Of a stretch of DNA of 64,000 nt, positions 1 to 64,000 are shown piece by piece. Position numbers and translations under genes: made by a program. The notes under the pieces are model-generated. The model was not told the DNA's origin and did no database searches. It was given only the letters and a program-made list of their open reading frames with translations. Each line of letters begins with the position of its first letter. Positions within the stretch are counted from its first letter, which is position 1. This DNA is from Octopus sinensis (Eukaryota): positions 49,228,001 through 49,292,000 of the forward strand of contig NC_043000.1 in the NCBI RefSeq assembly GCF_006345805.1. Reading direction: 5' to 3'.

Positions 1-2184
1 AAAATCTCATATGTCATTTTCCCTCTGCAATCCGACTTATATTTACTCAGCACATATTCTAGAAAACCTTAATTAAAATACAAGCGCTTTGTCCCAAAAG
101 ACATGTTTCTCAAATTAGTTGTCCAATTTGGTGATCACATTTATCTAGGTTGTCGATTCATTTGTCAAACTGTGCTTCACTCTGTTCTGTAGCAGTATGA
201 TTAAGTATATGTTATATGTAACAGATGGGTAAATACAGGTTATGTATGTGTATGAGTGTTAGAGAAAAGAGGTGCGTGTGTTCGTGTGTGAGGAACGGAA
301 AGTTGAGCGAGAGAGACAAAGAGAGAGAGAGATGATGATGAAAAAAATTACGTGGGAGTGTGAAGAAAATAGAAGTACAGTGAAAATGTATGTTGTTACC
401 TGATTGGAATGACGCCAAAACAACGAAGAAGTAAGATGGGAATATTTAAAAAGAATATCTAAGAATATTTCTAGTCGTTTCCATCTTGTGTGGAATTGTC
501 AGTTCTACAAACTAAACAGTATATTTAGTGAAGAATATATCAAGTTGACTTGTAGTAATAACAAATTGGCAACAGAACAATACAATTTAGAAAGAATATA
601 CTAACATCGTTTTACTGGCAATTAAGCTAATTAATAGTGAATCTTGAAAATAGGAAGTCTGATCGACTTAGTTCAGTCTAATTCTTAATTAATTGGTGTT
701 AATTAGTGTTTTGTATTTTTTGTTGTCTTTTCTGTCGTGTTGACCCACATTTGTAATCTGTTAATGAAATTATCAAATTGCTTCCCATTAAGCTAACCTG
801 CTGCGATAGTACGTTAAGTGCATCAAAAAACGAGCTAACGAGTGCTACTGCATGTGATCGCTAAATATGGTGGATATAATAGCTACATCTCCTTCAGATG
901 GTACCCAACTCTTTTTTCAAACATTGAAATACTCATTAGATGATGGTCCTAGAAACACATAGTGTGAAATCAAAACAAAGCTTAGATAACCACAATTGAA
1001 GAAACACCTTTCGCTTTTAAGTCTCAGCGCGTATGTGAAGTTAAACAATGGTAGTGCTCCAACATGACCCCAGCCTCATGGTTGAAACGCATAAAAGAAA
1101 TCACAACTGCTACTACTATTTCAGGCTCTTAAACGAAGAATAAATTGGTATTCTCCATAAAACCATTATTGAGTTGTGTCCAATTAGTGTTGACAAGTAA
1201 TGCTAACATTCCTTATTTGAAATGCATCTAGCATTAGAACATTTGAATGTATCGATTCTTCTTAAATGTCCATTGCTCAAGCTATTTAATATTTACTTTA
1301 GGGATGATGTATCGTCTTACTATAATGTCATTTTCTTCTTTTGAATAATGTTGTTGCATTTTCTCCACCGAAACCTATTCAATATATTTGACTTATCGTA
1401 AACTCTTATTGTCTCACCTTGCCAAATATCTCATTAAGCAATTTATTAAATGTTTGTAGTCCTCAGAAACATTGACAAGGTTTGACCATATATCTAAATA
1501 TGCATTCATTGAGTGCTTTAGATGTTTTGAAAGCAGTAGAAATAACAACAATTATAATTGTTTATGATTTTATATCAAGTTCAAGTCTGAATTTCAGTGA
1601 ATGCAAGAATAGATTTTAGTATAGATAAAGTGTTTTCCCGAATTATATATTCATTGTTGCACACCACATATTTCCGCATTTGCAGAATCTAAGGCACTGA
1701 CATTTAGACAGTTTCGAATCCCGTATGTACCTATCATGTTTTTAAGTTTCGAAAGTTCAATATATTTATTCATAATATAATCGTCATCGTACTTAACTAT
1801 TTCAAGTGCTTGAGATTGCTTTAATTTTTTTAACTTTAATTTTTAGGCAATTCCCACATCATACAACTTCCCGGATTTCAAAATTACACCCTCTAATATT
1901 GTTACATTCGATAACCTACTTTTCCACCTGTGTCTCGTTCTAGAAGTATAATACGTAGATTCAAATTAGCTTTAACTTCATCACATTAAACTAATAAGTA
2001 ATTGCCTTTTTTTGTTTTTTTCATTTGGTGATAATAGAAACAAATACTGTCAACAGCTGTTCAGAATACTTTTCTCAAAAAGATCTAACTTCAGAGTAGC
2101 TTATTTGTTTCTTAATTTACATACTTGGCATGCAGGTAGAACTAGTAATAGTCTCAAATTTTAACTCAAGCCCAGCAGTGTTAG

Positions 2185-2365
2185 AGCAAGGAAGATAGTT
2201 GATAACATCGATCCCCGTGCTCAACTGGTACTTATTTTATCGGCACCCCCGAGAAGATAGAAAGCAAAGTAAACCATGGCCGAATTTTAACTCTGAACGT
2301 AAAGAACCACAAAAAGTTGTGCTAATAATTTCTGTCCGACGCGCTAACGATTCTACCAGCTCGCC
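2185..2365 (-). mobile_element. tRNA-derived SINE, family B (GCGAGCTGG.AGAATCGTTAGC head), decayed copy
   Basis: Reverse complement reads gcgagctggtagaatcgttagcgcgtcggac...cagagttaaaattcggcc...gataaaataagtaccagttgagcacgggg. It is collinear with the copies at 18699, 31143, 37912 and 61877. Confidence 0.75.
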
Positions 2366-2448
2366 ACTATTGCCCCCGTAGTGTGAAGTTTGAAATAATT
2401 ATGCAATACAGAATACAGAATACGCATGCGCAAATTTTATACCGGTAT

Positions 2449-2637
2449 CATATATATATATATATATATATATGATATTGATATTAGAGAAACTGTATTT
2501 CAGAACAATGCTTCTTCTTCTTCTTCTTCTTCTTCTTCTTCTTCTTCTTCTTCTTCTTCTTCTTCTTCTTCTTCTTCTTCTTCTTCTTCTTCTTCTCTCT
2601 CTCTATCTCACTCTCTCTCTCTCTCTCTCTTTCTCTC

Positions 2638-2668
<31 letters not shown>

Positions 2669-2672
2669 CTCT
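2449..2672. repeat. Compound microsatellite: (TA)n, (CTT)~28, (CT)n, (ATCT)n
   Basis: Direct inspection. It explains the poly-S and poly-L ORFs at 2426 and 2472. Confidence 0.97.
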
Positions 2673-5600
2673 CATGAACCATTTCAAATACAATTATCCA
2701 CAAATACACAGACACTGACATATCAATGGGATGTCAAATCAACGTTTGGATTTTTTTTTCACTTTATACGTTTAAAAAATATGATATACCCCAGTCAGTT
2801 TGTATCTATCGAATGTATTCACTGGAATTTGAAAAGAACATTGGTAGCAACAATCAAATCACTGGAAAAGCGAAATATAAGGTATGTTTATTGTGCCATC
2901 GTCTCCAAAATATAACATATTTTTCCTAGCTGTAAATGATCGCATCGATATCATGTATACATTCAAATTGATCACGAGACTGCAGCACTTCCAATGAAAA
3001 GACTGCTTATCTCTACAATTGTGTCCTATATTTTCTAACATTGAAGTCATCTTTCTAAATAAACTTCAGTTTTCAAACAAAATTTGACTATACCGATGTT
3101 ATATCCTCTCTTTCTATTTTTCCATGTTGATTTTTATTTGATGAGGAAATATTTCAATGAATCCTCTCCTCAATTCAACTTCAAATCCGTTTTCAAACCC
3201 AAGTTCTAGGAAAATGTTCATAATATTATTGTGTTCTGCTTTGCAAGGCTTACACATTTTATCAGATATCAGAAATATATTCTAACTTAATTCCCATACA
3301 TACAAATGTCAAGTTATCAATATATCGCTTTATTTCCAATGTCTTTTACTCATCATCTGATAACTCACAATATGTTCTTACTACAGTAAGGGTTTATAAT
3401 CATTGCTTTAGAAATACTATTTCATGAGAATCCAAATGTAGCTACATTCTTGTTAGTTCAAAATTGGCATGAATTTAAGAATCCGCTCCGAGTTGTCACC
3501 TGCTCGCGCGTGTAGTAAAATTTTAATACCGTTTAGACATAGTACGCATTACACAGTTTTATTTTCCCTGTACTAAATACTTATTCAGCACTATGTATAT
3601 ACTGAATAAGTAATTAGTTTTACCATTACTCAACATGTTATCATTAGATAAGAAAGAAGACTGAGTATTTTAATTACGTCACTCATTAAACTGTGTATGC
3701 CTTAAAACTTATGGAATGCTCAGAGCATGTGTTGTGCAAACAGACTTAATCGAGCTAGTTCCTTGTAAAAGGATAGACAATCTTAAATTGGTTTCAGAAT
3801 TTTTTCTAGAGAAGCAGCAGAGATAAAATATTTTGAACCTTCGTTTTCTCTTTCAGATTGTAATAAAACATAACATGGTTTCATTGAATTATAACCACAA
3901 TTATAAAAATGTCTGATTTATAAAATATTCATGTTACTTCAAAATCTCTGCTCGATATCTTAACTCGATTTTGAAATGGAACTATGCAATAAGATAAGAA
4001 GTAAATTGAAACATTTGAACAAAAATAGAATTAAAGAACAACCTAGGTATTTAATTATAATAAAACAGACAACTTCATTCTCACAACTACTACTATTAAT
4101 AATTATATGTTTGGTCACAGCTACAGAAATACATTTACTGTCATTAATAGAATTATAACGAAAATGTATATGAGATTTTGACGTATCGGATTCTCATTTT
4201 CATTAATTTTACACTTCAATAACTTTATTTCTGCCATAGAAATAATTATATTTCTGCCATGTCTTTTCATGTGGAAAGTGTGTTCAAGTAATAATACACA
4301 ACATGTCTTTGTACAAAGAACTTCTGATAGAATATATTTAACGGCTAAGAATAGTAGATCTGCTGCAGGAAGTAATACTATCTACCACAGACTACATGAT
4401 GCTGTAATTAGGTAGACCTCTATCAACACCAGCGTGATTCCTGCCTGAGCAACAGTGCTTTCACTTGGAAATAATTCACACTTTTCAATGAATGCTCCGT
4501 TTGACCTTAAATGACAGCTGAAAATCTTTTAGACATCGCCACGTCTACACCTGAAGCATAAAATACATATTTGCTAAACTATCATCCAGAATTGTCATGT
4601 TTCATGATTTGATATCATTCTCCTAAAATGAAAATAAAATGTTTACATGCAAGTTATATACAGACGTAATGATGGCTTATTATACAAGAACATAAATCAT
4701 TAGATATGTATAGTAAATTACATTTTAAAAAATTCTACACATACATCATTCCAATGAGTAGTAATGATATAATCAATGTAGTTCAGTAACGTGTGTGAAA
4801 TACTTTACATAAATCTCCAACTATTCTATGTAAACAATATTAGTGTTTGTCGTTAGTTTCATCTCCAAACTGATATAATTACAGTACCAGCAAAGATTAA
4901 TCTTTTCGTGAATTCTAATTCACTTTTATGCGAGTCGAGTTTAGTAACTATAATGATATTTCATATTAGTAAAAAGTATGAATGAGTGCAACATTAAATA
5001 TTTATACATCACTAAAATTGTATGTTAGGTATTGCCCTCAGATGACGCAACTGCTAATCAAGATTATTCTAGCAAATATCAATTTATGAAGCATCTAGTT
5101 CGTTTAATATAGTAAATGTGGGCGGTTGAATCTTATAGATTGTATGCTTCATTTACTAATCTTTTTTTAGTCAGATCAATATTCTAAATAAAATGTTCTA
5201 CGCAATTATTTCAAACCAACAAAACAGAGCCTCTATATGGCCACGCGACCTGCCAGAAATAGCAGCGAAATGCCTCCCAAAATTATATTATAGCGTCTTA
5301 AGGAAGGAGAGACATGTTAGATATTGTAATTCTAGATTAAATATGGTTGAAAAATACAGGGTAACTTTGCGGAAAGTGTGTTACCTTGGTGTTAGGTGTG
5401 AAAAAATCTAACGTTTACGATACTTATCCTTCTTGAAATAAGAAAAAGAAATCGTTCCTACTGCCAGCAGGGTTTTTCTTTAAATTCTGAATCTTACCTC
5501 ATTTTATTATTCGTTTCACAATTGAATTGTAGCTGTAATCTAAATAGACCTTCCTAAGAAAATACAAACAAGACTCTACGAAATACAATACATTCGGAAT

Positions 5601-7682
5601 TTGATTTGTTTCTTTTGGAAGAAAATTTATAATTTATAATTAACATTATATAGAAGTATTATTAACAATTGTATTACACTATGAAGTAATTGTAATCGGC
5701 ACTATATAAATCCACCATAATATTCCACCATAATTGTTAATTGTTCAAATAATATGTAGACAAGGTATTGATTGTGAATTTACAGCAGTTAGAAACATTT
5801 TCACAATCAAATTTGGTCGAAATGTAATATAGTCGGTAACTCAAACTAATTGCTTTCGCACTGAATCAAATTCTGCAATGGTTATCCGAGCAAATTGCTT
5901 GTATGATTTGCTGATGATTAGAAAACAAGAATCCTGAAATAAAATAACATATTACAATTAGGTTTCGGTATTTGAAGAGAATTTATAAGTCATTTAACTT
6001 TGTATAATAAATATTTACAAATGTCATTATTTTTGTGAAATTGCTTTTATTTAAATGGATAAAAAATATTCTAAGAACGCAAGCCTAATGTCATATAAAT
6101 TTGGAAATCAGTGCATCGTAGTAGTCAATCGTAAAATATCCTTCTAAAGGGTTACATAATGGAGCGTAAACTACTTCGACCGCTCAGTTTGTATTTGTCT
6201 TATTTTTCTGACTACTACATACTTTTTATATTACTTTAACTCTTGTTACCCGATCTCCACAATAAATTTACCTAAGCATACACATACGTACGTTCTTTCT
6301 CGTATATATGCAAATATTATTACTAACTCAACTTAACATACAATTTCAGTATGCATATATAAAATCATCAAGAATATTTTGTATGATCTATTTTAAAACG
6401 AGATAGTTGAAGTTATATAATACATTTTATATGCAATAAAAATGTACAGACGTAAAGTAATTATAGCTGCCATTTCATTTCAAGGAAACTCCAATTTTTC
6501 CGTTTCTTCATCATTTCCTCAAAACGTAATAAAATATTGTTTTCGTGGTAAATTTGGTTTGCCTTTCGAAGACTTATAGTCGATGTCTAATTCATCCATA
6601 ACGCAAAGCTTCAATTTTCATTTGATTCAATGACGCTATAACTTTAAAAGGCGTGACTAGGACATTCGTTTAATCTAAATGTATATTTTGTGTGTATGTG
6701 TGTGCATTATGAAAATTAATATATTAATTTATACGAGAAAATTATTTCAAATTTATTTTATTAGTAATATATCAATTGTGGAAGAGAACTGTATAAGAAC
6801 CTACTGTCAAAATATTACTTTGGGGAATGTATAGAATATTAAAATTTATCATAAAATCTATTTTCAGAAAAGTAATTCTATGCTTCAAACAAAATTTAAT
6901 AGTTGTTTCTCACCTTCTAAAACATATGCATTCTTACTTTATATACGCAGTTAGCGTGGAATGTTCACGGTTATTTTCAAATTTATAAGATTGTTTTAAA
7001 ATTTGTAGAGAACCATGAAGTACATAAATTCTTTTGAAATTGTATTTTATATAATATAAATGCTGTATCCATAATGGATTATGTCATCTATTTCATTACA
7101 TTATTGTAGTGTTTCATACGTAAATGGTAGCAGAATAATATTATGCATAATGAAAATATAGTAGTCACGTTTTGAAAGATGAAATTTACAAAGAAACTGC
7201 CTAGCAGACAACAATTATTTCCACTAGAACGCATGTATTAAATTTTCTAGGATATTTTGAATTAAACTGTTCACGAATATGAGCGCCACCTATATCAGTT
7301 AATATCCTTACCAAAATCAACATTAAAGCAAACTACTATTGCGTATATACATACATGTATATGCTCATGCTCGCGCTCATCTGAGTGGCTTTTTCTCCCC
7401 ACTCTCACTATCACCTCGTAATTCCACAAAACATCTCTCTACTCTCTCCCTCTACTTTCTTTCTCTTTTTACTCTCTCCTTTTTCCTACTTCCCCGTGCA
7501 GTGCGACTTAGATCCATGCGATACACAGCTTAACACTCTCACTTCTTCACTCTTTTTCTTCTTCTCTGCCCCACACTTCCTATCCGTCACTCTCACTCTT
7601 TCATTCTTCACTCTCACTCATTCTTAAACACTTCACTACTACATATTCTTCTATTGACACGTTTTATGTATTTGTATGAATA

Positions 7683-7685
<3 letters not shown>

Positions 7686-7765
<80 letters not shown>

Positions 7766-7790
7766 GTGCGTGCGTGTGTGTGTGTGTGTG
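7686..7790. repeat. (TG)n microsatellite
   Basis: Direct inspection. Confidence 0.97.
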
Positions 7791-7950
7791 AATAAAAGGA
7801 ATTTTTATTCATGCCGTTTAGAATTAACGCATCATTGACTCAAATAAAACTTGACACGCTTATGAATGAATTATAAATGAACCCTGTCTTCGGAAATCGA
7901 AGCAAACTTACTACAGATACGATATTTAAATATGCTACTTTAATATAAAA

Positions 7951-7952
<2 letters not shown>

Positions 7953-8004
<52 letters not shown>

Positions 8005-8015
8005 GTAATAATAAT
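7953..8015. repeat. (AAT)n microsatellite
   Basis: Direct inspection. Confidence 0.97.
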
Positions 8016-8471
8016 GAAACGGTAAAATGTAGTTCCCTAAAAATGAAATCGCGGGTTTAACTTAGTCTGGTTTCCATACTGTGCCGAAGGTTGGGCGAGC
8101 GTCTTCTATCGTAGCTTTAGATTAACTAAACCTTTTGTAAGCTAAATTTGATAACCAGAAACGGCATTTCAGTCCGTTTGAGAAAACGTTTCTTTTTTAA
8201 ATGAAAGACTTAATTCAGAGAATTGCTAAAATATCACCTTGGCCTTGTATGAAGAGACAATCATTTGTTGCAAGAATCTGGTTACGGCTTCGGTCCTAGA
8301 ACATAGGTTACACACTGGTTTGTGTGCATGCAAGAGTAAGAATGTGCTTATGTCATGTATATCCATCTTCTTCTGGTAAAGCTATGAAATAAGTTTAATA
8401 CATGCTTCATACAGAATACTTCTTGGAAGTTATTTATGTAAGTAGATCAAATGAAACTTTATGAAGACTTT

Positions 8472-9010
8472 TCTTTTCATCTTTTACTGGTTTCAATCAT
8501 TAGACTGCGACCATGTTGGAGTTCAGTGTAACAGAATTCTTTAGTCGAACGAATTCACCTTCGTACTTATTTTTTTAAGCGTGGTACTTATTCTGTCATA
8601 CTCATTTTTGCATAACCGTTAAGTACGGAGAGGTAAACACACCAACACCGGTTGCCAAGTGGTTGCTGTTGTTGTTGTTATTAAGCAACAAGACGGGTAA
8701 GGGTGATTAGGTGATGGTCTAGGGCTTAGGAGCGGGAGACCCCAGACCTTGAAAAAAACTTTGGTCGTCTTGTCGTTGACGCCCGACACCACTGGAAGGT
8801 GGCCCTCGAAGTCGCTGGAAATAGAGATCTCCAAGTTCAAATTCTTGGACGGCGTTGCCAAGTGGTGAGACAAGCGGTAGTAGGGACTTTCCACACACAC
8901 ATACTTCATTACACACACGTTATATACGATGGGTTTCTTTCTGACTACCAACAGTAGAAGTCACTTGCCCAAGGTGCCACACCTAGAAGCTTCTTACCAC
9001 ACCACCACTC
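8472..9010 (-). mobile_element. SINE family A (bipartite, central microsatellite), degraded and interrupted by a foreign insert at ~8666-8890
   Basis: The 3' half (tcattagactgcgaccatgttggag...aaacacaccaacaccggttgcc) lies at 8472-8665. The 5' half (tatatacgatgggtttcttt...cacttgcccaaggtgccac...ttaccacaccaccactc) lies at 8890-9010. Both match the full copies at 21502 and 43565. Confidence 0.7.
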
Positions 9011-9022
9011 GTTGTATAGTGG

Positions 9023-9515
9023 TTAGGTTCTTACACGCTTTACATCCTCTACAGAGAATGGTAAACTCTTAACTTTAATATAATGAAACAACCGTGTGAT
9101 CCCAGGATGATGCAGCGCAGCATGAACACGGTACAGTTCATTATCAGTCGTGGCTGCGCAATAGGTATGTGATAAAGCATCAGATGCTACATTAAACTTG
9201 TCTTGGCGGTAAATAATATCAAATTTATACTGGGTTAGTTCTATTCGCCAACGCATTATCTTTTCGTTTTTAGGTTTACTGCGCTTTTGACAATTAAACA
9301 GAAAAGCCACACTGTTTTGATGAGTTATCAGTGTGAAGTTACGTCCAAGAAGAAAATGAAACCATTTTCTCACAGATTCCACAATCGCTGTCGCCTCTTT
9401 TTTAATACAAGAATAACGACGCTCACTTGGGTTGAGGGTTCTTGAAAAATGTGCAACTAGCTTTCAATTTTGGTATAAAATGCCAGATATAGCTACCTCC
9501 GATGCGTCTGTTTCT
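9023..9515 (-). pseudogene. Gypsy RNase H and the start of the integrase N-terminal region, disrupted
   Basis: My translation gives ETDASEVAISGILYQN*KLVAHFSRTLNPSERRYSCIKKEATAIVESVRKW. It continues into the ORF-track peptide HFLLGRNFTLITHQ...IMRWRIELTQYKFDIIYR..NVASDALS and HAALHHPGITRL. Confidence 0.9.
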
Positions 9516-10340
9516 ATGTAGCATTAGCTAAATAATCTCTTAAGGTTTTTAAACTTGACGAGGCTTGTTCACTCAAAAGAAAATATTTAGTATCAACCAA
9601 CGGTTTTATCTTGACAGAGAATTTTAGAATCCATTTGAAATAATACGCAAATAGACCAACAATTCGACTCAATGCTTTGTGGGTACTAGGAATAGGTAGT
9701 TCTAGTAAGGGCTTTTTCCGGTTAGGGTCAGGTTTCAAGTTACCATTTTGAATTTCATAGCCAAGCAATCGAATCAGTGTAGTGCTGTAAATGCATTTTG
9801 CATCATTAAAAGTTAAAATTACAGTCTTTAGCAACTTGAAGAAAATGTTTTAAATTTTGATCATGTTCTTTCTTCGATTTACCACGCACATTGTTATGCT
9901 GTCGATATATGCAAAAATAGCTCTACAATTATGATTCTTGATTATATTATCGATCACTCTCTGGAAACAGGGCACTGCGTTTGTAAGTCCGAAAGCGATA
10001 CGTTTGCTTTGATACAATTTTCCCTGTGCTTCGAAAGCCGGGTAAGGTCGATCTTCAACTGGAATCTCAACTTGATGATACGCACTTTTGAGATCCAGTG
10101 TGCTAAAATAATTAAATTGAGCTATTTTTGTGACCATGTCATGCATATTTGGCAGTGAATATCCATCTAATTGTGTAAACTTATTTATAATCTCGCTATA
10201 ACCAATACACAGGCTCTTGCGATGATTTTCTCCTGATATTACCAATACCTGGTCTCGCCAGGGAGAAACACTAGGTTCAATTACCCCTTCTGCCAGATCT
10301 CGGCTTATATTACCAGCAATAAATTTTTCATTATTGGCGG
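9514..10340 (-). pseudogene. Gypsy reverse transcriptase, frameshifted
   Basis: Motifs IEPSVSPW, FSTLDLKSAYHQV, FGLTNAVPCFQRVID, AYIDSITMC (9898-9909 = YIDS) and TTLIRLLGYEI are present. Confidence 0.92.
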
Positions 10341-10479
10341 ACTGTCTTCTCGATTTCGTAACTATGGTTTTACAGTTAAAGTTTAAATTTTCAAACAACC
10401 TCGGTGTAATGTCACTTTTAATGCAACTTAGAGCTCCCAAATGTAACAGTGGATTGTCACCGTCAAAGGTAATTTGTAC

Positions 10480-10790
10480 ATGTTGATGGTGTTTTAAGAA
10501 ATTTTGTCCTAACATTATATATACAAACAAATTATCAAGTACTACCAGCTTTACTTGCACGTAAATTCTTCTTTGAAGTTCAATTGAACCCATACAATAA
10601 CCGTCGATTTGGGAACGACTTCCATTGACAGCCATGTTAATTTCATTCCTTTCGGACTTCACCAGCATTTTTTTTTTGCAATGTCTTTGCTAATATAGTA
10701 GAGCCGGTATCAATCAAAGCAAATGCTTTCATGCCATCGACTAATTTTATAATTAACTTTAGTAGCAGCTCAACCTTGACATAAAACTAC
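10480..10790 (-). pseudogene. Retroviral-type aspartic protease remnant
   Basis: Reverse complement of 10697-10720 encodes ALIDTGST. IMLGQNFLK follows downstream in ORF 9850-10668. The two parts are separated by a frameshift in a poly-A run near 10670. Confidence 0.8.
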
Positions 10791-10819
10791 GGTCAAGTTG
10801 CCATCATCAAGAACTGCTG

Positions 10820-11440
10820 ATGTCTTATCAAAATTTTTGCGGTTACCTGACCGGCATTCCTTAGTAAAATTACCAAAATATCCACATTTATAACACTTTC
10901 TCCGCCTAGCGGAACACTTAAACCTCGGATGAAAATCATTAGATCCGCAAAAGGTGCAGGATTTTTGAATTCGTTTTCTCGCTACACTTCGGAATTCCTT
11001 TGAGCAACTTCCAGCGTGCGAGCTTGGTTAAATATTGCTTCTAAAGTTATCGCCGCATCTTGAGCATTTTCTAAAAGTCTAAGGTGTGTTGAAGATGATG
11101 TTAATCCCGAGATAAATGCGGGACGAACAGTTTCATTTTTGTGAGTCTCAACGTCCACTGCTCTGTACCCGCAATCTTTAGCTAGTTGTTTCAATTCCTG
11201 TATATAGTCGTCAACTAATTGACCTAGTTCTTGTTTGCATGTCATCAAAAGGTGTCTCACAAAAATAATGTTCAAAGGTTTCACGTACAGTCTCTCCAGA
11301 GTTTGAATTGCTTCTGCGTAATTCTCACATTCACTTATGAGTTCGTAAACGTCTTTATCTATGTGCGCTATTAAACACATAAGCTTGCTTTCATCAGCTA
11401 TATGCAGTTCAGCGGGAAATGATTCTAAAAAATTGATAAA
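10820..11440 (-). pseudogene. Gypsy gag remnant with two CCHC zinc knuckles
   Basis: Peptide FINFLESF...AIQTLERLYVKPLNIIFVRHLLMTCKQE...DDYIQELKQLAKDC...AFISGLTSS. After the stop, my translation gives CTFCGSNDFHPRFKC and CYKCGYFGNFTKEC. Confidence 0.85.
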
Positions 11441-11488
11441 AGTTCTGTGTATGTGTGAATATGTATATAGATACAGATGGATATATTT

Positions 11489-11590
11489 CTGCGACGGACC
11501 GGCGTCCCGTCCAGGTGGGGAACCTATACACCAAGAGACCGGGAAACCGGCCCTTATGAGCCAGGCATGGCTCGAGAAGGAACAAACAAT
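11489..11590 (+). mobile_element. Isolated SINE 3' module (tail Y)
   Basis: ctgcgacggaccggcgtcccgtccagg...gaccgggaaaccggccc...gccaggcatggctcgagaagg matches the 3' module of the SINE at 33601-33911. Confidence 0.65.
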
Positions 11591-12101
11591 GGATATATTT
11601 GCGTCTGTGTATCCATAGATATTTACATGTGAGTGGCAAGTGGTATGTATTACAACAACAAAGTCAAACAAGGATATTTAGAAATACTTGATATATTTGA
11701 ATTATCCCCGCCCCTAGAGAAGTTTAAAAAATCGCCTAGTGACAACTGGGATCAACATCATATAAGAAGGAGAGGTAATCTCAATAATGAAGAATGCATT
11801 AAACTTGACGCGCCATTAAAAAAAGAAGCCTGTCTAAAGACTACAGGATAACTGTGCGGTTATCTTTCTGTCTCAGTATCCGTCATCAGCTCAGTGTTTC
11901 ATTATTTTATCTCCAGGAGAACGATACTTTTAGAAAAACTACAGAAAATTTATAGAATACATTTAGGGCGTAGATAATTTGTACAAAGGAACGAAAATGA
12001 GCCTTAAGCGGTCTGTAACATTTCCAATAATAAAGACCTTAAAACGAATATTAAATGTCACACCAGATTCTTTCATATGTGTATATGTGTGTATGTGCAT
12101 C

Positions 12102-12148
<47 letters not shown>

Positions 12149-14269
12149 TTGTATACACGCACACACATTTTTATGCGTATCAGTATGCTTGTGTGTGTGA
12201 ATATATTATAAGAGCGATATGTGCGTGTTTGTGCGCGTATTTGTTCATGTATATCGTAATTTTTGCCTCAATTTCCACGATATAACAAGTACATATATAT
12301 TGTCTTGATTTCTCAGCTGAGAAATGTGAAACACCGAAACGTTAATCAACGCACGACCATTTTCGGGTCTGTACTATTTTATCATGGTTATCGTTTTTCA
12401 ATAATTTAAATATCTCTGCAGTTTGATAATATATCTGAAATACTAAAGAAGATATATATACCCAATTAACTTACATTTAGTAATATAATATGAAGATTAT
12501 AATCAATAATATATCATGTACCTTTTCGGAGATACATTTCATTTTGAAATATTATTTAACTTATTGCCAAAACAGTAGCAGCGTTCATCACCGTAAAAGA
12601 ATATTGCGGTTTGGTAGGTGATAATGGAAAACAGTTTGTCAAATAACAATTATCCGTAATGTGAAAAATATGTAGATAAAGATCATTTGACTATCGTTTT
12701 AATTTGTTGCGAAAATATTTTAGACAAAGGTGCCATACCATTAAAAAAAATTGATATTCACTCTTTGAAGTTAAGTTTTTGATTATCACTATATCTTCTA
12801 CAGATAATACATATATATATTTGGGATAATAACATGTCGGCATTGTTTCTTATCTTTAGAGAATAATTGACGAAGTTGTTCGATAATAACGAAAACATAT
12901 TTTCTCACTAATGTAAAAGTTTCTTTGTTGTAATGATTTTTTCACAAATATTGCAGAATCTACTTCTGACTTGGCAGTAGAGTGGACAGATATACGTTTG
13001 AATCTGTCCGTTTATCTAGCGTTGGAACTCGAGATGTAAGATTTCTTATCAAATAATCCAGTGAATTCCAAAGGGCTCGGTACCATTTCTCGTTGCACAT
13101 CATTTCCAATGAGAAATCAAGACCTAGTCGTTGGTGATGTTTGTTTGTTTGTTGTTTTTTTTTTACTTTTTTTGCTCAAATCCTATACTTCACTCTATGG
13201 CACGCGTTTATATATTCAACTACAGTGAAGGTTTCTGTCTCGCGCAAATGCCAGGTTGGAAGAGATGCAAGTCAAAACAAGTCAACAATTGTTTGGTGCG
13301 TAGACATGTAAATAAATTACGGACGTTGATTGGTATATATTTGGTCGATGACATAAGTGCCTGCTGATGGTGGTTTCATGTCAGAAAGAAAAAATATATA
13401 TGCATTTGTTAATATTCTATTCCATACATTATTGCGAAACAACATAAAAAAGTTTTGTTTATGATGTAATTCACGGTTATGAGTGTTGTTGTTGTTGTTT
13501 TATGTCAATAATATCAATGATGCATGTGACAGTTTCTGACAATATGGTTCCTAAAATAATTCAATTTTTACAAAGATGAACGGATCGATGGATCGATGGA
13601 TATGCCGTTCTGTCAGCGACAATTTAGTATTTTTACTATATCAAAAATTGCATTATCTAATGTTCTTTATATTATATGAGAACGCGATTTCATTTCAGCC
13701 ATTCACTACATGTTACACACCAATAATGATTTTTTACGTGGTTACAAGGCGAAATATTTCTGTGAAAATTAAGCAGTGAAATTCAACAAATTTTCATACT
13801 TGTTACTAAATTTTTGGCCACCGAAAGGCGTAAACAAACCTCGGTGGTGTTTTAAATTGCGTTCTTTTCAATGTCTGAGCGAGCTGGAGATTTGCTGGAA
13901 GCCACCAACAGTGCATCTGCACTTTGAACCATAATCTTTATACATCGTTTCCCATGACTGTTTTATTTTACTGATTAAACGTAAAAAACAACCGGCGGGT
14001 AATAACTTATAAAATATTTTCAAGTAAGAGTAAGAGCGAAGATGCTTTACTTTATGTTGTAAATAAGACTAAGATAATTTAAGTATGTGCACAGTGTTTC
14101 TCCAATAGTCAATACAGAAGGATTCAGATTAGGAACAAGACTAAGTATCCATTTAGTAAAGTTCCAGATCTTAAAATGCGTATTTCATACAATCAGCAAA
14201 AGTTTTCTATAGGTTCTATCTCCTCTTAAATTATATATGGCAGTTTATCGCTGCATGGATTTGAATTAG

Positions 14270-14523
14270 ACAGTTGCTTAGGAATACAAACGCCATCTAC
14301 ATGTATGCACATATATTACATGTGTGCACATGTAGAGAAGGGGAGAGAGAGAAAGAGCAAGAGGAAGAGAAAAGGAAAAATTGAAAAAAAGGATGGCATA
14401 TATAGATAGATCGATATGCACATGTATGTCTGCTAGTGCTGGTATATATATATTTGCACACGCACAAGCACACATATGCAGCATGTATGTATGTGTGTAT
14501 GTACGTACGAATATACATAACTG

Positions 14524-14562
<39 letters not shown>

Positions 14563-14921
14563 TATTACAAGCACGTTGTGAGTATATGCGTACATGTATA
14601 AATGATAATATATATATATATATACACACACACAAACACACACACACATATATATATATATTCACCAGTGGTTCGTGAGTGGTATCATCTCTTTTATTAG
14701 TAGCCATTGTTCCGTATAGAAACTTTCACGACTCGCATTCAACTCTTTTTGTTATATATGCCTTTATTATCCTATTGCGTGATATTGTCAACCATATACG
14801 TGCATGACACCTTTAGTTTGGTAGCATCACGACATCATGAATATATCTTCACTGCTGAATCTAACTGCGATAGGTACTTAAATTAATATCTAAAATATAT
14901 AGAGAGAGACTATGTATATAT

Positions 14922-14959
<38 letters not shown>

Positions 14960-15199
14960 CACATGCATGCATGTATATATGTATATATATGTATATATGT
15001 ATTATATGTACAACTTTTTGCTTGCTTTATTACCCTTTATTCACCTGTGTGTGCGTCTGTGTTCAAAATACCTTTTTCTAAAATATATTCCGGGTAGATC
15101 GATGCAATGATTAAGTTGCTATACACAAACACACACAAGTACATATACACACATACACACACATACACTCATATATGCATACATGCACACATATATATA

Positions 15200-15246
<47 letters not shown>

Positions 15247-15299
15247 ATATATATATATGTAGTTATATGAATATATTTATATGTACACACGTATATATA

Positions 15300-15340
<41 letters not shown>

Positions 15341-15479
15341 TCTTCCATTCATAGGGAAGCTAAATGTAATTTTAGATAAAAATATTATTAAAGCTAGATC
15401 AAAGTGAAGATAACCTTAATGTCTCTGTTAGAAATGTTTCTATCATATATATCATATATATATGTGTGTGTGCGTGTGC

Positions 15480-15520
<41 letters not shown>

Positions 15521-15626
15521 TGCATGTATTTTCCTATATGTGTATGATTCTTTGTGCGTGTGTCTATATGTAAGTATGGGGTCAATGAATGACGGTCCTT
15601 CTGTGCGTCTTTATGAGAATAAAGGT

Positions 15627-15671
<45 letters not shown>

Positions 15672-15760
15672 GTATGTATGTATATATTATGTATATGTAT
15701 ATATATGTATATTAACTTACGGTTATATATGTGTGGGTGTGTCTGTATGTGTATGGGGAG
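14270..15760. repeat. Cluster of (TA)n/(CA)n/(TG)n low-complexity microsatellites
   Basis: Direct inspection. It is the source of the many IYIYIY and HTHT ORFs. Confidence 0.9.
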
Positions 15761-15887
15761 AGAGAGAGACAGAGAGGTTGACAAAGAGATGAAGCGATGT
15801 ATATTAGTGTGAATATTAACATACGCAATTTTATAGCAGTCTGCATATTCGTATAGCAAACCACACGCCGTAGCAAGGAGCACGAGT

Positions 15888-15945
15888 CTACTACTACTAC
15901 TACTACAACTACTATTACTACTACTACTACTACTACTACTACTAT

Positions 15946-15976
<31 letters not shown>

Positions 15977-16081
15977 ACCGTAGAACTGCTGACGCTGTAC
16001 TACTACTAATTTACAACTTGTAGTTGTGACAGTTGTGTTAGTAGTAGTGGTAGCAGCAGCAGTTGTAGTAGTAGTAGCATC

Positions 16082-16131
<50 letters not shown>
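15888..16131. repeat. Inverted trinucleotide microsatellite pair: (CTA)n(CTG)n ... (CAG)n(TAG)n
   Basis: (CTA)n at 15888-15960, (CTG)5 to 15975, spacer, (CAG)3 near 16054, (TAG)n to 16131. Confidence 0.9.
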
Positions 16132-16682
16132 ATGTTGTTGTTGTTCCTGTTCACGATTCCTATCTTTAGCTGAAAGCCAGAAAAATTCGTCTATAGTTGA
16201 TTTAATCAAAACCAGTTCACTACTGGTATTTTTATTTTATCGATCTACGAATGGAGAAGATCAAAGTGAAAAGCCGGTAGAATTTGAGTTTTGAACCTGG
16301 CAGATATATCTAAATACCACGAAGCACTCCTTCTTAACACCCTTAAGATTTTTTTTTTTTTTGCTTTGTTGCTTTTGTTTTGTTTTTTTACTTTGTAAAT
16401 CATTCAGAATTATTAAGTTGAGGTATGAAAGAATGTTACGTCTTCCATAGTTGCGTTGATTAACGAGGAGAGTATGGGAAGTGATACGTGATTAACTGCA
16501 ATATACAAGAACATAATTATTTTGTAATCACCACAGGCAACTGTCCACACAACAGATCAATATACAGCCTAAGATAAAACTGAGGCTCGTGTGTCTACTC
16601 TTCATACGGCATAGGAATTTATCAAAATTTAATAACCTCACTAAATAATTTCTGACGAGTTATCTCATCATTAGTTTGCCCT

Positions 16683-16728
16683 GTGTGTGTGTTTGTGCGT
16701 GTGTGTGTGTGTGTGTGTATGTGTGTGT

Positions 16729-16765
<37 letters not shown>
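16683..16765. repeat. (TG)n microsatellite
   Basis: Direct inspection. Confidence 0.95.
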
Positions 16766-16768
<3 letters not shown>

Positions 16769-16946
16769 CTAAGGTAAAGACAAATTTCAAAGTTTATCCC
16801 ACCACTTTTACACTGCATTTTCTTCAGAAGGTACATCATTTCTCAGCTCAGGAAATTTTATTGATTCCTACTGATGTTGGAAGATGTATTCATAGTGATC
16901 CAACGTTTGTACTGTACATTAGCTAACTACTGCCATTATTATTATC

Positions 16947-17343
16947 ATCTACTAGCAGTATAGCCCGGCGTTCCTCGGGTTTGTTTTGACCCTTTAGAAT
17001 TGGAATTTTTGAGAAGTTAAAATTTTGCATTATGTAGCTTGTTATTCTCTTTAAACGAACATTTTTCTGGTTGAAAACCCACGAAAAATGGCGACACAGC
17101 AGTCAAAAATCGTAAAAAATAGGAATTTCCATAGAATAAAAGCACCTTTTTGATGTAAATAATTTTTGGTCTTAACATGGTCTGATTTGGATTTTTTCTT
17201 CTACGGAATAAAGAGCAAGCCTTCTTCTATCATACCCCCAATTTTGTTCAACTTACGCCGCAGGGTCTCGAAGGAGATACTGTTAGTTGAAGGCTACCAA
17301 AACTGCCACACACACAGACAACTTCAGCTTTATATATATAGAT
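16947..17343 (+). mobile_element. Non-autonomous Lep1/HINE-like Helitron (Helentron-type)
   Basis: Starts atctactagcagtatagcccggcgttcctcggg, with a short CCCGG...TCGGG hairpin. Ends (CA)n-gacaacttcagctttatatatatagat. These termini resemble the Lep1/HINE-type pattern (ACTAGC..CCCG at the 5' end; microsatellite plus CTTCAGCTTTATA..TAGAT at the 3' end). ATCTA/TAGAT form short terminal inverted repeats. Confidence 0.7.
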
Positions 17344-17344
17344 T

Positions 17345-17560
17345 ACTAACGACCCAACGAAGGAGCCTCCGCATCGCCGGCCTATCTGCTAGGAAATCAG
17401 TCCTATTTTCCTCAAATCATACCCACCTTATTTTCCTAGATGTAACTAGCTTGTATGTTAGTTTTGCAATGGATTTATTTAGCCCTGGAAAAAATCAGGA
17501 CGAACATGGTTGAAATGCTTTAATCCATTGGTTTCTTGATCAGAGCTGACAGGAGACTAA
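17345..17560 (-). mobile_element. Short interspersed repeat family E (unclassified), decayed
   Basis: Reverse complement has ttgtttagtctcctgtcagctctgatcaag and gatttgagg...ctagcag...gaggctccttcgttgg. It is similar to the copies at 40393-40577 and 44118-44287. Confidence 0.5.
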
Positions 17561-18625
17561 ACAAGATATATTACAGCTGTATCACCAAGTTTATCGCCAT
17601 GTATTATTTAATTGTTAGCCTGTTTACTTATGCTCGTTTTGATGCGATGCCTTTGTGAAAGTGTTAATACATATATATGTGCGTATGTTGGATAATAAGG
17701 CTCTTTTATATGTTTATTTCATTTGTATGTTGTAAAGTTTGATTACCAGATAAATATCGTCTCTTCTAACGATTTTTGTTTGCGTGCTGTGCTTAGTCCC
17801 AATGCTACTATGTTTCACAAAAACCATATGACATAAGCACATATCACTGTACGTAAGAGATATGTTAGTAATTGACGAAGTAGTAAAAGTTAACTTCTTA
17901 AATTTTCATTGCTAAGGACCACAAAAAGTGTAACATTTACAAAATCATACACATTTTAATCCGAGTGAATGGAACACCCATCCCAAGACAGACGAAATAG
18001 AAAATTTCAGAAATGGATAGGTAACATTGCATTTCAAATAATTCTAATAATAGTAAATGAACTAGCAATAATAATAATACAAATACATATAATCCTGATA
18101 TTCAAAATTTACAACATGCAACCAATTGCACTATTAGCCTCAATGCATATGTTATGCGCAACAAACACTATTATACGAAACATTGCACATAAACATGAGT
18201 GAATCTGGAAATATTTAAGGATCATGGAGGTAATCTTCATGGTACAAGCGATATAGGCAATGCTATGAAATACTGACGTTTAGAATAAAAACAAAAGGAC
18301 TAAAAGAAATTACTTCGTCGAGCGAGCGTTGTGCATAATACATACAAATAAGTAAATATCTGTCATACACATATCCACTATGGAAAGCTGAAAATTCCGG
18401 TTACCTGGGGGTATTTATCAAATTAATAGAGAAAATTTCCCTGAAAGTACATTTAGAAGAAAAGGAGAGGCAAGTTGAATAATCTAGGATCAATAAAGTG
18501 AAATTTGCGAAAATATTTAAAAACATTCTCTGCGGGGTGGATTTGATTTTTGTTCAAACCGGGGAATGAAACAGACGAGAATTGGTCTTTTTAGAACTCT
18601 TCAGCAAACATTCTCAGTTAGCAAT

Positions 18626-18628
18626 AAA

Positions 18629-18700
<72 letters not shown>

Positions 18701-19070
18701 CCTTTCTACTAAAGGCACAAGATCAGCATTTTGTGGGGAGGGGTTAAGTCGATTACATCGACCCAAGTGTTTAACTGGTACTTATTTTATCGATGTCGAA
18801 GGATGAAAGGTAAAGTCGACCTCGGTGGAATTTGAACTCAGAACGTAAGGACGAGCGAAATGCCTCTAAGCATTTTGCCCGGCATGCAAAAGATTCTGCC
18901 AGCTCGCTGCCTTAACAACAACAACAACAACAATAATAATAATAATAATAATAATAATAGACTAGACGAAGAGCACGATGCGACTGCAACAGATATTTTA
19001 TTGGTTGAACGATATTTCGACAGCAAGCCTGTCTTTGTCGAGTTCAAAATAAAAACTAATAATAATAAAA

Positions 19071-19135
<65 letters not shown>

Positions 19136-19180
19136 TGATAATAATAAAAATAATAATAACAACAGCAATAATAATAATAA
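18626..19180. repeat. (AAT)n/(AAC)n arrays hosting several insertions
   Basis: Arrays at 18626-18698, 18914-18959 and 19057-19180. Confidence 0.9.
18699..18913 (-). mobile_element. SINE family B, near full length, embedded in (AAT)n
   Basis: Reverse complement: aaggcagcgagctggcagaatc...cttacgttctgagttcaaattccaccgaggtcgactttacctttcatcc...gtgcctttagtagaaagg. The tRNA B-box-like motif GAGTTCAAATTCC is present. Confidence 0.85.
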
Positions 19181-19665
19181 TCGTCACCATTCTTTGGAAT
19201 TTCTGAATACAAACAGAAAAATTGACTCCAATCGACTAGGCATTGTGATCAAGGACTACCACAGAAGAACTTGTCTGTTAATGGATATGTCAGTCTCACA
19301 AGATCAAAATTTCTCAAGAATACAAAAAGCTTTCTCACTATAAATATCTACAAACTGAAATCACAAAAATTTGGAAGCTTAGTACTACGATAAAGCCAGT
19401 TGTAATTGGTGCGTTGGGAACGATAAAGAAGGGAACTGAGAAGTATATTAAGCAACTCCCTGGTAACTCCAATCTCCGTGAACTACAAAGATAACCTTGA
19501 TGGGCACAGACCATATAGTACGGAAAGCACTTTTCATCTAAAATGGAATAAATGTGGTGATAATTTTAGCATGCATAGCAAAACAAAAGTGCTCCTGCTA
19601 CTCTTGGCTTCTGGAGGATGCCCGGTACTAAGGCAACTGAAATAAAGTTATAATGAAAAGAAACC
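19181..19665 (+). mobile_element. 5'-truncated R4/Dong-type non-LTR retrotransposon (restriction-like endonuclease C-terminus plus 3' UTR)
   Basis: My frameshift-tolerant translation gives VTILWNF*IQT..DSNRLGIVIKDYHRRTCLLMDMSV...EYKKLSHYKYLQTEITKIWKLSTTIKPVVIGALGTIKKGTEKYIKQLPG...KITLMGTDHIVRKALFI*, with the stop at 19539-19541. This fits the RPD(I)V..D..K..KY RLE consensus. (AAT)n lies on both flanks. Confidence 0.8.
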
Positions 19666-19686
19666 ATAAATGATGAAGATGATGAC

Positions 19687-19729
<43 letters not shown>

Positions 19730-19731
<2 letters not shown>

Positions 19732-19830
19732 GCCTTCTTACTATAAGCACATCGACCCCAATGCTCAACTGGTATTTATTTTATCGACCCCGAAAGCATG
19801 AAAGCAAAGTCGACTTCGGTGGAATTTGAA
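19730..19830 (-). mobile_element. SINE family B fragment
   Basis: catcgaccccaatgctcaactggtatttattttatcgaccccgaaagcatgaaagcaaagtcgacttcggtggaatttgaac matches family B. Confidence 0.7.
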
Positions 19831-20274
19831 CGTGTGTGTGTGTGTATACGTTAATATTCTGTTTAGTACAATACATCTATGCTCGTTTGTCATGGGAATT
19901 TGATTCCCCTCAACCAAACACACACACAGTAAAAACCCACGGTGTTAAATGAATCAGTGATAAATGCATAATAGAACATACGGGGAAAGTAGGCTTCGTT
20001 CAGAGATTTCAAGTTGTTTCGAGCATTATGGATAGTCGTTAGATCGTATTTTTGCAATTCTATGATAACTGAGTGAATGTTAAACGAGGATATATGCATT
20101 AATCAAATAATTGACTTTTAAAATAAAATTATTTTTGAATAGCAATATGTGCATCGAACTTAAAGCAGATACATCGTTGAAAGTCTAATAACTGCAATAT
20201 ACTTTTTGGTGAAATTCATAGGTTCTCTAGTTGTTGTTGCGGTTGTTTTACTTCATTTATACCATGAACATAAG

Positions 20275-20430
20275 GCACTGATAAAGCCGTGTGCTAAAAC
20301 GTTTTCTTCCCAACCACATGGTTCCGCGTTCAGTTCCACGGCGTGGCACCTTCATTATGTGTCCTTCTATAGCTTCGGGCTGACCCAAACCTTGAGAGTG
20401 GATTTGGTAGACGGAAACTCAAGAAGCCTG

Positions 20431-20511
<81 letters not shown>

Positions 20512-20735
20512 CGTGTGTGAGCGTTTGTGTGTGTGCATTTGGGTTTTTCCCCCACCGTTACATAACCGCTGGTGTTGGTGTGTTTACGCTCCCATATCTT
20601 AGCGGTTTGGCAAAAGAGACCGATAGTATAAGAATCAAACTTAGAAAAATAAGTACTGTGGTCGACTAAAGATTCTTGAAGGTGCTGCCCCAGCATAGCC
20701 ACAGACTAATGACTGAAACAAATAGAGGATAAAAA
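20275..20735 (+). mobile_element. SINE family A with central (TG)n, diverged
   Basis: Contains cccaaccacatggttccgcgttcag...gtggatttggtagacggaaact, then (TG)n, then gcggtttggcaaaagagaccgatag...ccccagcatagccacagactaatgactgaaaca. Confidence 0.85.
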
Positions 20736-21039
20736 CCAATGTTGCACGTGACCAACTTCATTCTTGAATATGATTTTCAAAGTGCTATTGAAGTTGGTGG
20801 AACATCGAAAAAAATCATTATGACATTTCATTCGTTCCTTTACCGTCTGACATCAAATCCTACCCATGTCTACTTTGCCTTTCGTCCTTCGAAGTCGATT
20901 AAAATATATTAGAATATAATATTTTCTTATTAAAATAAGTAATGCAATCGTTGTAACTGACTATACCGTTGAAGTGGGTACACCATCATTTCTACTGCCC
21001 AGTGACAGGGAATTGTTTTATCTTTTTTTTTTATTTTAA

Positions 21040-21988
21040 AATAGGATAAGCCATTTGAGATATTGAAGGCCATTCAAAGTAGACCTCACACATGGTTCCA
21101 GCAAAATGGGGCAATTGCTCATACCGCACGAGAAAAGATGCAGTTGCTATGGCAGGCAGTTCATTAGAGAGAAAATAATCTCCCGCTACGGCAATGTCAA
21201 TTGGCCTTCATGTTCCCTAGACTTGACTAGCCCGGATTTTTTCTTGTGGGGATACCTAAAAGAGAGGGTTTACGTCAACAAACCGGAGACCCTGGTGCAA
21301 GTGAAGGAGAACACCAATAGAGAACTCAGAGACGTGGGGGTTTGAAACTCTTCAGGGTGTTATGGTTCAAGTTTTGCAAAGAGCACGGGCTTGCAAAGCA
21401 GAAAATGACTGCCATATAAGCGATGTCATTTTCCATGTGATGTAGTGATGTTGCAAAATTTAACTTGTGTAAATTAATTTTCATTATGTCCTTTACATTG
21501 TACTCTTTTACTTGTTTCAGTCATTTGACTGCGGCCATGCTGGAGCACCGCCTTTAGTCGAGACTTATTCTTTGTAAGCCCAGTACTTATTCTATCGGTC
21601 TCTTTTGCCGAACCGCTAAGTGACGGGGACGTAAACACACCAGCATCGGTTGTCAAGCAATGCTAGGGGGACAAACACAGACACACAAACACACACACAC
21701 ATACATATATATATATACATATATACGACAGGCTTCTTTCAGTTTCCGTCTACCAAATCCACTCACATGGCATTGGTCGGCCCGGGGCTATAGCAGAAGA
21801 CACTTGCCCAAGATACCACGCAGTGGGACTGAACCCTAAACCATGTGGTTGGTTAGCAAGCTACTTACCACACAGCCACTCCTGCGCCTATATCCTTTAT
21901 ATTGTGTCAAAATGTCATGCATTTACCTGTACAGTTAAGGAAGTTATTAAAAATTGAAACCCATCAGTGACTTTTGGGACACCCTGTA
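21040..21988 (+). mobile_element. Tc1/mariner (DD41D rosa-like) transposon, 3' part with right terminal inverted repeat, interrupted by a SINE
   Basis: WFQQNGAIAHTARE...WPSCSLDLTSPDFFLWGYLKERVYVNKP. The second-D to third-D codon spacing is 130 nt, against 126 nt expected for DD41D. It ends ttttgggacaccctg|ta (21972-21988), i.e. a CAGGGTGTCCCAAAA-type terminal repeat plus a TA target. No left terminal repeat was seen. Confidence 0.8.
21502..21888 (-). mobile_element. SINE family A, near full length, nested in the mariner with a 17-bp TSD
   Basis: Head ggcgcaggagtggctgtgtggtaagtagcttgc. TSD tatgtcctttacattgt (21485-21501) versus tatatcctttatattgt (21889-21905), with 2 transitions. Confidence 0.92.
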
Positions 21989-23271
21989 TATGTGGTTTAA
22001 CCTGTGCACATATAACGTTATTTTAGATCATACTGAAATTCATGTTCAAAAATATATTATTCATTAGAATAAATTATATCATTCTATTAATATTTGCTTG
22101 TTTTCCTCACTGTTAAGCCCCACATCAACCCTTACAAAGCCGTTCTTTTCCTTAGAGACTACATTGTCTAATGTATTACACTTTCTTTTGGACGACTGGG
22201 ATTTAAAGATTATTTAGCTTTCGCAAACAACCAAATCTAGAAGTCGCATTGAGGTTCACACTTTTTCCCGTTTAATTCTACTTGTTTAGAGTTTCTCAGT
22301 GAAGTAAAATGCCAAATTGAATCCATTATAATTTGAACTCAGAAACAAATAAGCAAAATCGTTGTAATGAAAAGATCTGATAAGGAAACATTTTTCTGCA
22401 TCATTCGCCATTTCTACCGTTTTGGAATTGTAAAACAAACACAGGAAGAATATATTAACTTCAGCTAACATAACATGTATAAATTGTCGTATATCTATGA
22501 AATCAATTAAATAACTATAAACGATGCAGTGTACATATCATTAGCATCTCTTTCTCCCCCCCTCTCTCTCTCTCACTCTTCACCACTTTCTCGCTCTCAT
22601 TCTATCTCATTCTCTTTCTCCCTATTTCTCCCTTCCACTTAATATATGTGTACATATATGTATGAGTGTGTTTGTGAGACTGCAGTACTTATGTATGTGT
22701 GCATGTGCATTTGTCTCTATGTGTTTTTTTTTAAAGCTACTTGAATGGCAAATGGATAAATAGGAAACAAAATCAGATGAACTCTGTTTTACCTTGTCAG
22801 TCAAAAAGAAAATATAGTTCAACTAAAGAAGATCTTTGTCGCTTTCACTCAACTTTCGGCATTTCATGGCCTTTTAAAAATATTTCGATAAAATACGCAT
22901 TGCAAATATTGTGACGTCATACTAAAACTGTAATATCAAAATGACATTCAATCGCGTTAAACTGCGGTTTTTCAAATTTTTAGATCTTGTTTCTTTGTAG
23001 TAATTTTTGCTGTTGTTGTTGTATTTTTTTTATTTAAAAGAGTTCAGTTGTTGCTTTGAATCGGAAAAAAAAATTTAATATATGTTTATTGCTTTCTATT
23101 TCATGTCGCTATACTTTGCACCATAGAAATGAAATAACTGAGGTCGATGATCATGATTTCAAATAGACATTGTTCTGCGCTTCTAATTTCATTTATATGA
23201 CGGAAATTGACACCAGAACACCTGGCGATATTAGCTATGAAACTCCGAGATCTTATGTAGGTGGTGAGGTA

Positions 23272-23293
23272 TCTCTCTCTATCTATCTATCTT

Positions 23294-23358
<65 letters not shown>

Positions 23359-23366
23359 TTCTCCCT

Positions 23367-23415
<49 letters not shown>

Positions 23416-23430
23416 TTTTCTCTCTCTGAT
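23272..23430. repeat. Compound (ATCT)n/(TA)n/(CT)n microsatellite
   Basis: Direct inspection. Confidence 0.95.
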
Positions 23431-23439
23431 GATGATGAT

Positions 23440-23738
23440 AGTTACAACGATGAGACTTCCAATTGATTCGATCAACGGAAAAGACTGCTCGTGAAATTAA
23501 CGCGCAAATGGTTGAGCACTTCACAGACCCGCGTACTCTTAACGTTGTTCCCAGGCAGATTCAGCGTGACATAGAATGTAACAAGGCTGGCTCCTTAAAT
23601 TACAAGAAAACTCACTTTTGCTCGCTGGCCAACGTGAAATACAGTTTCTGGCTCAAGAATACAACGCGCCATCGGTTATCGAACTCACTACCTCAGGATC
23701 GTGAGCTGAATTCTCTAACCACAAAGTCATACGCCTTC
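23440..23738 (-). mobile_element. SINE family C (tRNA-like head plus tail X), diverged
   Basis: Reverse complement has a tRNA-like head gaaggcgt...gtggttagag...gagttcgataacc. Its 3' module gtcacgctgaat...ttaatttcacgagcag...ccgttgatcg is shared with 29943-30132. Confidence 0.75.
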
Positions 23739-24189
23739 GATGGAGAATAACACTTCTCCGTTTAACACTGAAAAGCCTGTGCTACATGTTCGGATATATT
23801 TTTCTTTTTCAAAGAAAGTTACTTCAGGAAAAACGGGGCTAATTCTTATGGTATGATGCACCCTATACGATTCAACATAATAACATTTCAGAACTTAAAT
23901 GCAGCACATTTCCTAAAACACTATTAAATACATATACAAAATATAGACTGCGTATAAATTTAAAACACATATGAGAATGTATTTGAAAAAAAAAGGAAAA
24001 TAATGGATCGTGAAGAAGAAAAAGAAACACCGATCAAAAGGGACGTGTATCACAGAAATGTCATAAATGTAAAACAAAACAGATTAGGTTTATCCGTAGA
24101 AAGAAAAGCCTACGGAAAAGACCACGGTAACCTCGAGTAATAGTGTCATGCAAAATCACTTTACAGTAAGTGACTCTCCTTGTTTCCTT

Positions 24190-25305
24190 TCTTTTTCTGG
24201 TTCATAGGATTATACTCAAAGTGGATCCGTCATTCACGCGTGCCATCTTTCCTATATTCACCCATCTTTTATTGAAACATTTGCTAGACAAAACTTCCCT
24301 CTCTACTCTCACCTTCCTTTTCAAGTGATACTTGAAGAAGCGGATGAGATTCACCAGAGAAGAAAGTGTTTGTCTCTAAGCCTTTCAGACGCTTCCACCA
24401 TACACATTCTTTTGCCACAGCCACAAGTACGATAACAATAGCTCTTTCTTCCCGTTTGAAGGAAGGTGGCGCGACAATATTGACGATAGACTCGGCATAT
24501 AAACCGACTCGTCCGACACTCGATAGCAGTCGTTCGACATAGGCCCACAGGTCGGAAATAGTTGGGCACTGTTCGAGTGCGTGCAGTAGTGGCTTGAGGG
24601 TCAATACGTACAAAAGCGACGAGAGGAGGCATCCCTGAGGAACCGAACGTGCAATGTCGAAAGATCTCGATAGATGCCCATTCACGTGAATTACCGAACG
24701 GATGCCTTTGTATAGGGTAACGATCCAGCCTCAGAAAACGGGACCGAAACCAGCCGCTATGAGGACAGCGTCCAAGTATCGATGGTCCACCCTGTCGAAA
24801 GCTTTGGATTGATCCAAATTGGTCAGTATCCCACCCATACCGGGTCCCTTAACTACCCTGTCTATGATGTAGCGCACGAGGTGGATTTTGTCATGGATGC
24901 TCCGGCCCGGCACAGCGCACGTTTGCGGCTTGTCGACCAGTTTCTCGATGACAAACGCCAAGCTTTTGGCCAGCACCTCGGCCAAAATTTTCAAATCTGC
25001 ATTGAGCAGAGTGATGGGCCTAAGTTATCTATTACGTCCCCCTTTGTTGGATCTTTCTTTAGCAGCGTTACAGCTCCTCGGCTCACAAAACCAGGGTTTG
25101 CTGCCAAGACGTCTCCAAACAAGTCTGGCATACAACTGTAAAGTTCGTAGGGCAGACCATCCAAACCCGGCGATTTGTCCCTCGGGCACTCTGCCATCGC
25201 GTCCCACACATCCGGTGCTGTGATGGCACCTTCGCAACACGCTGCCTCTCTTGCTGAGAGTCTTGGCAGACTAAGCAGGTCGACACTGAAGTCTACCCTG
25301 CGTGT
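24190..25305 (-). pseudogene. Tx1/L1-type ORF2 remnant: reverse transcriptase N-half fused to the C-terminal region
   Basis: Motifs KSPGLDGLPYELY, RPITLLNADLKILAEVLAK, QTCAVPGRSIHD, LDQSKAFDRVDH and VPQGCLLSSLLYVL are present. The sequence then jumps to HALEQCPTISDLW...KECVWWKRLKG, with no YADD segment. Confidence 0.9.
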
Positions 25306-25309
25306 GATG

Positions 25310-26000
25310 TCTAAGATATTTTTGTGGGACGTTGAGGTGTAAATTTGAACCTTGTTGAGTTAAGAAGGATTTTGTATCTTTTATCTGTTCTGTATTGTCC
25401 TTTTTTGTTTTAAGGCTTCTGCAAAATTTGATCTGTTTTTGTTGTTGTTTTTGCTGGTGGTGGTGGTGATGGTGGTGGTTGGGTGGGGGTCGAAGAGGTG
25501 GTAGTTGTAGCTGCAGAAGTTGTAGTAGTAGTGTTGGTTTTTGCGGCAGAGTTAAAGTTTTTAATGGCGGTAATGGTGGTTGGCTTTGCGACATTATTTT
25601 TATTGTTGTTGTTGTTGTTTTTGCTGGTGGTGGTGGTGATGGTGGTGGTTGGGTGGGGGTCGAAGAGGTGGTAGTTGTAGCTGCAGAAGTTGTAGTAGTA
25701 GTGTTGGTTTTTGCGGCAGAGTTAAAGTTTTTAATGGCGGTAATGGTGGTTGGCTTTGCGACATTATTTTTATTGTTGTTGTTGTTGTTTTTGGTGGTGG
25801 TGGTGGTGGTTGCAGTGGTGATGGTGGTGGTGGTGGTAGCGGCGTTCAAGCTGTCAGCCTCAGCCACTAATCTTTTCAATCCGTCATTGTCAATAATAGC
25901 GCTGAGATCTGTATTATGCCTTTCTCAACTTTTGCTTTCATTCGTTTTATATGTGTGTGCATGAATTAAGTGTTTTTGGTAGCGGGAGGCTAAGAAATTA
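25310..26000 (-). pseudogene. Putative LINE ORF1 N-terminal remnant with Thr/Pro-rich low-complexity linker
   Basis: SAIIDNDGLKRLVAEAD, then a T/P-rich tract, then NFAEALKQK and TEQIKDTKSFLTQQGSNLHLNVPQKYL in shifted frames. The ORF1 identity is inferred from position, not from a clear domain. Confidence 0.45.
25441..25790. repeat. Perfect 170-bp tandem duplication
   Basis: 25441-25610 equals 25611-25780; for example gggtgggggtcgaagagg occurs at 25481 and 25651. Confidence 0.92.
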
Positions 26001-26284
26001 TTCATGGGTTGTTTTTAGCGCCTCACTACAGTTCCGCATGACTTGCGCTGGCCTCGTGGTTTGCAATCGCCATTTTCGAAATGAGAATGGCTAAAATGAA
26101 CCGAAGAAAGCCTTCAAAATTTTTTCTATGAAAATATTAATCAACGTTGAAAGCGTATGTTGTTTGACAACTTTTTCACACAAAATACTTAACAATGAAA
26201 ACTCAAAACACACAAAATACACAAAAATTCACAGAAACACACAAAAATAGCCATCTTAAATAGAGCCGAAAACATTTGTCGAAA

Positions 26285-27925
26285 TTTATGATGATGTTTG
26301 TCGAATGTATTTGATGAAAAAGTTTGCTGAAAATGTATGATGAAAATGTCTGCTGAAGATGAATATATTTGATGAAAATCTTTGTTGAAAATGTTTGATG
26401 TATATATTTGGTGAAAATGTTTGAGGAAAATGTTTAAATAAAACGTTTGATAAAAATGTTTGATAAAAATATTTGATGAAAATCTTTCATGACAATGTTT
26501 AATGAACATCTTTGATGAAAATGTTTGATGAAAATGTATGATAAAAATGTTTGATGAAAATGTATGATAAAAATGTTTGATGAAAATATTTGATGAAAAT
26601 ATCTGATGAAAACGTTTGATGAAAATGTCTGAAGAAAATATTTCATGAAAATGTTCGATGAAAATGTTTGATGAAAATGAAAATGTCTGATGATTTTGAA
26701 AATGTCTGATGAAAATGTTTGATGAAAATGAAAATGTTTGATGAAAATCTCTGATGAAAATGTTTGAGGAAAATGTCTGATGAGAAAATATCTGATGAAA
26801 ATGAAAATGTCTGATGAAAATGTTTGATGAAAATGTCTGATGAAAATGTTTGATGAAAATGTTTGATGAAAATGAAAATATTTGATGTCTGACGAAAATG
26901 TTTCATGAAAATGAAAATGTTTGATGAAAATGAAAATATCTGATGAAAATGTCTGATGAAAATGTTTGATGAAAATGTCTGATGAAAATGTTTCATGAAA
27001 AAGTTTGATGGACTTCAAAATGTTTGATGAAAATGAAAATGTTTGATGAAAATGTTTGATGAAAATGAAAATGATGAAAATGTTTGATGAAAATATCTGA
27101 TGAAAATGTTTGATGAAAATGCTTGATGAAAATGAAAATGTCTGATGAAAATGTTTGATGAAAATGTCTTATGAAAATGTTTGATGAAAATGTCTGACGA
27201 AAATGTTTGATGAAAATGTCTTATGAAAATGTTTGATGAAAATGAAAATGTCTTATGAAAATGTTTGATGAAAATATCAGATGAAAATGTTTGGTGAAAA
27301 TGTTTGATGAAAATGAAAATGTCTGATGAAAATGTCTGATGAAAGTAAAAATATGTGATGAAAATGTTTGATGAAAATGAAAATGTTTGATGAAAATGTC
27401 TAACGGAAATGTTTGATGAAAATGAAAATATCTGAGGAAAATGTCTGATGAAAATTTTTGATGAAAATGTTTGATGATAATAGAAATGTCTGACGAAAAT
27501 GTTTGATGAAAATGAAAATGTTTGATGAAAATATTTGATGAAAATGCATGATGAAAATGTCTGACGAAAATGTTTGATGAAAATGTTTGATGAAAATGAA
27601 AATATCTGATGAAAATGTTCGATGAAAAGGAAAATGTTTGATGAAAATGTCTGATGACATTTGTTTGATGAAAAGGTTTGATGAAAATATTTCATGAAAA
27701 TGTTCGATGAAAATCTTTGATGAAATTTAAAATGTCTGCAGAAAATATTTGATGAAAATGTCTGATGAAAATGTCTGAAGAAAACGTTTGATGAAAATGT
27801 TTGATGAAAATATTTCATGAAAATGTTTGATGAAAATTAAAATGTCTGAAGAAAATATTTGATGAAAATGTCTGATGAAAATGTTTGATGTAAATGTTTG
27901 ATGAAATTGTTTGATGAAAATTTTT
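26285..27925. repeat. 13-bp satellite, AAAATGT(T/C)TGATG, ~1.65 kb, with 6-bp AAAATG insertion variants
   Basis: Direct inspection. The units are more degenerate at the 26285-26520 end. Confidence 0.97.
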
Positions 27926-28146
27926 GATAGATAGATAGATATAGATAGAAGGACGGACTGATGGACAGACATACAGACAGACAGACAGGCAGGCAAACAG
28001 GCAGGCAGACAGGCAGGCAGGCAGGCAGGCAGTGCTGTCCATCAGTCCGTCCTTCTATCTATATCTATCTATCTATCAAACATTTTCATCAAACATTTTC
28101 ATCAGACATTTTCATTAGACATTTTCATCAAACATTTTCATCAAAC
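27923..28146. repeat. Foldback: perfect 46-bp inverted repeat around a (GACA)/(GGCA) loop, continuing as ~5 inverted satellite units
   Basis: 27923-27968 is the exact reverse complement of 28035-28080. 28081-28146 is the satellite in the opposite orientation. Confidence 0.93.
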
Positions 28147-28349
28147 AAAAGTTGATGATTCCAAAGTAATCTGCTCCCAACGAAGCTGATCCGGACTAAA
28201 AAGTGCACTTTTTGAGGATACTTTGGAAACGTGTACAAGATACTCACAAGGAAGTTTGTTTGGAATGTTGAAGCTATATGTAAATTTAATGATTCAGTTA
28301 ACCGGCACAATCACAGCCCCTGAGACTCGGAACTGAAAACGCCATAGTA

Positions 28350-28814
28350 AAGAGAGTTATAATGTTTATTCACAAAATGTTGCAGTATGATGCAGATTAT
28401 CATCAAAAGGATTAATTGGGCCATTCTTATTTCTATATGAAACAGTGATTGTTCCATTTATTTGAACTTAGTGCAACAGTCTGTCATGCCAATCATTGAA
28501 GTGGACTTTGAAGATGTGGAATCATATTTATAGCAAGAAAAGGCAACACCACACACTACAGTAGTAATGGAAGAGCCTGCCTTAGTGAGATTTTGGCAAA
28601 AAAGGTGGAATGAACGAAGCTTAGTAGAATACCCACCGTGCTCACTGGACCGTACACCAATCCATTTCTTTTGGGGATACTTAAAATATAAAGTTTATGG
28701 TATAAAACCGGTAACAGTCGGCACTTTGAGAGCAGCTTGTGAACGAGAATGCTTATAAATACTGACCGAAATGTTTATTGGTATTTGCGATACCATTGTT
28801 TCGAACTATTAGCA
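28350..28814 (+). mobile_element. Tc1/mariner DD41D-like transposase fragment (pseudogene)
   Basis: LSSKGLIGPFLF...*QEKATPH...EYPPCSLDRTPIHFFWGYLKYKVYGIKP...LRAACEREC. The positions equivalent to the second and third D (28537 and 28663) are 126 nt apart, which is DD41D spacing. Confidence 0.8.
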
Positions 28815-29092
28815 TTTTTGATGATGTTTGTTGAATATATTTGATGAAAATGTTTGATGATAATGTCTGATGAAAATATCTGATGACGAATGTTTGACGA
28901 ATGTGTCAGAGGAACATGTCTGATGAAAATGCTTGATGAAAATGTATGATGAAAATGTTTGATGAAAATGTTTGATGAAAATGAAAATGTTTGATGATAA
29001 TGTCTGATGAAAATATCTGATGAAAATGTTTGATGAACATGTCTGATGAAAATGTCTGATGAAAATGTTTGATAAAAATGTTTGATGAAATA
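28815..29092. repeat. 278-bp block of the 13-bp satellite inserted between 17-bp direct repeats
   Basis: gtttcgaactattagca occurs at 28798-28814 and 29093-29109. Confidence 0.92.
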
Positions 29093-29111
29093 GTTTCGAA
29101 CTATTAGCAGT

Positions 29112-29207
29112 GCCGCTATGTAGTATTGCGATATAACATAGACACATATGAAAATACATAATTCAGTAGAAATAAACTCTAATTAAGTAGTTTGCTAAAT
29201 TCTTCTT
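29112..29207 (+). repeat. 96-bp exact direct repeat, copy 1
   Basis: gccgctatgtagtattgcg...gctaaattcttctt is identical to 32060-32155. Confidence 0.93.
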
Positions 29208-29260
29208 AGAGCGGTTGTCAGTTTGGAAAATGAGATTCATAAAAGAATGAAATTGTCTAC

Positions 29261-29660
29261 AGGTGCAGGCGTGAATGTGCGATAAGAAGCTTGCTGCCAG
29301 CAAAAATGGTTTGAGATTGACTCCCACAGCGTGGCACCTTGGTCAAGTGTTTTCTACGATAGCTTCGGGCCGATCAAAGCCTTACGAGTGGATTCGGTAG
29401 ACGGAAAATGAAAGAGTGAGTGTATGTGTGTGTGTGTATGTGTGTGTGTCTGTGTCTGTGTGTATTTCCCCATCACTGCTTGACTGCCCGTGTTAGTGTG
29501 TTTATGTCGCCCGTAATTTAACAGTTCGGCAAAAGAGAACGATAGAATGAGTACTAGGCTTATAAAAAAAGGGCTGAGGCCAATTTGTTCGATAAAAAAC
29601 CCTTCAAGGCGGTGCCTAGCATGGCCCGATTCAAATGAATGATACAAGTAAAAGATAAAC
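29261..29660 (+). mobile_element. SINE family A, diverged
   Basis: aggtgcaggcgtgaatgtgcgataagaagcttgc...gtggattcggtagacggaaa, (TG)n, cagttcggcaaaagagaacgatag...ggcggtgcctagcatggcc. Confidence 0.8.
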
Positions 29661-29747
29661 GATAGATTCTATTAAACTTCGTAAATGAAATATATTTTAA
29701 TAAACATGGACTTCATAGTCATACAATATGTGTTTAATGTACTGCAT

Positions 29748-30132
29748 GTGGAGGCGCAATGGCCTAGTGGTTAGGGCAGCGGACTCACGGTCGTATGATC
29801 GCGGTTTCGATTCCCAGACCGGGCGTTGTGAGTGTTTATTGAGCGAAAACACCTAAAGCTCCACGAGGCTCCGGCAGGGGATGGTGGTGATCCCTGCTGT
29901 ACTCTTTCACCACAACTTTCTCTCACTCTTACTTCCTGTTTCTGTTGTACCTGTATTTCAAAGGGCCGGCCTTGTCACTCTCTGTGTCACGCTGAATATC
30001 CCCGAGAACTACGTTAAGGGTACACGTGTCTGTGGAGTGCTCAGCCACTTACACGTTAATTTCACGAGCAGGCTGTTCCGTTGATCAAATCAACCGGAAC
30101 CCTCGTCGTCGTAACCGACGGAGTGCTTCCAC
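29748..30132 (+). mobile_element. SINE family D (tRNA-derived head plus tail X), young copy with 12-bp TSD
   Basis: A-box tggcctagtgg and B-box ggtttcgattccc. TSD aatgtactgcat at 29736-29747 and 30133-30144. Confidence 0.93.
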
Positions 30133-30404
30133 AATGTACTGCATATATTACATTATATTATGACGTAACAATAAGCTTTGTAAACTTTTCAACTTAAATC
30201 ACTGTCAATATGCACCCACGCTAATACACACACATACACACAGTTACACACACACAAACACATGCATATTTATTCAGATGATACACGTATCTAGACATAC
30301 GCGCACTCGATGACCATTGAAACATCTCAAGCTGTAATAGTTTAGTGTTTAGATTGATTTACTCATCTATCTATCCTGCACAGAAAGTAGTTACTTGTGC
30401 CTAT

Positions 30405-30695
30405 GTGCGTGCGTCTATGTATGTGTGTGTATCTGCGTGTGTGTGTGTGCGTGTGTGTGTATGTGTGTGTGTGCGTGTGCGTATGTGTTTGTGTGTCTGT
30501 GCCGGTCCTCAACCATCGCTTGACGAACCATATGGGTGTGTTTATTTCACTGTATCTTTGCGGTTCGGTAACACTGACCGATAGCATAAGTACTAGGTTT
30601 ACTATATAAGTACTGGGGTCGATTCACTGGACCAAAATTCCTCAAGGAGTGACACCAGCATGACCGCAGTCTAATGACTAAAACAAGTAAAAGAA
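30405..30695 (+). mobile_element. SINE family A, 3' half
   Basis: (TG)n followed by gcggttcggtaacactgaccgatag...gtactggggtcgattc...cagcatgaccgcagtctaatgact. Confidence 0.7.
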
Positions 30696-31142
30696 AAATA
30701 GGAAGCAAAGTAAATAAGTAGTAAAATCCGCAGATATTGTTCACATGCCTTGTCATGCATCGGACTTGGGCAACCGTTTTTCGAGTAGCGAACCGCATGA
30801 GACTTGATTCATCATTAGGTAGGCTGCACTACTAAAAATGGATTGTTCGTTAGGTGAGCCATTTAAAAATTCCCGCGAGCCGAAGTTTTCCAATGACCAA
30901 CGTAAGTCATGAGCATTAATAACTCTCAGTGTGAATCTCTGTGGGCTCATCCGTCATTTGATAAAATGGTAGTTTTTAAACATCTTCAGCAATTATAAAT
31001 AATGGCGGTGCCCCAGCATGGCCACAGCTCGCGAGCTGAAACTAGATAAAATTAAAAAACATTTTTTAAAGAAATAAAAAACAGAGAACTTATTTCATTT
31101 TTCTAATTTCAATGAAAATTTTGCAACAAGTCCAGCAAGCTC

Positions 31143-31300
31143 GGGGGAGGGTTATGTCGATTACATCGACTTCAGTACTCAACTGGTACTTATTTCATCG
31201 ACCCAGGGCCATGAAAGACAAAGTCGATCTCGGTGGTGTTTGAACTCAGAATGTGAAGATAGAGGGTCGGCGTGCTAACGATCTTACCAGCTCGCCGCCT
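31143..31300 (-). mobile_element. SINE family B
   Basis: gtcgattacatcgacttcagtactcaactggtacttatttcatcgacc...gtgctaacgatcttaccagctcgccgcc. Confidence 0.8.
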
Positions 31301-31838
31301 TTGCTTTCAATAAAATGTAAGACAATTTTATAAATCCCCCACTTGTCTAATTCACATTGGATCCAGTCTTTCAAATTATTTTCAGTAAATATTTTATAAA
31401 CCTTACTATATTAGTCTGTATCAAATATATAGAATATATATTACGTCGATGTATTTGTGAAAACTATTTTCAGTATTTTTCTTTTAAAATATGATTTCTG
31501 ATGGCACGATTATACTAATACATGTGTATCATACAAAACAGGCATACATGTACAGACATGAAATGACAGTCTGACTTCGAGGAGAATTGGTTCTTATTTC
31601 ATACATTTCTAGCAAATATATATACCTCACCTTGTTGGTTCATACATACATATTTACATTCGTATTCCATTAGAATGTGTAGCGAGGGAGGCTTATCTGC
31701 TAATGTTATTAGTTTGTCGTTACGTGTAGCAGCTCTCTCGCTTCATAAGATTGGAGAGTGGGGATCTGAAAGGGATTTGCCTACTATTTTTAAAAGAACC
31801 TGCTACATCGTAAATGTCTATCTTAGTGGCTCATAGAC

Positions 31839-32021
31839 TGTTGTGTGGACGCCCCCAGGCGATGAAGTAGGCAAGCCCAATACGTAGATATAGATGGAGA
31901 AGCCTAGACGTCAGAAGACAACACAGCTGAGCAATCGTAGAAACTAGAACAGAGTCGAGCAGTGTAGAGCAGAGTTGAGTAGAGGTCATCCGAACGTGCG
32001 ACATAACAGTGGCGACGAGGA
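31839..32021 (+). mobile_element. Putative LTR (TGTTGTG...CATAACA, ~170 bp) followed by a Gypsy-type primer-binding site
   Basis: cataaca ends at 32008. One nucleotide later TGGCGACGAGGA begins (32010-32021). The left LTR boundary is uncertain. Confidence 0.55.
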
Positions 32022-32059
32022 TTTCCTAACTTTCACTTATCTTTCAGTAAACTCACACA

Positions 32060-32155
32060 GCCGCTATGTAGTATTGCGATATAACATAGACACATATGAA
32101 AATACATAATTCAGTAGAAATAAACTCTAATTAAGTAGTTTGCTAAATTCTTCTT
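32060..32155 (+). repeat. 96-bp exact direct repeat, copy 2
   Basis: Identical to 29112-29207. Confidence 0.93.
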
Positions 32156-32889
32156 TCTTAAGTGCAGTCGTTGTCATTAATTTTGATAAATGTCAATATG
32201 TCATTTAAAATGTCTAATTTATTTATGTAGACATCTATGTTTAATATAATGAATGTATTTTGATTTATTTGCTTTACTGATGGCCATCGTACGTATAAGA
32301 ACGGCGTTGTTAAAAGAATTCCATCAGTATGACACTACTTTTAATGTCTTAAGAACATAAATTTATATATACATATAGTCGTATTTAAGGGTCTTATATT
32401 TAGTTAAGAGTTTTCAATTCAGGTCGTGTGGGGATTCTTCTTTTAAAAATATTCTCACTTTTGTATTTGTCATTTTCTTTAATTTTTGTTGTGACTGAGA
32501 AAGCCTATGCTTAAAAGATCGCCAAATCGGAACCATTCCATGTTTTCTTATATGAGAGACTGTCTGATATATGCCACATTAATAATTTCAAGGTTCACTC
32601 CAGAAGGATTTTTTTAATGAACTAAACAATAAATCACCGCACTCTCCTTCCTTTCTCTCTGTGTATGCCTCCCTTTCCATGTGTCTCTTTTCCTCTCTCT
32701 GTGTTCGAATCTTACTCAAAGAGTGAGAGAAAGTAAAAAGAAGATTAAAGCGAGGCTGGAAGATGAAGAAAAGCTGAGAGTTCGATGTCACACAAGCGCA
32801 TTTTTCAATGTTTCTCTTACTGACACTTTCCTGCCTTTCAAAATTTTTGCACTTCTACTTTATGCTGTTAGTACTTAGTCATCTATTAT

Positions 32890-33085
32890 GTCCATATTCG
32901 AAGAATCAGAGGTCTGGAAAATATTATCATGGAAGGAAGAGTGGAGGGTAGTAGATCAAGATGCGAGCAAAGAAGGCAATGGATGGACAAAAGTGGCAAA
33001 ACAGCTGGAGAACTTGCACTTAATCGGCAAGATTTTCGTGGTAGTGTCATCAATGCGATGCAGAGGTACGATACACGATGTATCA
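32890..33085 (+). mobile_element. RTE-clade LINE 3' end, decayed
   Basis: HIRRIRGLENIIMEGRVEGSRSRCEQRRQWMD...ALNRQDFR resembles the RTE C-terminal consensus GH..R...LEK.I..GK.EG.R.RGR.R..W.D. Confidence 0.7.
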
Positions 33086-33600
33086 TGTCATCTTCCAGCC
33101 TTTCTACTGCTTTTTTACCTGTCGGGCAGTTTGTGCCCGTAGAGCGATTAGGTCGCTTATTAAAAAATCTTCCCTAATGATGTTTCAAAACCTACAAAAC
33201 GTATAGGTGGGAGTGGAGATAATAATCTGAATGCGAGATAGAGTGCCTTCTGTTAAAGGCTCTCTAGTGGTGCGAGTGTTCTTAACTCGGGCGAGAGATT
33301 GTCACCTTTTCCTTCAATTTTTACCAGACTGCATTATAAATATTTTTTTTTATTTTTGCATGTCCTTCATTTGAAATATGTGGATTATAGACTTGTTTCC
33401 AGTTTGGGGGTATCTCAGATTAACTACCGTTTCGTTGTCGCTCTTTACCTACACATTTTGTTTGATCAGTAAGACTTACCTTCAAAGACATCCTAATTAT
33501 GAAGGACTCATGTTTTTCAGAATGCATATTCCAGTGTAAACTACCTCCTTTTACAGTGATAGAATATAAATGAAGGAACATTTAACTGTCATATCTCGCA

Positions 33601-33911
33601 TGTAGAGGCGCAATGGCCCAGTTAGGGCAGCGGACTCGCGGTCGGAGGATCGTGGTTTCTATTCCCAGACCGGGCATTGTGTGTGTTTATTGAGCGAAAA
33701 CACCTAAAGCTCCACGAGGCTCCGGCAGGGGGAGGTGGCGAACCCTGTCGTACTCTTTCGCCCCAACTTTCTCTCACTCTCTTTTCTTGTTTCTTGACTA
33801 ACGCTGCGATGGACTGGCGTCTCGTCCAGCTGGAGGGACACATATGCCACAGAAACCGGGAAACCGGGCCCATTAGCCTGGCTAGGCTGGAAAAGGGCGC
33901 ATAAATAAAAA
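33601..33911 (+). mobile_element. SINE family D head with alternative 3' module (tail Y), 8-bp TSD
   Basis: About 190 bp shared with the 29748 and 44611 copies, then gctgcgatggactggcgtctcgtccag...cagaaaccggg. TSD atctcgca at 33593-33600 and 33912-33919. Confidence 0.88.
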
Positions 33912-35014
33912 ATCTCGCAGGTGGACCAGCTACTCGAAAGCTCCACTATATATGCCAAATGGGCTTCAATATCTCATGCCCTTTATTAATTTCAGCAGCC
34001 ATAGTAAAATTACGTTTTCATACTGAACGCTTGAGCAATTTGATTATTTTATTCATTCGTTGTACTATTATTACTTGAACATATCGTCACCACAATGTAC
34101 AAGACCCCATTTTTTTCAGAAGGTAAACTTTATTTATATTTGCGGTATAACGCTGAAAACATTTGCGGAGTTCAAATATTTTGATACATTTTGGAGAGTT
34201 CCGGAATTAAATTACGTTTTGGAAATTTCATATATATTTCCATAACTTCCAGAAGTCATGGCAGGTACTTTGTCATATATTTGTCTTGCTCAATTCCATA
34301 TACAATACATATATTTAAAATTGCATAAGCATCATATTATTGTTAAAAATATATTTATATTATAGTTTCGGGTTAATAAAACAATGTATGTTTAATTACT
34401 ACGTATGTTGGTTTTAAAGCATTCTGCATTTATTTTCTCTCTCCTAACGTCACATTTTATAGAGAATCAATACATTTTCTGTTAAAGATTTTTATTGGCG
34501 GGTTTAATAGAAAGATATCTTCAGAGCTCCAGTCCGGTATCTGTATTGTTACACTTATTAATACCATAAAATCATTAGGTATTGCATGCTTGTTGTTGAG
34601 CGATCTCCGACTCCATATATATTCATGATTACAATGTAATATTTTCTTATTGTTTTGTATTTATATTGATATTCTATATTTGATTGTGTAATTAATTTTA
34701 ATAACTATACTGAAGCTTTTTATTGCTATAACATTTATTACTTAATATGTACCAGAAACCTATCAGTAGTGCAACAATTCAAGCAGGCGTGAGTGGCGCA
34801 TTGATTAGGAAGGGTTCTATGCAAGCCATAATATTATGAGGTGTACACAATGTAAATTCACCTTATGTCCAACCTTACTTATTTGAAATATACTTTTACA
34901 CAGTAGAATAACAATTGCTAATATTCTTCAGTGTTATAATATTTTTGAAAATTATTATTCATACTCATGATGTTCAGCAGTATGTGGTTGGCTTGTGTCT
35001 GGTTGCCATAATAG

Positions 35015-35028
35015 ATTTTATTGGATAC

Positions 35029-35081
<53 letters not shown>

Positions 35082-35315
35082 TGTCTATATGTGTGTCTGA
35101 GTGTCTGAATATATGTATATGTATGTATGTATATATATATATATATATATATACATACACGTATATATATATATGCGTATATGTATGCATATATGTATAA
35201 ATGTATATACGTACCCATATGCATGTATATGTATATATACATGTATATATATATGTATATGTCTCTATATGTATTATAGTATATGTACCTGACTATATAT
35301 ATATATATATGTATG

Positions 35316-35356
<41 letters not shown>

Positions 35357-35395
35357 AGGTTGTGTGTGTGTGTGCATACATATATATGCAATCCT
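35015..35395. repeat. (TA)n/(TG)n microsatellite cluster
   Basis: Direct inspection. Confidence 0.92.
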
Positions 35396-37911
35396 TTTGA
35401 TATACAAGTAGGAGCGAATGATTTGTGTAAGTTATAGTTTCAGTGAGATATAATCATTCGATATAATTCAGTAAAATTGAAATGAAGTATCCTTAATTAT
35501 TCAACTCACTAGATTTAACTAGTGAAGGCGAACAAGAGAAATATCATTCTTAATACGACAATGAATCAAATGGACAACAAGGAAAGACAATGAGAATTGA
35601 TTTTAAAATCCTATTCAACTGAAATAAATGCATTCATTTTTATAAAATTATGTGGTTACACTGCAATTATTGTAATTTAGTTTTCTTAAAACCTACTTGC
35701 CCTTGTAAGATTCTAGTATCGTTGAAACAAAGCTAAAATAGAATTATGTAAAGCGATATGCGATATAAGCATCAATTTGTGTCAAAAGAATTATCCTTTG
35801 TCTTAAATTCATGCTTATAAGGTCTAAGAGTAATTTTAGTTCAAAATGTTAGCAGTTAAGTTCATTCAGAATTTTATATACCATTACAAAATTTAGTCCT
35901 TTATATAATATTTCTGACAAATATTTATCTCGTCGAGGCACATCCAAAACATTTTAGCCGAGTTTAATTTTCATAAGAAGATATAATCAATTAAATCGAT
36001 TTTTATAAAGATCTGACACTTACATTTATAGTTTCTTACTGCTTTGATTGCTCAGACATTCAAGTCACTCCTGTAGAAATATCAGCTGATAGACACGCTT
36101 TACGATTCCAGAACTCTTTCGCTCATTTTTTAAAATCATGCACGGAAGGATATGTGTAAATTCAGTGATCCTTTCCTGAGATATTTGGTGTATCACACGT
36201 TTGACTATCTGGATGTAGCTACGGAATGGACCACCAACTTTACACATATTAATAAACAAAATCTACATAAAATATTGAATTTAAGTTTTCTCTTTTGCTT
36301 TTCTAAACATAATGATATACAGTTTATCCCGACAAGCATGACTTGGGACATTTTTCTCTGCGATTTTAGATATTATAAAGCAGTCATATAGCATCCATTT
36401 GAACTCAGAAGATAGCAATTCGTGTACGGTCGGATCAGATTTACAAAAATTTCTAGGGGAGAACAGAAACTGAGTTCGCTGTTAGCCGATCTCTAAAATG
36501 ACTGTAAGAAGTGAAAGATAAATGGAGCCGTTCAATATGCTGCATACAATACTCCACCGTTGATCCGTGTTTCCCTTTATAAGAATAAAAGACATTAAAA
36601 TACATTAGTAATAGAAGAAAAGTATGAATAATCTTTCACACTTAATACAGTGGAAATTAGTAGAAATTTGCAAAATTTTTGTTTTCTTGTTATTTTCGTA
36701 AGAAAGAAAGTTTGTTGTTTTGTTGTTTGCCTCTTTTTTTGTGATATGGATTTAAAGACTTTAGTCTAAGCTCAACAGGAAAACGTGAAAAGTATCGGCT
36801 CATTTCATTTCTCTCTATTGTAATGCTCAGTAAATTTAGAAAGTAAAAATTGTTATTGTTTCTTGAGAGAAGGATACACTTCCTATTATTCAACAGAAGT
36901 AGATTTCTCTACATTGGCTTAAGAATGTTTTATGTTTTGTTACGTGTGACATATCTCCATAACTACTTCTAAAGAAGTTTCGGCTACCCTTGCATCATAA
37001 ATTAGCTCTATTTATTCTAATGGACATACATCAAGGGCATTGGTATTGAGAAAATCGGAAAGAATGCATTGGCTGAAGCAGAAAATCACCGTCCTCTTTG
37101 GAAATGCCACTTAATGCATGCTTGAGCAAGATATTCAAAAGCAAGAATATTGACTTGCTATTTTCTTGGTAACAAAGTATGTTCATGACGAAATGCAATC
37201 TAAGAAAGAACTGGACATTAACTTCTTATATCCCTTCTTTCAAAGAAACTAACTCTATTAACATGCTTTCATTCTGTATTCAATGTGAGAAATGTTTCAC
37301 CATACAGTTTGTATTTATCTATGATGTGTAGATGTGTGAGTTCATGCGTGCATGCATGTATGTATAGATATGTGAGTGTGTGGTCTTGAATGAATGAATA
37401 TTTTTATCTTAAAAGTATGGAAAAAAAACTCTAGTATTGTGGCTTGTGAATTTGAAGTACAATAAAACCAAGGTAGCATACAAAACACTTAATATTTAAG
37501 GCAGCCTCTTAATGTCTTTTAAATAAGATTAATCTTCCGTAACAAGAATGAAGCGAAAATAGTATTCGATTGCCGTTGTCAATTATTCATCATGAGATTC
37601 AAGATATTAAAAGAACTTAGGAGAAAGCCGATAATGATGGATAGGATACATAGGGAAAAACCTAAATGATTACAGATTTAGCCAAACGCATTACTTTCTT
37701 TCAATTGGCATTGCAAAATAAATCTGAACTCCGTACTGTTCTCTCAATTCAGTTAGTCTCTATACAAATGATGCAAGGTTTACCTCGTTTCCGTTTTCGT
37801 CTTATTCTCCATTTTATTCCTCGATAATTTTCAATAAAACTCAATATGTATAAAAGAGTACTTATAAGTATGATTTATTTTGACCTTTTTGTCCGCGTAT
37901 TATTAACATAT

Positions 37912-38130
37912 AGGCAGTGAGCTGGTAGAATCGCTAGCACACCGGGTGAAATGCTTAGCGGCATTTTGTTTATCGCTACGTTCTGAGTTCAAATTCCTCC
38001 GAAGTAGACTTTGCCTTTCATCCTTTCGGGGTCGATTAAATAAGTACCAGTTACGCACTGGGGTCAATGTAATCGACTTAACCCCTTCCCCCAAATTTGA
38101 ATCCTTGTACTTCCACTAGAAATAATTATT
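37912..38130 (+). mobile_element. SINE family B, near full length
   Basis: aggcagtgagctggtagaatcgctagc...gagttcaaattcc...gtaatcgacttaacccc...agaaataattatt. Confidence 0.87.
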
Positions 38131-38391
38131 CTTATTATTAGCATATTTGTCGGGCCAGTAGACTGGAGATATAAGAGCTAACAAAATATATTCCAAGTTC
38201 AAATCTTGTCGAAGTTAACTGTGCCTTTCAGTCAAGTAGCATCGATAAAATAAGTATCGGTAAAGAAGCGGCGGGTTCATTTAGTCAGCTCTTTCCATAT
38301 TTCCTAAATGTTTTGTTTTGTCACGATTTAGCATGACACACAATCATTGTAATAAGAAGCATTACATGATGTGGAGTGATTCTCGGACATT

Positions 38392-38591
38392 TTTTTTACT
38401 TGCTTTAGTCATTTGACTGCCGCCATGCTGGAGCACCGCCTTTAGTCGATCAAATTGACCCCATGACTTATTCTTTGAAAGCCTGGTACTTATTCTATCG
38501 GTTTCTTTTGCCGAACCGCTAAGTGACGGGGACATAAGCACACCAGCATCGGTTGTCATGCGATGTTCGGGGGACAAACACAGACGCACAA

Positions 38592-38650
<59 letters not shown>

Positions 38651-38816
38651 CATATATACGACGGGTTTCTTTCAGTTTCCGTCTACCAAATCCACTCACA
38701 AGGCTTTGGTCGGCCCGAGGTTATAATAGAAGACACTTGCCCAAGGTGCCATGCAGTGGGACTGAACCCGGAACCATGTGGTTGGTAAGCAAGCTACTTA
38801 CCACACAACCACTCCA
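38392..38816 (-). mobile_element. SINE family A, near full length
   Basis: Collinear with the 21502 and 43565 copies, with central (CA)(TA)n. Confidence 0.92.
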
Positions 38817-39769
38817 GACTGAAGACCTGGTCTGTCTGAATCCTTGAAATGGAGTGAAATCTACTAAAAAGCATCAAATGACTTGTGAGTTGTGTTAAAC
38901 AGGGGGAAATTATTAAGTCTACCATCCATTTCTATGTCCATCATTTGATATTCTATAGTTATGATCAAATTAATTCAATACATGGACTCCACAGTTTATA
39001 TAAAAGTGATTATCATTTTTATAAAACGATGTAGCAGTATTTAAAACTCGCTACAAACTAGTAATATATTTGAATCAGTTTATCAGTTACGCATTTACCA
39101 GTCTTAGTTATACTAAATATCACTTACTTTCTCATCCTATCTTCCTAAAACACCAGTAACAGCATCATTATCATCTCTTTCTCTTCGTCATCATCACCAT
39201 CATCAAGATCAAAGTTATTTTCATGCATATTTTAATATTAAGAACATCATTGCTATCATCTCCTCATCATCACCTTCAATGTCATCATCGTTTTCGTCAT
39301 CCTCATTATAGTCAGTATCATCATAATCCTCATCAATTTGTAACCACATCTGTTTTCTCATGATACAATTTAAACATAGTCTCCTAGATATTTTCTAATT
39401 ATCTCTCAGCAGGATCATTTTAACGCTGTAGTATTATATGTTTATAGGTTGTTTTTTTCCCCACTCTTTAAACAACCATTACGATATTGAAAGAACAACA
39501 CATTGCTCTGCTCCTATCTGTACAAATATATATGGGTTTTTTATTTTATTTTTTTTTTTTTGTTTTTCTCTTTGATTTCGTTTTTGTTGTTCCTGGGCAA
39601 AATCTTCTGAATTTCATGAACGTTGATATTAATCAACCTTTCAACTGGCAGTCGAAGCACTACATTTATCTATTTAAGACAAAATTTTCAATCTCAAGCC
39701 CATCTCTGTTGCCTAGGATATACTCTATTTTTCCAACTTCTTGTGAAAGGGATTTTTAGGCATAGAAGC

Positions 39770-40130
39770 AACCACTTTACCAACTATTCAGTTCTCCAAA
39801 CAAAACTCTTACTGTCTCTGAGTCTTCTGTATTTCTCTCAGTTTATCTCCTGTTTCTATACTGTTGTCTAAATGTATGCAACCACAAGTATTTATTGATT
39901 TATCTGTTATTTCATATCAAGGACGTCTACTTCATTTCACTTTTCACTGACGCTATCATCATCGGAAAACCCAATGTACACCGCACCTCTTGGCATTCGC
40001 AATTCGCTCAAGCCTACGCCACTAACCTCCTCACCAATCTGTGATCTTTGCTGACACAGTAACTCTTCAAATACTCCTCATTTCCTTTTCACCTCCTAAA
40101 TCATCCTTCGCTCAGCTAATTTTCTCCGTC
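39770..40130 (+). pseudogene. Possible highly decayed LINE AP-endonuclease remnant
   Basis: YSVLQTKL resembles the (I)QETKL motif, and AIIIGKPNVHRTSWHS resembles I..GDFNAH..W. The catalytic residues are degenerate and there are many indels. Confidence 0.35.
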
Positions 40131-40392
40131 ATCGGAAATGAACGAACCATTGCATAATCAAGTCATTACGCCTCATACCTTCTTTCTGCTCAACATCTAA
40201 CCTCTGAATCATTTGATTCTTCAATTCGATTAATTTGTAAAAACTCAGACACCTATATCCTTTGACAGTAAATGTACCCCATTTCCGAGCCATCTGCGAC
40301 ATTTAAGGGAATGACCGAGAGGTCATTCTGAGATATGTCCCTCTATATACCTCACAGAACCAAAACCTACAGCCTCAGATATGAAGTACGGC

Positions 40393-40577
40393 TTTGTGTT
40401 AACTTGCGATCAGCTCTGATCAAAAGCGTTCCAAATATGAGCAAGCAGGTTTTCAAATGTATGTCGGACTGCATTAACTAATATATCTTTTTATTTATTC
40501 AAGATAAGATTTGAGAGAGGGATGGCAGCTATTTCCAGCTAGTAGAATAGCTATGTAGAGGTTTCCTTGTTGGCTCA
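40393..40577 (+). mobile_element. Short interspersed repeat family E, decayed
   Basis: cagctctgatcaaaagcgttcc...gatttgagagagg...gctatttccagc...tagaggtttccttgttggctc. Confidence 0.5.
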
Positions 40578-41634
40578 TCAATAAGCATTCTTTACAGATC
40601 CACACACAAAGAATCCTACCTAGAGCACCTACTATAGCTACCGGCGAGTGTTTGAAGTACAATCACAATGCCTACAGTGTAGCCAATAGAAAAACAAAGA
40701 ATATCTTCAAGTATTTGAACTGCCTGCAAGCTTCTTTTGTTTCCCAGCGTGCAGCGAGTTATTTTCGTAAGGATCGCTTCTCCTTAAACAAGGCAGCCTT
40801 GTAAGTAGCATTCGTGCGTATAACGCTACATTACAAACTTTCAACTTGATACTGTGCTACTAAAATATACGTCTTCTACTCTATTTGTTGAAGCATATTA
40901 TACTTAGTGACAAAGTTCAAAAATTTCCAAACACTTATCTAAAAGGAACCCTACAGGTCACTCGACCTTCTTAACATAGCAGCGAAGGCTCCCTTGAGTG
41001 ATAATTTTCTGGGATTTTGGACGATTCACATTTCACCGAGTTCAAACACAACCACACACACACAAAAAAAAAGAGCTGAGCAAAATCAAAATCAAGGCAA
41101 CCCACAGCCACAACATAGTCCCAAAAGTATCCTACTAATCAACAGCCCTTCAATACTATTGTTAGTAATCTTTTTAATTGGGATCATATTTGCTATCGGA
41201 ATTTAACGACAAAGGAACATTAAGTATGATTAACAGCAGCAGTAGTTTTTCAAATCATTGGAACTCTTCTTGCGCTCTCTTTAACCTAACCTTTTAGTCC
41301 TAACGTTTTCATATTTCAATGTATACCGTATGGTATTGTGAATAATACTGATATCATTCGTTGTTTAATGGCGGTGATTACTCCCAAAACAAACACGATC
41401 GCGCATATCTGCTTCTAAAGACAATTCAAATATGACAATCTAGTTTTTATATGATTTTCCAAACATATTTTATCGAGAACTACTGCTACTCATGTCTCTT
41501 TTGCTTGATAAGAATGTAAGTCTATGTGGTTTACGAATTATTTCGCTAACATTTCAAGCAGGTGTAGTGAACACGAAAACGCTCCGACTTTGTCTCCATC
41601 TTCTTCTTTGGCTTATGAATGCATTAGTTATACG

Positions 41635-42200
41635 ATTTGAAAGGAGGAGGAGGAGGAGGAGGAGGAGGAGGAGGAGGAGGAGGTGGTGCTGGTGCTGGTG
41701 GTGGTGGTTGTGGTGGTGGTGGTGTGGTGGTGGTGGTGTGGTGGTGGTGGTGAAGAAGGGATGGTAGAGAAAGAGAAGTTGGTGGAGGAAGAAGAGGAAG
41801 CGTTGGTGGAGGAGGGGAGGGAGAAGAAGAGGAGGTGGGAGAGGGGGAGGAGGTGGGAGGATGAAGAAGAGGAGGAGGTGGTGGAGGAGGAGGGAGAAGA
41901 AGAGGAGGTGGGAGAGGGGGAGGAGGTGGGAGGATGAAGAAGAGGAGGAGGTAGTGGAGATAGTGGAGGAGAAGGAGGAGGAGGAGGAGGAGGAGGTGGT
42001 GGAGAAAGAGGAGGGGAGGTGGTGATTGTAGTAGTAGCAGTAGTAGTAGTTACAGTACTAGCAGTAGTGAAAACACCAGCAACAGCAGCAGCAGCAGCAG
42101 AAGCAGCAGCGACGTCATAAGTAGTAGTATCTAACGCAGCTTCCATTTCTGCTTCTGCAAGTGTGAGATAAAAATAATAACAATAATAATAATAATAATA
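41635..42200. repeat. Purine-rich (GGA)/(GGT)/(GCA)/(AAT) low-complexity tract with an internal ~73-bp duplication
   Basis: The unit ggagaagaagaggaggtgggagagggggaggaggtgggaggatgaagaagagg is repeated near 41820 and 41893. Confidence 0.88.
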
Positions 42201-42497
42201 ATGACATCTACACAAAGAAAGAGAAAGAAAAAGCCAAATTTCCCATGAACCAACGTTGTTATTTTTCGATTTTTCGAGGTGCTGACATCAATATATTTAT
42301 TTTTATTGTCCACAGAATCATGGCTGAAAAGCCACGACAGGAAGCTGCATAGTTGCTATAGTAACTTTATTAATACTGAGCAGATGTTCTGTTAGATAAT
42401 TCGAAGTCCAATACCACTGATAATTCTGTTGATAATAAAACGTCTATGTTTATTACTAGTAGATTCGTCATAAATACTAGATAAGGTAACCGACTCC

Positions 42498-42540
<43 letters not shown>

Positions 42541-42699
42541 TGTTGGCCTGTTCAACGTAGTTCGTATGTAGAAACATATAAGATAAAAACTTTATACGTA
42601 AAAAGTCTTCAGGAGATGTAAATGTATCTTGAGCAACTTGAAAACACGTTCTGAGTGAGAGGAGTATGATCACTATCGTGTTGCCGTTGTGATCACCAT

Positions 42700-43200
42700 C
42701 ACTGACAACATCATCCCCCATCATCTTCTTCACCGTCATTGCCATTATCATCATCATCATCATCGATACGATAAGAAACAACAGCAAACAGCTGCGTTGT
42801 CGCCGTCATGATCATGATCATCATTATCATCATTATCATCATTATCATCATCATCATTATCATCGTCGTCATCATTATCATCATCGTCATCATCATCATC
42901 ATTATCATGATCATCATGATCATGATCATCATCATCATCATCAGTATTACTGCTGATGTCATTACGTGATCTCTATCGCTACCACTGTAGATATCATCAT
43001 AATCATCCTCTTCGTCATTGTTATCGCTCTAATGTTCTTCGACATCGTTATTCGCGTCGTCGCTGTCATCGTCGTCGTCGTTGTCATTCTCATCGTCATC
43101 ATCATTATCATTATGATAAACATCATCATTGTTATTATTGATGTTGTTGGCATCGTCGTTCCCTTCATCGACATCATCAACAACATTTATTCATCCTCCC
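42700..43200. repeat. Degenerate (CAT)/(CGT) trinucleotide tract
   Basis: Direct inspection. Confidence 0.9.
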
Positions 43201-43564
43201 TTATCAAATGTAAAGCATATTTGTTATTTTTTCGTCCCAGAAATCTTATGGAAATTACGCCATTAGTTTCACTGCATATTAGAGTCAGGCCAACCTGTTC
43301 AAGTTTCTATGATATGGGATGGGCAGTCTGTTGCTCATGAATTGGAGTTCCTCTTCTCTACAAGGCTTATTTAATCCAACGGAAAGCTAAATGCTAAAAT
43401 AACGTTGTTTCAGATGGTGCTATGGAGTTGTTGGAATGGTACTGGATTGCCCTTAGTGCTCAGATCATGATTAAATTTGTTAAAATTTACCCTACCAGAG
43501 TAGGTTAGGATGTTGAACACTGAGGAACGCTAATAAGTCCTGCTTGATCGAAAATATATTTAGT

Positions 43565-43754
43565 TTGGCGCAGGAGTGGCTGTGTGGTAAGTAGCTTGCT
43601 TACCAACCATATGGTTCCGGGTTCAGTCCCACTGCGTGGCACCTTGGGCAAGTGTTTTCTGCTATAGCTTCGGGCCGACCAAAGCCTTGTGAGTGGATTT
43701 GGTAGACGGAAACTGAAAGAAGCCCGTCGTATATATGTATATGTATATATATAC

Positions 43755-43842
<88 letters not shown>

Positions 43843-44089
43843 GTATGTGTGTGTATATGTTTGTGTGTCTGTGTATCCCCCAACATCGCCTGACAACCGA
43901 TGCTGGTGTGCTTATGTCCCCGTCACTTAGCGGTTCGGCAAAAGAGACCGATAGAATAATTACTAGGCTTACAAAGAATAAGTCCTGGGGTCGATTTGTT
44001 CGACTAAAGGCGGTGCTCCAGCACGGCCGCAGTCAAATGACTGACACAAATAAAAGAGTAAAAGAGTAAAGAGTAAAGAGTTATTCAAT
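43565..44089 (+). mobile_element. SINE family A, full length, 15-bp TSD
   Basis: Head tggcgcaggagtggctgtgtggtaagtagc, central (TA)n and (AAAGAGT)n tail. TSD gaaaatatatttagt at 43550-43564 and 44090-44104. Confidence 0.94.
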
Positions 44090-44117
44090 GAAAATATATT
44101 TAGTGATTCAATGAAGC

Positions 44118-44287
44118 GGAACTCCAGCTGTTAGGAACATCAGCCAAATCTCCTTCAAAGTACACTCAACAGTCTTAAGAACACGAGAACGTAACCCAAG
44201 ACATACAAAGATTAATGAAAAGTCACGCATTGATGTTTTCATAATGGGTAGGCTTAATCAATACTGACCTGAGGCTAAATAACAACC
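44118..44287 (-). mobile_element. Short interspersed repeat family E, decayed
   Basis: Reverse complement: gttgttatttagcctcaggtcagtattgattaagcctacc...ctttgaaggagatttggctgatgttcctaacagc. Confidence 0.5.
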
Positions 44288-44610
44288 TAACACTATTATC
44301 AACAGTTTCTGTATTGTATGTAAGCGTTTCCACCGTTCACAGATTTTCAGATACACGTGTTATGGAGTAATTCATATAGAGACGTTATATTAGAACTTGT
44401 GTTTTCTGTTTCGTTTAGGATTTAGAACTCATATAAAGTATTCTTATTTTGCATTTCGTAGTTGATCATTTTTCCTTCATTTTTATTTAAAGAGCAAATT
44501 TCGAATTTTCCATTTGTACAATTGTCTAGATTTTTCGCTACATGGAACATTTCTAAGAAATGACTGTCTGATTTATTGTTTATGTACTCTAACCCGATTT
44601 ATTAATTTTT

Positions 44611-44994
44611 GAGGAGGCGCAATGGCCCAGTGGTTAGGGCAGCGGACTCGCGGTCGTAGGATCGCGGTTTCGATTCCCAGACCGGGCGTTGTGAGTGTTT
44701 ATTGAGCGAAAACACCTAAAGCTCCACGAGGCTCCGGCAGGGATGGTGGTGATCCCTGCTGTAATCTTTCACCACAAATTTCTCTCACTCTTACTTCCTG
44801 TTTCTGTTGTACCTGTATTTCAAAGGGCCGGCCTTGTCACTCTCTGTGTCACGCTGAATATCCGCGAGAACTACGTTAAGGGTACACGTGTCTGTGGAGT
44901 GCTCAGCCACTTACACGTTAATTTCAAGAGCAGGCTCTTCCGTTGATCGGATCAACCGGAACCCTCATCGTCGTAACCGACGGAGTGCTTCTTC
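44611..44994 (+). mobile_element. SINE family D (tail X), young copy with 11-bp TSD
   Basis: Nearly identical to 29748-30132. TSD tattaattttt at 44600-44610 and 44995-45005. Confidence 0.93.
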
Positions 44995-47900
44995 TATTAA
45001 TTTTTATCCCATTTGGTCGATATAATTCTCTTTGCAATATGAGTATGTAATACAGTAAATGAGATTTTTTGTTATACAATTCATATTTGAATTAACTTTC
45101 ATTTCCTTCCTATTCTTGACCTTTTAGTTATTCCCTGTTCATTTCTTTCACTCTTCCTACAACTAATGTCTCCATAATTTGGTACTTAAATTATTTCTTC
45201 TTTTAATCTCGATTTTGCCTTTGTTAAAAGTCCTTTATTGTTTCGTGGCTGTTTTTACGACTTACAATTTGTGAATCAAATTATTTTTATGAGATTTGAT
45301 GATTAGTGTAGAATTGGAAAATATCGTTTAGTTAAGCAAATGTTATGGCCCACGAAGATTATTGGTTGTTAATACAAACAGAATAGACATATTTGTGTTT
45401 GGTCTTCGCTCTTGTTATGAGGGTTTCTCTGTAGGGCAGAGCGAAGGATCTATTTTGTCTTGGTTATGGCATGTTTTACTAATGCTTTTGGATACGTTTT
45501 ATTTGAGCGAATATATATAATTCTATCAATCATTTCTCTTGTCTGTATCCGTAATTATTGAACATATACTCCTTACTCCTGGTCACATTGTATGAGATGT
45601 TTCTTCTAATGTGAAATGTGTGACAAGACCTAAAATTTAAATATTGGTATGTGTCTGTCACCTCAGTAGACATTGATTGTAACCATATTATTGTGTGTAT
45701 ATGTATGTATCTGTACATGTGTGTGTTCATGTATATATATATAGAAAGAGAGAGACAGACAGACAGACAGACAGATAGATCCCAGTATTGTTTTAAGCAT
45801 GGTACTTAGTTTTAAATATTCATTTTACCGAACTGCTAAGTTATGGGGTTTTAAAGGGACCTACACCGGTTATGAAGTGAGATTGAACCGGAAACCATGG
45901 GAATGTGAAGTGAATTTCATAATCACTAATGCGATGATCGTCTAGTTTAGACACGTTTGTTCTTTTCTCCATCTTTTCTCTTCTTTTCTATACTTTTATG
46001 TAGAAAAGCATACGCCAGAAACGTAAAATACTTTTCTTTCTATTTTTCAGGAGCGTAAATCTAATAAACTCTGTTTGTTTTATTCTCTCATGTTTGTGCT
46101 TTTTATTTTATCACCACATATATATATACATGTGGGTATGTATGTGTATGTGTATGAGTGTGTCTGTGTATCTGTGTGTCTGTCTGTCTGTGTCTGTTTG
46201 TAAGTGTGAATATGCGTGTGTGACATACGCCAGCATGGCCACGGACTACTACCAGAAACTAGTAAAATGATATCGATTTATATAAAGAAAGGAAATCGAA
46301 ATTAATTACAACTTTGTTTTCTTCTCAATTGTTAGTAGATATGTCATCAATTATAACAATTATATAGTTGTCAATTTAACTGCACAAAACATATCAGGTT
46401 TTTACGAGTATGTCACGTTTACATTGACGAAAATAATTAACTTCCCTTTAGATATATATCTAAAACAACATAAATATATTCAGCATGTTATTGCATTTCA
46501 TAAATAAATTTGCTTATTCAAAAACATTAATATGAGTGGCTGAAACTTTAGCTGGTTTGGGTAAAGGAAACATATCAAATAAATCTGTCAATATTTTAAA
46601 TGTAGAGCAGAGTATAAAAGCTGAGTTTATAAGTATTAAAAGAACAGTTAATAAAGTTAAATTGGCAGTGGTATAAAACGTATTTAGTTATATTTATTAA
46701 ATGACAGCTGAATTGTTCTTGCTTAACATCAATTTCAGCTGATGTATTTGGCGACTTCTCGGTGAGACCCATATTTCTAAAATTTAATTTTCAACAAAAT
46801 GAAAAAGAAACATAGAGTTGAGATTTGGTATATTTTAAATTAATTGTGTTTTGTATGAAAGCATTAAATATATTTATGAAATGAATTCGAAGAAATGGAA
46901 TGAAGAAAATAACAAAAATAACTGGAATATTATTTTAACTCATAAAATAACAAAGAAATGTCTGTATTCACAATTATAATTTGGTTTTATAAAAAGAAAA
47001 GTAACATACCATGTTTAATGAATAGCTAGGTAGAGAGAATATCAATTCTACATTTTAAATGTATATTAAAATATTTCATGTAAAAGACAAATTTTAAAAG
47101 ACTTCTTATATGGCGGAATAACTTATCAAATCAGACATTCAGCATTTTCTGGCACTCCTGCTAAGATGAATTTTGTAACTCACCAGTTGCTGATTACAGT
47201 ACAGTGATAATTTTAATAGTTGGTGCATCAAATAATGTCACAAATACACGTTTATACGTATGCTTTCTATTCATTAAAATGTAGTAAAACAAATATGCAT
47301 AATGGTGTAATTTTCAATTTCATTTTGAATAACGAATATTGAAGACTACTTCATATTGTGTTGTGTATAGTTTTATACTTTTGTCTTTTATTTCAAAATA
47401 GCTCTGTGTGTGTGTGGAGGGGTGGGTGTATGTGTTCTTTATTCCAAATGAAAACGAGAATTACGCTATTTTGCATATACTTGTTTTGCTTTCAATGCGT
47501 GTACATTTTAATGAATTGAAATCTAGTATAAAAGTGTATTTGTGACATCTTTTTTACATATCAAGTGTAATCAGCAGTTAGTTAGTTGCAAAATCAATAG
47601 AGGTGTATGTTGTGGTGTTGACTCAATAACATACACATCTATCTTGCTCTGATCTTCATTAGACTACCAATTTTAGTTACAATTTTATTTTCTAGAAAGA
47701 GAATTCGAAATTGTTTCAGAATCTTAACTACCATGAATCTTGTGAATAATACTGAACCATGTTTTACACATTTAAATAAAATACATGTCAGTTGTAAGAA
47801 TATCTTTTGTTGGTTGTGAGATTTCAAACTGATGCTCCGTTCCTCGTGTATTTTTTCTATATATCTGTGTTCTTCCTTTTTAATAAATAAGTTTATTTTT

Positions 47901-50900
47901 GTTTCACACTACATGTAATACACGACAGAAAAATCAGGTTTTACTAAGATATATAAATTTTCTCCTCAACATTTGCTTAACTTCCAAGATATTGTTAAAA
48001 TGGACTTACTAGTAAAATGTTTCTAGTTGCTGCTAGACGGTCTGACGATTAGAAATGTTTATTCTGCTACCGTTGTTGCAGTTTTGTTTATGACCAACTC
48101 AAACGCTACGTTTATGCCTTCCTTACTCCAAATAGCTAGCACAAAATATAATGGTTCAACACTGAACATAGTAGCAATGAATAAGATATCAGCATGTTCG
48201 AAAGTAAAAATAGAAGAATACTATTTATTGACAACTACTGCTTTATGTTTTCTCTGACGCAAATTAATGTATTTATTTGAGCTCTTGATGTGCCAACTGA
48301 AAATGTTTCAATACCTGCTGTCTCAGCACGACTACAGCCTATTGGCTGCAAAAAAAAGTGTAATGCGCTAAAACGTAAACTATTCTGTGAAAGCATGTGA
48401 AGAACAAAGAAGTTGCTAATGTCGTTTTATACCATATCTAAATACATTTACATTTCTTTCGAAAAATTTTGAAGGAGATACATTTTCGATCATTTATTTT
48501 ATGCTTCTAGAATTTTTCGTTTTTTCTTAACTACAGTATATTTCAAGAGCCATTCTAATAGACGCGGTCTTCAGAAATTCGCTCCTAGTACGTAATTAAA
48601 TAAAATAGAATTAATGAGATGCAATTTTAGCTTTTTTTCTGAAAGTGGCTTCGCGCCAAAACCTCTTCAAAACTTAAATATAAAATTGTCTAGAACTGCC
48701 AATTGAATTTTCCCCACCGAACACTAAACTGTAAGTAATTTGACTGATATATGAGGTTTATTATTATGGACAATAACTAGCCTCAGGTAATACTATTAAG
48801 TATACCTTCCACCAATAAAATTAACTTCCTGATTACCTTGTTATTTTCCCTTGTTATTGTATTTATTTTTTTAGAACGTTTTTTTTTTCTTTCTATTTCC
48901 TCTTAGTGTTAAGTGTTATATCTTCCAAGCAGATATTTTGAGCAATCTGCAATAATTTCCATCAAAATGTGTTGAAAATTATTCAATGAATAATTTAAGT
49001 AAACTTGTCACCAATTTCCATGGTGTGAATTCTAAGAATATAATTCCCATCTTCTTTCTACAACATCTATCAAAAGAACGGTATAGATTCGAAGTAACGT
49101 GTAATGTTCAAAGTAGATTTGAATTCAACAGTCACTCTAGACAATATAATGTATATGTAAATTGCATTGAAACTGACATGATGAAACTCTAAGATCTAAT
49201 TTAAATTATTTAATACTACTGAATCCCATTCGTTACTATTTGTCCCGTATTACTTGTATAATCACACAACTGTTCGACCGAATATCTATTAGATATTGTT
49301 TTATTCTTTCAGTACCAAACAGACGCATTAATTTTCGGCGAAACAGTGTGATATATTTTCCATCTGTTTCGTACGATCTTGAGATTTTAAACCACAGAGC
49401 AGCTTACTAAACTTTTGACAATTCTAACCTTATTCAAGCTGAAGCCGCCCTAAAATAGTGACGTCAAATTTCTTTTGTATACGTTTTGGCTGTTCGTGGT
49501 TACCCACAAGTTAGTACCAATGAGCATATCTGTGACAGAAGACTTCCAACCACGATTATTTCAAATAAATATATCTAGGACCACATTATGCAATAAATTC
49601 TCCCTTTGTAAGATAGTGGAGTAAGATCTAAGGGAAATTTGGCTGCTATTTTCATTGTGTAGAGCGACTACTTGTTCATTGCACTTTATTTCTGAAGGAA
49701 TCTCTAGTGTATATATCTAGCTTCCTTCTAGCGTATAAGCTTTATAAAATATGAATGTGACTTACATTTTCAAAAATATCTGCAAGATACTAGTTCAATT
49801 TTAAATAAAGCGAATGGTTTTAAGTGAAGAATTAATAACATCGATAATTTTCATAAAATGACAAAAATTGGTGAAGCATTCTGGCCTATAATGTTTGACG
49901 ACTAAGATTGACGGGATAGTCAAAAGTTATGATATTTGGAATCATTACCTCTCAAGTTAATTACAAACCGTCTTAAGGAAAGCAAAATCATTGCAGACAA
50001 GTGTATTCTCTCCAACTTGAATATGATTTCCCCTATCACATATGTTTTAATAACAATTGGAATACCTGTATGTTCTCATATCTAAGCAGACATCATGAAT
50101 ATTAATCATGTGAATATTAATACCCTCACAGCTGAATTTGTGGAGAGCTTTAGAAATTCCACTAATAACGTCTATCAAAAACAGGTTATATTTCATTATC
50201 CTCTCTGTCAGAAAGTTTACAGTTTAAATATTATAGGTCTTTTTCTAAAATATCTATTACCACTTCAATCCAAACTCTAATGATATATCTTAATTTGATT
50301 ACCATCGAGCAATTACATTTCTTTGCTTCAAATTAAAATAAAAACGAACTCCACTAAAACTGATACTTACAGCTGTAAATGTAATTACAGAAGCGACACG
50401 AAATACTCATTTGACATATACTATTGAAGTTTCTTTTAACTAATGAAATTAAGTAGATACTCAAATGGGAATATGTAATATTGTAAAGAATACCAATTGC
50501 TTAATATGACAGTATAAAATAATTAGCTTTGAGGAACATTATTGGGCTTCCTGTTAGTAGAAAAATAAAGAAAATCTAGATATGATACATCTACTGGCTT
50601 CAGGTTCAGGTTATAAATAACAATGTTCTTTGTTATAATGATGTATATTTGTATTCCATTAGTTGTTTAAACTTTGCTGCACTTCATGATTTAGTTTTGT
50701 TCTTGTTGCATGCAAATTTGTCTCAAATAACACCACCGTCTAATTATTATAATGTCGAGAAAGGGGGATATAAGGAAGAGAGGAGACAGAAACATTTATA
50801 TTACACAATAATAATTTCATATGAGGTTGAGAGTATGTTGCATAGATTGAGAAAATAGCATTCAGAATCCACGATGAAAAAAATTGCTTGCTTATATTTC

Positions 50901-52697
50901 TCTGTGGGTATTATTTTCTAAATTGGATGAGTCTTGAACTAGTTTGTAAGAATATATTAAAAGAGATAAGTCAAATAGGGAACCAATGACATAATACGCT
51001 ATAAATAAAAGCAAGAGTTTTTTTACGATATACGCACTTTTATTGGCAGTCAATATGGAATGACTTCTATAATAAAATTTAAAATCTTAACGACAATAAG
51101 AAAACATTAGTTTTGAAAGTTTTGATCTATATAAAATATTAAGAAGGGTTTAATATAAGTTTTATTTTTAGAAACTAAATATTGACTGCTTTGTACTTGG
51201 GTGTATTTATTATTGGCATAATGACCTCGCAACACACAATAAGATTTGTTTCAACAAACGAATTCACGTCAAGAATCTTGTAAGCCAAATGCAAAAACCA
51301 AGTAACATATTGACTTATATCATTTCAAAGTAGGATTTCAACTTTGAACGTAAATAAGCAAATCTAAATTTCGCAGTGCATTTTTCTGACGCTCTGTCTG
51401 ATTCTGACAATCTACTGGTTTTCATTTCAATGAAATTCTCCATTAGAGATATATTGTCGAAATTTCTTCTGCGTAATGGAATGAAACAGATACTCAAATG
51501 AGAATATATAATACTTTACAGAATACTATTTGTTAAATTAATTTAGTGAGAAAGATAATATCTTAGTTTTCTTTATGATATTTATTTTTGAAACAACTAT
51601 TCAGTCATGTGCTGAAGTGATCAGTATATTGTATATATAATACTGAAGAGTGGTGTACAATGGTTTGAGAGCTTGATAGTCATCATTTTAAAAAGTCTTG
51701 TGAGATAAAAGAAAACATATGTTGGATTAAGGAGGATTTGTCTTTGAATGAATTAATAACATTTAACCAATATTCTTAAAAATCCATTAACTTTATATCT
51801 ACTTTTGATATTCCATTCAATCTATGATACTGACTCTCTGCTAGAAGCTTCTCAGAAGCTACTGTTCTTACTTTAAAAGTATTACCACTTTAAAATAAAA
51901 GTATATGTGTTTCATATTCTCAAATTCGTTGTCTTTCTTGTTAATTCTATCTGTAAACTTTGTTGTTTTTACTAAATCTATGTGACCATTGTTTTTTTAT
52001 GACTTCACTCGTAAATGCCACACACCTATTGCTAAATTTACCATTTTACAACTGAGTCAGGGAGAAGTGTGTATTGGCTTATTAAGATATACATTTCTTT
52101 TTGAAAATCCTGGTTTTATAAATGTTTCCCCAGTGCTAGTAAGTTGTATTTCTTTAACATTGATCATAGATTTCTCGAAAGTTGATAGTCTTTTCGAAAA
52201 ATTACTCTGCTAAATTCTATTGTTAATTTTCTTCTCTTTTTTATGCCCCATCCACAATCTTCCTGCTTCAATCTCAGCTTACCTAGTCTTCGATATTTCT
52301 CTATCTCTTCGTCTCTCCTTCTCTCATTCTCTCTTTCTCGTATTTTCTATGCAAATATTGCTTCCTCTAATTACTACTCGAATAACCTCAATGTGTTATC
52401 TTTCATACTCATAGTTATAAAGAGAAAGAATCAATCTCTGTTAATTCTCCTCCTGTCATCCCCAAGATCAGGAGCCATCTGTTCAATCATGATTTGAACC
52501 ACAACCCCCTTACTAAACGAAAATTACATTATTTTCTTTATAATATCAATTCTCTTGTAGTTTGCTTCAAAATTCAGGCAGAAACACAAACACAACGCAC
52601 ATCGCCCAAATTCTTTCTTTGCTCAACTTGTCTCACCATATATCTACATATTCACAATCACCTATCAAACTTACTGCTTTTTTTAAAAAAGATGAGC

Positions 52698-52773
52698 AGC
52701 CCTGAACACATTATTGTAGCCCTGAACACATTATTGCTGAAAAGAGTCTGAACACATTATTGCTGAAAAGAGT
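52698..52773. repeat. Two overlapping short tandem duplications (periods 20 and 26 bp)
   Basis: agccctgaacacattattg at 52698 and 52718; ctgaacacattattgctgaaaagagt at 52722 and 52748. Confidence 0.9.
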
Positions 52774-53249
52774 ACGAAATAAACATAATATGGATAAATT
52801 TGATTATAGGTCAATTTGATCTCACTTGAAGTTAAATAACAATGCAACATCTCAGTCAGCCTTGGCATTCTTTTCTCCATTACACTATTCATCTATCACT
52901 CACGCATTCAATCTTTTGAGCTTTTAAACACTTTATGTAAAGAGTTATAATCATGCAAATCATGCTATTGAGTATGACTCTCTTCCCAGTGAACACCGGC
53001 ACAGCTTTTGAAAAGACGGTTTTTCATCTTTGTTCTGTTTACATATCTGGGACGATGTTTTTTATCCAAACAAATATCCAAACCAGAGCTACAAAATGTT
53101 CATCCGCTTGATTAAGGAAAAATTATTCGCCAACACAACATTATTACTGGCTAACAATATTCTATCCCCGCTCTCTCACTCTCCCTGCATATATAAATGT
53201 GTGTGTCCGTGTGTGTTTGTGTATGAGTGTGCGTGTGTATGTGTGCGTG

Positions 53250-53287
<38 letters not shown>

Positions 53288-53381
53288 CATACATATCTTA
53301 CATCTATTTTCTTTCCTCCACCTTACTCTCTATTTTGTATCACATCGAAACTAACTATGACTTAATTTTTCCTCTCACACC

Positions 53382-53433
53382 GTCTCCGATGAAGGGATAT
53401 TATTAATTAATATCCTGGAAACAGCTGTAAGAC
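53382..53433 (+). ncRNA. Minimal type I hammerhead ribozyme-like motif (Penelope-like element style) with a variant CCGAUGA core
   Basis: GUCU-CCGAUGA-A-G-GGAUAUUA(UUAAU)UAAUAUCC-UG-GAAAC-AGCU-GUA-AGAC. Helix I is GUCU/AGAC, helix II is 8 bp, and helix III is a C-G pair closing the palindromic loop AGCU before a GUA cleavage triplet. Confidence 0.5.
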
Positions 53434-53504
53434 CTATCTATAAATGCTCTAATATCTATACAGCCTTAGTTTTTTATCTTATTACGCAAATATTCTTATA
53501 TATT

Positions 53505-53535
<31 letters not shown>

Positions 53536-54196
53536 ATGTATGTATGTAAATATACATGCGTATGTATGCGTATATATATATATATATATATATATACGTA
53601 TCTTTCCAACCGCTACTACGGGAGGCTTTTCTGGGCCATCGCACTGCGTTCTCTTCCACTCCGTAAACTCATGTATCGATTCTCGTCTTTTCTGTCAAAT
53701 CTTACACTTTCTAACTCCAAATAACTCATAAAAAAGATACTTTCTTGATATCTTCGCCTCCAGAAAACATCCCACTGGCATGTCTATTATCAAGTTGTTT
53801 TTTCCCCCCAGAAACATCGCCCTATAAATGTTCTAGTTACATAGAAAAATCTTCTCACAAGTCTGTTAGTATTAGTAATGCTCATAAACGTCACTAACCT
53901 TCTCCCTAAGAATAGACGTAAGAACTTATAATAAGAGAACTTTCCATTATCATTTTAAAACATTTCTATTTTCATACTTATTGTCTTATTTATATAACTT
54001 GTATATTATTGAAATATTTTTCATCGTGATCTCATAGCCACACGCAGTTGTGAAAGCTTCAATATCTTTACAAAAAATATCTTTACAAAAAAAACTAATA
54101 TCTTAAAGCTTTGAATTATGATGATAACAGTTTTTTAATATAAATTTATAGATAAAAAGGTAAATAACATGCAACCATTTTAACAAAATCATCATA

Positions 54197-54578
54197 CGCA
54201 GGTGTGGTTGTGTCGTAAGAAGCTTGCTTCCCAACCACATGGTTCCGGGTTCAGTCCCACTGCATGGCACCTTGGGCAAGTGTCTTCTACTTAAAGCCTC
54301 GGGCCAACAAAATCCTTGTGAGTGGATTTGGTAGACGGAAACTGAAAGAAGCCTGTCGTAGGTGTGTGTGTGTGCATGCGTGCGCGTGTGTGTGTTTATC
54401 CCCCAGCACTGTTTGACATCCAGTATTGGTTTGTTTACGTTCCCGCAACTTAGCGATTCGGCAGAAAGGAGATAGACAGAATAAGTACTGCGATCACTTC
54501 ATTTGGCTAAAAGTTCTTCAATGTGATACCTCATCATGGCCGCAGTCTAATGACTGAAACAGATAAAAGATAAAAGAT
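54197..54578 (+). mobile_element. SINE family A, near full length
   Basis: cgcaggtgtggttgtgtcgtaagaagcttgcttcccaaccacatggttccggg...ggccgcagtctaatgactgaaacagataaaagataaaag. Confidence 0.9.
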
Positions 54579-55729
54579 ATACGCTTCCTTAAATCTTTCT
54601 CTGTTGCTGATATTTTTTCATTAAATATATTAAATGAAATATTTATTTTGACCATATCAATGTTTGTAAATTTATTTCTTTTAATTCATTTGGAACCTTG
54701 AATGAATGGGTTAATTGATCATTTCATATACCACATTCTTGTAATTTCCTTTATAAATCCTACAGTTTTAGTTTTTTAATTTATAGATCTATCTACAATC
54801 TTTTTTTTTTTTTTGGCTTAAGTATTCCCACTATTCTGTCATCTATTACCCTACCTTTATATTTACACATTTGCTTGTAGTGTACTTAAAGCACATTTTT
54901 GTCGATACATATAGTTCTCTTCTCTACAATAAACATATAAACGTAATGAGATTATGCTGTTCTTTTCATATCTGGGTTAGTTTAAGTGTGTGCATGAGTA
55001 TGTGAATTTGTGTGCTGTTTTCTCTTCTTGCATATGTAGGCGTCTGTGTATATATTTGTATGTAGGTGTGTATAAACGAAGCTTTTCGATCACAATTAAT
55101 CATTTCTAATCTCTCGACAGGAAAATAGCTTCTTTTTATTCTATAGAAAATCTACTTGTTCTTAAATATATTCTATGATACTATCCAATGGCTTCTTTCA
55201 TATAATCTCTTCTGGGAAAAACATTGTTTATAATTCAGTACTGAAAACTACATTAAATTCCCAGATGTTAGAATCTGTGTTGCAACAAATACCGAGAAAT
55301 ACCTTCATCATTGGTAAATTCTCTTTTGTTCGGCTATAATTCAAACTGCGTATTATTATCTTAATTTCCACCAATACATGCGCGCGAAAATTTAACTCGT
55401 TCAGATCAATGTATTGTGAATCCCCAAATGGTCCTAATTAGAAGTAGAACTTCTACAAGTAGCACAGATTCAACGAAAGTTAGATTTTCTCTACGCTTCA
55501 GCTTCACCTTTCAAAGCCTGGCACTAAACAACTAGCCTGTTATATTAGAAAATCTATTGCCTTCCGCGCTTGTTATCATTGAAAAACTTACCAAGTAAAA
55601 AGAGACTTATTTTCTTTATAGAAATACTTCTTCGGTAAGTGAAGTTGATTTATCATCCTCTATATATTCTTATGTACGTCACCTACCTTTGTATACAGGC
55701 TAGCATGTTAGAGGATTTTTACTTACATT

Positions 55730-56183
55730 ATATAAACTTCGATTTATTGAAGAGTTTTGCAGGTGTGTGCATTTAAAATTGGCAGAAAACGCTGCGAAAT
55801 ATTCAACATTTATATAATATATTAATAGCTTTCAGAAATGAACAGTACGATACTTATTTTATAAATAAATGGCCTGGCACAATTCCTAGTAAGACGTCCT
55901 TGACAAGAACTAACCACATCGCCTATGACCGTATGCAAACAGACATTATGTAACAAACAACAGGTTATATTGATGCCTGATCAAATGCATACAGATTTAG
56001 ATGAATGCACAAACGAACATTACTATGTGCATGTAGAGACATTTATAAAATAAGTATCGTAGCAAGGTACTGTTCATTTCTGAAAGTTATAAATATTATA
56101 TAAATGTTGAATACTTCGCAGCGTTTTGTGCCGTTTTTAAATGCACACACCTGCAAAACTCTTCAGTAAATCAAGGTTTATAT
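55730..56183. mobile_element. Foldback/MITE-like element: ~137-bp inverted arms around a 174-bp spacer
   Basis: 55730-55866 pairs with the reverse complement of 56041-56183 (gaagagttttgcaggtgtgtgcatttaaaa / ttttaaatgcacacacctgcaaaactcttc). There are scattered mismatches and one ~8-bp indel. Confidence 0.8.
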
Positions 56184-59100
56184 GATTTATGAGTGTGTGC
56201 AAGCAGTATGAATTAGCTTGAGAGAGTAAAGTTTTCAACAAAACATCGTTCACGCTCACAAATGATTTGCTTTTTTTATCGGTTTGTTAATAATTGTAAA
56301 ACACTAAAATTTTAATTTAAGGCGAGAATAACAGATTCCCTTGTTTTGGCTTCCTTTCGTTTCATATCACTTGACAATATGTTGATGTAAAAACGTATTT
56401 GAAAATAACTGCAATTCCAACGTTAAGGTTATACACACACGTATTAAGAATTGTGAAGCTTTTTAATTCAAACATCGATTATATCACACACTGAAATAAA
56501 AGGTTTTTATACTACGTTTTAACATCACGTTCCTTTATACAACTATGTTCCTTTTATTCTCGAAATAGAATTATTCAAATAAAGCAAGCAATCTCCCCAG
56601 ACAATGGGGTGTATTTTCAAATTGAATATTTCGTCATTAGCATTCAACTAAATGGCCATGTTTAAAAGAATGCGTTACTCTTTGTATCATTAATTTTTCA
56701 ACGTGGACTATTTCCTATGCCTACGTTTTCTCAAAATATTTCTAAAGATCATTTTGTTTTCACGAAATATTCGTTTATAAAATCCGATAGCTTCAGTTCA
56801 TAATACGTTTTGAAAAAAACAACGAAAAGAACCTAAAATATTGTGACAGTTTTCGACAGCTATAGAGAAAAATCTAATAATAGAATCTGGATAACTAAAA
56901 GAGAAACTATTGAAAATGTTAATTATAGTAAATTAGGTATATATAATTTTCAAAACTGTTGACCTTGAATATACCAAACAACCAAAATTGAAACGAAACG
57001 TTCACAGTTTTCTTCTACCGAAAACGTGGACATGATTGATAGCGGAAGTGTAAAATTAAAAGAGAAAAAGAAACAGGACGTTCTGAAACGCTCCTAAGGT
57101 AGCTTAAAGCGTAACATTCAGACTCTGACAAAACACACGATAGATAAAATTGTGGATAAATCTCGTGAGCGCTTTTCTATAAAATAAAAATAGCTTCTAA
57201 TTAATTCCAAAATGTAATCTAGCAGAAAACATACATTTATACATGTGATGTAAATGTTGTAAGGTTTTGCTAGAGGCAATTTTCAATATCATTTATACAT
57301 ATATATGTGTGGTGTGTGTGTGTGTATACATGGGTTCTACTTATTTTGGTATCTATAGAAATGATTGCATTGACATGGGATTATGTGATTAAGACGTGTT
57401 CCGTCTTGTGGTTTGTGAGATTGGGGTTTTTTGTAATCATTTTCTTGTAGCTTATTACATGCGTTTCTAAATATGAATGTCTATGCTGAGAAAGGGTATG
57501 TGCATCTGTTTCAGTGCCTATGTCCAAATATTGATTCAATGCAAGAATAACGTATCAGACGCATTCTGTACCAAACATTTCCTCTTACAATATATTTCAT
57601 GGTACAGATATCTTGGTCTCTTTTCTTTGGCAAAAGCCAAACATTTGATTTATCTCATTTTTGTAAATCAGATATGTAGTGGTGTCTTCTACATTAGACT
57701 GTATTTTTGTCATTAGAAGGTAAGTTTAGGATTTATGTCAGATGTTTCTGTGTCGTCATAGACTCAGAATTTATCAACCAATAACATAGATCACGTAAAT
57801 ATATTGTAATATATACATCTATGTACACTGATTTCTGCTCAGTTCCCTTTTACCCGTTTGCAAAAATGAGCATGATTGTGTACATAACGCATATTCATTT
57901 AGCAGAAACATAGATATAATGAAATGTAGCTTAATGTCTATATCAAATTATTTTACTTCTTCGTTTCCTCTCTCTTGTTTAGTAATATCAATTCGACCCT
58001 ATCTTTCTCTTTCCAAAGATTCTCAAATAAATAGCAGTTTTATTCTGGAGTCAGTTCAACTAACTCACCCTACTTTTTTTCAGTTCATTTTCAGGAACAT
58101 ACAACTAAGTTGAAAAATCAATATGTTGTGTTCATTTTTCCTACTTCTTTCTCACAATTGTTTTAAATTTTTTACGATACCTCCATATGCTTTCATACAA
58201 AACTAGCATCTTTAGAACGTAACCAGTTTTGTATCATTTATATTTTCAGGCGAAAACTCGAAATCGATTTCCATTGAAATAGTACATAAAATATAACAAG
58301 GAAGGCAGAAAACAAAAAGCAAGAGGGAGAATAACCAAATCTGGTATATTATTGAATAATTATTTATAAAACTATTACACAACGTAAACAAGAAGAAACA
58401 AAATCCGTATACACTTTTTAATTTATTATAAACGGCTCTATTTATTATATAATATCCCAACTGTCTACGGAAGTAATCAAGGTGTTCATCAGTAATGTGT
58501 GATTTACCCGCTTTCCACGGAGCTCCTCAGGTAAGTCATCTTTAGAACATTAAGAAAACATATCTATGTCTTTCAAAAAAATTATTAATTTCTTAAATAT
58601 TAAAACACTTTTTTTTTGTAAAACTGAATATCAAATTTTAAACTTAAATTTTTCAAATAAATATTGTTTTTGTGAAAATATTATTTATCATCAAACTAAA
58701 AGTAAAATTTTTGGAAACGGAAAAACCAAAAATATATTCTTTTGTAAAATCAAAAAAAGAGCAATTTATGTGAAAAACAAACTTTTGTAAAGAAAACACT
58801 ATTCTTTATAAATACTCACAGTTTCTGTTAGATGGGGTGACTAGATTCAATTGTATGACATTCAATGATTAAAGGGATTCACAATTGGATGAGCATATTT
58901 CTTGAACTTTTGATTTCTAGTTAAGATAAGTAGCGTCACATCTTTCTGATATACACACCATTGTTAACATTGAAGTCGTAATAAACGAACAACCTATGAA
59001 AAATACAACAACGCCCTACATAAAGCAAACAGCTGTCCTTCTGGAAGCAACACAACACCAATGAAATAGTAGAACTTCCATAGCCTCATCTTCTATAACA

Positions 59101-59209
59101 TTGCATTCTTACATGCAGAGCGGCAACATGCATGCGTTCGAGCCTTTCGCATTAGTTGATAATACGTCATACTCGGTTGAGTGCCTAACAAAATATTTTG
59201 CAGTATTTA

Positions 59210-59273
59210 ATTATGCACATTCACATCACACACGCACATACACACACACATTTATATGTGTGTGCGTATATAG

Positions 59274-59322
<49 letters not shown>

Positions 59323-59570
59323 CATATTATATATACATACTGTATATAATATGTAAATATTGTATGCTATATATTTATATTATGCATATATTGTATATTA
59401 TATATATATTATGTGTATATTGAATATTATATATGATATATATATATAGAATGTATATATTGTATATTATATATGATATATATAGAATGCATATTCTGTA
59501 TATTATATTTATCATATACTGTATATGCATAAATATATATGCATATATATATTATATACATATATACATG

Positions 59571-59646
<76 letters not shown>

Positions 59647-59660
59647 ATGTGTCTGTCTCT
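59210..59660. repeat. (TA)n/(CA)n and degenerate TA-rich tract
   Basis: Direct inspection. Confidence 0.9.
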
Positions 59661-61876
59661 GTCTCTTTGTGTCTGCGTGTGTATTTAGGAGAAATTATAT
59701 TGTCTTCATCGATATGAATAGTTATGTTTATGTTCTGTGTTGAAATATTAATATTACTTCCCATTCGGCCTGTGCTGTGTGCTTTTCAGCTCTAGGAATG
59801 TCAGTTCGTGTTTCTGTGCACATATTTGTATGTGTGTAAGTATGTTATACATGTGTGTGCATTAATGTAACAAAATTGGTCGTAGATATTACAAAGATTC
59901 TGAATTGTATGTTATTTTTCTTTATTTCCTATATAGAGAGAATAAAAATTCTCTAGATTTTGTTGGTACGATAATTCAATGATAATTACTTACGATGGAG
60001 TCTGAGTGTTTATAAAATCAAAATTCTGGTGTAGCATACAGGACCAGAATCAGATATAGAATACCTGAAATACAATGTGCTTGAAATAGAAATGCAAAAT
60101 TCAAGTCTAGAGTATAACCAACATTAATTTTCAATAATAATCGAAAGAAACTTTACACAGATGTATTCTGAGTATATGTTAAGAAATATATAACACCTCA
60201 AATAGTACAGTGAAAAACACAGCCACTTGAGACAAACAATATATCTTTCTGAATTCTTTAAGCATTTTTACGACTCGCTATTCGAAATAGCAGTCAATTT
60301 TCCTAGAAATACAATGTACAACACTTAAAGTGGACACATTGTATGTTTTTCTTTGACTACTTAATTTGTACCAGTAACTAAGTTGAAGCCATCTCTGACA
60401 CCACCTTCGTTTGGAATGCTTCATCCAGTTCTTAAACATACTAAGTGTAAAAATATATTTCAGAAAGACATGGGTTGAACATGTTACATTTGCTTGATCA
60501 TAATTACACAAACTAAGAATATATTGTTCTAGAAGGGGAAGGAAGTAGGCATCCTAACTAAATATATTGCAATGAAACAAACACAAGATTCAACTGAAAC
60601 TAGACACTGTATATCTTTTCAGCTTTATGCTGGTAACGCTCCTATGTATTAAATTCCGGTTCTAATGAACTTTTAGATCTGGAGTGAGTGTTGTAAGAAA
60701 AAGGTAATATTCAATAATATGAGCTCACAACTTCAGATTAGATTTCTAAATAAGCCCATTTCATTCGTTTTTAATAAATGAATAAAAAATAATATGGGCT
60801 CCAGAGATTCTTCATTGGTTTACCTATAGCGTCTAAAACAAAATGTTTTAGATCTATGTGAATCAATATTAAACTTTTGTGAATTTAGTAAACACGGGAA
60901 ATTCTTAGTTTAGTATTGTGATTAAAATAATTCAAAGACAGCAAGCCAATTCGAAATTAGATAAAATCTATGCAATTAAAAACTGAAATTGATTTAGAGT
61001 AATTTATTTCATGAATTAAATATAAGTTCAAGGAGTCGATAATTGTGTTTTAGTTAGTCAGTGAACATATATTTCTTTTTCTCTGTAATTACTGCCTGAA
61101 ACATTTGACCTGTAGTCTTTATATAGACTTGTCGCAAAGTACGACATAATTTACTGCGTTTAAACAATGTAAAAAGAACCGACTACATTTCGGCATTAGT
61201 GTACGAAGGAAAAACAAGATTTTGAAACCAAGTAGCTTTCAAAATTGATGCTTTCGTACGTCGGAAGGCGTAAACTTCTAAAGAGATATCTTGAAACAAT
61301 GACAACGATCAATAGCTTTCTCTATACAAAAGAATACTCCCAAAGATAGCTGAATTAATCATTTCCAAAGTTCCCAATGAAGATAATAGAAACTATTGAG
61401 CTACAGGCGTATAGATAACCTGATAATGAAGAAATGAAACAGAAGGAAGATTAAGCAGGGTGTTTTAATTCAAGGAATAGTTGGGAAAATAATAATTCAA
61501 GGCAGTTTGATTTACACACACCTTAATAAGATCACTGTTTCAAATGTTTGCACCACCAAGAGTTAGGATCTAATGCTGTAGTAGTTACATCCTCTCACTA
61601 AATTTCCTTTGCAATCTAGTTTCTTTTCCATATCACAATACCATACGAACGTCGTTACTGTCCTGCTAGACTTCATTTTATTTTTCTGATCTTAGTATAT
61701 TGCACATAGCACAAATTAACACTACGAAAGTTACAGTGGTATTCCACAATTTTATGCTGAAGGTTATCAGTTCGAAGAAGACCATATCTCTCCAATATCT
61801 TCCTAGTATATGTGTTGTAGCGTTCGTGAACATAAATTTATACTCATCATTTAATTTCTTATTATTATTCTTATTA

Positions 61877-62100
61877 CGGTGGCGAGCTGTCTGAATAGTT
61901 AGCACGCAGGACAAAATATTTAGCGGCATTTCGTCTGTCTTTATGTTCTGAGATCGAATGCCGCCAAGGTTGACTTTGTCTTTCATCCTTTCGTTGTCAA
62001 TGAAATAAGTACCCGTTGAGCAGTGGAGTCGATGTAATCGAGCACGCCTCTTCCCCCAAATTTAACCCCCCTGTAGCTATAGTAGAAAAAATTATTATTA
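61877..62100 (+). mobile_element. SINE family B, diverged, flanked by (ATT)n
   Basis: cggtggcgagctgtctgaatagttagcacgc...atagtagaaaaaattattatta. Confidence 0.8.
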
Positions 62101-62939
62101 TTCTTGTTCTTTTTTAACTGCCACTACTCTTCCCCAGTTCAATTCTGATCGAGAAGACATACCAACGTCGTTCAAGGAGAGACCATCCCGCTTTATTTTT
62201 CAAAAATACCGTATATATATATAAATATAATGCATTATCCAACATAACCTTAAGCCTTTTAATAGAATAATATACGAGAGCGATTTGACTATTGTCTCTA
62301 ACAGATAGAGTTACATCACAAATACTTGGTTGATTATCAACAATTCCTTAGTTTAGCTAACGCTGAATAGTGCTTACATATTATATATAGTATATATGGT
62401 TGAATGGAACATTTGGCAATTAAGATATTTGTAATTGTAGTTAAACCGCACCAATGAAGCGATACGACACTGTGATATTGCTGATAAAATACACGACACG
62501 CTTTCACCTGGGCCAAATGCGAATCCATATTCAAGCATTTTGCGTATATGTGCGAATGCAGTCACTTTCAAATATAAAGAATGTAAAAAAATTAAATAAC
62601 AAAGCAAATTTCATTGTTGAACTTCACAAAAAATATCGCATCAAAAATACTGCAAAAATAAGGGAAATTTTTTCTTGGGGTACTTTCTAATAATTCATTA
62701 TAATGCCTAACTTTGTGAAAGCTTTTCAATGAAGTTGAGAAAATGGCAAAAGAGAGATACAAAAACCAGTTCGTAGAAGATATAAGAAATGAGAAATACA
62801 GAGAGAATGAGGGAGGCTCAGAGTCGTGATATATATGTATGGATGCTTGTTGTGCGTGATAATGTATGCTTTTCAGTAGCAAACCAAGAACGATAATTAC
62901 ATAATTATATACATAAATACACAAATACACGTATGTATA

Positions 62940-62950
62940 TAAAGCGTGTT

Positions 62951-63028
<78 letters not shown>

Positions 63029-63406
63029 TGAGCGCATGTGTGTATAAATATATATATTTAGAACATACCTATAGATATAAATATATGGATATATGTGAGT
63101 GTGTGTGTATGCGTGAAAGATATGTATGTATGCATGCATGTATGTATGTATGTATGTAAGTGAAATATTTGCTGTCATTAGTTTATTTATATTTTTGGTA
63201 ACATATTCTGCCTCGATCAATCAGTTGTTTATTCAGTACACACAATTCAGCCTACTTGTCAAAAGTGTGCGATTGCACTGTGGAAAAAAAAACAGACAGG
63301 CGTTAAAAAACATGTCTTCCTTCGAAGATAGATATTTTCCGGTTTCAGGGTAAAAAAAGAAAATATCGTAGAAAGGCTTCAAAGAAAAAATAATTATATA
63401 TATATA

Positions 63407-63441
<35 letters not shown>

Positions 63442-63689
63442 CATGTAAAGATGTCGGTGTGGGTAGAGACACATATATACATACATATATATATATATAC
63501 ACACGCATATATACGCATATATATATGCATATAAATATATACACATATATAAATGTTTATATATGTATACATATAAATATATACACATATATATAAATGT
63601 TTATATATGTATACATATAAATATATACACATATATATAAATGTTTATATATGCACACATATAAATATACATATGTGTGTGTAATTATG

Positions 63690-63748
<59 letters not shown>

Positions 63749-63900
63749 CAGTGTTATTGTGTTTTACGTAAATTTCTATACATAGTTTTTGTATCTCAAT
63801 ATCTTTGTTTATATATATATATATGAAATACACATGTACATGTGTCTTTCTTGTGTGTGTATGTGTATCTATGCATATGCTTAGATACATTCACAAAATC
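62940..63900. repeat. (TA)/(TG)/(CA) microsatellite cluster including a 44-bp unit x3 at ~63530-63665
   Basis: aaatgttt recurs at 63551, 63595 and 63639. Confidence 0.9.
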
Positions 63901-64000
63901 ACGCTCATACATATAAAAGTGCGCGCACAGTTTCCCGATACACACATGCATATTTGCACATGTGCAGAAGAAGAGAGAAAGTGTATGTGCGCATGCATGT

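What the first reader, a model, noticed from the sequence alone, without database searches (positions are those of the whole stretch)
28798..29109. A satellite block that moved: 278 bp inserted into a mariner with a perfect 17-bp TSD
The block interrupts the transposase remnant and is flanked by identical gtttcgaactattagca repeats, a length typical of target-primed reverse transcription. Its minus-strand 3' end (catcaaatatattcaacaaacatcatcaaaaa) matches the distinctive last unit of the big array at 26285-26320, just before the LINE UTR. Its 5' end starts mid-unit, as expected for 5' truncation. Inference: satellite RNA ending at the array/UTR border was retrotransposed. The terminal A5 may be templated (ATAAA in the array). 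Alternative: templated insertion from the nearby array during break repair.
Basis: partly seen in the sequence, partly recalled or inferred. Interest (0 to 1): 0.75.

Follow-up and report, generated by a model that had tools for sequence, protein, structure and literature searches.

The report
Satellite block inserted with target duplication
A 278-bp piece of a 13-bp satellite really was pasted into an old mariner transposon with a 17-bp duplication of the target, and a second such block exists on another chromosome. The evidence fits break-repair copying next to resident arrays at least as well as reverse transcription of satellite RNA.

Summary
A 278-bp block (28815-29092) of the 13-bp satellite sits between two exact 17-bp copies (28798-28814, 29093-29109). 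Fifteen paralogous mariner copies run straight through a single copy of that site, and contigs from four public runs bridge the junctions.

- The T5/A5 end is fully templated. The "terminal" unit lies inside arrays at other loci.
- There is no tail. The 17-bp TSD and its target differ from the AT-rich 8-12-bp TSDs of four neighbouring SINE copies.
The adjacent array matches at no more than 83% and lacks the block's diagnostic variants.

I examined about 30 blocks of this roughly 33-locus family and found one more TSD-flanked block, on C1:139.29 Mb (286 bp, exact 25-bp TSD). The two blocks share three features:
- Each lies about 0.87 kb downstream of another block, in the same orientation.
- Each has 1-5 nt of junction microhomology.
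- Each holds a whole number of units.

Fold-back junctions recur in this family. My best reading (0.45) is microhomology-primed copying of an ectopic, possibly circular, satellite DNA template during break or replication repair beside a resident array. LINE-type target-primed reverse transcription remains a serious rival (0.3). This is a new variant of known satellite-dispersal events.

The parts
28798..28814 (+). Left copy of the 17-bp target-site duplication (mariner sequence)
   Evidence: Exact repeat; only two copies in the window. A single copy at the homologous site in 15 mariner paralogs.
28815..29092 (+). Inserted 278-bp satellite block. It has two ~139-bp halves about 87% alike. It starts inside the marker variant and ends after GATGAAATA.
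   Evidence: The internal part 28857-28962 is covered by an exact X1 contig whose depth matches that of the unique flanks.
29093..29109 (+). Right copy of the 17-bp TSD. Its first 4 nt (GTTT) are what the satellite would continue with, so they count as microhomology.
28150..28797 (+). Tc1/mariner transposase remnant, part A. It is 5'-truncated by about 520 bp where it abuts the inverted mini-array.
   Evidence: Paralog alignments start at 28147-28179. The 5' 520 bp shared by the paralogs is absent from the window. Translation.
29110..29257 (+). Mariner remnant, part B (3' region), continuing after the TSD.
   Evidence: Alignment to paralogs.
29663..29737 (+). Mariner 3' end, resuming after a SINE insertion.
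   Evidence: 77-90% matches to paralog ends.
26269..27928 (+). Resident large array of the same satellite, about 125 degenerate units. The marker variant lies at its left end (26279-26316). It ends 886 bp upstream of the inserted block, in the same orientation.
27858..28145 (.). Fold-back: 111-nt arms (27858-27968 and 28035-28145), 94% complementary, with a 66-nt tetranucleotide-repeat spacer. It includes the inverted mini-array 28075-28147.
25977..26268 (+). Its paralogs end in a (GATA)n-type tail. Here the last ~35 bp are missing, and the satellite array begins at the point of truncation.
   Evidence: None of the 19 paralogous copies fetched (L066-L084) carries a satellite block.
29258..29662 (+). 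Very abundant SINE-like repeat, also inserted in the mariner remnant. It is not part of the satellite event.
   Evidence: Read depth is up to about 3 million against about 150 for unique flanks. Copies are present in many loci, mostly in (TA)n.
29736..30144 (+). tRNA-derived SINE (29748-30132) with a 12-bp TSD (29736-29747 and 30133-30144). Used as the local yardstick for TPRT footprints.

Best explanation
The block is a one-off, transposition-like copy of about 21 satellite units. I read it as placed by DNA repair or replication, not by a polyadenylated RNA.

Proposed course (inferred):
1. A break or collapsed fork arose in the mariner remnant, about 0.9 kb downstream of a resident array.
2. 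Resection exposed that array as single-stranded DNA. It paired with an ectopic satellite template, either another array or a small satellite circle of about 280 bp.
3. The non-homologous 3' end (..TTAGCA) primed on that template through 1 nt of microhomology and copied about 278 nt.
4. The new end (..GATGAAATA) re-annealed through GTTT to the original template, 17 nt behind the point of departure. That left the 17-bp duplication.

The same process made the 286-bp block with a 25-bp duplication on C1.

Shown: the insertion, the empty site, the perfect TSDs, the microhomologies, proximity to and shared orientation with a neighbouring block, non-identity to that neighbour, whole-unit length, and recurrent fold-back junctions.

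Inferred: a DNA rather than RNA template, a possibly circular template, and a repair context.
For: - The insertion and empty site are proven and the junctions are seen in reads.
- A second TSD-flanked block lies at L094 338-623, with exact 25-bp repeats at 313-337 and 624-648.
- Both blocks lie 886 bp and 864 bp downstream of another block of the family, in the same orientation. The family has only about 33 loci in 2.7 Gb, so chance proximity is negligible.
- Neither block is a close copy of its neighbour: at most 83% and about 89%. A 35-mer diagnostic variant is absent from the adjacent array. So the template was ectopic.
- Junction microhomology is A and GTTT in the window, and AAAA(A) and TG on C1.
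- Both blocks start and end at unit phase 7/8, so each holds a whole number of units within 0-1 nt. Sizes are 278 and 286 bp. This meets the eccDNA-reintegration criterion of Sproul et al. 2020 (PMC7403614).
- DNA-level rearrangement marks the locus and the family. There is a fold-back 27858-28145 with 94% arms beside a truncated mariner. Forward/reverse junctions occur at L088, L091, L039, L004 and L059.
- There is no tail. The T5 is templated.
- A precedent exists. Drosophila Rsp-like blocks inserted at microhomology into existing satellite clusters, four of them with a 32-bp flanking duplication.
Against: - Variable long TSDs (17 and 25 bp) are the classic footprint of LINE endonuclease and TPRT. 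Template switching predicts deletions as often as duplications at the return point.
- No donor with 93% identity or more was found anywhere in the assembly (best 87.6%). Nearly every block matches the same consensus-like C7 array best. The source is therefore unknown.
- No eccDNA or RNA data were available.
- Phase closure has a chance probability of about 0.05 for the two blocks. Only 5 of 16 non-TSD blocks show it.
- The sample is two events.
Confidence: 0.45

Rival explanations
1. Target-primed reverse transcription of a satellite transcript by a LINE enzyme. The endonuclease makes nicks 17 nt apart (25 nt on C1). The nicked strand primes on satellite RNA by microhomology, and the copy is 5'-truncated. 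If this is true, forward-strand RNA fits better, with 4-nt GUUU priming. The reader's minus-strand RNA ending in A5 fits worse; I give that version about 0.1 of the total.
For: - There are two perfect TSDs of variable, long length.
- The genome is full of tail-less SINEs with clean TSDs, one 650 bp away.
- 2-4 nt of microhomology lies at the forward-strand 3' junctions.
- Another agent's unchecked note reports a TSD-flanked concatemer of RTE 3' ends in this genome (s1-105993).
Against: - There is no untemplated A-run or LINE-type tail.
- The target is not AT-rich and the TSD is longer than the 8-12 bp of four SINE copies, which all start A[AT]T. The abundant SINE targets (TA)n.
- The primer end ..AGCA has no complementarity to an A5 end.
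- Both events lie about 0.87 kb from a resident block, which trans retroposition does not predict.
- 28 of about 30 blocks have no TSD.
- Satellite RNA was not shown.
Confidence: 0.3
2. Physical capture, by end joining, of a linear or linearised circular satellite DNA fragment at a staggered double-strand break. Fill-in of the overhangs gives the TSD.
For: - Whole-unit length and similar sizes (278 and 286 bp) fit a discrete extrachromosomal fragment.
- Satellite eccDNA is documented in insects and human cells.
Against: - End joining normally leaves small deletions, not 17-25-bp duplications.
- It needs an unexplained nuclease to make 3'-overhang staggers.
- It does not explain proximity to, or shared orientation with, the neighbouring block.
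Confidence: 0.1
3. One reading: the 278 bp were copied from the adjacent big array itself during local break repair.
For: - The block has the same orientation as the array and lies 886 bp away.
- The locus carries a fold-back and a truncated mariner.
- The marker variant also lies at the big array's left end.
Against: - The best match within the adjacent array is 83% and no segment stands out.
- The block's 35-mer variant is absent there at up to 2 mismatches, and its marker differs at 2 of 27 positions.
- The fold-back arms are still 94% alike, so the array has not turned over enough to erase a donor.
- 17% divergence gives about a 4% chance of an intact 17-bp TSD (my calculation).
- On C1 the neighbour (186 bp) is shorter than the insert.
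Confidence: 0.08
4. Assembly artefact or chance repeat.
For: Satellites are error-prone in assemblies.
Against: - Independent contigs from four runs and at least three studies bridge the junctions.
- The 17-mer is not expected by chance.
- The paralog empty site is clean.
Confidence: 0.02

Closest known systems
Rsp-like satellite insertions into 1.688 clusters, Drosophila simulans clade (Sproul et al. 2020, PMC7403614)
   Same: - Short satellite blocks appear at new sites next to existing satellite clusters.
- Junctions fall at 4-7 nt microhomology.
- Some carry a 32-bp duplication of flanking sequence.
- In some, the first and last truncated monomers add up to one monomer, which the authors read as eccDNA reintegration.
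- MMEJ, FoSTeS/MMBIR, and SDSA with an interlocus template switch were proposed.
   Different: - Here the block sits in non-satellite DNA (a mariner remnant, or unique DNA on C1) about 0.87 kb from a block of the same satellite.
- The duplications are pure target sequence of 17 and 25 bp.
- The unit is 13 bp and the animal is a cephalopod.
- Only two events are known and there are no eccDNA data.
Dispersed alpha-satellite repeats in human euchromatin (Feliciello et al. 2020, PMC7719264)
   Same: - Unique insertions of satellite fragments occur, often inside transposons.
- Short duplications lie at most insertion sites.
- An eccDNA-mediated model was proposed.
   Different: - Those duplications are 2-10 bp and are read as homology shared between satellite and target.
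- Here only 1-5 nt are shared and the duplication is 17-25 bp of target.
LINE-mediated retrocopies (processed pseudogenes, SINEs; TPRT)
   Same: - Clean TSDs of variable length within the 7-25 bp range.
- Truncated copies.
- Microhomology at junctions.
   Different: - No poly(A) or LINE-type 3' tail.
- The target is unlike local SINE targets.
- The insertions cluster beside resident arrays.
- An RNA intermediate is not shown.
MMBIR/FoSTeS templated insertions (Lee 2007 and Hastings 2009, as cited in PMC7403614)
   Same: - Microhomology at both junctions.
- A short duplication at the return point.
- Neighbouring inversion or fold-back and truncation.
   Different: - The template is not the nearby sequence.
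- The insert holds a whole number of repeat units.
TSD-flanked concatemer of RTE 3' ends in the same genome (scan note s1-105993, unchecked)
   Same: A tandem block between perfect target duplications in this genome.
   Different: - Its units are LINE 3' ends, which are legitimate RT templates, and its TSD is 10 bp.
- The present satellite has no LINE-derived part.

Membership tests
LINE/TPRT retrocopy | Target-site duplication of variable length, about 7-20+ bp | tested here: met
   17 bp exact, with the empty site seen in paralogs. The second block has 25 bp exact.
LINE/TPRT retrocopy | 3' poly(A) or LINE-specific 3' tail next to the TSD | tested here: not met
   The T5/A5 is part of the satellite marker variant in L003, L004 and L038. 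The other end is mid-unit. There is no (GATA)n or SINE-type end.
LINE/TPRT retrocopy | Nick-site preference like other TPRT insertions of the genome | tested here: inconclusive
   Four tRNA-SINE copies have 8-12-bp TSDs that start A[AT]T in AT-rich DNA. The abundant SINE sits in (TA)n. The satellite TSDs start GTTTCG and TGAATC on the forward strand. The sample is small and other LINE families were not tested.
LINE/TPRT retrocopy | RNA intermediate (transcribed source) | not testable with these tools
   No RNA run held the stretch.
eccDNA / microhomology-mediated satellite insertion | Microhomology between satellite and target at the junctions | tested here: met
   Window: A and GTTT. C1: AAAA(A) and TG.
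eccDNA / microhomology-mediated satellite insertion | First and last truncated monomers together make one monomer | tested here: met
   Both blocks start and end at phase 7/8 of the unit, closing within 0-1 nt. The chance is about 0.05 for both.
eccDNA / microhomology-mediated satellite insertion | Satellite present as extrachromosomal circles | not testable with these tools
   No eccDNA data were available.
MMBIR/FoSTeS local templated insertion | Insert is a near-exact copy of nearby sequence | tested here: not met
   At most 83% to the adjacent array, and the diagnostic 35-mer is absent. On C1 the match to the neighbour is about 89%.
MMBIR/FoSTeS local templated insertion | Further template-switch scars nearby (inversions, truncations) | tested here: met
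   A fold-back with 111-nt arms lies at 27858-28145, and the mariner is truncated at about 28150. The C1 block holds a 29-nt inverted segment.
DNA transposon or MITE carrying internal tandem repeats | Terminal inverted repeats, conserved ends and a fixed TSD length | tested here: not met
   The block ends are plain satellite units with no TIR. Array flanks are unrelated across loci. TSD lengths are 17 and 25 bp.
Helitron/Helentron-borne satellite | No TSD, conserved Helitron termini flanking the array | tested here: not met
   A TSD is present and there are no shared termini. The only lead is 2.5 units beside a Helitron-type helicase ORF in L090.
Tc1/mariner (host element) | Transposase with the PPYSPDL..DFxLF..LK region, and many dispersed paralogs | tested here: met
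   Translation shows YPPCSLDRTPIHFFWGYLK. At least 40 copies at 70-78% identity. Pfam gives only a weak HTH_Tnp_Tc3_2 hit in a paralog.

The most novel reading that the evidence does not exclude
This satellite spreads by a dedicated short-range route. Small circles of about 280 nt (two higher-order units; DNA, or RNA read by a LINE reverse transcriptase) are copied for exactly one lap from a staggered nick made within about 1 kb of a resident array. Each event gives a whole-unit block with a 17-25-bp TSD. That would be a transposition-like life cycle for a satellite with no coding capacity.
Probability: 0.15. Interest if true: 0.75.

Novelty: new variant of a known kind. Interest (0 to 1): 0.45.

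Why it matters
How satellite DNA reaches new chromosomal sites is still largely inferred from ambiguous junctions. Here the host is a multi-copy transposon, so the empty site can be read directly. That makes the insertion and its 17-bp duplication unambiguous.

A second event has the same size, the same phase closure and the same position relative to a resident block. Together they suggest a repeatable mechanism rather than an accident. If the pattern holds in population or long-read data, it would give a testable model for short-range seeding of new arrays. It would also give a way to separate RNA-based from DNA-based satellite movement in a cephalopod genome.

Tried and rejected
- **Array as a tail of the upstream retroelement.** None of the 19 paralogous copies fetched carries a satellite block, and those whose 3' end was read carry a (GATA)n-type tail.
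- **Donor search.** BLAST of the block and exact or near-exact searches for two diagnostic variants found no donor. The best hit (C7, 87.6%) proved to be a consensus effect, because nearly all blocks match C7 best.
- **A single 'ATAG' at the right junction as the remnant of a (GATA)n tail.** The right end of the big array matches the block no better than its other parts (82%). I dropped this idea.
- **First TSD scan.** It missed even the positive control because of boundary errors. I redid it with wider windows and a satellite mask.
- **A 10-bp repeat around L085 and (TA)n or ATT repeats around L086 and L092.** These are at chance level or low complexity.
- **Rfam scan of 25500-30500.** It gave only a sub-threshold snoRNA-like hit (25 bits against a cut-off of 48) and no ribozyme.
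- **Empty allele.** No joint skipping 28815-29109 was among the listed joints, but 29 joints were not shown.
- **Scan notes for this place.** None were on record.
- **Genome fetches.** Smaller fetches worked. The ends of the largest arrays (C1:36.7 Mb, C4:46 Mb, C14, C17, C4:102 Mb) were not examined.
- **C1 block.** I could not check it in reads or by paralogs.

Full report
**Observation**

The 278 bp between them are units of the 13-bp satellite TTTGATGAAAATG.

The host sequence is a degenerate Tc1/mariner transposase remnant. It has at least 40 dispersed paralogs at 70-78% identity, and its translation shows the YPPCSLDRTPIHFFWGYLK region. I aligned a reconstruction with the block and one repeat copy removed against 15 paralogs. 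They run straight through a single homologous 17-mer and continue with GTGCC. So this is a true insertion with a target-site duplication.

Contigs from four public runs, labelled as four organisms, bridge the junctions:
- The left junction is bridged in X1, X3 and X4.
- The right junction is bridged in X3, X4 and X5, with 31 nt of satellite, the TSD and 5 nt of flank.
- No empty-site joint was listed, but not all joints were shown.

**The family**

The assembly is 2.7 Gb. Other agents' notes call it Octopus sinensis; I did not verify this. Exact-pattern and BLAST searches place the satellite at about 33 loci of 0.1-20 kb on many chromosomes. Flanks differ between loci and there are no shared transposon ends.

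The block's left end does match the first units of the big array: a 27-mer with 2 differences, one of only four such sites in the genome. The other two sites lie inside arrays on C3 and C4:46 Mb. There the unit is preceded by CGAAATTTTT, as it also is in L038.

Three points follow:
- The unit is a higher-order-repeat variant, not a terminal unit.
- The block begins inside it, 14-20 bp short of the big array's edge.
- The T5 (A5 on the minus strand) is fully templated, so there is no untemplated tail.

The primer end that a minus-strand RNA would need (..AGCA) has no complementarity to an A-run.

The 'LINE UTR' is indeed the 3' region of a retroelement whose paralogs end in a (GATA)n-type tail. 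None of the 19 paralogous copies fetched carries a satellite block.

**Local yardstick for TPRT**

The tRNA-derived SINE at 29748-30132 has a 12-bp TSD. Three other copies have TSDs of 8, 10 and 11 bp. All start A[AT]T in AT-rich DNA and have no tail. The very abundant SINE at 29258-29662 sits in (TA)n at other loci. The satellite TSD is longer and its nick sites are not AT-rich. This is weak evidence (n = 4), but it does not favour the dominant LINE partners.

**Donor**

- The best match in the adjacent array is 83% and no segment stands out.
- A 35-mer variant that occurs twice in the block is absent from that array at up to 2 mismatches.
- A 38-mer of the block is unique in the genome, and an exact X1 contig over that part has the same depth as the unique flanks.
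- The nearby fold-back arms (27858-27968 and 28035-28145) are still 94% alike. The array has therefore not turned over enough to erase a donor.

The best genome-wide match (C7:111.48 Mb, 87.6%) is not a donor signal, because almost every block of the family matches that consensus-like array best. With 0 differences in 42 bp of TSD across both events, the insertions should be less than about 7% diverged from a surviving donor (my calculation). None is in the assembly.

**A second event**

My first TSD scan missed the positive control. I repaired it and scanned about 30 blocks whose two ends I could read. Apart from low-complexity or chance-level repeats, one more clean case appeared. At C1:139.29 Mb a 286-bp block (L094 338-623) lies between exact 25-bp repeats at L094 313-337 and 624-648. 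Its flank is unique, so no paralog test is possible.

The two TSD-flanked blocks share several features:
- Their sizes are 278 and 286 bp.
- Junction microhomology is A and GTTT in the window, and AAAA(A) and TG on C1.
- Both ends of each block fall at phase 7/8 of the unit. Each block is therefore a whole number of units within 0-1 nt. Sproul et al. take this pattern as a sign of eccDNA reintegration.
- Each lies 886 or 864 bp downstream of another block of the satellite, in the same orientation. Neither is a close copy of that neighbour: at most 83% in the window and about 89% on C1.

With about 33 loci in 2.7 Gb, chance proximity is negligible. The C1 case was found without regard to neighbours.

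**DNA-level instability**

The mariner remnant is truncated by about 520 bp exactly where it meets an inverted mini-array that forms the fold-back. Forward/reverse junctions of this satellite recur at L088, L091, L039, L004 and L059. The C1 block itself contains a 29-nt inverted segment.

**Interpretation**

TPRT explains the long, variable TSDs but nothing else. There is no tail, the targets are atypical, proximity to resident arrays is unexplained, and no RNA was shown.

A repair or replication model explains more:
1. A lesion arises within resection distance of a resident array.
2. The exposed array pairs with an ectopic or circular satellite template.
3. The non-homologous 3' end primes by microhomology and copies about 280 nt.
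4. It returns 17-25 nt behind the point of departure.

This accounts for the proximity, the shared orientation, the ectopic sequence, the microhomology, the whole-unit length and the surrounding fold-backs. It matches mechanisms proposed for Drosophila Rsp-like insertions, some of which carry a 32-bp flanking duplication. It also extends the 2-10-bp duplications seen at human alpha-satellite insertions.

The model has three weaknesses. It does not predict duplications over deletions. The donor is unknown. Only two events are known.

My probabilities are:
- 0.45 for the DNA-template model.
- 0.30 for TPRT.
- 0.10 for fragment capture.
- 0.08 for copying from the adjacent array.
- 0.02 for an artefact.

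**Novelty**

This is a new variant of a known kind of event. It is a cleanly proven satellite insertion with long target duplications in a cephalopod, and it shows a recurrent position relative to resident blocks. It is of moderate interest. The decisive data (population long reads, Circle-seq, strand-specific RNA) were out of reach here.

Noticed in passing
window 27858-28145; also L088 474-622, L091 443-601, L039 1254-1789, L004 5-691: Fold-back (forward/reverse) junctions of the 13-bp satellite recur at five or more loci. In the window the 111-nt arms are 94% alike around a 66-nt (CAGG/CAGA)n spacer.
   Followed up: partly
window 29115-29207: Contigs from all four runs also hold a form in which these 93 bp are replaced by TCTTGC, alongside the reference form. 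This is either an allele or an unassembled paralogue.
   Followed up: no
window 29748-30132 (TSDs 29736-29747 and 30133-30144): A young tRNA-derived SINE, 95% identical to other copies, with a 12-bp TSD and no A-tail. Other copies have 8-11-bp TSDs at AT-rich sites.
   Followed up: partly
window 29258-29662: A hyper-abundant SINE-like repeat. Summed contig depth is about 3 million against about 150 for unique DNA. It has an internal (GT)n, and at other loci it sits mostly in (TA)n, once inside a satellite array (L049).
   Followed up: partly
L090 527-560 (G000:C26:20.826 Mb): Two and a half perfect satellite units abut the start of a Helitron-type (Pif1-like, GGTGKS) helicase ORF. This could be the origin of the 13-bp unit. 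Scan notes report other Helitron-born satellites in this genome.
   Followed up: no
window 25434-25808 and 25977-26268: A 170-bp tandem repeat (2.2 copies, 99% alike) rich in TGG/TGT lies upstream of the retroelement's 3' region. Paralogs share the (TGG)n stretch and end in (GATA)n, (CAGA)n or (CATA)n tails.
   Followed up: partly
window 29011-29070: A sub-threshold Rfam hit to a C/D-box snoRNA (25 bits against a cut-off of 48). The satellite unit contains TGATGA and CTGA, which resemble C and D boxes. This is probably chance.
   Followed up: no
window 28817-29098 (read depths): Summed satellite depth relative to unique flanks is far higher in run X5 (organism D) than in X1. This hints at large differences in copy number between samples. 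Contig depths are a poor measure.
   Followed up: no
L038 2531-2620 and L004 1865-2000; L058 1200-1292 and L100 380-523: Some arrays share their neighbour repeats. A CCTCGGAACTTTCCAG-type repeat lies right of the arrays on C10 and C4:46 Mb. A GGTTTGAACCGG-type repeat lies beside the arrays on C11044 and C9:58.6 Mb. L054 and L092 share a left junction in (ATT)n.
   Followed up: no
window 9850-10668 (-): An ORF with a reverse-transcriptase domain (Pfam RVT_1, E = 2e-12), belonging to a retroelement elsewhere in the window.
   Followed up: no
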